The notes beneath the pieces were generated by a model that saw only the letters and a list, made by a program, of their open reading frames with translations, was not told the DNA's origin and ran no database searches. A stretch of 63,473 nt of DNA, counting the filler, from Octopus bimaculoides (lineage: Eukaryota), in the NCBI RefSeq assembly GCF_001194135.2. It is 7 parts of 7 records of this genome, joined end to end, with 100 filler letters (N's around TTAATTAATTAA, not from the genome) between each part and the next. Parts side by side here need not be neighbours in the genome. Positions count along the whole stretch, not along the records: positions 16,138 to 31,059 come from NC_068991.1; 6 more parts are not named here. One strand, written 5' to 3'. Of the stretch, positions 1 through 63,473 are shown piece by piece (the first letter of the stretch is position 1; every line of letters begins with the position of its first letter). Made by a program: the position numbers and the translations under genes.

Positions 1-1000
1 AAAGCAACAGATTGACATCGAAACTCTCTGAAATGTTCATATTGCTTTTGGAGCTTACGGCGTGAAAGCCAAGGAGTACAGCATATCATTTCGAAATTTC
101 TGGCAGAGTGAATTGCGTCATCGTATTGTTTTCCTCACAGACCGTACCCAACTGACGATACTATACTGTGTAGTCGACAAAATCAAAAATAAACAACGCG
201 TATGCGCGAAATTAACAATATAAAATAGTAACAATTTACCCATCGCACCATATATATACATATGTGTGTGTATATATATATATATATATTAACATACTCA
301 TACAGACACGCATATTCACACACACACAAATATATATGGATACATTGAAAGCGAGACACGATGGGCATCCACCCATACATGATTTTATATTTACTTACAT
401 GTCTGCATGCATGTAGATATGTGTGTGTGTATGTCTGTGTATGTGTGTGTATGTTTGTGTGTGTGTGTACGTGTGTGTGTGTACGTTGGTGCGTGCGTTT
501 CTCGCGAACAATGTTCACCAATTTTGATCTTTTGTTCAAAATTACATCCATGCATATTTTTTGATGACTTCCCAAATTTCAACAAGCTAAAATAAATTAT
601 ATGCGAATAATAAATGCTATACAGCTTGAAAGATGGTTATATATAACAATAAAAATATTAAAAAAAAAAGATATTTAAGTTCTCACTTTTGAAACTGCAT
701 TTATAGCAACGACTTTTTTTTACGTATAGTACTAAAAATCGGTAAAATATTACGTGTTTTTGCATTTCAAAAGTGAAATATATAACGTGATTTTGTATGA
801 ACAGATGAAGGTTTTGCTAACGGTTGTTGGAAACTCTTCAGTTGATATCACGATGAGTAATTCTATTTTGATGTACATATGAATATTCTTACAATACAGG
901 TTTAAAGTATCACGTTTCTTTCCATTTAAACATCTTGTAAAACTCAGAATAGCCTTTCTAGAAACTTCAGTTTCTAATAATTTTATCAACACCACTTGTA

Positions 1001-1140
1001 GGCGTAGGAGTGGGTGTGTGGTAAGTAGCTTGCTTACCAACCACATGGTTCCGGGTTCAGTCCCACTGCCTGGCAGCCTTGGGCCCACCAATGCCTTGTG
1101 AGTGGACTTGGTAGACGGAAACTGAAAGAAGCCCGTCGTA
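1001..1140 (+). mobile_element. SINE family A, 5' tRNA-like head
   Basis: GGCGTAGGAGTGGGTGTGTGGTAAG...GGTTCAGTCCC (A/B-box-like) followed by a CORE-like CCTTGGGC motif. Related copies occur throughout the window. Confidence 0.8.
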
Positions 1141-1148
1141 TATATGTA

Positions 1149-1353
1149 TACTAGCAGAGGCACCCGGCGTTGCTCGGGAATGAAATTGTTGCTTATTGGT
1201 ACTTGGAAACTTTTACGAAAATTAAAATGGGGATTAAATGAAACAAATGATTTACGTGAATATCCTCACAAGAGTAATTGAAATAAATGGCGATTGTGGA
1301 ACCCCCCACGCACGCACGCACGCGCACAGTATTACACATCAGATGAAATGGAC

Positions 1354-1400
<47 letters not shown>

Positions 1401-1985
1401 TTGTTGTCATGTATACGTACATGCATAAATATGCATACATCTTTGTGTATGAATGTGTGTGTGCGTCTGTATGAGAGAGAGAGAGAGTAAATACTACATA
1501 CACACCGCTCTCTCACTCTGTCTCTCTCACTCACACACGCACTCATACATCCAAAAATGATGGATGCATATGACAACACACCCCTTGACTCACTCACACT
1601 GTCTCTTACAAACACACACATACATAAATGTATAAAAACATAATTACAAAGACACACGTGTGTATGCGTGCGCGCGTGCTACGTCAATACCAGAAGTTGA
1701 CATTGCATCACAAGTATGTAAGCATTTGAGAGAAAAACGTCAAGATAGAGAGTGAAGCTTTTTGCCGTTGATACGTCAATACCGGGAGTTGACATTGAGA
1801 AACATTTTTAAAGAAGTGAATCATAAATATAAAGCAATATTATTTATTTTTAATTAAAAAAATCAAATGAAGAGCCTAACATTTATCCGAGGTCAAATTA
1901 TTCATGCATCACAAGTATGGAAGCATTTGGTGAAATCGATTTCACGTGAAAAACGAATATACAGACATCTCTATTTTATATATTA

Positions 1986-1990
<5 letters not shown>
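1149..1990 (+). mobile_element. Possible non-autonomous Helitron/Helentron-type element with internal microsatellites
   Basis: Starts TACTAGCAGAGGCACCCGGCGTTGCTCGGG (short CCCG/CGGG hairpin) and ends CTCTATTTTATATATTAG. This resembles HINE/Lep1-type termini; pattern recognition only. Confidence 0.4.
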
Positions 1991-2052
<62 letters not shown>

Positions 2053-2090
2053 TATGTATATATGTATGTATGTATGTGTATGTTTGTGTG

Positions 2091-2281
2091 TCTGTGTTTG
2101 CCCCATCCCAACATCGCTTGACAACCGATGGTGGTGTGTTTACGTCCTCGTAACTTATTCTATCGGCTTATTTTGCCGAACCGCTAAGTACTAGGCTTAC
2201 AAGGAATAAGTCCTGGGGTCGATTTGCTCGACTAAAGGTGATGCTTCAGCATGGGCACAGTCAAATGACTGAAACAAGTAA
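2091..2281 (+). mobile_element. SINE family A, 3' part
   Basis: CATCGCTTGACAACCGATG...GGGGTCGATTTGCTCGACTAAAGG...GACTGAAAC, shared with 36920-37100 and 49880-50045. Confidence 0.8.
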
Positions 2282-4309
2282 CGACTTTCGTATATTTTTA
2301 TGTAAGTGCAATAAATAATATTGGAAGGTATAGTAAAATACACAGCTTCTGAAATTTCTTTTGCTAATGAAATATGAAGCTGGCGTGAGGCAAAATCGTT
2401 TTAAAAAGTATTAATATCAAATATGCTTCACAAGTCATCTAGAATGAAATGAATTCTATTTTTTTTTTTTTATCACAAGTGACATTGTATAAAATGTGAC
2501 GTGGAATAAATATAAGAGTTTGAATATCTTTCTCTAGAAAAATATGTATTTCTATAAAAGTTCAGTAGGTTCCGGCATCATCCAGATCATTTTTGAATGT
2601 TCTTATTGCTTGATTATGATCTATTTTTAAATTAGATATTTTGTTTGAGAGCATTTCAAATGGGTTCATAATGAACGTCCTTACCATGGACTTTATATTT
2701 TACAAAGGAGAAATAAATAAGATGTGTTAAGAGAGGGAAAGACAGAGGAATTTCTGCCTCTCAGAATCAGGTAAGAATATTTAAGCTTGTTCTAAAAATT
2801 ACAATTCCAAATGAATAATACTAGTGCCATTAATTTTTATTTTAGTCAGAAACTTATATTCTTCCTTTCTTGAAAATCACGTTAGTATAATTAAGATACA
2901 CTACCATTAAATATTCAGATTAAAGATATGTGTTAATATAACCGGAACCAAAGATAGCGTTTCACTTGATAAATAGAACGAAACTGTTATGTAACTATTG
3001 ACATAGAAACCGTATAGAAATGTGGAGGGGTGAAATAAACACTTCTGATACTTGCTCGAGAAAACAGCTGAAACTAACATTTATATAGAAATAATAGACG
3101 CTCAGTAAGAGACAGAGTTAAATATACATAAACCTTTTCGATAAAGGGCCAAAGCAGTATACCTATATGCATGCTTCTATGGCTATTAACACGTATAATT
3201 ATACTTACTTTCACAAAGAAGTCTGCGAAGTTAACTTCGAAATAAGAGTTTGGTATTTTACATGCAGAAAATTTAACCCATCGAATTAAACAGTTGGAAT
3301 TTTCAAGGAAGAAAATCCAAGTAGCAGATATCTACGTATTCAAATATTTACCGTCAAATATGTAGGGCATCTAATTTTCATAATGTTATATTGTCGATGA
3401 TCTATGGGTGTTTGGCTACAAAATAGAGTGGGTTATTATATATGAGCAAGCATCCAGATATATTTTCGGTAGATTAATATATAGCTATCTTGAACCGTCC
3501 ATGAATAAACTTTGTCATTAGTATTCTTCCGTTACTGCCTTCGTCAGGCTAACAGGAAGAAGGTAATCAATCCTAATTAATTATTTATTTACAATGAAAG
3601 TAATCGGTTCAATCCTCATTCTAAGCTACTTAAAACGTTCTAATTTATTAGTGAGAAATATTATATTCATACGACTTGTATGTGTATGCATGCAATTTCA
3701 TGTGAATTTCAATGCCTTTGTTTTAGGTTGTTTGTATATGTTATATAGTTCAAGCCAATTCGAGTTTGCATCCAACAAATTCTTAGACATAGCGAAAAGG
3801 AAACAGAGCGGTATCCACACCAGCTGCCAGAGAATTGCGAAGGTACAGCCTATGCTGCAACTACTTTATTAGTTATTAAGACGAGAACTACTGTAGTGGT
3901 GATATTTCATTTCATCATGGTATATGCATGATGCACCATTAACATGAACACCATTAACATAAACGACCACCATAAATACCGCTTTTGGAAAGTCCATTGT
4001 TTGCGTGAGGTTCTGAAAGATTCCTGGGCATGAAATTGTTTACAGAAAATGAAGCATACACAAAGCAGCAATCATCTTTTGATATATTACAGTATTTCTC
4101 TTGCTGGTTTAATATTGGATAGGATGACCAGAAACTTAAAATCGCCAGGCTTTATATTAGATAATTTTCTAAATAGTTGTTTTGAATAGAAAAGGACTTC
4201 ATCACCATCATCGTGGTCTTAGAGCACATTTTCTTGCCATTCCAAACGTATGGTGCTTTCCGGAAGTTTTGAGAGTTTTTTCAGGAGAGCCTTATATTAA
4301 TTTCAAAGA

Positions 4310-4790
4310 GACACACACTCTAATCTCCTTTAAAGAAGGATCCTGACTCCAATGCACTTGATGCAGTGCTCCTGCCATTTTGTGAGGGCTTCATAGAAGT
4401 CCCCCAAAGAGAAGGTTTTCAGAACCCTTCTCACAATCTCCTACACCTTCAACTTGAGATACTAAAAGTCACAGGAAGCAAGGTTTGGACTGCAGGGAAG
4501 GTGAGGGACAGTTTTGATGTTCATCACTGTTAAGTATTTGGTTACCAGGATGAAATTATGGACTAGTGCAGTATCCTGGTGCCGGTACCACTGGCCCAAG
4601 TGGATGAGCTGTGGTCTATTGTGATGAAATCCTTATCAAAAGCTCCAGAATGCACTATTTGCTGATAGTCTCACCAGAGGGAGTCCATTGGATGTAGATA
4701 ATGCCCTTGCTATTGAAAAAGTGGATCAACATGAGATGTGCAGTAGATGGCCTTGTTTGGCCTCTTATGTTAGCGAAAACAGATGTTCAG
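4310..4790 (-). mobile_element. Decayed mariner (DD34D-type) transposase C-terminal fragment
   Basis: Minus-strand translation with stops and frameshifts: ...HQDTALVH...TVPHLPCSPNLASCDF...KWQEHCIKCIG. Confidence 0.75.
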
Positions 4791-6751
4791 CTTATACAAG
4801 TTAAATAAAATTTTACTGTATACATGAGTTTTCAAATTGTTTTCATATCTTGACTGCATTCTGAAAGTTAGTCAGCTGTGACAAGCAGTATTTAGTAGGA
4901 TGTGTTCAAAGTCTTGTAATAGCTGTCTCCTTCAATGTGGAATAATAAACGTTAGCAAGTCAGTTTATTAGATGTATAGTAATTATACACTGAAATTACA
5001 ATAATCTAGGACAGATAACAGCCTGTTCTAAAGAAGTCTCAAAACTTCTGGAATGCATTACGTATTTCTAAGTCCCAGTCATTATTTCTAGATAATCATT
5101 GATCCTATTCTGAGTTCATCCGCTGTTTGACAGGTTAATGCTTTTATGCTGCTAGGTTTTCTAGCAGCCTTCCTAACCAGCAGAACCGGGTTGTTTACGC
5201 TGGCTAATTCACGCATGACATCTCCATATATGAACTTCTTCCGGATTACGTATTATCAGTAGCACAAAGCACAACAGACACACATGCGTGCATGGAAACA
5301 CCCCCCCCCCCACACACACACACATTAGATGTTTATATTAGTTTGTCTACATATCTATATTAGAATTATTTATTACAAAATTAAATTTGGAAAATTGTAA
5401 GGTTTATACATGTCATCTACGCTACAATAGAATTTCCATGTAAATCTAATGTTCAGAATAACACAAACGTATATCGTGCGTTGTATGAAGTTGTAACGCC
5501 CTATCTGATATACAATAACTGGAGATTTGGTAAATATACTGCCGCACTTAGATGAGGCATCTTGGTAATTATTAAAGTAGTTGTCTTTTACTAACTTGCA
5601 TAAACTATCGATTTTACATCCATACTATGGTAATGAAAATCTTTCTTGTAACTTTAATTCTTTAAATTGAATCAGTTAGGTTGTTTTAAAGTTTTGATAA
5701 CCATTTAAAACACTCATTCTTAGCTTTGCATTCGCGTTTGATTTCTATTGTAATATATTTCGTTATACGTCTAGAGAAACCTAACCACTGACGCTAGATT
5801 ATAAAGATGTCTTTCTTTAAAGGCTATCATGACACTACGAGGATGCAATTGCTTTAGCTTCAACACATTCACATTCAACGTATGAACTCAGATCAAATAA
5901 GTTGTCAAAAGAAGTAAAAAAAATTCAATTCCGCAATTAAAGGATGTAGTTTTATTTTTATATGTGATTGTTTGATTTTATTTAAAACAAATTCTTTTAT
6001 TTATTCTTTTACCATTCTTAGGATACAGCTACGTAGTAGGTGTGACATTAATGTTACATAGGAAAGAGAGAGCGATGTTAAAGTTTCTCAAAACGAACGT
6101 GTATGCGGCAGTTTACATCTGATTAAGACTGATAGGAGTTACTGCGTTGGAAATCCAATACTATTTCATTCACACATATATACATACTTATACACAGGAA
6201 CGCGTTTACGCATAAACATACACTCAACATATGCTGCATTGCATCTCATCCCTTAGGGCATTAAAGAAAAACTGGCATTAAATCCCTGACGTCGAGTTAA
6301 CCACCTGTATTTCCTCTCTTCGTATTCAGTAATTTTAGTTTTCCGCTTGAATACTACCAAGATCGTTAGTAAGCTAGAATTTCCGTTTAATTAATTCCAC
6401 GTAAATAAGCAGGTTTGTAGCGACGGCAAAATTTAAGAGATAATAACTACATTGCAAAGGAAATTTCTGCGTGGATATATATGTATGTACATATCGTTTT
6501 AGGCAGGAAATATTCGATGGCTGTTTGTACGTAGCTGTGTGCATTTATGTATAGATACATACATGCATGCATACATACATAAAGAAATCCATCGCACACG
6601 CTCATACATAAACACATGGACACAACATACAAATGTATATATACAAGTATATATGTTCAAGCATACATACATATATACATATATGCAGGCATGTTTACAC
6701 ACGCACACACACACGCACACTCATACACACATATGTATATGTATATGTACA

Positions 6752-6782
<31 letters not shown>

Positions 6783-6812
6783 NNNNNNNNNNNNNNNNNN
6801 NATATATGTATG

Positions 6813-6845
<33 letters not shown>

Positions 6846-9800
6846 ATATATATTTATATAAAAGCGTATATTAAGTATGAAGGAGACAATTGCTTGACAA
6901 AATATATTTCCCGGTTACTAGTAAATATATTAATAAGATATCTCTTGAAATTTGCTAGAAGATAAAATAAAAATACTGAATATCAAAACTAAAAAAAAAA
7001 CAAACAACCTTTCAAGCAAAGGTTTCATCAAGGAAGTAGAGGGCTGAAATCGCAAATGAACACTTTCTTGCACAAGTAGTCGAAAGTCGTAGTTCTACCT
7101 GATGAAATTTACATCTAGATAAAGTAGCCAGCCATCTTTGTATTCACACCCCACCATCTTTAATAGCTTTGATAAAGGAAAGACACTGTAGTTAATGTAG
7201 TTCTGATTATTGATGCAACATAGAAGTGTTGCCTCTCATCCGGGATCAGTCCACTGCGTGGTACCTTGGGCACATGTTATCTAGAACAGATTTTTATTTA
7301 AAATGAGATCGCATACTGATTAACAAATGCTTAGAACTCCATCTAAATCCATATATTTCCAAATTCAAATTAAGTACTCCGATACTTTTGTATTATATAC
7401 ACTTGAATATTTTTATATTATGTATATCTGGAAGCAGAGTAAAACAGAAAATTTACTTTACCTTTTATTATAACATTTTAAAGTACATAATTTTTACATA
7501 TGTCATTTCTTGCTAGGGTTGGCTACAGACAGGTAGTGAAGCAATGAATAAATGGACAGCGTTTCCTTTCGTTGTTTGAGCAGTGGATGTGAACAATATT
7601 CGATGAGAATGCAAGAACTTCACTCTATCTTAAAATTTTTCCATACCAACTCCGTCATTATTACCCCTTCATACTATTACACCTATAAGTCATTTACTGA
7701 GGAGGAGACGAGCTTATATGTAGCCATTTAGTATATAAGTGAAGGACTGCACCACGCCACCTTATCTTTTCAAGGTTTCAGAGACTGTTAGCAGGAAAGG
7801 TGGCCTTTACGCTGAAACTTATGGTTTGACCCGAAAAATTGCAAATACAAATATATTCTGTCAAATAACTTAGAGACCAGGTGGTGTTGTTGAACCTAAC
7901 GACAGGTTCACACCTGTCTGATTCTAAGTGTCACAATGAATAATGCAAAACAGGCTGATGCGAACGTAATCGGAACAAATGCTGCAATGTATTTTGACAT
8001 ACGCTCTAACGAATCTACCAATTCTCGTATCTTAATTTGCTCACACAGAACAACACACGCTTATAAGCACACACATACCTGATAGATTTGCTCAGTCAGA
8101 GTTGAGTTGGTGCTAATCGACAAATATTGGTTTTCAAAATATACCTCCGAGGATTTATCCTTAATTTACGCCCATCAATTAAATTGCGTAATACATTTAA
8201 ACTCTGCCAAGGTTGACATTACCTTTCATCCTTCCAGAATCGATAAAATAAGTATCAATCAACTGTTGATGTCAATATAATTGACTGTTACCATCCCATT
8301 TAATCCTGGCTTTGTGCCTATATTAGTAAATCTTAGTGTAATTATGTTTTCGACGGTTTCGTATACGTTTCAGCTACACCATCATCTCACTAATTGTGCA
8401 TGCCAAGCGTTGGTTTTGGGAGAAGTGGGGTCGGTAGTGATAGTGTATTGTTTGTTTAGTGTATCTGTTTTGCTTTGCTTAGGGCTATGTTCTGTTGACT
8501 TATGTTTTATTTTAATATTTCTTCTGCTATGAGGAAATATGTACTATGTGAGTAGTCTTATGGTTTAGAAGATCACCTTGGTATCATGTTGTCCCGGCTT
8601 CAATCTCTGAGCCTGGCATCTTTAAAAAGGGCTTTCATCTATAGTCTCGGATCAAACCATACGTTGGATGAAACGAGGTGGACCGAAACTGAATAGAAGC
8701 CCATCAGATATATTGTATCTGTAATTTTAAGGTACTATACTATACTGTAATAACGCTTCATCTGCAGAGAATTACGTTAAGGGTATAAATGCTTATATAA
8801 TGCTCGGTCACTTACATGCAGGTAAGTCGTGTGATTGAACGACTTAACTCTCATTGTCGAATGTCGGAGAGCCATCAATACCAATTGCTAAAGATGCGTC
8901 GGATCTGTTATTTTGTTGGTTTTATTATTTGGAAGTGATTGTGTAGAGTATGTGCTGTGTATGGTGCTAAATATTTGCATGGCTATGTTGTGGGAGGTGA
9001 AACATGAAGGTAAGGTGATGATTGAGTAGAATATGTGTTGTGTTTTGTATAGAGGGCATTAGAGATCATGCTATTGAAAAGTGTCATATATAGGACCAAC
9101 GTTGTAGCAGCGCCATTTTTAAACATCATTAGTAGTTGTAGAGCCAGATATTTCATATTTGTTAATGTTCCAATGTTCCAATTTCCATTGGTACAGTTTC
9201 TATTTCTTATTTCCACATCTTACTAACTACAATCTCAAGTTACTCCTACGGCGATGGTTTCTCAGTAGTCTTTTCGACAATGTTTTGGATAGTATAGCTT
9301 AATAATGCTCTTATTTCCCAACTAATTACTGTGATTTCAAAAAAGACATTGGAAGAAATCTAGCGTCAGTTCATTGGAATTGTTTCAAATATAGGTCAGC
9401 TTTTTATTGTTATTTTTTCGCACAAGCTTGACGACAAGAAACACCCACCCAAACAAAAACTTTCACAGCTGCACAGAAAACACTTTCTGAAACACAAAAT
9501 TTATATTGCGAAGCCAATTTTCGACATTTTGCAATAGAAAATATTTCTGTGATTTTTTCCTTTTGATATGAATTAGAGCTATTTTATGACTCTCGTTACA
9601 TTATCAACAAATGCAACGGCAAAATTATACAGCTTTTCACACGTAACATAACAAAAGTGCGGAGGAATAACATTCTACATATAAAGTCTAGTAAGAGAAA
9701 AAAATACCTGAATACTGTGTTCTGCTCCAGAATTTCATCCAATTGTCGACATAACTCTGCTGCACGAAGAATGGAGCTGTTTTGTATGCCTTCTAATAAC

Positions 9801-11395
9801 GAACAGGAGGAAGCTTTGGTCGACATGCAGGATGGTTTGTTGTCACTCAAATGAGGTGAGGTATATTGTAATGTCGGCCTGCTCTTGGGCACTGTGACCG
9901 AGGCAAAACAGCAAATGGAGATAGTGGGAAGCTATATTGCTTGTAAGTATAGACTGTAGTATATAGGTTACACTAAGAGTTATTAAGAATGACAATGAAT
10001 ACCGTCTATCTCGTTGTCACCTTTGTTGAGCAATATAGGAGTAGATTGAGGACAAGGAACAATGATAACAAGGTCATTGTTACATCACGGTCACAGGAAC
10101 TGGAACAATAGGATTGGTGATATAGAGTAAAAAAGGTAGCACGTTACATGTGTTACGACAAAAGTTAATTCAGTGTCGTCTGTCATGTATTACTGGACAG
10201 GCAAAAAAAGCGAGATTGACTAACTACAAGAACAGTCCCAGAGGCTGGTGCTTCAATGACTCAATCACTCAACGCATCCGAAATTGTGGTGAGTATCGCC
10301 TCGGCCTCTGTTCCAGAAATGGAAGCCCCTCGTTGTACTTAAATGGTACTTATATCAGTATAAGTTAAGTAATAAGTTTGTTGTGATTGCCTACAACACT
10401 CTTCCAAAATGAGTTGTTTTTTGTTTATGCCTAAAAAATTTATTACCGTGGTCTTTGGAACAATATTATAGAGAAAAAGAAAATCACTTGCCGTATTTCC
10501 TTGCGGCTCCTTAATGTTTAGTTCAAATTTAGTCGGTTCTGATTTTTTCCATTTTGTTCCTCTAAGGTATATCAAACTCTATTAGTCAAGCAATGGGATA
10601 AATTCAATCCATTCAGTAATATAACTGGTAGACTGTATGACTGGTGGAAAGAATTATTTGTATTTAAAGCGTAGATAAAAATGGCAGATACTATACAGTG
10701 CCGGGGAAAACCTACACCTATTCAGTATCTCGTTCAGCAACGTTACGTGTTCAAACCCCAATAGGATTGGCCTTGTTTTTCACTTCCTGCGGTCGAATAT
10801 ACGTGCACCCGTTATTTACTGGTAAGGATTCGGTCGATTGCACCAGTTTATAGCTAAATTTATATCCTTGAGTCAATGTAAGAAAACCTATTTATTATTA
10901 TAAGTAGTGTTATTAGAAGTTAATATTTTTATTATTGCAATTGATGCGGCATGCATCGTTATTGCAATGCCTTCACTCAAAATAATTTGTGTGTTTGTGC
11001 AGTTTAGGAACGAATTGTCCTCTTAAGAGATATTTATTCGCTATTTCAGAGTCCTTTTTGTCATTAATGGCCCATTAAGTGGATGAAGCACTCTGTTATG
11101 TAATTCAGAAAATACTAATTTGGTTTTCTGAAAGCCATTTGTAACTGATTATTCCAGGGAATACCATTCTTTGTATTATGATAATGGAATTTGTATTTCG
11201 TCAATAGACATCGCGTTTTTTAAAACCTGTAACCTATACCGATTTATATTCACAGTGCCAGGAGTAATCCATAAGCGATTGGTAAAAAAAAAGCTATATA
11301 TTCCATTGAAAATTCCACCATAAATATGATAGATTTATGGATACGTTTTCAATAAAATCAGTTTTATATATCCATATATACATATGTGTGCGCAT

Positions 11396-11434
<39 letters not shown>

Positions 11435-11768
11435 CGTGTGAGTGCGTGTTTGTGTGTGTGTGTGTGTTTATGTCGGTATATATATATATATATATATATA
11501 TNNNNNNNNNNNNNNNNNNNNNNNNNNNNNNNNNNNNNNNNNNNNNNNNNNNNNNNNNNNNNNNNNNNNNNNNNNNNNNNNNNNNNNNNNNNNNNNNNNN
11601 NNNNNNNNNNNNNNNNNNNNNNNNNNNNNNNNNNNNNNNNNNNNNNNNNNNNNNNNNNNNNNNNNNNNNNNNNNNNNNNNNNNNNNNNNNNNNNNNNNNN
11701 NNNNNNNNNNNNNNNNNNNNNNNNNNNNNNNNNNNNNNNNNNNNNNNNNNNNNNNNNNNNNNNNNNNT

Positions 11769-12140
11769 CTAGGCAAAAGGCCCAACATTTTTGAGGAGGG
11801 AGCCGAAAGGATAAAAGACAAACTCGACCTCGGCGGAAATTGAACTCAGATCGTATAGACAGACGAAAGACCCGTAAGCATTTCGCCCGGCGTGCTAACG
11901 TTTCTTATTTCTTTATTTCCCACAAGGGGCTAACATAGAGGGGACAAACAAGGACAGACAAAGAAAGGGATTAAGTCGATTACATCGACCCCAAAGCGTA
12001 CTGGTACTTAATTTATTGACCCTGAAAAGATAAAACGCAAAGTCGACTCGGCTGAATTTGAACTCAGAGCGTAACGATAGACGAAATACCGCTAAGCATT
12101 TCACCCGGCGTGCTAACGTTTCTACCAGTTCGCCGCCTTG
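11769..12140 (-). mobile_element. SINE family B, two adjacent copies
   Basis: Reverse complement of GGCGAGCTGGCAGAAACGTTAGCACGCCGGGCGAAATGC...GAGTTCAAATT...GGGGTCGAT. Confidence 0.85.
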
Positions 12141-13199
12141 CATGGCGAATAACTAAGATTATAATGGCCCTCAACAATATTTTGTGTCTTTGTTATTGTG
12201 TGGTGTATGCGTGTCTTTATACATGGGTGTGCGCACATTTGTGTGCGTGTGTATGCTGACTCCAACAACAGATTACGCTTTTTCAATCAGCCTAATTTTA
12301 TAGTAAAATAAACGCAGGGAGGGTTTGTACCGAGATAAAAAATTAAACAAAAGGAAAACTAACAATAAAATATTAGACATTGTCCAAATTACTCAACCAG
12401 CAGCTGAGGAGCGTGTGATTTCATAGAATATTAATTTTTCCTTTTAGCAAACATTTTATAAACCCCAGAGTGTTGAAACATAATGATGATCCTATCAGAA
12501 CCTGAACTCCGTACCTAGAAGGAAATAACAGGATTACAGCAAGGCATCATTCTGACAGTAACATTTCCAGCTCTCGATGAGAGTTTTGGTTTGTGTCTCT
12601 AAATATTGATTTCTAATAGTGGTACAAAGCAACACATTTTTATAGCGGAGTATAATCGATTTTATCGATTGAATTCTTCTATAAAGGAGGAGTGATTTGA
12701 CTGACTTTTCTTTTATCGACCATGGATGGATAAAAGGATAAGCCGACTTAGGTTGCATTTCAAACTCTGTTCGTTAAAAGATGAAACTAAATACAGCTAG
12801 GGATTTTCCCCAGCAATCTACTTTGTCACACTAAAATCCTTTAGGTTTCTCGAAGTATACGAATGTAAAATTTAGTAAAGGGATTCGTAAAGATGAGAAA
12901 TTTACATTGTGGTGATATATGAATATATAATAAAGTTGTACGTACTTATCTTTTGCCTGCTGTGTGTTCCGAAACGCTATTGTTTATTGCCAACAACGAG
13001 AGTAGAGAAAATCTAATTTATACTTGCAGCAGTCGAACATTTATCTTAACGAGATGAATATCCGTAGCTTAAAATATTCATATAGAAACAACTTTTATGT
13101 ATGTATGTATGTATGTATGCATGTATGTATGTATAGGTATTTACGTATGGTAGCACATATATTTGTGAATGTATTTATATATTCTTCTATTCTTTTATT

Positions 13200-13554
13200 T
13201 GTTTCAATCATGCTGGAGCACCGTCTTTACCCGAACAAATCGACCCCAGGACTTATTCTTTGTAAGCCCAGTACTTATTCTATCGGTCTCTTGCCGAACC
13301 GCTAAGTTACGGGAACGTAAACACACCAACATAAGTGGTCAAGTGATGGGGGAGGTGAAACATAGACGCACAAACACACACATACACATATACGACGGGC
13401 TTCTTTCAGTTTCCGCCTACCAAATCTACTCACAAGGCTTTGGTCGGCCCGAGGCTATAGTAGAAGACACTGGTCGAAGGTGCCACGCAGTGGGACTGAA
13501 CCCAGAACTATGTGGGTGGTAAACAGTCTACTTACTACACAGCCACGCATGCGC

Positions 13555-13557
<3 letters not shown>
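13200..13557 (-). mobile_element. SINE family A, full-length copy
   Basis: Reverse complement of both the head and the 3' part, joined by a CA/TA microsatellite. Confidence 0.85.
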
Positions 13558-13601
<44 letters not shown>

Positions 13602-14270
13602 GTATGTATGTATGCTTACATAGACTCGGCTACCAGCTATACACTTTCTAGTTCATTCATACTCATAAAATATACACTAAAAGTGTGAATACAAAATATA
13701 CTCAACACGTAAGCACAGTAAGAATTCTTTTACAAATCGTGACAAGGCAGAGTTCTTTTAAATAGAGATCTAAAATAGACTTTCTATTTCAATTATACAG
13801 GAAAAGTGATTCTATATTTTGAGTATTGAATACAAACGTAAACTCGACAATTTTAGAACAAGACATACTAAGAGCTGTGTGTGTGGACTGGATAAGAGTA
13901 ATACGCCGTCGACAATATGTGAAAATGTGGATGAAGTAAAGATTCCTCCAAGAATTTGCAATAAATTCATTCATCTGGAAGAAAATACATTATAAAACTT
14001 TCATGAACTTCGGGATTCAAGAGAGTTTCGGAAGATTAGTAACATTGCCTACGAAATTTGTATGTACTTTTATCATCTACTACTTACAATTCCTTCCGAA
14101 AGACATTGTAAATCGGATACGGAATTGCGAGGAATAACATTTATCGATGCATAACAAATGGCACCTTTAAATAATTAATCGATTTACAAAAGAAGTACAC
14201 TGAATCATCACACTAAATCATTATGTATGTATGTATGTATGTATGCATCCATGTATGTACATATGTATAT

Positions 14271-14311
<41 letters not shown>

Positions 14312-14720
14312 NNNNNNNNNNNNNNNNNNNNNNNNNNNNNNNNNNNNNNNNNNNNNNNNNNNNNNNNNNNNNNNNNNNNNNNNNNNNNNNNNNNNNNNNN
14401 NNNNNNNNNNNNNNNNNNNNNNNNNNNNNNNNNNNNNNNNNNNNNNNNNNNNNNNNNNNNNNNNNNNNNNNNNNNNNNNNNNNNNNNNNNNNNNNNNNNN
14501 NNNNNNNNNNNNNNNNNNNNNNNNNNNNNNNNNNNNNNNNNNNNNNNNNNNNNNNNNNNNNNNNNNNNNNNNNNNNNNNNNNNNNNNNNNNNNNNNNNNN
14601 NNNNNNNNNNNNNNNNNNNNNNNNNNNNNNNNNNNNNNNNNNNNNNNNNNNNNNNNNNNNNNNNNNNNNNNNNNNNNNNNNNNNNNNNNNNNNNNNNNNN
14701 NNNNNNNNNNNNNNNNNNNN

Positions 14721-14756
<36 letters not shown>

Positions 14757-14810
14757 CAGAATGAAATAAAAGTCCAGGGCTGTGAAAGTTTTCAGAACAT
14801 TCGTAAATTG

Positions 14811-14857
14811 GTCTTACAGCTGTTTCCGGGTTATTTATATATTCCTTCATCAGAGAC
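14811..14857 (-). ncRNA. Minimal hammerhead motif of Penelope-LTR type
   Basis: Minus strand GTCT-CTGATGA-AGG[AATATATAAATAA]CCCG-GAA-ACAGCTGT-A-AGAC. Intact core, palindromic stem III, GUA site, 4-bp stem I, weak stem II. Confidence 0.6.
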
Positions 14858-15661
14858 GGTGCGAGAAAATGTAATACTTATTATAGAGAAGAAGATATGA
14901 AATGCAGAGTGAAGTCCAGGAATGAAAACAAACGTGAGATATGTAAGGATATTGAATCTGCAGTTCTATTATTTAATCAGTATGGTGTATATATATGTTC
15001 CCTGCACCTTGTGTGTGAGTTCCAATGGTATTTATAATTGGTCATTCTAAGTCTTGTAAAGGTGTTATTCGATCGAGGTTTTTTTTATAACGTGACTTAA
15101 AAGTTGGGGATGTATTTGTAAAGTCATATCAAAACAGTAAGAGAGAAAAAAAGGAAGAGAGATAAAAAGGAGAGAGAGACAATGAAGAAATGAAGAAAGA
15201 GAAGGTGTGCTAGCTTGTGGTCAGGAGAAAAGGAGAAAAGGAAGGGAGAGGTGAGGGTAAGATAGAGAGGAAGAGATGAGAAGGTAAAGAGTAAAGGAGT
15301 GTGAGGTATGATGTGATAGAGCTTAAGGGATGGGCAGAGCGAGAGGGTGTAAGGGTAGTAAAATTGAGGTGGAATGAAGAATTAGGAATATAAGTAACTT
15401 AAAAGGATAGGTTAGTGGTGAGTAGAAGAAGAATGTATATCTATGAAGATCTTAACACACGTACGTGTATGTAGACATTTACTTACATCAACACATACAT
15501 AGGCATACACAACTCTTGTGTGTTACATGCATTCACGCATATACACACATATATGCACATATACAAAATTATACGTGTGTGCATCCATATATATTATCAT
15601 ACCTGCACATATATGTATATATACCACGCATATATGAATACATACATACATATATATGAGC

Positions 15662-15692
<31 letters not shown>

Positions 15693-16037
15693 ATAAAGTA
15701 AAGCTGTGGAATATCGTACGAGTGGAAATATATGTGAAAGAAGGTTTGAAAATGCACTTATTTTAAAGATATTTATTTACTTAACCGGTTTCACTTTTTT
15801 AGGAAAAGATTATCAAAAGTCTTTGAGAATAATAGAAAATGTTAAAAAACAGTTTGAGTATTAAAATGCATATATACATTCTTTGATGATAATAAGAGGA
15901 ATATATTTAAAGTATAAAGCGTTGTATGAGCTTTGTAGTGTTACATACTAATTATCACACATTCTCTGATAATAAGATGAAAATGTTAAAAACAGTGTAA
16001 GTATGAAAATACATATATGGAAAAATACATATACATA

Positions 16038-16137
16038 NNNNNNNNNNNNNNNNNNNNNNNNNNNNNNNNNNNNNNNNNNNNTTAATTAATTAANNNNNNN
16101 NNNNNNNNNNNNNNNNNNNNNNNNNNNNNNNNNNNNN
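16038..16137. other. Assembly join linker (44 N + TTAATTAATTAA + 44 N)
   Basis: Exactly 100 bp, with a core giving stops in all six frames. Identical linkers at 31060-31159, 33675-33774, 45394-45493, 50098-50197 and 53868-53967. Confidence 0.95.
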
Positions 16138-16357
16138 ATGTACAAGGCACTCATGCCAGTGCCACATAATAGCAAAAAAGGGTGCCACTTTAAAAGACCC
16201 AGCACACACTGTAAAGTGGTTGGCATTTGGAAGGGCATCCAGCCATAGAAACCAAGCCCAATTGGACTGGAACCTGGTGCAGCTCTGCAACTTGCTAGCT
16301 CCAGTCAAACCATCCAAAACATGCCAGCATGGAAAACAGATGTTAAAGGATGATGAT
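16138..16357 (+). mobile_element. Retroposon family C, 3' fragment
   Basis: GGAAGGGCATCCAGCC...GCATGGAAAACAGATGTTAAAGGATGATGAT. Confidence 0.75.
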
Positions 16358-16521
16358 ATATATATGTGTGTGTGTGAATGTGTATAAGGAGAGTGAGAGA
16401 GGAAAATGGTATATATAAATGATTGCATGTTTTTGTATAAATATTTCTATGTCTTTTTTTTTAATATAAATATAGTGAAAGGTTATTACTAATTGTACCC
16501 ATATTCTTATCATATTTCCAG

Positions 16522-16584
16522 CCATCACAGGGAAGTTACCCGCCTAGACCATCAAATCAAGGTTCCTCTCAGCACAACTCTTAT
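16522..16584 (+). CDS. Probable upstream low-complexity exon of the TRPT1-like gene
   Basis: catatttccag|CCA...TAT|gtatgt, 63 nt, phase 0-0. PSQGSYPPRPSNQGSSQHNSY. Confidence 0.55.
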
Positions 16585-16630
16585 GTATGTATATGTGTCA
16601 TTGTATTTATGGTTATGTGAACCCGTGTGG

Positions 16631-16663
<33 letters not shown>

Positions 16664-17059
16664 GCTCCACATACAGATATAGATGTGTATATATGTGTAA
16701 GTATATGTATGTTTATGTACGTATGTGTGTGTAAATGTATATATGTATATATATGTGTGTAAGTAAGTGTATGTATATATATGTATGTACGTGTGTGTGT
16801 GTGTGTGTATATATGGCCAAAAACAAATCAAGGTGAAAGGGGGGGGAAGGAGAAGGAAAAAAGGGGAGGAATACAGTTAGAAAATCAGGACTAAACTAAG
16901 ACAATTAAAGCTAAGGTTTCAGAATTGATAATATGGTAGAAGAGACTTAGAATTAGCTAGAGAAATGGAAGAATATTATCAGTGGGTTGGGAAATGTTAA
17001 AATGTATTCCAAATTTATACTTTAAAGCTATAACTCAAATAAAGTAGTTAATAGTGTGG

Positions 17060-18060
17060 GAAACGAAAGGGATTAAAATAATATATTATTAGCAAGATTT
17101 ACTTTTTAAAATATTTAAAGGTGCGAGAGTAACAATGTACACATAGAACCCTAAGGTCAGATCTACTGTTAATTAGATTAGGATTATCCTTAAGTTTAAA
17201 AATTTCATAAATTTCCATAGAGCACAGTCCACAGCTGTATCTACTATTTCTATAGGGTTGTGCTCTCCTGATGATTTCCCATTTAATGTTAAAATCGATG
17301 CCTTTTCCTTCAATTCCCAAATTTTATTAGATAATGATGTGCTATTGGCCTTATGTTTAAGTCAAAACGAAGAAAAATTATTGTATAATCGCTGTTTAAG
17401 ATTGATTGTGCAACCAACATAAATGTAATTATTAGTTGGAGTAGCTACTGTACATTTATAGACCACATTACGGGCTAAACAACGGCCAGATACTGGGCAG
17501 CAGGCCTTAATTCTACAATTGCAATCAAGGGGATTATTAGCTATATATATATTACTATGTTGATTGTTGGTACAAATATCTAAATTGGTTATATCAATAT
17601 TGTTGGTTGTATTACTGGATATGCAATTGATATTGTTAGAGCTAGGAAGATTTATCTCATCAACTATGTTAACAGTTGAAGTATTATGTTCATTAACATG
17701 TACATGATTATTGGTGTTATTAATTGTCTGGTAGTTATTTGTATTGCTATCAATACTAAGACAATTTTTATTTTCAAGGGTCCTAGCTAGTTCAATGTTC
17801 TTTTTATTCAACTTATTGATGATAGATCCTATATTGGGGAGAGTAGAGTATGAGATACAGATTGTGTGTTGAGAAAAGATTTTATAATATCTATGGTTAG
17901 GGTCGAAATTTTTTTGTAAGATATTCATAAATTTCTTATAGATGTTCGTAGATACTAAATAGTTGTAAGGGATGTTAAACCATATAGAATTTTTTTCTTT
18001 TAGATTTGTAATATGAAGGGGGTTTGTGGTTATCAAGTATTTGGGGTTATATTATCTATC
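17060..18060 (-). mobile_element. Penelope-like retroelement 3' part (GIY-YIG endonuclease), frameshifted
   Basis: ORF 17362-18036 has IWFNIPY...ISYSTLPNI...CNCRIKACCPVSGRCLARNVVYKC...YVGCT. ORF 17099-17320 has IKWEII...CGLCSME...LINSRSDL...CVH. Confidence 0.85.
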
Positions 18061-18403
18061 TTGTTATGTAAAGTAATTTTCCTACTCTTTTGGCCATTAT
18101 TATAATTTCTTAACCTAGGTATTTTATTAGTGTTAATATGATTATGTAGACATTTATCAGGTTGTATTTCATCTATAAGAAATTTATGGATATCTTACAA
18201 AAAAATTTTGACCCAAACCATATCTATAGACGTATATGTATATATATATATGTATGTGTATATAGGTATATATATATGTATGTGTGTATATGTAGATATA
18301 TATATGTATGTGTGTATATATATATGTATGTGTATATATATATGTATATATCTATGTGTATATATGTGTATATATATATATGTATATGTATGTATATGTA
18401 TAT

Positions 18404-19023
18404 AAGACCCGGCAAACCAAGTGAGACCATAACCCATGGCCTATGCCAGTGGTGTAACCAACCCACTTAGGTGTACCTTTCTTTCATTGGACACTTAACT
18501 CTTCTTGCGAAGACCTGTTGAGGCAAGTGAAATGGAAATCGAATTTGATGACAGCACCACATGACTGGCATCTGTGCCAGTGGAGCACTAAGAGCACCAT
18601 CCAAGTGTGATTGTTGCCAGGGCCACTGACTGGCCCTCGTGCCGGTGGCATGTGAAAAAGCACCATTCGAGCGTAATTGTTACCAGTGTCGCCTTACTGG
18701 CACTTGTGCCGGTGGTACGTGAAAAACAATATTCGAGTGACGGCGCTGCCAGTGCCGCTGGACTGGCTCCTGTGCAGGTGACATGTAAAAACACCATTTG
18801 AGCATGGCCATTGCCAGTACCGCCTGACTGGCCCTTGTGCCGATGGCACGTAAAAGCACCCACTACTCTCTCAGAGTGGTTGGCATTAGGAAGGGCATCT
18901 AACTGTAGAAACTCTGCCAGATCAGATTGGAGCCTGGTGCAGCCATCTGGCTCACCAGTCCCCAGTCAAACCGTCCAACCCATGCCAGCATGGAAAGCAG
19001 ACATTAAACGATGATGATGATGT
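18404..19023 (+). mobile_element. Retroposon family C, long copy with internal tandem subrepeats and (GAT)n tail
   Basis: Repeated GGCACGTAAAAAGCACCAT-type units, then GGAAGGGCATC...GCATGGAAAGCAGACATTAAACGATGATGATG. Confidence 0.85.
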
Positions 19024-19271
19024 ATATATATGAACATTATATATGTATATATCTAAGATAATAAATGCACAAACTAATTTCTGTGTCTCAGTGTGTCACA
19101 CCTAGACCCCCTCATTTACTATTCCATGATACTCCTACTATTCCTCATGATGGGGGTGAGAGTAACATTAGGCATAGAGATGGTGAGGGTGGTGGCGTCA
19201 TCAGACAGAGAGAGAGAAAGAAAAAGAGAGGGAGAGAAAGAGACAAAGAAATTTAAGGTGAATTGAATGTC

Positions 19272-19362
19272 ATCATCATCATCATCATCATCATCATCGT
19301 TTAACGTCCGCTTTCCATGCTAGCATGGGTTGGACGATTTGATTGAGGACTGGTGAAACCAG
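19272..19362 (-). mobile_element. Retroposon family C, 3' fragment
   Basis: (CAT)n followed by CGTTTAACGTCCGCTTTCCATGC. Confidence 0.8.
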
Positions 19363-19571
19363 AAAAGTAGTCGTGTTGATGGTGGCAGTAGGAGTAATAA
19401 TAAAAGACAGAAAGAGGAAGGTGATTTATTACTTTGTTTAACTATGTGTCTTTGACAGAAATTCCTGTCGCAAACATGTTAAACATTATCATTTAAAAAA
19501 GCCTTTTTTGCTTTCTTTAATATAGTGAAAGCTTATTACTAATTGTTCCTATATTCGCATTATATTTTCAG

Positions 19572-19628
19572 GCAGATCACCAGTCAGGATCATCAAATTT
19601 CTATGGTTCATCTCAGTATTACCCTCAA
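19572..19628 (+). CDS. Probable upstream low-complexity exon of the TRPT1-like gene
   Basis: cattatattttcag|GCA...CAA|gtacgt, 57 nt, phase 0-0. ADHQSGSSNFYGSSQYYPQ. Confidence 0.55.
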
Positions 19629-19879
19629 GTACGTATATGTATTTATGTTTTTTATCAGTCCATGATGTGTGGCAATATGTGTGTGTGTATGTATAGATGT
19701 GTGTGCATGTAGTGTTTGTGTGTGTGTATATATACACACACATATACATATACACACTCACAGGGTGATCAGACGAAATGTAGTCATATTGATTCTAATA
19801 GTATATCAAATTTAAATATGCTCAAATAAAGCTCAGAAAAGGTAGATTAAGATCATATATTTAACTTTCAATACATCCA

Positions 19880-20110
19880 CCTTTTCCAGAGACTATCTTC
19901 CAGAGTCTGGGAACAAATTGGGAGTGAATGGCACGAACAGTTTCTTTGGAGATTTCATCCTAGCATTTTCGCAAATAGTGCTCAAGAGCTCTGAGACTTG
20001 TGTGAAAATCAGCACAGGCTTTTCTCTCAAGGATAGGCCTTATGCCAAATTCCTGGGATGTTTTGGGGTTCTGCTATCTCAATGTTAATGAACCTCATGC
20101 ACATGGTAGA
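19880..20110 (-). mobile_element. maT/Tc1-mariner transposase C-terminal remnant (paralogous to 25741-25900)
   Basis: Near-identical to 25735-25885. Encodes a ...ILERK.CADFHTSLRALEH...DEISKETV...VPRLWK remnant. Confidence 0.7.
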
Positions 20111-20140
20111 TTATGGTATATTTCACAATATACATTAGTT

Positions 20141-20625
20141 TTAATATCTAATTGACCCTGCTTTAGCATCAATTACCGCTTTTATATGGTTAGGCATTGA
20201 ATCAACTAGTTTCTTACAGGTGCTAGGAGCAATTTTACTCCATTCTTCTCTCAACTTTTGGTACAAATGCTCTTTATTTTTAATTGTTGTGTTCCTGATA
20301 GCTTCACCAAGAGTTCCCCATAAGTGTTCGATCGGATTTAGATTGGGACTTTGAGCTGGACAGTGTGTGGGAACAATACCCTGTGTCTCAAACCATTGAT
20401 GAGTATTCTTTGCTGTATGACATAGAGCATTGTCCTGTTGAAGGATAACACTGTTTTTTGACACTCCTGGATGCAATTTAGCAATTGATGGCTCTAAAAT
20501 ATCTGATAACATAGAAGCATAGGTAGCTGAATTTATCCTTCCCTGACATAAAAATATTTCTCTGGTTCCTGTGGCTGACATGCAGGCCCACACCATGTTA
20601 GAACCACTCCCAGCTTCTTCCACTG
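20141..20625 (-). mobile_element. Tc1 (DD34E-type) transposase C-terminal half, open frame
   Basis: GSGSNMVWACMS...QQDNALCHT...AQSPNLNPIEHLW...EEWSKI...SMPNHIKAVIDAKAGSIRY. Confidence 0.9.
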
Positions 20626-21310
20626 TGTTCGTGTGGACTGTAGGATCATTGGGGTCTACAAAATGAGCACTGTGGTTCACTGTTGAATGGCCTTGCAAAG
20701 CATTATATGCCTTCCAGCAATCGGTTATAATCTTCATCCCTGGACAAGAACTAACACACATCTTAGCGTCCCACGTTGCATCATTCCAAGAACCCAGTTG
20801 CCCAGCTTATAATGACTTCTGTGATATTTGCGATGCATAAACTTTGATTCATCTATCTCAATGATGACATCCTGCCCACCAAGTTGGACAGGATTATCAA
20901 TGCACCACATGGCACAAATGTCCTGAAAGTAGTTATACCAATTGACTATTACTTCTGATCCAATCCCAACTTCTCTCATAACTACAGACTGCTTACAATC
21001 CATTTCAGCCCAGTAATAGATTAAAATGAGGAGCCATGCCAGTGATGTGTGGGAATCCACAAAAAAGAATCTTTTCTCAAACTTCGATGGCACCTACAAG
21101 TTCGACATCTCCACATTATGCCTTCGGAAGTTCTTTTCTTTGGTGTAAGGGTCATCAGGTTATTGCAACACTCAGCCAAATTTTTTATTAGCACCACAGA
21201 GGCAAGGAATTCTATGGTCGAATTCGAACTGTTCGCCATACCCTGAACCTCTCTAAGAATATATTTCTTTTGCATTAAGTTATCAATGGGTATTACAGAA
21301 TCCACTATGT
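20626..21310 (-). mobile_element. Merlin/IS1595-type (ISXO2-like) transposase, frameshifted and 3'-truncated
   Basis: Zn ribbon WRCRTCRC; IEIDESKFMHRKYHR...WVLG; ITDCWKAY...HSTVNHSAHFVDP...HTNTVE. Confidence 0.85.
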
Positions 21311-21724
21311 GGCATCAATTATCCATCCTGAAATGCAATACAGGCATGTAGGGGCTTTTCCTAGAATTTAAAAAGGAAGAAAAGCTGAAAACTACTGTTT
21401 ATATACGCAGAGGGTGGCTCAAACAGCATATACTTTTTTTTCCCGCGTTGGGAAGTTGAAACTGACCAATAACTGTGACTTGATGCTAAAGAAAAGAACT
21501 TGGTCACCAGACAATAACTACCATCTTGGTTAGTTCTGTTGACCAAGTTCTTATTGGTCAGTTTTTTCCCACTTCGGGAAGTTTCAACTTCAGGAAACTG
21601 GTAAGGGAGGTTGGATTTGACCTTGTACCATATGGAATGATCAACCAAAGAGTTCTGGTAGGGCACACCTTGTTATTAGGGTAATTATCTTGAAAAGTCC
21701 TAGACTTATTTTTATTACATATAA

Positions 21725-21830
21725 AGATTGGAGCCTGATGTAGCCATCTGGTTTCACCAGTCCTCAGTCAAATCGTCCAACCCATGCTAGCTTGGAAAGC
21801 GGACGTTAAACGACGACGATGATGATGATG
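21725..21830 (+). mobile_element. Retroposon family C, 3' fragment
   Basis: GATTGGAGCCTG...GGACGTTAAACGACGACGATGATG. Confidence 0.8.
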
Positions 21831-21899
21831 AAAGGGATATAAAGAACTGTTATCTCCCTTATGCTGTAAAATTACATTTTTCAATTTAGTGTTGTTATT

Positions 21900-22200
21900 C
21901 AAACAAAAATTTATATTATTACTGTTATAATGTGTTTTCATGTCCTGATTAATAGAGGCAGAATTAATGCCAATGGGGTTAAGATAGGTAATCTTTTCTT
22001 TATAGCCTGCTTTAAGTAAGGCAGAGTTATAAACTTCGCTTTTATCATTGAAGATATCATCATTAGCAGATAATCTAGAAAGTCTAAGTGGAATATTTCT
22101 AACTCAATTCCTTGTAATAGCCTTTGGATGATTACTGAAAGAGCTAATATATTTTGGAGTTGAGGGTTTATGGTATGAGAAATATGAATCATATAAGTTA
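21900..22200 (-). mobile_element. Second Penelope-like fragment (RT-endonuclease linker)
   Basis: Minus-strand frame YHKPSTPKYISSFSNHPKAIT...IPLRLSRLSANDDIFNDKSEVYNSALLKAGY matches the PLE SNHP...RISxLS...ALxxSGY region. Confidence 0.7.
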
Positions 22201-22641
22201 AGGGTAATATCCATCGTTCCCCTTCATCATATACGTGACAGTCACATTCAGTTAAAATGGCTTATTGATGTGTTTTGTTTCTCTTTTTTTTTCTCTGACA
22301 AAATGATTGCATTGTTTTACATCGTTTTTATTCCTTCTGGAATAATATCAATGCTTTCTTCAAATCATATGTTGGAAGTATAAATGATTTGAATAACACC
22401 TGCATTTGACCCCATTTCTTAATTTATCTATATATATGTATATATGTGTGTGTGTGTGTATATATATAAAAATAAAATGACCCCCAGACAAAAGGTCAAA
22501 ACTGTTTTATTTCAAATTTTTGTTCATTTTTACTGATGTTTGATAAGATGAGATTCATTGAAACTGATAGTATTTTCTTTATATAATTTTTAAAATCATT
22601 TTTATTAAATTCCATATGCCATAGCATATCTTTCTTATTGT

Positions 22642-23162
22642 CACACTGCCTTCTGCGCATGCATGCTAATAGTTAGTGACATTGTGATCACGTAATCAAA
22701 GTTTGAGCCTGATAGTGCCATTTTTCTTTCTGATTTTACAATGTAAGCATGGCCACTCCATTGTGCACCAAAGAAGAACAAAGAAGTGACCCAATTTTTG
22801 TGATCAGAAGGTGTGTCAGGTGTTGAAATTCATTGGAGTCTTCTACCACAATACAGGAACAGTGCATTACCGCATAGAAGTGTGTATGAGTGGATCGAGA
22901 AGTGTAAGAGGGAGGAGGTGCTTGTCAACCTTGACCACTGATGAGAAGATTCAGCAAGCTTGAGAGATGGTGATGGTGAACTTGTTCACTATTACCATCT
23001 CTCAGATCACTGCTCTTCGTTGTTTTTTGGTGCACATTGCTAGTGGAGCAGCCATGCTTACACTGTATGGCCAGAAAAAAAAATGGTGCTATCATGCTCA
23101 AACTTTGATCACGTGACCACAATACTACAAACTATAAGAATGCATGTGCAGAAGGCAGTGTG
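22642..23162. mobile_element. Mariner-derived foldback element with about 180-bp inverted arms
   Basis: 22642-~22810 is the reverse complement (about 80% by eye) of ~22990-23162. The core encodes a decayed mariner N-terminus, MATPLCTKEEQRS...HRSVYEWIEK. Confidence 0.7.
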
Positions 23163-23209
23163 GTTATGATAAAGATGGCAAAATTGCAGATAATTTTTGA
23201 CTTCCCCTC

Positions 23210-23279
<70 letters not shown>

Positions 23280-23380
23280 ATGTCTGTATATGTGTGTATG
23301 TCTGTATATATATATGTGTATGTGTATGTCTGTATATGTGTATATGTATGTATGTATATATATATATATATATATATATA

Positions 23381-24620
23381 GTAGTTCCCCGGTATTTGCG
23401 GGAGTTACATTTCTAGAGCACCTGCGAATATTGGACGTGGTCCTTAAAAATACCTATAAATGTCAAAATATCATGTAAAATATTATAAATATATATATAT
23501 ATAATATTTAATAATAATTTAATAAAATATAAAGTAAAATGTCCTGTTACTCATCAATAATGAATGATATTGATTTAAGACAATGATGACAAAATTAATG
23601 AAGGTACTGACTGCAGAGCAAAGATTTAAAGCTCTGTGGTTGAAGCTACTTCTTCATGTGTTGTGTCTTCGTGCAAGGCTTTCTTGGTGGGCTTGAGGAA
23701 CATTGTGATGAGAAGTTGCTGTTGTTGTTTATTCATGGTGGCGAGGAGAGTTTTATATGGCTGCATCGATGGCATTTTGGAGAGATCGGACCATATAGGG
23801 ATGCCATGCTTCCACCTTCCCTTGCAATTCTTTTGCTGCCCTTAAAAGGTCAGAAAGACATTCGATTGCCAGGCCCACCTCATCCTCTTCTTCCTCTCGA
23901 TTTGGCGCTTCCTCCTCTTCACTGGCAGACTTCGTTAACTCCAACAAATCTTTGTCTGTCAGGGTTTCAGAGTGGGCATCAATGAGGTCGTTGACCTCAT
24001 ATTGTGTGAAGTCGTCAAAATCTTCACCACTAAGTACCTTTGCCAGTTTCACTGCATTGTTGACAGCCTCGTGCTGGATATCTTAGGTGAGAAGCCCTTA
24101 TAGTCATAGACACATACTGGCCACACCTTTTTCCAGCATGCAATGAGGATTTCTTTTTCATGTGTTTAAGAGCAGATGGATGGCGGACATGCATGTTGCG
24201 ATTGTGACGTTATGCCAGTACTCCTTTAACTTGAAATTCTTGTCCGAATCCATTGCATCCACAAGGTGTTGGAGAGAGTTTCGAGTGTAAAGTGCCTTGA
24301 AAGCACGGATCACGCCTTGATCCATAGACTGGATGAGAGGGGTGGTGTTGGCAGGGAGGAACTCGACTTGGACTCCCTCGTGATTCAAATCCAAAGAGTG
24401 ACCACCAGCATTATCCTTAACAAGCAACACCTTGAATTCCATGCAAACATTTTGGAGGTATTCCTTGACTTGAGGGATGAAGCATCAGTGGAACCAATTC
24501 AAAGATAGACTTTTGGTAATTCAGGCCTTGCAGTTGTGCACCCAGTGGACAAGCAGCAGGTTTTTATTTCCATTTATGATGAATCAGGGGCTTTCCACTA
24601 GAGGGAAGCACTGGGTAGAT
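23381..24620 (-). mobile_element. pogo/Tigger-family transposon 3' half, decayed
   Basis: KVLLVKDNAGGH...FLPANTTPLIQSMDQGVIRAFKALY (DDE_1 domain) and an acidic C-terminus. Terminal GTAGTTCCCCGG abuts a TA run at 23381. Confidence 0.85.
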
Positions 24621-25358
24621 GTGATGTTTTTACACCTTTTTAACATTAGAGAACATTTTCTCTGCAGGAACTGCAATGAATTTTCCTTTAGTAGTTAAAA
24701 TATATCACAGACATATTTTAACAAACCTAAAGTTTATTTATTCTTCACCACTGCTTGGTGGTGTTGTTGATTTNNNNNNNNNNNNNNNNNNNNNNNNNNN
24801 NNNNNNNNNNNNNNNNNNNNNNNNNNNNNNNNNNNNNNNNNNNNNNNNNNNNNNNNNNNNNNNNNNNNNNNNATATATATATATATATACTATCTTCACG
24901 TATACTCTTATTATACTAGAGTAATACATACACACACACATGGTGAAGAAAAACACAAGTGAGCCATGTTGTCACAAAGGTGTTCATAATTTCACACTTG
25001 AAAGCAAAAGGGATATAGAGTCCTTCAGGAAAAAAGAGAATGGTGTAATAGAAATGAGTAAAGAGAGAAAAATAAAAAGACGTTAAGGTTCAGGTGGAAA
25101 TTCAGTTCTATGGGGAGGCGGTAAGAAGAGAGGGAAAGGTAAGGAGTTGTGTGCATATAGGGAAGAGTACTTGCATAAGAAGATGGGCACAGGAGTGGGT
25201 GGATAGTTTTTGGTGCAGAAGCAGCCATAACCAAGATGTATCTCACAACGTTCCACCACAAATGTCACCCAGTACCATACATATGCATGCATATTTAATG
25301 TGTGTATTTATGTATGTATGTGATGTGTGTGTGTGTATAGGGAGAGTGAAGGGAAAAT

Positions 25359-25393
<35 letters not shown>

Positions 25394-25481
25394 GTTTTTG
25401 TATAAATATATCTGTCTTTTTCAATATAGATATAGCGAAAGCTTATTATTAATTGTACCTATATTCTCATTATATTTCCAG

Positions 25482-25499
25482 ACCGAATACCGCTCTAAT
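25482..25499 (+). CDS. Candidate 18-nt microexon (TEYRSN) of the TRPT1-like gene
   Basis: cattatatttccag|ACCGAATACCGCTCTAAT|gttcat. Both flanks are homologous to those of the 19572 exon. The donor is weak. Confidence 0.35.
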
Positions 25500-25719
25500 G
25501 TTCATATATATATTTGTTTTATATGAGTCCATGATGTGTGGAGGTGTGTGTGCATGCGTGTATGTATAGGTGTGTGTGTGTGTGCATATATGTATGTGTG
25601 TGTGTGTGTGAATAAAGACACACACATATACACACTCACAGGGTGATCAGACAAAATGTAGACATATATATTCAAGTAGTATATGCTCAAGTGAAGCTCA
25701 GAAAATGTAGATTAAGATG

Positions 25720-27000
25720 ATAGAGACCATCTTCCAGAGTCTGGGAACAACTTGGGAGCAAGTGGCATGAACAGTTTCTTTGGAGATTTCATCCTAGCAT
25801 TTTCGCAAATGGTGCTCAAGAGCTCTGAGACTTGTGTGAAAATCAGCACAGGTTTTTCTCTCAAGGATAGACCATATGCCAAAGTCCATTGGATTCAAGT
25901 CACGTGAAGAGGTGCCCAGAATGCCTTGAAATTCTCTTGACATTTTTAGCCGTATGAGATGTTGCGCCATCTTATTGGAGAGTTACATATTCATCCCCTA
26001 TTGCTGCAGTAACCCAAGGGACTACTTTATCCTTTAATACGTCCAAATATACATGTCATGGAGCCTGGTGTTGCCATCCGGTTTCACCAGTCCTCAGTCA
26101 AGTCGTCCAACCCATGCTAGCATGGAAAGCGGACGTTAAACGATGATGATGATGACTTCAATNNNNNNNNNNNNNNNNNNNNNNNNNNNNNNNNNNNNNN
26201 NNNNNNNNNNNNNNNNNNNNNNNNNNNNNNNNNNNNNNNNNNNNNNNNNNNNNNNNNNNNNNNNNNNNNNNNNNNNNNNNNNNNNNNNNNNNNNNNNNNN
26301 NNNNNNNNNNNNNNNNNNNNNNNNNNNNNNNNNNNNNNNNNNNNNNNNNNNNNNNNNNNNNNNNNNNNNNNNNNNNNNNNNNNNNNNNNNNNNNNNNNNN
26401 NNNNNNNNNNNNNNNNNNNNNNNNNNNNNNNNNNNNNNNNNNNNNNNNNNNNNNNNNNNNNNNNNNNNNNNNNNNNNNNNNNNNNNNNNNNNNNNNNNNN
26501 NNNNNNNNNNNNNNNNNNNNNNNNNNNNNNNNNNNNNNNNNNNNNNNNNNNNNNNNNNNNNNNNNNNNNNNNNNNNNNNNNNNNNNNNNNNNNNNNNNNN
26601 NNNNNNNNNNNNNNNNNNNNNNNNNNNNNNNNNNNNNNNNNNNNNNNNNTCATGGAGCCTGGTGTTGCCATCCGGTTTCACCAGTCCTCAGTCAAGTCGT
26701 CCAACCCATGCTAGCATGGAAAGCGGACGTTAAACGATGATGATGATGACTTCAATAAAGATTAGAGGGGTTTTCATGCCATTTGAGGTCACACTCACCC
26801 ACACCATTATGGATGGAGGATTCTGCCATTGAAAGGATAGTATTTGTTAGACAGGAATATTCTCTTTACTTACTGCATATATACAATCATTTTGTGGATT
26901 GTGGCACGTTTGCACACTGAGTAACTTTTCATCTGTGTACAGTATTGGTGGCTGTGTGCCATTTCTCAGCTTTTACAGAAGAAGCTTTGCTCTTTGTGGC
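25720..27000 (-). mobile_element. maT (DD37D-like) transposase remnant interrupted by a SINE-C copy and an N-gap
   Basis: Minus strand ILYTDEK...HNPQND...PPSIMVW (26760-26950), LQ*DGATS (~25970), and SSRDLNPMDFGIWSILE (~25880). Confidence 0.75.
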
Positions 27001-27511
27001 TTCAGACAAAAGATGTGCTTTTGATATCTTTCAGTTCAATTTAACATAAACATTACTTCCTACGATGTGCTCAATTAACCTTATTCACTTGATTTCATAC
27101 TTCTTTGTATATCCATATCATTCATTTACTGCTTTCACTTTATTCAGCAAAAATAAGAGTTATTTATTATGTTCCAAGTTATATTAGTGGCAGTATTCTA
27201 TATCTACGAATTCCATTTGTCCTCTTAAACTTTCTTAGACACATCTAAGATTCTGAAAACAATCCTAGTTCACTTGTTTACGTTCATTGTAAGATGAATC
27301 CAAAACATTTAAATATTCTCCTCTCTCTGCTCTATGACGTATAAATTATTGAACAATATAACATTCTTTTTCATCTCTTGGAAAACCTTTGCACCAACAT
27401 ATATAGAACGTGATTACCGAAGTAAACTTTGGTAATAATATTAACTTAGTCTTTACAAGTAATTCTTACTCCTTCAACCCCTTCTTCTTGCCCCTTTTAT
27501 TTACATCTAAC

Positions 27512-27654
27512 TTGGCGTTAGGAAGGGCATCCAGCTGTAGAAACTCTGCCAAATCAGACTGGAGCCTGGTGTTGCCATCCGGTTTCACCAGTCCTCAGTC
27601 AAATCGTCCAACCCATGCTAGCATGGAAAGCGGACGTTAAACGATGATGATGAT
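27512..27654 (+). mobile_element. Retroposon family C, 3' fragment
   Basis: TTGGCGTTAGGAAGGGCATCC...AAACGATGATGATGA. Confidence 0.85.
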
Positions 27655-28709
27655 TAACAACATAATCTATCTCTGTAGATTAATAGACCACCAATTACCT
27701 TTATTAATTGTCAATCATATAATATCTTACTAATTAATATAAGCATAATTTNNNNNNNNNNNNNNNNNNNNNNNNNNNNNNNNNNNNNNNNNNNNNNNNN
27801 NNNNNNNNNNNNNNNNNNNNNNNNNNNNNNNNNNNNNNNNNNNNNNNNNNNNNNNNNNNNNNNNNNNNNNNNNNNNNNNNNNNNNNNNNNNNNNNNNNNN
27901 NNNNNNNNNNNNNNNNNNNNNNNNNNNNNNNNNNNNNNNNNNNNNNNNNNNNNNNNNNNNNNNNNNNNNNNNNNNNNNNNNNNNNNNNNNNNNNNNNNNN
28001 NNNNNNNNNNNNNNNNNNNNNNNNNNNNNNNNNNNNNNNNNNNNNNNNNNNNNNNNNNNNNNNNNNNNNNNNNNNNNNNNNNNNNNNNNNNNNNNNNNNN
28101 NNNNNNNNNNNNNNNNNNNNNNNNNNNNNNNNNNNNNNNNNNNNNNNNNNNNNNNNNNNNNNNNNNNNNNNNNNNNNNNNNNNNNNNNNNNNNNNNNNNN
28201 NNNNNNNNNNNNNNNNNNNNNNNNNNNNNNNNNNNNNNNNNNNNNNNNNNNNNNNNNNNNNNNNNNNNNNNNNNNNNNNNNNNNNNNNNNNNNNNNNNNN
28301 NNNNNNNNNNNNNNNNNNNNNNNNNNNNNNNNNNNNNNNNNNNNNNNNNNNNNNNNNNNNNNNNNNNNNNNNNNNNNNNNNNNNNNNNNNNNNNNNNNNN
28401 NNNNNNNNNNNNNNNNNNNNNNNNNNNNNNNNNNNNNNNNNNNNNNNNNNNNNNNNNNNNNNNNNNNNNNNNNNNNNNNNNNNNNNNNNNNNNNNNNNNN
28501 NNNNNNNNNNNNNNNNNNNNNNNNNNNNNNNNNNNNNNNNNNNNNNNNNNNNNNNNNNNNNNNNNNNNNNNNNNNNNNNNNNNNNNNNNNNNNNNNNNNN
28601 NNNNNNNNNNNNNNNNNNNNNNNNNNNNNNNNNNNNNNNNNNNNNNNNNNNNNNNNNNNNNNNNNNNNNNNNNNNNNNNNNNNNNNNNNNNNNNNNNNNN
28701 NNNNNNNNN

Positions 28710-28752
<43 letters not shown>

Positions 28753-28896
28753 TGATGTGTCTATGAATATTTCTTTTTTGCATGTGTATATATGTGTGTG
28801 TGTGAAAGTTTATACACACATACGTACACAGACACACACATATACATTGTTAAAACTAATTATTTCTGTTCTTATTCTTATATTTATTACCTACAG

Positions 28897-28983
28897 CAAT
28901 CATCCAGTCGAGGTAATATACAAAACAGCAACCAATATTACGCAAATGACCGGTCTTATACAAGGGGAACAAATATGGATGAA
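28897..28983 (+). CDS. Probable upstream low-complexity exon of the TRPT1-like gene
   Basis: ttattacctacag|CAA...GAA|gtaagt, 87 nt, phase 0-0. QSSSRGNIQNSNQYYANDRSYTRGTNMDE splices in frame to 30230. Confidence 0.65.
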
Positions 28984-29609
28984 GTAAGTACCATGTATTA
29001 AGATTAATCAATATGAAATGCCATTTATAAGTCAGTTTTCCACCATTGACCCATTAGTGTTTAAACTAGCCATATCCATCTCAAATATTCCAGCTGCTAT
29101 ATGTGAAAACTGGCCAGAACTGTCCTCTTACATTTATCCTACAATGTAATTTTAAAAATAAACAATCACATCATCAAAAGCCCAAAGCTATGAGATAATG
29201 CATAGTTAACTGAAAACATGAATAAATATGCATTACATTTGGCAGAATAATTTGTATGCTAAAGGGTTAAATGTAAGTCATAAGTATCTAATGATGCAGT
29301 AATTTGATATTAAACAACCTTTGCTTTAACGTTTGTCATTCTGCCTTAGCATTCTTCTTTTTTGTTCAATTCAAGGTCAGCTCAGGTGCACAGACTTGTA
29401 ATAAAGGTATTCTAGCCACTATCTCACATATTTAAACATAGTGTATCTCAAATGACTTTACTAAATGTATCCTTTGTGAGTGCTTTTTCATTATTTTTTT
29501 TCTGATTGTTTTTATAGAAAATGATTTTATAGTTTAGCTAGTTAATAAATCTCTATAAGAGATGAAAGCAGTAACTATACTGAGGAGTAATGATAATTAC
29601 CACTTGAGC

Positions 29610-29865
29610 AAGACTGGCTCCTGTGCAGGTGGCACGTAAAATACACCATTTCGAGCGTGACCGTTGCCAGTACCTCTTGACTGGCCTTTGTGCCGGTGGC
29701 ACGTAAGAGCACCCACTACACTCTCTGAGTGGTTGGCGTTAGGAAGGGCATCCAGCTGTAGAAACTCTGCCAAATCAGATTGGAGCCTGGTGTAGCCATC
29801 TGGTTCACCAATCCTCAGTCAAATCGTCCAACCCATGCAAGCATGGAAAGCGGACGTTAAACGAC

Positions 29866-29905
<40 letters not shown>
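29610..29905 (+). mobile_element. Retroposon family C copy with long (GAT)n tail
   Basis: Matches 18760-19023. Confidence 0.85.
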
Positions 29906-29907
<2 letters not shown>

Positions 29908-30229
29908 TATAATAATGATGAGTGTATTGTGTACAGTGCTCAGGTGCACTATACCTCATTCGTAAAGGAAAGGACAGAAAAGCGACAAAAAAAATCAAGT
30001 CAAAGAAAAACAGCTATAATTGTCAACAGTGTATAGTAAAAGAGCCATGGGAAAATGTATATAAAATGACAGAGGGATCAAGTCTGTGGTAAATAGCTTG
30101 ATGCCATTTCTTGTGCCAACATTTTTAGACTCTTAGAACAGACATTAATATGATCTACTTATTTTTTAAAAAGGGTAGAAAGCAGGATACACACAATACT
30201 ACTGGTTATATATATTTATTCATTTGCAG

Positions 30230-30311
30230 GTAGATCAACAATATCTTTCAAGGCAATTATCTTTAATCTTGCGGCACAAAGCACGAGATATGAAACTTCA
30301 TATAGATAGTG
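30230..30311 (+). CDS. TRPT1: tRNA 2'-phosphotransferase (Tpt1/KptA family) first domain exon
   Basis: tatttattcatttgcag|GTA...AGT G|gtaagt, 82 nt, phase 0 to 1. VDQQYLSRQLSLILRHKARDMKLHIDS aligns ungapped to the Tpt1 N-terminal motif LSKxLSxxLRHxAxxxGL (human DRDVQLSKALSYALRHGALKLGLPMGA, recalled from memory). Downstream exons are not visible before the linker at 31060. Confidence 0.75.
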
Positions 30312-30579
30312 GTAAGTTTAAATTCTTTATGACCAACAATAAAGTCTAATTTGTTAGTAGACTAATAGTTGAATTTATAGAAATACAACATATTTCCCTG
30401 AGCTGAAGGTTGTGTGTATGTATATATATATATATATATATATACATGTGTATAAATACATATGTATGTACATACATATGCATGTGTGTATGTAGGTATG
30501 AAGGTGTGAAAATGTGGGGATGGGAATTGGTCAGTACTGGTGTGTGCGTGATGGTATGAATATATAATTAAGAGAAAAG

Positions 30580-30688
30580 AACCAAAGTTCATGAATTCAT
30601 CCATGAAAATCCATAGTCACATATAGAAAAAATTAATATGTACATACACGATAAATAAGTATAATAAAATACAAAGTAAAAATCATAA

Positions 30689-30720
<32 letters not shown>

Positions 30721-30872
30721 TTTATTAATAATATTATTTTATGAATAATTATTAATAATATTATTTTATGATTTTTACTTTGTATTTTATTATACTTATT
30801 TATCGTGTATTTACTTATTAATTTTTTCTATATATGACTGGATTTTCATAGATGAATTCATGAACTTTGGTT
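30580..30872. repeat. Near-perfect inverted repeat (about 115-bp arms, AAT/ATT spacer)
   Basis: AACCAAAGTTCATGAATTCATC... at 30580 and ...GATGAATTCATGAACTTTGGTT ending at 30872. Confidence 0.9.
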
Positions 30873-32444
30873 ATATTATATACTATGAAACTTCATTTAA
30901 TTTTTAATTTTTGATAAATTAAATTTAATTGAGTTTTTACCTGTAAATTTGGATTTTATCCCTGATATTATTATCATTATATATTTATATGTATAAATAT
31001 ATAGAATGTTCTCTATGTGGCTCGTGTGTTCTCGTCTACGTTTGTTTGCAATGTCCTGTNNNNNNNNNNNNNNNNNNNNNNNNNNNNNNNNNNNNNNNNN
31101 NNNTTAATTAATTAANNNNNNNNNNNNNNNNNNNNNNNNNNNNNNNNNNNNNNNNNNNNTATATGCAAACATACGTAGTTACAGATATACACATACATGT
31201 CTATGTGTGAGTGTGTGTAATATGTGTGGGAGGGGTGGTGAGAGTGTTGTAGCAGTGAGTATTGAAGTCAGTCCCGGTTAACCATATATTCAAAAGTTTG
31301 ACCCACACCTTTGGCCTAGGTAAGTGGCTTGGGTCATAGCTTCAGACCGTTCTAAGACTTGCGAATGAAATTGGTATATCATCTTATTTTCCTGTCTATA
31401 ACTATCTGAAATGATGCACATATCTGAGGAAAACTCAGTCAATTACATTATAATTCAATGATTAGGCCTTTGAATTAGTCGAATACCAGCCGGGACAGTT
31501 ATTATTGGAACTCACAGATTTAATTTTCTTGCCATCCGAAACCTGAAATCCCCCTTTAGTCTAAATGATTAATGAAATCTACAAACATATACCACCGTGT
31601 TTCTCTCGCGTGAATATTCTAGAAATAGACAAGATGCAATTTCCAGAACACATGTTGGACCCTTATATAAATCCCTATAAAAGTATATTTGTCGAGCAGC
31701 GATAAGTATCATATTTGATGGCATAAAAATGCACAAGCGTATTTAACGGACCACAATTTTATCAGCGCAATAAACAATTTTAGTTCATTAAAGAATGTAT
31801 ACTGGGTCAACTTCATATGGAAGGACCCCAGGTGAATTTTGAGACTCTTTAAAAACAAAAAGACAGAATCATGTCTTATATGCCATCAAATACAGTAATA
31901 ATGTATTTGCATCTATAAGTATGCATTTCCTATATTTTTGTCATTGTTTAACTCTTTAACTTGTTTCATATCGACAGCAGCGGTCATGCTGGGGCACTAT
32001 AAAATTTCTTTTTTCTTTTCTTAGAAATTATGTAACGAACAAAATTTATTTTTTCCCGAGAAGAACAGCATACGCAAGCGCACACATACTCTTGCGCATA
32101 CACATCCCCACTGTTGCTACTTGACAGGGATTGATTATTAAAAAAATCCTTATTCTCTTTTTTATTCAATTATTAATATTACATAATTATCCATTGAGTG
32201 TCGGATTTCTGTCACCATAATACATATTCTCGTGCCAGAAATTGAAAGGCCTTGTAATTTATGTGTGTTCGTATTCGTATAACAAATTACAGCATATATC
32301 GTGAACATGAAAATTTTAAATGAAAGAACAAAATGTAATTTCATACAACATCCGAGGACTTTCTCTATAGTTCTGAACCCAATAAAAATGTTGAGTGATA
32401 GAATGTAAAGGGTGAAAGGTTAATTTCTCGCAGTATTTACTACC

Positions 32445-32830
32445 GTGACTTTATATCATTGTCAGCCAGGTGCCTTCCCTTTAGCGAGGTCGACTTGCAA
32501 AGACTCCCTGTTCCCCTCTGTTTTGTGCTGCATGTATAAAATGAGCCAGGCTCTTTATTTCCAATCCTTTCTTTCATGTATCTTTCAACAAACATCTTTA
32601 ACGGCCAAATGCTCTTTTCCCCTCCGTAAATTTTGCCAGCATCGTCATGGGCAGTAAACCATGGCACATCGTTGATATGATAATTTTGTAAGCTTGATTC
32701 CCGACAATAGGCGTCTTTAGACTTTCAGCTTTTCTAGTACTGCAGCATTTGTTAGTCTTTCTTTCCAACCGATTCTGCCCAATCTGTGAAAGATCCACAT
32801 GTCAAAGGCTTCTATCTTTTCCTTCATTAT
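32445..32830 (-). mobile_element. RTE-type LINE 3' fragment
   Basis: Minus strand KIEAFDMWIFHRLGRIGWKERLTNAAVLEKLK*RRLL, typical of the RTE C-terminal region. Confidence 0.7.
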
Positions 32831-33012
32831 TATGTACATACACCAAGTTTCTACTCCATGAGATAAAAACTGGGTATAATATAATAGTTCTTTGTATCAA
32901 TTTTAGGTGCAGTGTTAGGTGCAGTGCTGGGTGCAATTTTAGGTGCAGGCGGAGATCTTTTTCATTCCAATATTTATTCTTTGAATATAAGGCTGCGAAC
33001 TGGCAGAATTGT

Positions 33013-33505
33013 TAGCATGCCGGGTAAAATACTTAGCGGCATTTCGTCCGTCTTTGCGTTCTGAGTTCAGATTCTGCCGCGGTCCACTTTACTTTTCATC
33101 CTTCCGGACTTGATAAAATAAATAACGCTTGAGCACTGGGGTCGATGTAATAGACTTACCCCTCCCCCGGAATTGCTGGCCTTGTACCAAGATTTGAAAT
33201 CAATATTTATTCTTTGAGTGACTTCTCGATTTTTTGTTTATCCTAAATATTTGAAGTCTTTACTTGTGCAAGTCTCTGTACATCTTCTTTATATTTACCA
33301 CTGTATACCAACGTGTTTATATATTTTTTTCAAGTTCATCGAGGTCGATCAAATGAGTACCAGAATAATATATTTGGGGTCAATAAAAAAAGTACCATTT
33401 GAGTAATTTCGGGGTCGATAAAATAAGTGCCACCTGAATACTGGGGTCGATGTAATCGATTAGTCCCCTCCCAAAAAATTTCAGGCCTTGTGCCTATAGT
33501 AGACA
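33013..33505 (+). mobile_element. SINE family B, two diverged copies
   Basis: TGGCAGAATTGTTAGCATGCCGGG...GAGTTCAGATT and a second GGGGTCGAT-containing 3' part followed by (ATT)n. Confidence 0.75.
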
Positions 33506-33538
33506 GGATTATTATTATCATTATTATTATTATTATTC

Positions 33539-33598
<60 letters not shown>
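33505..33598. repeat. (ATT)n microsatellite
   Basis: Seen directly in the sequence. Confidence 0.95.
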
Positions 33599-33600
<2 letters not shown>

Positions 33601-33774
33601 TAGTTTTATTTTTATTTTTATAACGTGCTTTCACTTCACTACCGAGCGCAGCTCTGTGCACCTTGGGTATGTGCNNNNNNNNNNNNNNNNNNNNNNNNNN
33701 NNNNNNNNNNNNNNNNNNTTAATTAATTAANNNNNNNNNNNNNNNNNNNNNNNNNNNNNNNNNNNNNNNNNNNN

Positions 33775-33980
33775 ACGCAGACACACACATAGGTACACAC
33801 AGACACACATAGAAACACGCAGACACACACATAGACACACGCAGACACACACATAGGTACACACAGACACACATAGAAACACGCAGACACACACATAGAC
33901 ACACGCAGACACACACATAGACACACGCAGACACACACATGGACACACACAGACACACACATAGACACACGCAGACACAC
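33775..33980. repeat. CA-rich minisatellite (ACGCAGACACACACATAG-type units) upstream of hephaestin-like exon 1
   Basis: Seen directly in the sequence. Confidence 0.85.
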
Positions 33981-34078
33981 AGAAAGAGCGGCTTGTCTGT
34001 CAACGCAAATACATTCTCACGTAGCCATACACATACATACAAACACATATCACACACAAACACATACACACTCACACT

Positions 34079-34112
<34 letters not shown>

Positions 34113-34238
34113 CATGCCCGTAAACACAAATACATTCTTACGCCGGCATACACATACACACACCGAAAGACGACACGCTAATGCAAACGGCCTGACGGTT
34201 TAGATTTAAACCTGGAGCGAGACACCTTCTTTGCCATT

Positions 34239-34372
34239 ATGATTTTGTTCTATCTCTTGTCATTGGCTGTGGAGTGTGTTTCTGCTATCAACCGACATTA
34301 CTATTTGGCAGCGACAGAGGTGGATTGGGACTACGCTCCTCTTGGAAACGATGTGACGGCAGCTAACGCCAC
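34239..34372 (+). CDS. HEPH: Hephaestin/ceruloplasmin-like multicopper oxidase, coding exon 1 (signal peptide + start of domain 1)
   Basis: ATG 34239 gives MILFYLLSLAVECVSAINRHYYLAATEVDWDYAPLGNDVTAANA + AC|GTAAG (phase 2). Hydrophobic signal peptide plus the RHYY...WDYAP family N-terminus. Missed by the ORF track. Orthology among CP/HEPH/HEPHL1 cannot be resolved from this sequence. Confidence 0.9.
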
Positions 34373-34690
34373 GTAAGTTCTATGATTCGAACTTGTAAAC
34401 TCATCTTTAGCTTACCTATGACATATGTAATTTTCTAGATTTTGTATCGGGATTCTAGAAGCAGTAGTGTCAGGAATTAGGATTTCAACGAGAGACAGTT
34501 AATGTTTCAGAAACATTACTGACATTGAAAATGGCAAAGGTGTATCTGTAAGTCGATGCGGAACAAATATCGTAAGGGACATTGTTCTAGAATTAATATC
34601 TTTTCTATTACACTTTCCGATTTTTAATTCCTTCATTTGCGCACATACACAGACAAACACAGACAAACACACGCGTGCGCAAGTATGCGC

Positions 34691-34757
<67 letters not shown>

Positions 34758-35011
34758 AATGTGTGTGTTTTGTGTATGTAATAAGATTCTTTAAAATTGT
34801 GGCAATATTCGGCACTGGATACTGAAGCACATTAAGTCATAAATAATAGCATTAACATATTGAGTTTAAAATCTTTTATTTTAAACCCTCCTATATAGCA
34901 GCATTAATTCTAGTTTCTAAGCACTCGCCTTTCCCACTCTGTTATTATTATTATCTTGTAATTTACTAATCATTGTTTCTCTGTCTCTCGCACGCTTGTC
35001 CCAAGCTTCTA

Positions 35012-35047
35012 TTTTCTGATGAAAGATTAACGTCCGAAACGTCAAAC
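35012..35047 (+). ncRNA. Degenerate minimal hammerhead motif
   Basis: TTTT-CTGATGA-AAGATTAACGTCC-GAAAC-GTC-AAAC. Core intact, stem II eroded. Confidence 0.4.
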
Positions 35048-35509
35048 ATTGTATTCCAACTAACAAGCGCATTAAGCTGAAGCCATATGTGTTTAAGTTT
35101 ATTTCTACTGTGTTGTTCATTCTATACTCATTGCTTTTACACAATATACATACAAGTATATACATATATCTATTCATTTACTCATATACGTATGCATATA
35201 TATATGTGTGTATGTGTGTGTTTATGCATGTATGTATGTATGTATGTATGTATCTCTAACCCAAAAGATGACTATATATATACTTTTATTAATATTTAGC
35301 AGAAGTAATAGAGTGACTCAAGATCCGAGAATTTCGTGCGTTGGCACTTGTACATATTCATGTATGAATATATAAATGCATACATACATATAAATGTGTA
35401 CGTGCACCTATGTGCACGCGTGTGTGCGTGTGAGAGTGTGTGTGTGCACGTGTGTGTAAGTACATGTGCATGTTCGATGTACGTTAATTGTTTGATCTCT
35501 TAATTTCAG

Positions 35510-35754
35510 GGATGCCGGAATATTTTTAAAACATGGCACAAACCGTATAGGGCACATTTACATGAAAGCTATTTATAAAGAATACACAGATGATACGTTT
35601 TCCGTGGAACGAACCAAACCAGGTTGGCTTGGAATTGTGGGACCGATTCTTCATGGAGAACTTGGAGATACTGTTTATGTTCACTTCTGGAACCGAGCCA
35701 GACGCCATTATTCCGTCCACCCCCACGGTATACGATACACCAAAGGGAATGAAG
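35510..35754 (+). CDS. HEPH: Hephaestin-like exon 2
   Basis: ttcag|G...GAA G|gtaaga, phase 2 to 1, 245 nt. DAGIFLKHGTNRIGHIYMKAIYKEYTDDTF...GIVGPILHGELGD...SVHPHGIRYTKGNE contains the HxH trinuclear Cu ligand motif (HPHG). Confidence 0.95.
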
Positions 35755-35799
35755 GTAAGAATGTACACACACACACATACACACATGCTTTTATTCTTG

Positions 35800-35965
35800 A
35801 TCAGTCATTTGATTGCGGCCATGCTGAAGCACTGCCTTTAGTCGAACACATGGACCCCAGGACTTATTCTTTGCAAGCCTTAATCTATCGATATGTCTTT
35901 TGCCGAACCGCTGATTTACGGGGACGTAAACACACCAGCATCGGTTTCAAGCGATTGTGGGTGGA
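35800..35965 (-). mobile_element. SINE family A, 3' part
   Basis: Matches 13200-13350. Confidence 0.75.
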
Positions 35966-36037
35966 CAAACACAGACACGCAAATATACACATACATACAT
36001 ACGTGCGCGCGTACACACACACACACACACACACACA

Positions 36038-36270
36038 GGCGGCGAGCTGGCAGAAACGTTAGCACACCGGGCGAAATGCTTAGCCGTATTTCGTCTGCCC
36101 CTACGTTCTGAGTTCAAATTCCGCCGAGGTCGACTTTGCCTTTCATCCTTTCGGGGTCGATTAAATAAGTACCAGTTACGCACTAAGGTCGATATAATCG
36201 ACTTAATCCGTGTTTGTCTGTCCTTGTTTGTCCCCTCTGTGTGTAGCCCCTTGTGGGTAGTAAAGAAATA
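36038..36270 (+). mobile_element. SINE family B, full-length copy
   Basis: GGCGGCGAGCTGGCAGAAACG...CCCCTTGTGGGTAGTAAAGAAATA. Confidence 0.9.
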
Positions 36271-36527
36271 ACACACACGCACATATATATATTTATTTAT
36301 ACATACGACGGGCTTCTTTCTGTTTCCGTCTACCAAATCCAATCCCAAGCAGAATGACACATTCAAATATGAATTGGAAGAAGTTCGAGGTATATAAACA
36401 AAATCGAATACATGTACTGAAGGAGTATGCGTTGATAGTTCGTTGGTCGGCTGTATTATAGGCGTAAAAGAATAGATTCACAATGAGCCTGATGTTAAAA
36501 ACACCTGAAAGTAAGTCACAGGTAAGC

Positions 36528-36576
36528 GAGAAATTGAAAAGTCACAACAATGACGAAACATCGATGTCTTTTTCTC
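36528..36576 (+). ncRNA. Degenerate hammerhead motif inside a small inverted-repeat element
   Basis: GAGAAA-TTGAAAA-GTCA[CAACAA]TGAC-GAA-ACATCGATGT-C-TTTTTCTC. Stems are retained but the core has two substitutions relative to CTGANGA. Confidence 0.45.
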
Positions 36577-36754
36577 CGAGAACAGGATCTGATGTGAGTT
36601 GTCTCGCTTGCCAATGACTTACTTTCTGGTGTTTTAAACACCAGGTGCATTGAGCGTATATTCTCTTATGCCTAAAAGGTAGCGGGCCCACAAACTAACA
36701 ACACACTCACCTTCTGTATGTGTGTTCGATTTTGTCTATACTTATATATTTATA

Positions 36755-37100
36755 GACGCAGGAGTGGCTGTGTGATATGATATGTAGCTTGCTTACCAAC
36801 AACATGGCTCCGAGTTCAGTTCCACTGTGTGGCACCTTGTGAGTGGATTTCGTAGACGGAAAATGAAAGAAGTCCGTCGTATATACAAATATGTGTGTGT
36901 GTGTGTGTTTGTGTGCGTTTGTCCTCCCAACATCGCTTGACGACCGATGCTGGTGTGTTCACGTGCCCGTAACTTAGCGGTTCGTCAAAAGATACCGATA
37001 AAATAGGTACTAGGCTTAAAAAGAATAAGTTCTAGGGTCGATTTGCTCGACCAAAGGCGGTGCTCCATCATGGCCGCAGTCAAAGGACTGAAACAGGTTT
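36755..37100 (+). mobile_element. SINE family A, full-length copy
   Basis: GACGCAGGAGTGGCTGTGTG head, internal TG repeat and 3' part. Confidence 0.85.
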
Positions 37101-37123
37101 AAAGAATAAAAGAGTCTCCGTAT

Positions 37124-37160
37124 TCTTTCTGTTGAAGAGCGTAGCTCGAAACGTCAAAGA
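37124..37160 (+). ncRNA. Degenerate minimal hammerhead motif in a Penelope-LTR-like fragment
   Basis: TCTTT-CTGTTGA-A-GAGC[GTA]GCTC-GAAAC-GTC-AAAGA. 5-bp stem I and 4-bp stem II; core A6 is replaced by T. Confidence 0.5.
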
Positions 37161-38037
37161 CTTTCCGTATTCCCGAGCGTCATACTAATATATACTTTTG
37201 TTATTTACACCACCTGTCCTCGTCTGTTGTTATTTTTTGTATATTCTCCCATATATATATATATATANNNNNNNNNNNNNNNNNNNNNNNNNNNNNNNNN
37301 NNNNNNNNNNNNNNNNNNNNNNNNNNNNNNNNNNNNNNNNNNNNNNNNNNNNNNNNNNNNNNNNNNNNNNNNNNNNNNNNNNNNNNNNNNNNNNNNNNNN
37401 NNNNNNNNNNNNNNNNNNNNNNNNNNNNNNNNNNNNNNNNNNNNNNNNNNNNNNNNNNNNNNNNNNNNNNNNNNNNNNNNNNNNNNNNNNNNNNNNNNNN
37501 NNNNNNNNNNNNNNNNNNNNNNNNNNNNNNNNNNNNNNNNNNNNNNNNNNNNNNNNNNNNNNNNNNNNNNNNNNNNNNNNNNNNNNNNNNNNNNNNNNNN
37601 NNNNNNNNNNNNNNNNNNNNNNNNNNNNNNNNNNNNNNNNNNNNNNNNNNNNNNNNNNATATATATATAAAATACACGCATGGCGCTCAGATACACTAGC
37701 ACTTACACGCACGCACACACGCCCACACATACATATACGCATATACTAGCACGCACACACAGATGCACTCTTATATGTACAGTTACGCACACGTACCCCC
37801 AGACACACACAGACACACACACACACACACATGATTAATAACTTGAAAAGTCTAAAACGATAGCGTAGGAAAACCGTCAGCAAAACCCCCGCCCCGTCCA
37901 TCTTCGTTAGTCACACTCCATCTGCCGACAGTCTATACCTTGATGTTGCTCTTACCGCCCTCTTCGTGGTCCCCATATACCTCACGCCCAGCAACAACAA
38001 TATTCGTGTCTTTAGTGTGAGGCCGATACAAGAGTTT

Positions 38038-38179
38038 ACAGTCGTCATCATCGCCATCATCATCATCACTATCATCATAATCGTCGTCGTCGTCATCGTC
38101 ATCGGCGTCATCATCATCATCATCATCATCATCATCAATATCTATATCATCGTCGTCGTGGTCGTCATCATCATCGTCG

Positions 38180-38220
<41 letters not shown>

Positions 38221-38227
38221 GTCGTCG

Positions 38228-38265
<38 letters not shown>

Positions 38266-38308
38266 GTCGTCGTCAATATCATCATCATCATCATCATCAT
38301 CATCGTCG

Positions 38309-38343
<35 letters not shown>

Positions 38344-38350
38344 GTCGTCG

Positions 38351-38385
<35 letters not shown>

Positions 38386-38419
38386 GTCGTCATCATCATC
38401 ATCATCATCATCGTCGTCG

Positions 38420-38451
<32 letters not shown>

Positions 38452-38485
38452 GTCGTCATCATCATCATCATCATCATCGTCGTCG

Positions 38486-38520
<35 letters not shown>

Positions 38521-38521
38521 G
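38038..38521. repeat. Compound (CAT)n/(CGT)n trinucleotide array, about 480 bp
   Basis: Seen directly in the sequence. Confidence 0.95.
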
Positions 38522-38619
38522 TTTCGAATAGTTACTGTGCTTTTATTTCCGTTTGAACTTCCGTCGCTGATTCTTCGACAATAAACAACGCTAACAATAG
38601 GAGCAGATTGATAATGGAC

Positions 38620-38661
38620 AGAAAGAAAGGGAAAGATGGACAGGAAACTGAATAACTGAGG

Positions 38662-38696
<35 letters not shown>

Positions 38697-38902
38697 GACA
38701 AGGGAGAGAGAGAAACGGAAAGGGAGTGAGGGAATGGGAGGGAATGGGGGGAGAGTGGGTGAAAATATAGAAAAAGGTGATACAACTGAAAGAGTGAGAG
38801 ACAGAGAGAGAGAAAGAAAGAGAGAGTGAGAGAGCGAAGGAAAATAGAATGGTCAGTGATGAGACAGAGAAGAGTGAGTGAGAGAGATAGACTGAGGAGG
38901 AC

Positions 38903-38950
<48 letters not shown>

Positions 38951-39137
38951 TTGTGAAGAAAAAGAGGAAGAGAGAGAGAGATAGAGAGGGAGAGCAGGAG
39001 CTTAGGGAAAGAAAGAGGGAAGAAAGAGACAAACGAACCAAGGAAAACAAAGAAAGGAAAAACAGAAAACGATAAGAAAGTACGATGAGGGAAGTGACGA
39101 GAGAGGAATGATATATATATATAAGAAGAGAGAGAGA

Positions 39138-39179
<42 letters not shown>

Positions 39180-39348
39180 GTCCAGCATGTGTGTGAGAGA
39201 AAGAAAAAAGAGAAATGACACACAGACAGACAGACAGACAATCAGATAGGGTGAGAGAAAGTGACAGCAAGAGAGAAAGAGAGAGTAAGAAGAGAGAGGG
39301 AGAGAAGAATTGTGCCAGAAAATGTGTGTGATTTTCTGTGTGTGTATC

Positions 39349-39390
<42 letters not shown>
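38620..39390. repeat. GA-rich polypurine tract followed by (TG)n
   Basis: Seen directly in the sequence. Confidence 0.9.
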
Positions 39391-40440
39391 CGTTCGACAG
39401 CAAAATCCTCTTAAACTAAACAAGTATGTCTAGACAGGCTTTTAAACATCAAAAAGTTCAAGACAGAAATAATTATGGCTTTTAGTGAGAAATGTGTTCA
39501 TTCTAGCTTGTAGATTATATTTCCAACATTATATATTCCTCTGTGTACGGCAGCAGCAATTCCACTTTCNNNNNNNNNNNNNNNNNNNNNNNNNNNNNNN
39601 NNNNNNNNNNNNNNNNNNNNNNNNNNNNNNNNNNNNNNNNNNNNNNNNNNNNNNNNNNNNNNNNNNNNNNNNNNNNNNNNNNNNNNNNNNNNNNNNNNNN
39701 NNNNNNNNNNNNNNNNNNNNNNNNNNNNNNNNNNNNNNNNNNNNNNNNNNNNNNNNNNNNNNNNNNNNNNNNNNNNNNNNNNNNNNNNNNNNNNNNNNNN
39801 NNNNNNNNNNNNNNNNNNNNNNNNNNNNNNNNNNNNNNNNNNNNNNNNNNNNNNNNNNNNNNNNNNNNNNNNNNNNNNNNNNNNNNNNNNNNNNNNNNNN
39901 NNNNNNNNNNNNNNNNNNNNNNNNNNNNNNNNNNNNNNNNNNNNNNNNNNNNNNNNNNNNNNNNNNNNNNNNNNNNNNNNNNNNNNNNNNNNNNNNNNNN
40001 NNNNNNNNNNNNNNNNNNNNNNNNNNNNNNNNNNNNNNNNNNNNNNNNNNNNNNNNNNNNNNNNNNNNNNNNNNNNNNNNNNATATATACGTACACACAT
40101 ATTTAGAAATTTAGATATTTAGATATTTAGAAAAATAAAAAAGAAAAGGCTTTTTCCAGTTATTTGTAAGAGATTTGGTTCCAAAATTTATTATAGTCAA
40201 ATAATTTCAAAATATCTTTTTAAAGAATTCTAATTCCGTAATTACAAAAATATATCAATGTACATAATTTCACACCGGTTTCTTTTCTTACAGGAAATAT
40301 TCATTACAATGTTTGTGAGTAATGACTTGCTAGTAACTTTTATTTAATGCATACACACACGCTCACATGTTTATATGCGCTTATAAAACGAAATATTATC
40401 CTGTTTTCAAATGGTAATCAGATTCCCTTTCTTTCTGCAG

Positions 40441-40653
40441 GAGCACTTTATCTGGACAAAACTTTTGGGCCGCAAAAAGTGGACGATATGGTACCACCCG
40501 GTGAACACTATCTGTATTCTTGGAATATCACAGAAAATTTCGCCCCTGCCAGAGATGATGAGAATTGTATAGCCTGGGCCTACCACTCGCACGTTCTAAC
40601 CACCAGGGATGCGAACACCGGACTTATTGGTCCGCTCATTACATGCAAAGCAG
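40441..40653 (+). CDS. HEPH: Hephaestin-like exon 3
   Basis: ctgcag|GA...GCA G|gtaaaa, 213 nt, phase 1-1. ALYLDKTFGPQKVDDMVPPGEHYLYSWNITENFAPARDDENCIAWAYHSHVLTTRDANTGLIGPLITCKA contains the YHSH Cu motif. Confidence 0.95.
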
Positions 40654-40699
40654 GTAAAAGATAACAGTAGCACTTCTTTGAAACCTCCACATCACCACC

Positions 40700-41270
40700 A
40701 ATGGGGTTGTAGTTATTTGTATCATCGTCTGCAACAACGTTTTTATAGCTGGTAACGCCTACATGGCCATCACATCATCACCATACATTTGGGACACTTG
40801 ACAGCAAGAGGTCTAGTTTCGTCCACCCCATGTAGGTCTCTCAGGTCTTTAGGAGGGATATTAAAGGATTGTGGGCCTTTAAAGCCCAGGCTATTGCAAT
40901 ATTTTGATGGCAAAGTTGGAGTCTTAGGCACTATGCAGTGTTGCCCTATTCAAGCATTGTCCCAAAGTTTGGGACAAGTCACTCTAGAATATTCCAGATA
41001 TATATTATGGCATATCTTTCCTGCCTACGCTCTACAGAATAGTGCCTCAATCTCTTGAATCTTTCCCAGTAGCTTATATGCTGGATAGAAGCTACCTTCT
41101 TCATGTAGCTCTGTTGGATTGCCTCAAGTTCTGCAATTAAGCAATTAATTTTACACTGGTTGGTGGTCATAGCTGGGAGCAATAGTCAAAGTGGCTTAGG
41201 ACAAGTGACCTCCTGAAGACAATCATGTTTTGTTGATCTCTCGTTTTGAAAGTTCTAAGAATGCATCTAT
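40700..41270 (-). mobile_element. CR1/L2-clade LINE 3' fragment in hephaestin-like intron 3
   Basis: ELEAIQQSYMKK...SYWERFKRLRHYSVERRQERYAIIYIWNIL...NSLGFKGPQSFN. Confidence 0.8.
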
Positions 41271-41446
41271 ATATATTTGAGACATCGGATGTCATATTTC
41301 AGTGTTGCAGTCCATAACGAACTGTTCTAACTAGCTAAGCGCTTCCAAAGAGCCGTGTATGTACATGAGTGTGTGTGTATGTATGTGTGTGTGTATGTAA
41401 AAGCATATAATACCTTGTATCTCTTATAAGACAATCCTCGTTGCAG

Positions 41447-41780
41447 GTGTACTGGACGCCAATGGAAACCGACTCGATGTCAAACAAGAATTCGTGTTGT
41501 TGACTAAACTATTTGACGAGAACAAAAGCTGGTATCTCAGGGACAACCTGAAGAAATGTGGTAATCCAAAGTCCTGCTATGCCGAACATCGATCCCATGA
41601 CCCTGATTTTATACAGTCCAATCTACTATATACTATTAATGGATATACCTTTGGCAACGGACCCGATTTTTCTACCTGCACCGGAACCACTATAGCTTGG
41701 CACATCATGGGCATGGGAAGTAATTCAGATTTGCATTCGATTCATATTGAGGGACAGGTTTTCCAGAAAGATCAACATAC
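41447..41780 (+). CDS. HEPH: Hephaestin-like exon 4
   Basis: ttgcag|GT...CAT AC|gtatga, 334 nt, phase 1 to 2. VLDANGNRLDVKQEFVLLTKLFDENKSWYL...INGYTFGN...WHIMGMGSNSDLHSIHIEGQVFQKDQH. Confidence 0.95.
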
Positions 41781-42099
41781 GTATGAATTTTCTTTATGGT
41801 TTCCTTTATATAATTTAATTTTGATGGGTTTTTTTTGTGTATTACTTCTACATATCTTTTTTTCTAGTTCCAGTAAACACTCTTTTCTCCGGTACCGCTG
41901 CAATGCAACCATTAGTCCGCCGGGTGAAGGATAAGAAACAATCGATTTGAGATACAGCAGACAATTTTTTTTCTTTTGGCACAAAATAGCACAAATTTCC
42001 TTGACCACGAAGGATGAAAGGCAGCGTCGACTTGTATTCAGAGCGTTAAGAGCGGAAGAAATACCGCAAAGCATTTTATCCGACTCCCTGACGCCCCTG

Positions 42100-42313
42100 C
42101 CTGTTCCACGCTGGGCTCTAGGCCTGAAATTTTGTGGGGCGGGAATAGACAATTACGTCGACCTCAGGGTTCGACTAATACTTATTTTATCGACCTGGAA
42201 TGGATGAAAGGCAGAGCTGACGTCGGTGGAATTTGAACTCAGAACGCAAAGACGGACGAAATGCCGCTAAGTATTTTGTCCAGCGTGCTAAGGAGTCTGC
42301 CAGTTCGCTGCCT
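42100..42313 (-). mobile_element. SINE family B, diverged copy
   Basis: Reverse-complement match to 36038-36200. Confidence 0.75.
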
Positions 42314-42596
42314 TAACAACAACAACAATCACAATCTTTTCTACTATAGGCACAAGACGTGAAATTAGCAGAAAAAGGATAAACTATTACATCGAATCCA
42401 GTACATGACTTTTGCTTTATTTTATCGACCTCGAAACGATAACAGTCGAAGTTAACCTTAATGGTATTTCTTTATCATTCAACCCTCAAAGTTTCGACTA
42501 ACGAGACAAATACTTACAAGAAAAAAAATATATATTTTTGTTCTTCCTCTTAATGAATTCATTTAATTTATTAATGCATTGTTCTTTGTACAATAG

Positions 42597-42706
42597 AGTA
42601 GACACCATCCGAGTGGCACCAGCCGTGTTTAAAACATCAGCTATGCGTGTTTCTCAACACCCAGGATCATGGCTCATTAGCTGTCAAATTGCACATCATT
42701 TCACAA
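42597..42706 (+). CDS. HEPH: Hephaestin-like exon 5
   Basis: caatag|A GTA...ACA A|gtaagc, 110 nt, phase 2 to 1. VDTIRVAPAVFKTSAMRVSQHPGSWLISCQIAHHFT carries the type-1 Cu Cys and His ligands. Confidence 0.93.
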
Positions 42707-42914
42707 GTAAGCAGTTGCATTTTGTTCAAAATAAATACTTAAATGAGTCATAATTATTTTTACGTTTATATTTTATGTACATATGTAAATCGTCATATGC
42801 ACAGTTAGTAACAATGTAATCATAGATTTTAATGTTGTTGTTCACCGTTCCTATAACGATTTATTATCAGTTTGTACATACCAACACGGGGCGGAATCGC
42901 AGATCGGTGGCTAT

Positions 42915-42959
42915 CGGACGCTGACGAAGGGAAATAACCCTGAAACTCGAGTCCGTTCG
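42915..42959 (+). ncRNA. Type-I minimal hammerhead ribozyme motif, apparently intact
   Basis: CGGACG-CTGACGA-AGGG[AAATAA]CCCT-GAA-ACTCGAGT-C-CGTTCG. Full core, 4-bp stem II, palindromic stem III, GUC site (cleavage after 42953), 6-bp stem I with one GU pair. Confidence 0.8.
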
Positions 42960-43220
42960 TGCTACAGATCACGATGAGAGGGATAACTTCCCTTGGCAAA
43001 ACAAACAGGACACAGAAGTGTGTCGATAAGCCAGCTGGAGGAGATGTCCTCCTGGGGCTAAAAGCAACAGTAACATCCACCCCTAGGGGTCAGCCACATT
43101 TAAGTGGCAATATACTTCACTTTATCGTGCAGTTACTGTTAATACCTCGTTNNNNNNNNNNNNNNNNNNNNNNNNNNNNNNNNNNNNNNNNNNNNNNNNN
43201 NNNNNNNNNNNNNNNNNNNN

Positions 43221-43251
<31 letters not shown>

Positions 43252-43335
43252 CCGCTTACTTTATCCTTGTTTTTGCTGTAGTATTGCTGATGGCTTATAT
43301 ATTTCTACATCTGGTCATCTATACTTTTTTTCTAG

Positions 43336-43513
43336 GTGGAATGTTAGCCTATTTGAACAGTCAAAAATGTGAGTCTGACTGGCTACACGACAGTGTAACC
43401 AGCCATTCACCTGTTAGTCGGACTTACTTCCTGTCTGTCGAGGAAGTTGTATGGGATTACGCCCCTTCTGGAATGGATCTCTTTCTTGGAGGTCGACTGG
43501 ATCGTAATGGAAG
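43336..43513 (+). CDS. HEPH: Hephaestin-like exon 6 (end of domain 2, start of domain 3); later exons not found
   Basis: ttctag|GT GGA ATG...GGA AG|gttcgt, 178 nt, phase 1 to 2. GMLAYLNSQKCESD...RTYFLSVEEVVWDYAPSGMDLFLGGRLDRNG. Confidence 0.93.
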
Positions 43514-43585
43514 GTTCGTGAGAAATTGAACAGTCTTGTTGTTTTAGCTTCTGTTTCTCTTTATTTTTGCCTGGGTTACTAGTTA

Positions 43586-43586
43586 G

Positions 43587-43666
<80 letters not shown>

Positions 43667-43680
43667 GTCTGTCTATCTAT
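43586..43680. repeat. (TCTA)n tetranucleotide microsatellite
   Basis: Seen directly in the sequence. Confidence 0.95.
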
Positions 43681-44174
43681 TTGTCTGCTTGACAGTCCCT
43701 CTGTTGTTTGTCTGCTATAAGTCTATCTACCTACCGACCTAACCATGTGTAAAGGCTCACACACATATATGTATGTGTGTGTATGCGCGTATTTATATAC
43801 ATATATGATAATACAAATGATATGTGAGCATATGCATATATACATACATATATGTACATACCTACATCTACATGTATATATATAGATGCATATCCGAGTA
43901 CAGGACGTAAGAAAAAAAAACGTGTACAAAAAAGGAACGGGAACATAAACAAAGCACAAAAAACGGATTTTTTTTACGGACAACAGAATGAACACATAGG
44001 AAAACAGGGGTAAAATTAATTAATTAATTAATCAATCGATTACTGTCTGAGACATTTTTATGGTAGCAGAAAAGGCATTTTAATTCCTATTTCTAACTTC
44101 GGTGCGTGGCGAAGCAATTAGCCGACCCCTGATTATAATTAGGTTTATAATTACCGAATATGTGTATATATATA

Positions 44175-44207
<33 letters not shown>

Positions 44208-45858
44208 NNNNNNNNNNNNNNNNNNNNNNNNNNNNNNNNNNNNNNNNNNNNNNNNNNNNNNNNNNNNNNNNNNNNNNNNNNNNNNNNNNNNNNNNNNNNN
44301 NNNNNNNNNNNNNNNNNNNNNNNNNNNNNNNNNNNNNNNNNNNNNNNNNNNNNNNNNNNNNNNNNNNNNNNNNNNNNNNNNNNNNNNNNNNNNNNNNNNN
44401 NNNNNNNNNNNNNNNNNNNNNNNNNNNNNNNNNNNNNNNNNNNNNNNNNNNNNNNNNNNNNNNNNNNNNNNNNNNNNNNNNNNNNNNNNNNNNNNNNNNN
44501 NNNNNNNNNNNNNNNNNNNNNNNNNNNNNNNNNNNNNNNNNNNNNNNNNNNNNNNNNNNNNNNNNNNNNNNNNNNNNNNNNNNNNNNNNNNNNNNNNNNN
44601 NNNNNNNNNNNNNNNNNNNNNNNNNNNNNNNNNNNNNNNNNNNNNNNNNNNNNNNNNNNNNNNNNNNNNNNNNNNNNNNNNNNNNNNNNNNNNNNNNNNN
44701 NNNNNNNNNNNNNNNNNNNNNNNNNNNNNNNNNNNNNNNNNNNNNNNNNNNNNNNNNNNNNNNNNNNNNNNNNNNNNNNNNNNNNNNNNNNNNNNNNNNN
44801 NNNNNNNNNNNNNNNNNNNNNNNNNNNNNNNNNNNNNNNNNNNNNNNNNNNNNNNNNNNNNNNNNNNNNNNNNNNNNNNNNNNNNNNNNNNNNNNNNNNN
44901 NNNNNNNNNNNNNNNNNNNNNNNNNNNNNNNNNNNNNNNNNNNNNNNNNNNNNNNNNNNNNNNNNNNNNNNNNNNNGAAAAGAAGATAAGTGAGAGAGGA
45001 GCAGGCGGAGAATAGTTAAAAAGAGAGAGGGGGAGGGGTGAAATATGTTCGAATGTGAAAAGAATTGAAGGTAAGAGGGTTGAGGTGGGAGAAGTTGATT
45101 GCTCGTAGGTGGTGAATATATTTGTGTCTCTGTGTGTATGAGTGAGGTGTGTGTATGTGGTATGCGTGTGTGTGTGTGTGTGTATACGTATGCATGTATA
45201 TATACATACACTATGTATATATGTATGTATATACACACATGTGTAGATGTAAGTATGTACATATATGTGGGTATACATGCATACATATTCTTTGTATTAT
45301 TATATCATCGAACACTACGCGTCCATTTGCAAGTAAGTTTTGACTTTTTATAGACATATATATATATATATATATATACATACATATATATATNNNNNNN
45401 NNNNNNNNNNNNNNNNNNNNNNNNNNNNNNNNNNNNNTTAATTAATTAANNNNNNNNNNNNNNNNNNNNNNNNNNNNNNNNNNNNNNNNNNNNTATATAT
45501 TTATATACATAATTTAGATAATCAAAAAATGGAAAAAACATTAGATCAACAAAGCAAATCAACTGGACCACATCTCTACATTATTTTTAACACCAAACGA
45601 GACATAACATTTATGTGACATAACAATTCTTGCAGCCGTTTCTGCTTCTTCCAATGTCAGTCAGTATCTATGAAAGAATTCCGAAAATCATATTCTTCAT
45701 CTTCATAGGATATTTGGACTACAACATGGAGCTTCATCAGAGTGAATACAAAATCGTCCAAAAAGTAAACGAAAGGAAGAGATAATAGGAAATAAAACAT
45801 GGCCTAGAGAAATATCTTGTAGGCCTAATATATTAAAATCATACCATCTTCCATCATA

Positions 45859-47172
45859 GTGCTTCAAAGTCAGTAGGAAAAAGAATGATCTAGCAATGGT
45901 CTTCGGAAAACATTTTCCGGTTCTTTCCATATAAAGGGGGCACCAAGAGGTTTTAAACTTTGCATCACAGGGCTTCGAAGTCTGTAGGCAACAGAGTGAT
46001 CTGGCAATTGTCCAGGGAAAATATTTTCGGATTATTTGCATATGAAGGGGGCACCGAGATGTTTTAAAAGTTGCATCATAGGGTTTCGAAGTCAGTAAGC
46101 AAAAGAGTGAGCTAGCAATGGTCAAGGGAAAATATTTTCGGGTTATGTCTATATAAAGGGGGCACCAAGATGTTTTAAAAGTTGCATCATAAGGCTTCGG
46201 AGTCAGTAGGCAAAAGAGTGATGTACAATGGTCTAGGGAAAATATTTTCGGGTTATTTCTATGTAAAGGGCGCACCAAGATGTTTTAAAAAGTAGCCTAA
46301 TAGGGCTTCGAAGTCAGTACTTAAAGGAGTGATCTAGCAATGGTATAGTGAAAACATTTTCGCGTTAGTTCCTTATAAAGGAGGCACGAAAATGCTTTAA
46401 AAGTTGTATCATAGTGCTTCGAAGTCAGTACTCAAAGGAGTGATCTAGCAATGGTCTAGCGATAACATTTTCGGGGTATTTCCATATAAAGGTGGCACCA
46501 GGATATTTTAAAAGTTGCATCATAGGGCTTCGAATTCAGTACTCAAAGCAGTGATCTGGCAATAGACTAGGGAAACCATTTTCGGCTTATTTCCATATAA
46601 AGGGGGCACGAAGATGCTTTAAAAGTTGCATTATGGGGTTTCGAAGTCAGTAGGCAAAAGATTGATCAAAAATGGACTAGGGAAAATATTTTCAGCTTAC
46701 TTCCATATAAAGTAGGCACCACGATGTCTTAAAACTTCCATCATAGGACTTTGAAGAAAGAGTGATCTAGCAATGCACTACAGAAAACATTTTCGGGTTA
46801 TTTCTATATAAAGGGGGCACCAAGATGTTTTAAAAGTTGCATCATAGGGCTTTGAGGTCAGTAGTAAAAAGAGTGATCTAGCAATGGTCAAGGGAAAACA
46901 TTTTCGGGTTATTTCCATATAAAGGAGGCACCAAGATGAATTGAAAGTTGCATCATAGGGCTTTGAAGTCAGTAGGCATAAGAGTGATCAAGCAATTGTC
47001 TAGGGAAAACATTTTCGGGTTACTTCCACGGAAAGTGGGAACCAAGATGTTTTAAAAGTTGCATCATAGGGCTTCGAAGTCAGTAGGCAAAAAATTGATC
47101 TGACAATGATCTAGGGAAAAAATTTCGGCTTATTTCCATATAAAGAGGGAACCAAGTTGTTTAAAAGTTGTG
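45859..47172. repeat. 111-bp tandem satellite, about 12 copies
   Basis: Unit GGGCTTCGAAGTCAGTAGGCAAAAGAGTGATCTAGCAATGG...AAAAGTTGCATCATA recurs at 45859, 45970, 46081, 46192, 46303, 46414, 46525, 46636, 46747, 46847 (after a shortened unit), 46958 and 47069. Confidence 0.95.
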
Positions 47173-48077
47173 AAAAGAAGTTAGCAAAACAATTTACAAG
47201 AACTTTACTAACATATCTAGAAAGAGAGCAGTAAATATGTTATCGTAAATATTGCTAGCTAATATTTATCCAAAACAATACCGTAGGTTTCTTTTGATAG
47301 TGTACTTACTGAAGTATTAAAAGAGAATACCACTTGTTGTCCGCAATGGGATAGACTGAAGTCTTTCCATCTCTACAAGTGGTTCATTATATTTGAACCA
47401 AGAGCAAAGGATAAAACTGTTTCAAAAGATATGTAATTAAAAGAAAAATAAGTAAATAAAGGGTGCGAGGGAGATGACTATGATATAAGTGGTACGAGGC
47501 CGCTTATGGCCTTCTGCAACTTCTCGACATAACATAAATAAGAATAAATAAATAGATAAATACAGTCAGACAAAATACTATAATTTCTGGTAGTTAAGGG
47601 GAGACAACTAGTACAGATTCTACATAAGAATATATAAAGAAAACTTCCAAAAATAATGTTAGATTTTACATCTTAGCAAATAAAATTCGAGTGGTGGTAA
47701 TAGTGGACAAAGAAGTAAATGTGTACACGTACATGTGTATGTGTGCAAGCGTGTTGCGCGGGTGGGTGTGTGTGTGTGTGTGTGTGTGTGTGCGAACGTG
47801 TATGCGGGTATGTATATATTTTTTGGCGAATGCGTGGTTGAACATGTGAGTGTTTCAAGTGAGGGTGGATGAGGATATACATATAGGCGCATGTACGTGG
47901 GTGTGTGGGCGCGCATGTGTATGTATGGACTGGTGTGCTTACGCGAATACTATGGAATTTTTACTCCCTCCGCTCACTTAGCGGTCATTCTAATAACTCT
48001 TTTGTCTTAATAACGGTCAATCACAGTAATTTCCCTTTGTTTAACGGTCATTTTCATTGCATTGTTTTCAATGGCCA

Positions 48078-48138
48078 GATAACTGAAGAGAAAGCGGCGC
48101 AGGTTTCTGCCCCGACATCCGAAACTCGGAGTTTTATC
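48078..48138 (+). ncRNA. Type-I hammerhead ribozyme motif with extended stem II
   Basis: GATAA-CTGAAGA-G[...GGCGCAGGTTTCTGCCCC...]C-GAA-ACTCGGAGT-T-TTATC. Perfect 5-bp stem I, intact core, GUU site. Confidence 0.6.
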
Positions 48139-48289
48139 ATGGCTACCGAATAATTGTCACATATTATTTACAGATGAATATATATATGTATATATGTGTA
48201 TGTACATATGTACATGTTTATATGTATATATATGTATAGGCGCAGGAGTGGCTGTGTGGTAAGTAGCTTGCTTTCCAAATTTGTGTTGG

Positions 48290-49500
48290 CAGTCTGTTTC
48301 CAGTCACCATTGAAGATAGACGTGAAGCTCATAACTCCGTCTAAGGAACAGAGGACACTGTCAGGGTTAACATAATTTGCTTTTTTGCATGAGCTGGGTA
48401 GAAGTATTGTGTTTTTATTTTTACAGTATATTCTTCCCAGCTCTGGGACATTTTCGCTTGCTCTTAAACGTAAAAATTTTGCCTACGGTTGATTGGGTTG
48501 GGTCAAAAGCTGTTTTGACCCTGTGGACCAAATCAGCCAAAGATCTGGTCTTCCCAGATTTTTTAAGGTTGGCCGGGCACAGATATCCGGTGATCCTTGA
48601 GGGACACCCCTCCCCCAAGTGTCACCTGTGCCTGGAGCCTGGCCACAGTAAGAAAAACTGTCCCCAGGATCAGAGTAGGGTCCTGGAGCAGTTAATAAAA
48701 GTAGTTCCCTCGCTCCCCCACTAGAGGGAGAGAAGGAGGAAGTCGAGGAGGTGAAAACCTCCTCGAAGAAAGGAAAAAAANNNNNNNNNNNNNNNNNNNN
48801 NNNNNNNNNNNNNNNNNNNNNNNNNNNNNNNNNNNNNNNNNNNNNNNNNNNNNNNNNNNNNNNNNNNNNNNNNNNNNNNNNNNNNNNNNNNNNNNNNNNN
48901 NNNNNNNNNNNNNNNNNNNNNNNNNNNNNNNNNNNNNNNNNNNNNNNNNNNNNNNNNNNNNNNNNNNNNNNNNNNNNNNNNNNNNNNNNNNNNNNNNNNN
49001 NNNNNNNNNNNNNNNNNNNNNNNNNNNNNNNNNNNNNNNNNNNNNNNNNNNNNNNNNNNNNNNNNNNNNNNNNNNNNNNNNNNNNNNGAAACTGTGGCCT
49101 CGCCCTATAAGGAGGAGGAATTTGTAATCCTCTTCCACAAGAGAGGGGGCGTCCAAGAATTTGTGAAGAAGTTTCCTAGGAAGGGTCGGAGGGGAGGGAT
49201 CCTCACTTTTACCAAGGACCCTGATTGCCTTCGCAGGTGGCTGCAGAGATCGTGTGCGAAAATGATTTGTACAGGGTGATAGATTCCGTCCCCGAGGATG
49301 CATTCCGCTTCATGCTGAAGTGGCCCGATCTAGAACCATCGAGGTGCTTGAGTGAAGCACTGAGTCTGGTCGGGCGGTAAGGTATAGGAGGACGAGTCCC
49401 TCATATTGAAGGGGCATGTGGCCCATAAAAAGAAATATGTAAGAGGCAGATGCCTCAATTCAAGGACTTGATGATATTGTGAAGTAAGAGGTTTATAGCC
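48290..49500 (+). mobile_element. L1/Tx1-like ORF1 remnant with CCHC zinc knuckle, spanning a gap
   Basis: ORF 48377-48724 contains CHLCLEPGHSKKNC (CX2CX4HX4C). The clade assignment is inference. Confidence 0.55.
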
Positions 49501-49676
49501 TCAATTTGTAAATTTGTTTAATTTATAAAAGAACAATGTTTTAGAGAAGCAGAGTTCGGCGAGCGGCTTCTGTCTTCTCCCATTAATATCATGGTGTTTA
49601 TCATTCATCTCATCTCATTAATGTCTTCGTCCAGCCCGCAGCTGCTCTATGTACTGCCCTCGTGGCAAACTATGTG

Positions 49677-49805
49677 AATAAAAGTAGCTTGTTAACTAAC
49701 CACATGGTTTCGGGTTCAGTCCCACTGCGTGGCATTTTGGGCAATTGTCTTCTACTATAGCTTTGTGAGTGGATTTGGTAGGAAACTGAAAGAAGCCCCT
49801 CGTAG

Positions 49806-49846
<41 letters not shown>

Positions 49847-50045
49847 TGTGTGCGTGTGTGTGTGTGGTGTGTGTGTGTCATCGCTTGACAACGATGTTGG
49901 TGTGTTTACGTCCCCGTAACCTAACGGCTCGGCATAAGAACTTGATAGAATAAGTACTAGACTTACAAGGAAGACCTGGGGTCGATTTGCTCGACTAAAG
50001 GCGGTGCTCCAGCATGGCCACAATCAAAATGACTGAGACGAATAA
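49677..50045 (+). mobile_element. SINE family A, near full-length copy
   Basis: Head, TG repeat and 3' part. Confidence 0.85.
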
Positions 50046-50349
50046 AATAAAAGAATATATATATGTATATATGTGCATATGTATATATATATGTGTGNNN
50101 NNNNNNNNNNNNNNNNNNNNNNNNNNNNNNNNNNNNNNNNNTTAATTAATTAANNNNNNNNNNNNNNNNNNNNNNNNNNNNNNNNNNNNNNNNNNNNAGT
50201 GGACATTTACTGGAAAAGGACACGAAACTAGAGTGCAAAAATTCAAAGCAAATTAAATGTTTTGGATAAATAATCTACTACATAGATGGGAAATTCTGTC
50301 TGTGGGTGTTTTTGTGGAGCTGTTAGCGAACATTGATAAATACTGTTAC

Positions 50350-50452
50350 CTGCTTCCGGCTAAAATCAACTTTTTTCCTTTGGCAAGGCCATGAGCCAAG
50401 AGATCTTTGAGGACCTCTTCTATTATCAACGAACCCATGAACGAGAAATCTT
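50350..50452 (-). CDS. NOTUM: Notum internal exon ending at the nucleophile-elbow serine
   Basis: Minus strand ttgcag|AA GAT...AGC AG|gtaaca, 103 nt, phase 1 to 2. (E)DFSFMGSLIIEEVLKDLLAHGLAKGKKLILAGS(S) matches Notum YAFMGALIIQEVVRELL...LLLAGSSAGG. Confidence 0.95.
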
Positions 50453-50590
50453 CTGCAAAGCAACAAAATAAGTATTAATTATTATGAACATACACATACA
50501 CATACACATGCACGCACGCACACACACACACAACATTTTGTCTGACACCCTAACGATTCTGCGATATGAGGCATATAAAGGAAGTATTAC

Positions 50591-50649
50591 CTTTGCTTGT
50601 GGCTTTGTAAGTTCCTGTCCATGAGTCACTGGAGCAATAAGGAACATAT
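50591..50649 (-). CDS. NOTUM: Notum internal exon
   Basis: Minus strand ttacag|A TAT...AAA G|gtaata, 59 nt, phase 2 to 1. YVPYCSSDSWTGTYKATSK carries the family motif PYCSSDxWxG. Confidence 0.95.
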
Positions 50650-50727
50650 CTGTAACAGAGGCGGGGAAAATAGCACAGTTATTAGAGAAACCGATTGTAG
50701 TTATCTGTCTCTGGACACGCACACACA

Positions 50728-50764
<37 letters not shown>

Positions 50765-51034
50765 CGTGTGTGTGTGTATATGTGTGTGTGTGTGTATGTA
50801 TGTACGTACGTATGTAGTAGAACTTATATGTACAAATAATGTACGACTGCTACTGTTATGTTTAAAGGTCCTCTTAGATTATCCTAATCCTGTCTAGTTG
50901 TTAATTGACTACTAATCCGAGTAGTATTCATCGTTATGAGCTATAAAGCAAATACAAGACAAATAAGAATAAACACAAGTTTATATTGAAGTTCCTACGC
51001 ACGTTTCACCTTTATGGTTGTTTGGTAGTCCTCG

Positions 51035-51450
51035 CTACACTACAGGGGGAAGGTCGATTACATCAACCCCAGTGCTCAACTGGTACTTATTTTATCGACC
51101 ACCCGAAAAGATGAAAGGCAAAGTCGACCACAGTGGAATTTGAACTCAGAACGTAAAGCCGGATGAAATACCGCTCATCAATTTGTCCGGCCTGCTAACG
51201 ATTCTGCTGGCTCGCCAACGCCTTGAACCAGAAGAAATATCGCAAGGCATTTTGACACAAGATCAGCAACTTTGAGGGGAGGGGCTTGGTCGATGCCATC
51301 ATCCTCAGTACACGACTGGTAATTTATTTTACCCAGCCTGAAAGGATGAAAGATAAAGTCGATCTCGACGAAGTTTGAACTCAAAATATGAAAAAGCCAG
51401 AAGAAATTGTTTCCGACGCTCCGACGATTCTGCCACGTCGACGCCCTAAT
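51035..51450 (-). mobile_element. SINE family B, two copies in a Notum intron
   Basis: Two GAAAGGCAAAGTCGAC...TTTGAACTCA units. Confidence 0.8.
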
Positions 51451-51480
51451 TATTGTAATAATTAATAAAGAGTTACTTAC

Positions 51481-51541
51481 ACCATATTTGCATGGTAATA
51501 ATAAGGATTCTCTTCTGGGTCCCATGAAGTGATACCACTGC
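51481..51541 (-). CDS. NOTUM: Notum (palmitoleoyl-Wnt carboxylesterase) internal exon
   Basis: Minus strand ttccag|GC AGT...ATG GT|gtaagt, 61 nt, phase 1 to 2. (G)SGITSWDPEENPYYYHANM(V) matches the Notum GTGILSSQPEENPYWWNANMV segment. Confidence 0.92.
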
Positions 51542-53257
51542 CTGGAAATGAAACAAAACCAAAAATACAGTGACTTTAAAATGAATTACGAAAAAGAAAA
51601 GAAACGAAAATTGCGTTTATGAAGAGATTCTAAGACGAATATGGTTGAGGCAGAAAAAGTGCGATCATCGATACCGAATGCACCCACCCCGACCTTCTTC
51701 GTTACCCTGACATTGGTAAATATTCCTTCCCTTCTTAGTCACCTACAGATCTACCATTCTACGTATGTTGTGACGGAGAAAAACACAAGAGTATTATATG
51801 TATCTATGTACGTGCGTACACATATACGCATGCATAAAAAACAGAAAATCAAAGTTCCCAGCCGAGCCTTAAGGCAATGGGGGAGAATCTACCTTTGTAA
51901 TATTCTTTTACAATTTTTTTTTTAATAGAATGATGATTTTTAAGGAGAATTTGGTTGTTATTTCTAGCAGAACGAACCTCCACATAAAGACTACGTCGTT
52001 GGCGGGAAGATGCCGATGGTAGTGGCGGTGGTGGTTGTGGTGGTGGTGGTAGGTTAGGAGGGGGCTGAGAGATGTGAAACGCTCCACATGTTTGGTGTAG
52101 CGTGAAAATACATCAGCTGCCACGGGAAGGGTTTTTCTCTCGCTTTTTCTCCTCCCTCCCCACCACCATTAAACAATCACATTTAGATAAGAGAAAGTGT
52201 GCGGTGGCGGTGGTGGGAGAATGAGGGGGGAGGAAGGCCAAGGGACGTTTTTCATGTTAACTCGCTAAATATGTTTTTTTTACTGTGTTAATTAAAGCAT
52301 AAGCAGTAATTAACTGCGGTTACGTGTGGGGAAGAAGCGGAGGTGGACAGGAGTGGTATGGGGGTGTTGTTAGAACAGTTGCTCATCTGTGTGTGAATGC
52401 CACCTTGAGCAAGTGCCTTCTATCATAGCCCCGGGCCGACCAAAACCTTGTGAGTGGATTTGATCAACGGAAACTGCTATTACTACACAGTGTCACATAT
52501 ACACCCAGTATATGTATATACATATACACATACATACACACATACATATACACACACAAATCCAATCATGCACACATATGCATGTGCCCATACACATACA
52601 TGTTCATACACTCACAAACATACACACATGAATAACTCTACACACACACACACACACCAAAAACACAACTGTAGCACATGCTGTAACATACACCTCCACA
52701 CACAATCACATTTCCATACAGTCACACACACACAAACTATTACACACAGGTATACACACAAAGGTAAAACCACACACATGTACACACTCATAAATACACA
52801 CACAGAGAGAGAGAGAGAGATCAAAGCACAACTTCTTTATACACAATCACCATTTCTACTCGCACACATACAGACGTACACACATATACCGCCGTCATTA
52901 AGTCCACGCACGACTCCATGATTTGACTCTTAGGAATAATGAATAAATAAATAAAGCAGAAGAACGATGATGAATATAAAAAGCATGAAAAATAAACATA
53001 CAACAACAATAAAATACAAAAGCCACCACCACCACCAAACGAGTTCGCTTCTTGTGTGTGTGTTTGGGCTGCGAATCCAGAAGCAACGAATGCTGTTTCT
53101 CTTTAAAGTCGCCATTGCTGTTCGGAAAGGCCATCAACGCATGTTACAAGCATATCTGGTTTCCTTGGAATAACTGATCCGAACATTAATGCCGAAAGTG
53201 ATGTCTGTCTTCAGCTGCAGATTGTCTATTGGAGAGGGGTGGTCAGGCTGGTTGACA

Positions 53258-53360
53258 ATATTAAGCGTAGCTTTGTGGTAAAAAGTTTGCTTCCCAAACC
53301 ACATGGTTCCAGGTTCAGTCCCACTGCGTCGTACCTTGGGTAAGTGTCGTCTACTATGGC
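53258..53360 (+). mobile_element. SINE family A head fragment
   Basis: GTGGTAAAAAGTTTGCTTCCCAAACCACATGGTTCCAGGTTCAGTCCCACTGCG. Confidence 0.7.
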
Positions 53361-53382
53361 TTCGGGTTGTGAGATCCAGGCC

Positions 53383-53805
53383 ATGATTGACAAAGGTCCC
53401 TGCAAATCAATCAGGTTCATTGCCAGGAACATGGGAGTGTCTGAGTTTCTTATCAGGCAGGTGGTGCATAAAGACATTCAGTATTCCTTATACAAGGTGA
53501 AGAAGGGCCAATTTTGATCCCAAGCCATCAAGGACAAGAGGAAAGATTGCGTTACGAAACTTTTGAATAAACTCAAGCATCCCCTCCAATTGAATACGTT
53601 TTGGTTTTTCTCTGACGAGAAAAATTTCTGCCAGGATCAGATGGTGAACACACAGAACAACCGTTGGCTTGCCGTGTCCCCAAAACATGTACCGAGGGTG
53701 ATAAAAATCAAACATCCAGTCAACATCATGGTGTTTGGAGAGATTCATCTTCCCACAGGGCCTCAGACTCAACCCAGAGGCCTACATTAAGTGCCTGGAG
53801 CAGTT
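53383..53805 (+). mobile_element. maT-like transposase fragment (HTH to first catalytic D)
   Basis: SIRFIARNMGVSEFLIRQVV...WFFSDEKNFCQDQMVNTQNNRWLA...KHPVNIMVFG...GLRLNPEAYIKCLE. Confidence 0.8.
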
Positions 53806-54470
53806 CATCGTCGTCGTCGTCGCTTTTATATTCAGCATCACCACTACCATCGTCATCATCGGTATTTNNNNNNNNNNNNNNNNNNNNNNNNNNNNNNNNN
53901 NNNNNNNNNNNTTAATTAATTAANNNNNNNNNNNNNNNNNNNNNNNNNNNNNNNNNNNNNNNNNNNNGTGGAGATGCGCTTGACTAAAACTGGAACAATG
54001 TTCTTAAATAGCACCCACCCTATATCCCCTTACAAGAAGACCAACGCAACAACTAAAACGTAAGGCTCTATTTACCTATCACCACTATCACACCACCACA
54101 TATATTACACCCAATAATTATTTCTCCTACATTTCGCACACCACAAACTTCGAATATACCCTTCAACACTCTGAAGAGATCAGCCAAACTGACTCATTTC
54201 ACAAGCTCCACATAATAAAACAACGGCTATCTAGTCCAACGAAAATGCTTTTTCTTGTATTTGTTGCTCCATTCTGCAAGTAAATACATAAACTACGGTT
54301 TAAGCAACATATTACCTGCCTCTGGACGCCCTCTTCCCAAGACGGTACCCATACAGGTGATCCCCAGGAGTGCCTCCGGATTTAAACATCCCCTGGTTGC
54401 TTGGATGCTTCAGACTACTCCTGAAGGATCGAGGCAAACCAACCACTTATATATATATATATATATATAT

Positions 54471-55018
54471 AAATTAAAAACGTAAAATTAAAACAACTAA
54501 AACGATTCCGCGGTACAAGTGTTTCAAGCTTTATACACAAACAGTCGTTGCATCATTATATGGGTATATAATTGATAGACAGGATGGTATAAAGCTATCT
54601 TCAGCCGCAAATATATTCTTTCGCAAGTATTATATCACAAAGAAAAAGTCACCAAGAAAAAAGTAAAAGGGAAAGAAACATGCGAGATAAAAAGTGGGAA
54701 TCCACTTGGTATTGTCCATTGTATTATCCATTGTAATATGTTTATCCTTTAAGTTGATACATTTACATAAAAGTTCATCGGTATTCCGAAATCTGTCCAT
54801 ATTGTGCCACACTTCAGGGTAGAATCTTTTACTTTTTTCTTGGTGACATCTTCTTTGTAATATAATACTTGGGAAAGAATATATTTGCGGCTGAAGATAG
54901 CTTTATACCATCCTGGCTATCAATTATATATCAATATAATGATGCAACGACTATAAAGCTTGAAACACGTGTACCACGGAATCCTGTGTGTTCTGTTTTT
55001 ATTTTTACGTTTTTAATT

Positions 55019-55019
<1 letters not shown>
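54471..55019. mobile_element. Foldback/MITE-like element with about 200-bp inverted arms in a TA run
   Basis: 54471-~54670 is the reverse complement of ~54825-55019, and (TA)n flanks both sides. Confidence 0.8.
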
Positions 55020-55054
<35 letters not shown>

Positions 55055-58000
55055 AACCACTTCAGAAGACAAAATATGTTACGGGGTGATCCATAGAGGA
55101 ATCGTTGATAATTCAAAGTCGTTGTCAGTTTTCAGGAAAATCAATTTCACACAGTAATGACAATAAATTTAAACTTTTATGTAAAATTTTACACATACTA
55201 AACCCANNNNNNNNNNNNNNNNNNNNNNNNNNNNNNNNNNNNNNNNNNNNNNNNNNNNNNNNNNNNNNNNNNNNNNNNNNNNNNNNNNNNNNNNNNNNNN
55301 NNNNNNNNNNNNNNNNNNNNNNNNNNNNNNNNNNNNNNNNNNNNNNNNNNNNNNNNNNNNNNNNNNNNNNNNNNNNNNNNNNNNNNNNNNNNNNNNNNNN
55401 NNNNNNNNNNNNNNNNNNNNNNNNNNNNNNNNNNNNNNNNNNNNNNNNNNNNNNNNNNNNNNNNNNNNNNNNNNNNNNNNNNNNNNNNNNNNNNNNNNNN
55501 NNNNNNNNNNNNNNNNNNNNNNNNNNTATATATATATATACATATGCACAAACATATAAACATTTTTGTAGATGTGTGTATCTGTGTGTCTGTCTGTGTG
55601 TTTAATAGCGTATGTGGAAGGGTAGATATTTACTTTCATGTTTATATTTAAATTTGTTCATATAAACACAGGTGTGTACTTCTACAAATAAGTGTAAACT
55701 ACATTTTATGTAAGCGTCCTTTGAGAAGTTTCCTCAGCTTATCAATCTATCCTTTCATGTCATAGGCAGAGAATTAAAAGTTAATGCTGGAAGTATATTT
55801 ATTAATGTATAAGGAACTATCGTTGCCTTTCAGTGAATATTTCTGTCAATATTTACTCAGTGGTTTAATCCTCTAGCCGAGTTCACCAGTGTCATTGATT
55901 TCCCTCCAACGAGATTAAAAAGCTCTCTTAGATGGATTTAATGCCTATATTGTCCTGGATCAAAATATCAAAAGACCTTTGGTGTATTTAGAATCTAGAA
56001 ATATGTGTGGTATTGACAGCATGCGAATACGCCAGTTTGACCTTCCAACCATCAATGTATCCCTAGGAAACTGTCATTCATTTCTTTCGGAAATATTGTA
56101 TATACACTTAGAATCTTGAAAATGATATTGTCCAGAGCTTCGCAATTTATTTGAAATAATAAATCTCTTAGATTTTGATTTCTCCAAGTGGAATCAGCTG
56201 CTCTTGAATAGTGAATACTAAAATATCTAAGACAGATCATAATCCATACGTATGACTTATTAGTTAAAAGTCTTCCATGATATCTCATTATAGGAACGTT
56301 TGACTAAAGTATATGCAAATTTAAAATTATCTCATTTCCTCTCACGAATAGATCAGAATATCTATAGATTTTCTATTCAGCGTGGTCTCGTTTATTATTA
56401 AATAAACATCTAGTTAAGGCTACATACAAGGAACGTTTTCACTAACATACGAACCATACACAACAACGGAAATAATGTGGCATATTGAATAAATCTATAA
56501 ATAATAGATTTCATAAAATAATTCTAAAGTGGCCTTCTAAAGTAAATTATCCTACAATCATAGCACATATAGAAATAAGAAGAGCGCTTATTTTAAAATA
56601 AATATTGAACGTTGTATTCGTAACCAAAAGGAATATCATTGTACTTGTATACTGCAAGAACAAATATACAACCACCTTTGAAATATATATTGCTTTAGCA
56701 GTGTATATGTTTTTTTTACCCTAAGTGAAATCTGATCAAACAGATCTTGAATAAGATACATTATAGATCAAAATATCTCGTCGTTTTTTTTCCTTTGTGC
56801 ACCGAAAATCCTTTTTGAGTCGGTAGGTTGTGATATTCAGGAAGAAGCAGCTGCGTTGTTTCTACTCCAGTTAAAGATAGACAGCCACTTCCGTTGGCAA
56901 ACATGGCAGAAAACTATAAGACTTAACATTATATAAAAGATGTACAAAAGCTATTTCAACAAATTTCTCAGAGATCATTGAAAACCCGACTACACAGGGC
57001 CAGATCAGCAGAAGGGTGAAAAGAAGGGTATGTAGGATGCACGGGAAACTTTCGATCAATATGATTGTACTAATCGAAGTATGAAAGACCGCAAGTACTT
57101 GTGGATTATGAATTGATTATAGGAAAGCATTCAAATCTGTTCCCAACTTAAGCTTGCTTAAGACTCTGTGCTTGGCAAAAGTACTTCTCACTTTAGTTGC
57201 TAAACGGACAACAACTGAGAGCAAAATTATCGTCACCAGTGTTATATATATTTCAAAGAGTGTATTCGAAGGCGATAAATTTTCTCTACTTTTACTTATT
57301 TTGTTATTAAATGCATTATGGTTATTTCAGAAAATGCAATGGTTATATGCAAATATCACAACCAGATGGAACTGTATGCGATTGACAAGAAAATGTATGT
57401 AAAATCATATCGCTCGGCGAGTATGATAACAGAGAATAACTACGGATATTTTTAAGTTGGAAGATTCAAGCCTTCCTTCTATACTCATAATTATAACAAT
57501 AATAACTATTGCACTTGGTTTTGTTAATAAATGCTTAAGTGGCAAACTGGATAAGGTACGGTTTACAGAACCCCCCACCCCCACAAAAACTAACTGAAAC
57601 AGTTAAATCACGTATTTTCTCCATTTCAGCGAGTGACATTGTTACGTTATCTCCAAAGACGGAGCTTTGAATCTTTTTCAGAAATCTATATTTTACTTAG
57701 AAGAAGACTTCAGATAATTAAAATTAGGACATACATAAACGTATGTACATACACAGACACACACTATATACGTATATAAGTATACACACACGTATATGTG
57801 TGTGTCTTTATGTGTGTCTCTGTCTGTGTGTACCTGTATGTGTGTGTATGTGTATGCATGTATGTATACACCTAGAAACATAGGTATGCCATACCCTGAG
57901 CTATATGAGTCAAAACACCTCTTTAAAAAGATAGCTGAAAATATATTTCAACTTTCGGCTGAATCCCTTTCGTAGAATTATATTGCATTTTTCATTAAAA

Positions 58001-59903
58001 TCGAGTTCATTCCTGGCGTAATTCGTTGTATATTACATAATAGAGGCCTACGTGTTTCTAAATATCTTACTAAAAATGAAGCAGTTGTGTCTGCAGAAGT
58101 TAGATGCGAAATTGATTCCTGTATTGATTTATGTAGTTAATGCGATCTTAGAAATCTCTGACATTAATTTAAGGAAAGTGAACATATCGGTCAATTCTAG
58201 ACTTGGCGTGCATAAAATGATGGATTGAATAATGTGCTTGCTTTATGGAAAATAATCAGAATATATATAATATAAAATAAAGAATCGGAGCATTGAACTC
58301 CTGTAACACGTTGACGTTGTTTTACTCGTGTCAATCTTGATCATGCAGAACTATAAAGTCATCCATTCGTGAACATATCATCTTTATTTTTAGCATATTT
58401 ACTCCGTACTATATTATCCATTTCTTGTTTCATCAGTAGTGTAATGTTCTTTGACTGATATTTATCTCTAGCTTTTACGATGTTGTGCAAATTCGGAGAG
58501 AATTTTTTACTGTCTCTGCACTTAAAGTATTTTGTGTTATACTTAAGCGAAAGCTTTTCTCTGTATGAAATCCTTGGCAATCTCATTTATAAAACAGGCA
58601 TAGTTAACATGATAGCATACATTTAAGGTCATATCGGGATCTCCTGCAAAATTCGTGATGACTTAATACAATCCAGGTTTTAACTGTAAAAATAAGGTAC
58701 ATTAAATAGTTTCATAATTTAGATAGTGGATGTGTGTTACAATATTTTGTAACATGTAAGTGCAAGTATAGGCTACAAGTTTAGCGTGGTACTAGTAGTC
58801 GACTCTAGAGCGCGTAACCAAGAGAACAATCAACATATAACTAATTCGACAGTAAACATAATTGCAATCCTCAGGACCCTAGCTGTCGTATTGGACATAT
58901 TAGCACAGCACTGTCACATAGCCAAGAGCCAACTCAACAGCGACAAGCATGCTCGTTTGTTTCATTCTTTGCAAGAAGATTCGTTGTTACTCAAGGAATG
59001 CAGTTGGTATGTACCTCTGACCTTCCAATATTTTGGACTGTACATCTAAATGGATTTCTGTAAGGCTTAAGTCTCTTGAACCTGCATCCAACTACTGAAT
59101 TTTTTCACGTGCAGTCTCATTATATATTTTATACATATGGGGAAAATTATATTTTTTATATATGGTGAAAATTTCAGCGTGTATCGTGTGCAGATTTATT
59201 GTCCATATTCTTACAAAATCCTTTCATATGAATTCTGTTTGAAATCCATTTTCTTCGTTCCAGATCTTAGGCGAGAATGATTCAAGACCTCCTTGAGAAG
59301 AGTCTTAATGGTAATGTTATCTCTCATTGACATTTCGTATTATACACGTGAATTCGACGCAGACATGATTTATACTGGGTCATTTGGGTACTTTTCAAAG
59401 GAAAAATCGTTTTTCGCTCAGCATCCTGAATGTGTGCTTTGAAATAATTAAAATTACCTGAAACAATTGGTGTGAAGAATAGCCGTACAGGCTTGTTATT
59501 TTGTTGCGCAAGATGTACATCTGCTACATTTTATTATCCTAGTAAACCATCCAATACGGTGCCGCAATTTCCATATCGCCATAATGATTTTTCCAGTTTG
59601 TATTCCACTCGTGTTACACACTATAAGTAATTTCATTACCACGAGCACTGCAGGTTTTTCTTAGGCGATCTTAAGAATAATAGTAGAAGTGTATTGAAAG
59701 AAATTACTTGTCGAGTTGTTAACATCACATGATTCCATTTGCTCTGCGTCAAAATCTTTGATAAATGTTAACATGAACGCAGTTGACAATTTCTTTAATC
59801 TCTTTTAGAGACCTTTCTGGTGAGTGATATGTGTTGTGTATGTGTGCGTGTGTGTGTATTGTGTGTATGTGTGTGTTTGTATGTGTGTGCAGGTGTGTAT
59901 GGA

Positions 59904-59943
<40 letters not shown>

Positions 59944-60567
59944 NNNNNNNNNNNNNNNNNNNNNNNNNNNNNNNNNNNNNNNNNNNNNNNNNNNNNNNNN
60001 NNNNNNNNNNNNNNNNNNNNNNNNNNNNNNNNNNNNNNNNNNNNNNNNNNNNNNNNNNNNNNNNNNNNNNNNNNNNNNNNNNNNNNNNNNNNNNNNNNNN
60101 NNNNNNNNNNNNNNNNNNNNNNNNNNNNNNNNNNNNNNNNNNNNNNNNNNNNNNNNNNNNNNNNNNNNNNNNNNNNNNNNNNNNNNNNNNNNNNNNNNNN
60201 NNNNNNNNNNNNNNNNNNNNNNNNNNNNNNNNNNNNNNNNNNNNNNNNNNNNNNNNNNNNNNNNNNNNNNNNNNNNNNNNNNNNNNNNNNNNNNNNNNNN
60301 NNNNNNNNNNNNNNNNNNNNNNNNNNNNNNNNNNNNNNNNNNNNNNNNNNNNNNNNNNNNNNNNNNNNNNNNNNNNNNNNNNNNNNNNNNNNNNNNNNNN
60401 NNNNNNNNNNNNNNNNNNNNNNNNNNNNNNNNNNNNNNNNNNNNNNNNNNNNNNNNNNNNNNNNNNNNNNNNNNNNNNNNNNNNNNNNNNNNNNNNNNNN
60501 NNNNNNNNNNNNNNNNNNNNNNNNNNNNNNNNNNNNNNNNNNNNNNNNNNNNNNNNNNNNNNNNNNT

Positions 60568-60876
60568 GCGTAACTGGTACTTAATTTATCGACCCCGAAA
60601 GGATGAAAGGCAAAGTCGACCTCGGCGGAATTCGAACTCAGAACGTAACGGCAGACGAAATGCCGCTAAGCATTTCGCCCGGTGTGCTAACGTTTCTGCC
60701 AGCTCACAGCCTTCAAACGTAAAGACAGACGAAATACCTATTTCATTACTGCCCACAAGGGGCTACACACAGAGTGGACAAACAAGAACAGACAAACGGA
60801 TTAAGTCGATTATATCGACCCCAGTGCGTAACTGGTACTTAATTTATCGACCCCGAAAGAATGAAAGGCAAAGTCC
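60568..60876 (-). mobile_element. SINE family B, one copy plus a partial tandem copy
   Basis: TGCGTAACTGGTACTTAATTTATCGACCCCGAAA occurs twice. Confidence 0.85.
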
Positions 60877-61369
60877 AAGAAAATATAGGCGCGTTTATAT
60901 TTGCTAATACAGTGAGTATATAAATCAAAGAATAAAATATTACAGATCTACTGCGGCCGAACATACAAAGAGCTTCTTTTCTTATTTTGGCGCCGGATAT
61001 TAGCTAATCAGAAAATTGACTAAGTACTACTCTTGTTAGAGAAGGAAGGTGCGGAAAAAAAGTGACTTCCCTTTATTAATGGAGCTGATTTGTTGTCAGA
61101 TCCGGTTTATCACTGCTGGGAAAAAGGCAAGTCAAAATGAAAGGTGGCAATGACCAGACAGAACTATACAGAGTTTTGTATTTGGTTGAGATGTGCAGGC
61201 AAGAAAAATATGGTTGCTTGGGATGCCTGTAGGAATGTTTGCCTTTGATTGATTTATAAGCATGGTGGATCCCGAAGGTAAGCAACTATTTTTTTCTTCT
61301 TTTCATCTGGGTATGAGAGGCAAATTTTGCTCCTTCACTTACTATAAGTGACTGGATGAATACATGCAT

Positions 61370-61730
61370 ACGTACATATGTGTGTTGGCACTCCGTCGCG
61401 TACGACGTCGTGAGTTCCAGTTGATCAGATCAACGGAACAGCCTGCTCGTGAAATTAACGTGCAAGTGGCTGAGCACTCCACAGACACGTGTACCCTTAA
61501 CGTAGTTCTCGGGAATATTCAGCGTGACACAGTGACACAGGAAGTAAGAGTGAGAGAAAGTTGTGGTGGAAGAGTACAGCAGCGTTCGCCACCATCCCCT
61601 GCCGGAGCCCCGTGGAGCTTTAGGTGGTTTCGCTCAATAAACACTCACAAAACCCGGTCTGGGAATCGAAACCGCGATCCTATGACCGCGAGTCCGCTGC
61701 CCTAACCACTGGGCCATTGCGCCTCCACAC
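61370..61730 (-). mobile_element. tRNA-derived SINE family D
   Basis: Minus-strand head GGAGGCGCAATGGCCCAGTGGTTAGGGCAGCGGACTCGCGGTCATAGGATCGCGGTTTCGATTCCC has A and B boxes and is followed by a non-tRNA body. Confidence 0.75.
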
Positions 61731-62263
61731 GTACATACGTTCCTNNNNNNNNNNNNNNNNNNNNNNNNNNNNNNNNNNNNNNNNNNNNNNNNNNNNNNNN
61801 NNNNNNNNNNNNNNNNNNNNNNNNNNNNNNNNNNNNNNNNNNNNNNNNNNNNNNNNNNNNNNNNNNNNNNNNNNNNNNNNNNNNNNNNNNNNNNNNNNNN
61901 NNNNNNNNNNNNNNNNNNNNNNNNNNNNNNNNNNNNNNNNNNNNNNNNNNNNNNNNNNNNNNNNNNNNNNNNNNNNNNNNNNNNNNNNNNNNNNNNNNNN
62001 NNNNNNNNNNNNNNNNNNNNNNNNNNNNNNNNNNNNNNNNNNNNNNNNNNNNNNNNNNNNNNNNNNNNNNNNNNNNNNNNNNNNNNNNNNNNNNNNNNNN
62101 NNNNNNNNNNNNNNNNNNNNNNNNNNNNNNNNNNNNNNNNNNNNNNNNNNNNNNNNNNNNNNNNNNNNNNNNNNNNNNNNNNNNNNNNNNNNNNNNNNNN
62201 NNNNNNNNNNNNNNNNNNNNNNNNNNNNNNNNNNNNNNNNNNNNNNNNNTATATATATGTATG

Positions 62264-62301
<38 letters not shown>

Positions 62302-63162
62302 CGCGCGCACGCGTAAGATGTCACCTTATTTATGTAGTGTAGGATCGCCACTGTAGAACTATGTGAACTAAACCAATTTTAGTTGGTTAAGTTTCCTTAG
62401 TTGAATACGTCTTTACATTCTCGTGTTTTTCCTCCTATTCCTTAGAGGAACCTTTATAGATAATGTTGAAATATGGTATATATTTCATTTTTGGCTAGTT
62501 TTCGTGATATTACTGCGCAAACACTGCATGTGTTACAACGTTGGTATGTAATTTTACATTGAGTTGTGTCGTATGTTGCTTTGAGAGATTTATATTTTTG
62601 AATCGGGATCATTTATACGATGATTATGTAATAATCCGCTATTTTCCGAAAAGATTTATAACTTACGATGGCGTTCAAATATCTGAACCTCATATATTTG
62701 AGAGTTGATTCCGCTAACCAACTCTTCAAACACTAAGACTGCTTATAATTATTTTTTGTTTCACATTGACTATCAATAAATATATTTGCAATAGTGCAAT
62801 TCTCGTAATATTCTGTGAGATATCAAGAAAATTGGTTGAGAATTACACAAGATATTTTGTTTAGCGAAAGGCAATACTGTTCAAGGTGAAAAACATACAG
62901 AAATAATATGATCAAGTGCTCTGATGTTGATTGCTCATTCATAATGATCAAACAGCGCATTTCAAGGTCTACACTCAAATTTCGTGGCTGTGTACCTGTC
63001 CATTTTATAACAGAAGAACCTGCATTTCCTCCAATATTTCGGGCCATATATAGCTGCCCGTGGCGAAAGGATGTGAATACACGCATACACACACACACAC
63101 TCATGCACACACACACACATACACATTCACACACATACACACATATATATATACAGATATAC

Positions 63163-63220
<58 letters not shown>

Positions 63221-63473
63221 ACGCATATATGCATATATACATATATACGTGCATTTATATTTGTGTGTGAGTGTATGTGTATTAATAAGATAGGGCTTTG
63301 CACTGACTACCACATGAGGCTTGTGCACTATCTTTAATACATAGCTTAAATGACCTGAAATAGTACTGAATAGGTTCATAAGTTTGTACATCTCTCCCCT
63401 CCTCTATCCTTATATATATTACTCGGTCTCTCTCTTCTACTCTCTCTCTATCTCTATTTCTCTCGCTATATAT

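Follow-up and report, generated by a model that had tools for sequence, protein, structure and literature searches.

The question raised by this locus is whether a TRPT1/Tpt1-type enzyme of Octopus bimaculoides carries a low-complexity extension made from several small exons, and by what means such an extension could have been built and kept in frame. The piece analysed (positions 16138-31059, from NC_068991.1) belongs to a window of 63,473 nucleotides, filler included, in which seven parts of this genome are joined end to end, and it very probably represents the 5' coding part of an expressed animal TRPT1/Tpt1-type gene, exon chain included. The interpretation as a whole, in which we have moderate confidence, blends parts of different strength: the identity of the gene and its exon chain are close to secure, the presence of tandem copies of the exon E1 is rather probable, and the function given to the tail is tentative.

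Exon chain and domain identity

The RNA contigs were examined exon by exon, and exons were linked through the sequence that contigs and reads contain beyond each exon end. More than eight public runs supply contigs that give the order E1, E2, E4, E5 and an exon lying beyond the piece, and a short upstream exon precedes E1 in the mRNA. The sequence-only reading had placed five peptides on the plus strand, all of which were found at their positions, with AG before and GT after each of them. The exons in use are the following:

16522-16584, plus strand: exon E1 (63 nt, phase 0-0), encoding PSQGSYPPRPSNQGSSQHNSY, with AG/GT borders; in RNA the upstream exon is joined to E1, and E1 to E2
19572-19628, plus strand: exon E2 (57 nt, phase 0-0), encoding ADHQSGSSNFYGSSQYYPQ; contigs continue into the end of E1 and the start of E4
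28897-28983, plus strand: exon E4 (87 nt, phase 0-0), encoding QSSSRGNIQNSNQYYANDRSYTRGTNMDE; the end of E2 lies directly upstream in contigs
30230-30311, plus strand: exon E5 (82 nt), encoding VDQQYLSRQLSLILRHKARDMKLHIDS and the first base of the Gly codon that follows; the Tpt1/KptA domain opens here

The E1-E2 junction was present in all the RNA runs of the sequenced organism examined over E1, E2 is joined directly to E4, each exon end reading into its partner from both sides, and the junction between E4 and E5 (28983 to 30230, GT..AG) appeared in four of four RNA runs. Splicing thus joins the upstream exons to 30230 without a shift of frame, as had been anticipated, and those in use (E1, E2 and E4, of 63, 57 and 87 nt) are indeed frame-neutral, each length being divisible by 3. 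The end of E5, originally set at 30310, is corrected to 30311 by its canonical donor (G/GTAAGT), which leaves the exon in phase 1. Past this point the RNA reads on with GTGGATTTGTGGCTGTTAATGAAATACTTCAT, which is absent from the piece, and a search within the piece for the upstream and downstream exons found none. The idea that exon skipping could tune the extension was not borne out, no skipping of E2 or E4 being seen in the contigs or in read sequence past the exon ends, and the remaining peptide, TEYRSN, being unused.

The piece is interrupted by runs of N, all of them inside the E2-E4 intron:

24774-24872: N gap, adjoining (TA)n runs
26163-26649, strand not applicable: N gap, an artefact arising from an unmerged 107-nt overlap (26056-26162 is identical to 26650-26756; repeat family D5)
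27752-28709: N gap, adjoining (TA)n runs

Since these gaps all fall within that intron, no reading frame crosses them. Constitutive exons hidden in the gaps were considered and are ruled out, as E2 joins E4 without any branch. An Rfam search of the piece gave no match. A protein search with an intronic Tc1-like reading frame returned distant transposases only, with no cephalopod names among them.

The family of the enzyme is indicated by E5. With E5 and the next 11 residues as query, PF01885 (Tpt1/KptA) was matched at 38.7 bits (E 1.4e-9; curated gathering cut-off 26), the match spanning profile positions 4-38 of 177, with 35 domain residues visible, and the E5 segment can be aligned with residues 5-45 of Tpt1 chains of solved structure, conserved LRH included. 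The earlier assignment of the last exon as the opening of a Tpt1/KptA domain is thereby supported at the level of sequence, and the product is a putative member of the NAD-dependent RNA 2'-phosphotransferase / nucleic-acid ADP-ribosyltransferase family, whose chemistry comprises the transfer of a 2'-phosphate to NAD+ and the ADP-ribosylation of 5'-phosphate ends (PMC6333775, PMC6182162, PMC10415124). Within the Arg-His-Arg-Arg tetrad, the first Arg-His pair (ILRHK) aligns with the LRH of solved Tpt1. When the joined peptide was used to search protein collections, no relative was returned; the collections searched appear to be without this lineage.

The start codon and the catalytic exons had been expected outside the segment, which agrees with what is seen: the other two Arg of the tetrad would lie beyond the piece, and a short first exon, known from RNA only and also outside the piece, reads ...AAAATGAAACCAAATTGG with an in-frame ATG opening MKPNW. 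The 12 codons visible upstream of E1 in RNA include this ATG and no stop. The true start codon could be further 5', because in one run a contig extends 1.5 kb upstream of E1.

Cassette duplication and the E1-E1 junction

Comparison of their sequences shows that E1, E2 and a dead copy, E3, are tandem duplicates of one cassette, which consists of an exon together with its intron ends. E1 and E2 align at 72.5% over 131 nt, flanks included, and the flanks of E1, E2 and E3 form repeat family D13 at 79-82% identity (84-90% by blastn), the successive cassette starts being 3.05 kb and 5.9 kb apart. The elements involved are:

16435-16521, plus strand: cassette module, the conserved intron 3' end before E1, which marks the tandem duplication (D13, blastn, alignment)
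19485-19571, plus strand: cassette module before E2 (D13, blastn, alignment)
25395-25481, plus strand: cassette module before E3 (D13, blastn, alignment)
25482-25499, plus strand: E3 (TEYRSN), 18 nt, a decayed cassette copy unused as an exon

E3, previously read as an exon, has lost about 41 nt from within the exon body and has a weak donor (GTTCAT); it is absent from every RNA contig, and the end of E2 shows no branch towards it. A fourth cassette was sought near 22500, and none was found. In sum, exons that lie side by side here are paralogous, as are the intron ends that flank them, which is the pattern of a tandem exon duplication array.

The RNA also shows, in most runs, an in-frame junction at which the end of E1 meets its own start. 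Contigs carrying this arrangement, either as a 60-nt junction or as a 93-nt loop, were obtained from X14, X7, X5, X16, X18, X20 and X37 and from the sister organism (X36), so that the junction is spread over eight runs, six studies and two organisms. Relative to the E1-E2 junction, its depth is 2.3-3.9 times as great in most runs; the ratio drops to about 0.4-0.5 in X20 and X18 and to zero in X19. Contig depths over E1 follow the relation body = loop + exit. Raw reads gave counts of 416 and 389 for the E1-E1 junction, compared with 161 and 117 E1-E2 reads. About half of the latter overrun the start of E1, and the upstream exon is not among the overhangs listed, down to 3 reads; therefore, the exon preceding the last E1 must mostly be E1 itself. 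Reads across the entry junction are much scarcer than reads across the exit junction in X49 and X50, a pattern that a linear array would produce only given a very short first exon and under-sampling of 5' ends. Among the presumed E1 copies, the reads contained no variant letters at a frequency of 5% or higher, and the copies would thus have to be identical. DNA reads from five runs yielded 0 contigs over 16400-16610, and are silent on the copy number of E1.

From the RNA junctions, the interpretation we favour, and consider rather probable, is that the genome holds several identical E1 copies that are missing from the piece. The piece starts 384 nt before E1, and a short, gap-ridden assembly may have collapsed or cut off E1 cassettes. 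Each mRNA would then contain about 1 to 5 copies of E1, written (E1)n, with a repeat unit of 21 residues, and the length of the tail would vary between samples, from roughly 74 to 160 residues, via splicing or copy-number differences. Length variation appears to arise otherwise than by skipping, that is, through variable reiteration of E1.

Other readings of the junction and of the frame

The joining of the E1 donor to its own acceptor is also the expected outcome of a back-splice, which would generate a 63-nt single-exon circular RNA, copied round by the reverse transcriptase, while the linear mRNA would contain one E1. Two of the runs are compatible with such a circle as well: X19, in which there is a single unbranched path with one E1, and X36, from the sister organism, in which an isolated closed 63-nt cycle has neither entry nor exit. 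The range of levels relative to the linear junction among runs, from 0 to 3.9, points in the same direction, as do some short inserts that start at 16542 and end at 16541, like a once-cut circle, and two reads that pass from E1 to the upstream exon and into E1 again, resembling an alternative back-splice. However, exonic circular RNAs are usually far larger than 63 nt, and no inverted repeats pairing the E1 flanks were found between 16138-16521 and 16585-19571, the visible upstream flank being 384 nt. Moreover, the E1-E2 reads that overrun the start of E1 without reaching the upstream exon imply E1-E1-E2 molecules, and the locus demonstrably duplicates this very cassette. The depth of the junction, several-fold above linear mRNA in many independent libraries, also sits badly with the low overall level of circRNAs reported in octopus (PMC9699675). 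A circular origin is, in our judgement, unlikely; were it true, this RNA would be among the smallest exonic circles, several-fold above its linear host mRNA, conserved in the sister species and with an endless stop-free frame (63 nt being 21 codons), and would be of interest by itself. Far less probable still is exon repetition without genomic duplication, either by trans-splicing of two pre-mRNAs of the same gene or by template switching during library preparation: low-level chimeric raw reads do exist (2 reads each), but the E1-E1 junction is exact, canonical and in frame across all the runs, studies and organisms in which it occurs, its depth exceeds that of the linear junction in most runs, and template switching does not attain such levels or precision. 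Several identical E1 copies in the genome are, then, the reading retained here.

A different doubt concerns translation, since E1, E2 and E4 could be 5' UTR, with translation beginning at an ATG late in E4 (...TNMDE) and leading to a short-headed Tpt1 that begins MDEVDQQYL. This Met lies 3 codons ahead of E5, and Tpt1 proteins usually begin no more than a few residues ahead of this helix. A stop-free path also exists in the +1 frame of E1+E2+E4, so the open frame alone is weak evidence of coding; by chance, 3% of random intronic windows of 207 nt are open in a given frame. Nevertheless, scanning ribosomes would first reach the upstream in-frame ATG, which has A at -3 and is followed by no stop in between, the lengths of the tail exons and of the E1 repeat unit are all divisible by 3, and the difference in length between E1 and E2, of 6 nt, keeps the frame. 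A strong period of three bases is also evident in the composition, T making up 4% at codon position 2 and 32% and 33% at positions 1 and 3, and E1 is identical in the sister organism, a near-identical relative and the one organism with which the suggested lineage specificity was compared. An untranslated leader is consequently regarded as improbable, and E1, E2 and E4 are treated below as coding for the head of the protein.

The tail and its counterparts in known systems

The extension rich in Ser, Gln, Asn, Tyr and Gly, proposed in the sequence-only reading, is confirmed in the mRNA as a tail of at least 74 residues ahead of the Tpt1 domain. These five residues account for 65% of it with one E1 (n=1) and 68% with four (n=4), Gln and Asn together for 24% and Tyr for about 11%, while charged residues amount to 9-12% and hydrophobic ones to 5-10%. 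The tail thus has the polar uncharged bias, with few hydrophobic or charged residues, of prion-like or FET-type domains. The FUS-type part of the resemblance did not stand, as strict [G/S]Y[G/S] triplets are absent from the tail, where Tyr occurs in the contexts SYP, SYA, FYG, QYYP, QYYA and SYT. The description of the tail as prion-like and condensate-forming is, accordingly, a putative one drawn from composition. An example peptide from the tail exons (E1, E2 or E4) is GNIQNSNQYYANDR.

Considering this composition, and what is generally known about such tails, the extension would be intrinsically disordered. Tentatively, it may provide multivalent, Tyr-based contacts through which the enzyme is concentrated in, or targeted to, condensates or partner proteins, with no change expected in the chemistry of its catalytic domain. 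What animal TRPT1 does in the cell is unclear, as it is dispensable for tRNA splicing in animals, and recent work ties it to the ADP-ribosylation of RNA and DNA ends (PMC9458441, PMC10415124). If TRPT1 bears a Tyr-rich disordered head whose length varies, this would point to its being targeted, in this lineage, to particular assemblies or partners, and a tail-targeted TRPT1 would offer a handle on where the enzyme acts. The locus would also illustrate how a disordered domain is built and resized through the duplication of a small exon cassette, and, if the number of repeats is set by splicing or is specific to individuals, it would provide a natural length series for the effects of tail length.

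With respect to human TRPT1, yeast Tpt1 and KptA, E5 and the next 11 residues correspond to the opening helix and strand of the domain and keep its LRH. However, the solved Tpt1 chains matched in this analysis have this segment starting at residues 4-25; here it starts at residue 78 or later and is preceded by a low-complexity tail derived from separate duplicated exons. The organisation of that tail is that of tandem exon duplication arrays, reviewed in PMC9013439, in which paralogous exons follow one another in a row with paralogous intron ends. Unlike mutually exclusive arrays, in this gene both E1 and E2 are included, and E1 is seemingly reiterated in an additive manner, lengthening the repeat domain.

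The tail shares with the FET proteins (FUS, EWS, TAF15) a polar, Tyr-studded character with few charges (here 65-68% Ser/Gln/Asn/Tyr/Gly and about 10% Tyr), but it lacks their strict triplet, is richer in Asn and Pro, and is attached to an enzyme, whereas in FET proteins the domain accompanies RRM and RGG modules. It would also be much shorter, at 74 to perhaps 160 residues, than the FET low-complexity domains, which have about 200 residues or more. Annexins A7 and A11 possess Gly/Tyr/Pro-rich N-terminal tails, and their likeness to the tail described here, offered as a lead, would lie in motifs of the GSYPP and QYYPQ type and in a disordered head placed before a folded core, although the core domain is a different one.

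Exon chain and gene identity

The usable sequence of the piece examined (NC_068991.1) extends from 16138 to 31059 and includes three N gaps. All five peptides quoted in the sequence-only reading are present on the + strand where it had placed them, and each of the exons encoding them is preceded by a pyrimidine-rich tract and AG and followed by GT. The end of E5, set at 30310 in that reading, is corrected to 30311, phase 1, since the sole canonical donor there is G/GTAAGT.

Exons, numbered 5' to 3'
E1, 16522-16584, + strand, 63 nt
E2, 19572-19628, + strand, 57 nt
E3, 25482-25499, + strand, 18 nt, encoding TEYRSN
E4, 28897-28983, + strand, 87 nt
E5, 30230-30311, + strand, 82 nt

In publicly available RNA runs from the sequenced organism that contain these exons (X-numbers below), the E4-E5 junction from 28983 to 30230 (GT..AG) is found in 4/4 runs. 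Contigs also place the 3' end of E2 upstream of E4 and the 5' end of E4 downstream of E2, and likewise the 3' end of E1 ahead of E2 and the 5' end of E2 behind E1. Inclusion of E3 was never seen in RNA, and neither was the skipping of frame-neutral exons through which, in the sequence-only reading, splicing could tune the extension. Each of the three gaps falls in the stretch from E2 to E4, within an intron that RNA splices out as a single unit, so no reading frame relies on gap sequence; that a gap conceals a constitutive exon was ruled out, as contigs pass from E2 to E4 unbranched. The gap at 26163-26649 (487 N) is flanked by identical 107-nt blocks (26056-26756) and is therefore an unmerged assembly overlap, an artefact with no missing sequence, while the remaining two adjoin (TA)n runs.

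Beyond E5 the RNA reads GTGGATTTGTGGCTGTTAATGAAATACTTCAT, and ahead of E1 it reads ...AGTTTTCCATATCAAAGAAAAATGAAACCAAATTGG, both absent from the piece. The upstream RNA is stop-free in frame (SFPYQRK-MKPNW), and the ATG of MKPNW, with A at -3, is likely the start codon; the upstream reach of the contigs varies from 1.5 kb before E1 in one run to 36 nt in another. The joined product is MKPNW-PSQGSYPPRPSNQGSSQHNSY-ADHQSGSSNFYGSSQYYPQ-QSSSRGNIQNSNQYYANDRSYTRGTNMDE-VDQQYLSRQLSLILRHKARDMKLHIDSGGFVAVNEILH...

From E5 onward, 38 residues match PF01885 (Tpt1/KptA) at 38.7 bits (E 1.4e-9; cut-off 26 bits), spanning profile positions 4-38 of 177, and align with residues 5-45 of solved Tpt1 chains. The conserved LRH supplies the opening Arg-His pair of the family's catalytic tetrad. 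What remains of the domain falls outside the piece; for its visible part, the predicted family membership is well supported. The protein collections searched returned no relatives.

Duplicated cassettes and intron content

Ahead of E1, E2 and E3, the last 75-90 nt of the introns share 79-90% identity; exons E1 and E2 align with each other, and E2 and E3 have downstream sequence in common too. By these alignments, the three exons are tandem copies of one cassette, that is, an exon with its adjoining intron ends. In E3, about 41 nt of exon have been lost and the donor is weak. The introns are packed with SINE copies and transposase remnants.

Intronic elements
16220-16357, 18628-19030, 21726-21832, 26056-26162, 27512-27663 and 29612-29883, mutually alike SINE-like copies
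20141-21305, - strand, broken Tc1-like transposase (206-residue ORF matching DDE_3 at 55.6 bits)
23753-24442, - strand, DDE_1-type (pogo/Tigger-like) transposase remnant, 44.9 bits, adjoining a 99-N gap
17099-18227, - strand, Asn-rich ORF of 224 residues whose C-terminus matches GIY-YIG weakly, below threshold

The SINE-like element has at least seven intronic copies, 75-100% alike. Where RNA contigs cover the copy at 29608-29919, their depth climbs into the hundreds of thousands, and transcriptomes therefore hold the family in massive amounts. The best database relatives of the 206-residue ORF are 42-46% identical, and the ORFs beside this transposase gave no Pfam match. The region 17099-18227, which carries a 58-nt inverted repeat (17887-17944 / 18170-18227, 91% complementary), may be another mobile-element remnant. 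In the E4-E5 intron, a block of about 50 nt (29140-29191) has RNA contig depth of ~280-540 in 4/4 runs, independent of the gene's own and unjoined to E4 or E5, and is probably a dispersed repeat.

The E1-to-E1 junction

Most RNA runs contain a 60-nt contig that begins with the final 30 nt of E1 and finishes with its opening 30 nt; some others have an equivalent 93-nt contig. The depth of this loop relative to the exit (E1 to E2) is 2.3-3.9 in most runs but falls to ~0.4-0.5 in two and to zero in a further one. E1 body depth equals loop plus exit in the four runs tabulated, where entry is the upstream exon joined to E1.

Contig depths
X14: entry 104.5, loop 1366.7, exit 515.9, E1 body 1874.2
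X7: entry 96.9, loop 344.3, exit 135.5, E1 body 439.1
X5: entry 80, loop 189, exit 59.8, E1 body 246.1
X20: entry 32.9, loop 47.3, exit 111.5, E1 body 157.4

Loop and exit occur without an entry contig in X16 and X18, and reach 6500 and 2800 in X37. X19 gives a single unbranched path with one E1 (depth 100), and X36, from a near-identical sister organism in which E5 is also present, only a closed 63-nt cycle. Raw paired reads (X49, X50) support the 16584 to 16522 junction with 416 and 389 counts, with 161 and 117 running from E1 to E2, and show no variant letters in E1 at ≥5%. The reading frame is kept across the junction, by which a 21-residue unit would be repeated. E1 reiteration would be a new source of length variation, different from the skipping proposed in the sequence-only reading. 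Over 16400-16610, DNA runs X1, X2, X25, X28 and X30 are indexed as containing all sampled words, and no contig aligned there.

The reading that we moderately favour, from the RNA, is that several identical genomic E1 cassettes, missing from this short Illumina-type piece, would yield linear mRNAs with (E1)n. It is preferred because the locus demonstrably duplicates the E1/E2/E3 cassette and because the piece starts just 384 nt ahead of E1. Moreover, about half of the E1-to-E2 reads reach past the E1 start, and the overhanging ends listed (at least 3 reads) do not include the upstream exon, so that the last E1 would mostly be preceded by another E1. A micro-circRNA is an unlikely source, taking into account that, for back-splicing, 63 nt would be a very short exon and that the visible sequence on either side of E1 shows no complementary repeats. 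Furthermore, circRNA levels in octopus have been reported to be low in general (PMC9699675).

Against tandem copies, some runs have far fewer entries than exits, which would require the first exon to be very short and 5' ends to be poorly sampled, and there are the one E1 of X19 and the isolated cycle of X36. Also against them are two X49/X50 reads joining E1, a 37-nt upstream exon and E1 again, where the frame shifts into a stop, and a few short inserts with adapters starting at 16542 and ending at 16541; such reads and inserts stem either from chimeras or from circular molecules. Trans-splicing or an artefact appears highly improbable. The E1-to-E1 junction is a testable oddity of the locus.

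The tail among known systems

Ahead of the domain, the tail exons E1, E2 and E4 are open in the frame leading into it, for which the chance in a random 207-nt intronic window is 3%, although the +1 frame is likewise stop-free, which tempers openness as coding evidence. The exons used (63, 57 and 87 nt) are all divisible by 3, and the paralogues E1 and E2 differ by 6 nt, so frame is kept. T occupies 4% of second codon positions, versus 32% of first and 33% of third. Translation from the Met in ...TNMDE, leaving the tail as 5' UTR, is possible but disfavoured.

With a single E1, the tail has 74 residues, 65% of them Ser/Gln/Asn/Tyr/Gly (24% Gln+Asn, 8 Tyr), with 12% charged and 9.5% hydrophobic. 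The sequence is thus of low complexity, polar and rich in Tyr, and the labels 'prion-like' and 'condensate-forming' draw on composition only. What the sequence-only reading observed is confirmed, with the corrections given, and its interpretation is supported in part: mRNA does join a long N-terminal extension, polar and Tyr-rich, to a Tpt1-type enzyme. No Tpt1 carrying a tail of this sort was described in the papers retrieved in a non-exhaustive literature search. The tail differs from the FUS-type repeat, since no strict [G/S]Y[G/S] triplet was found in it, and for a member of a known enzyme family the architecture is solid and somewhat surprising.
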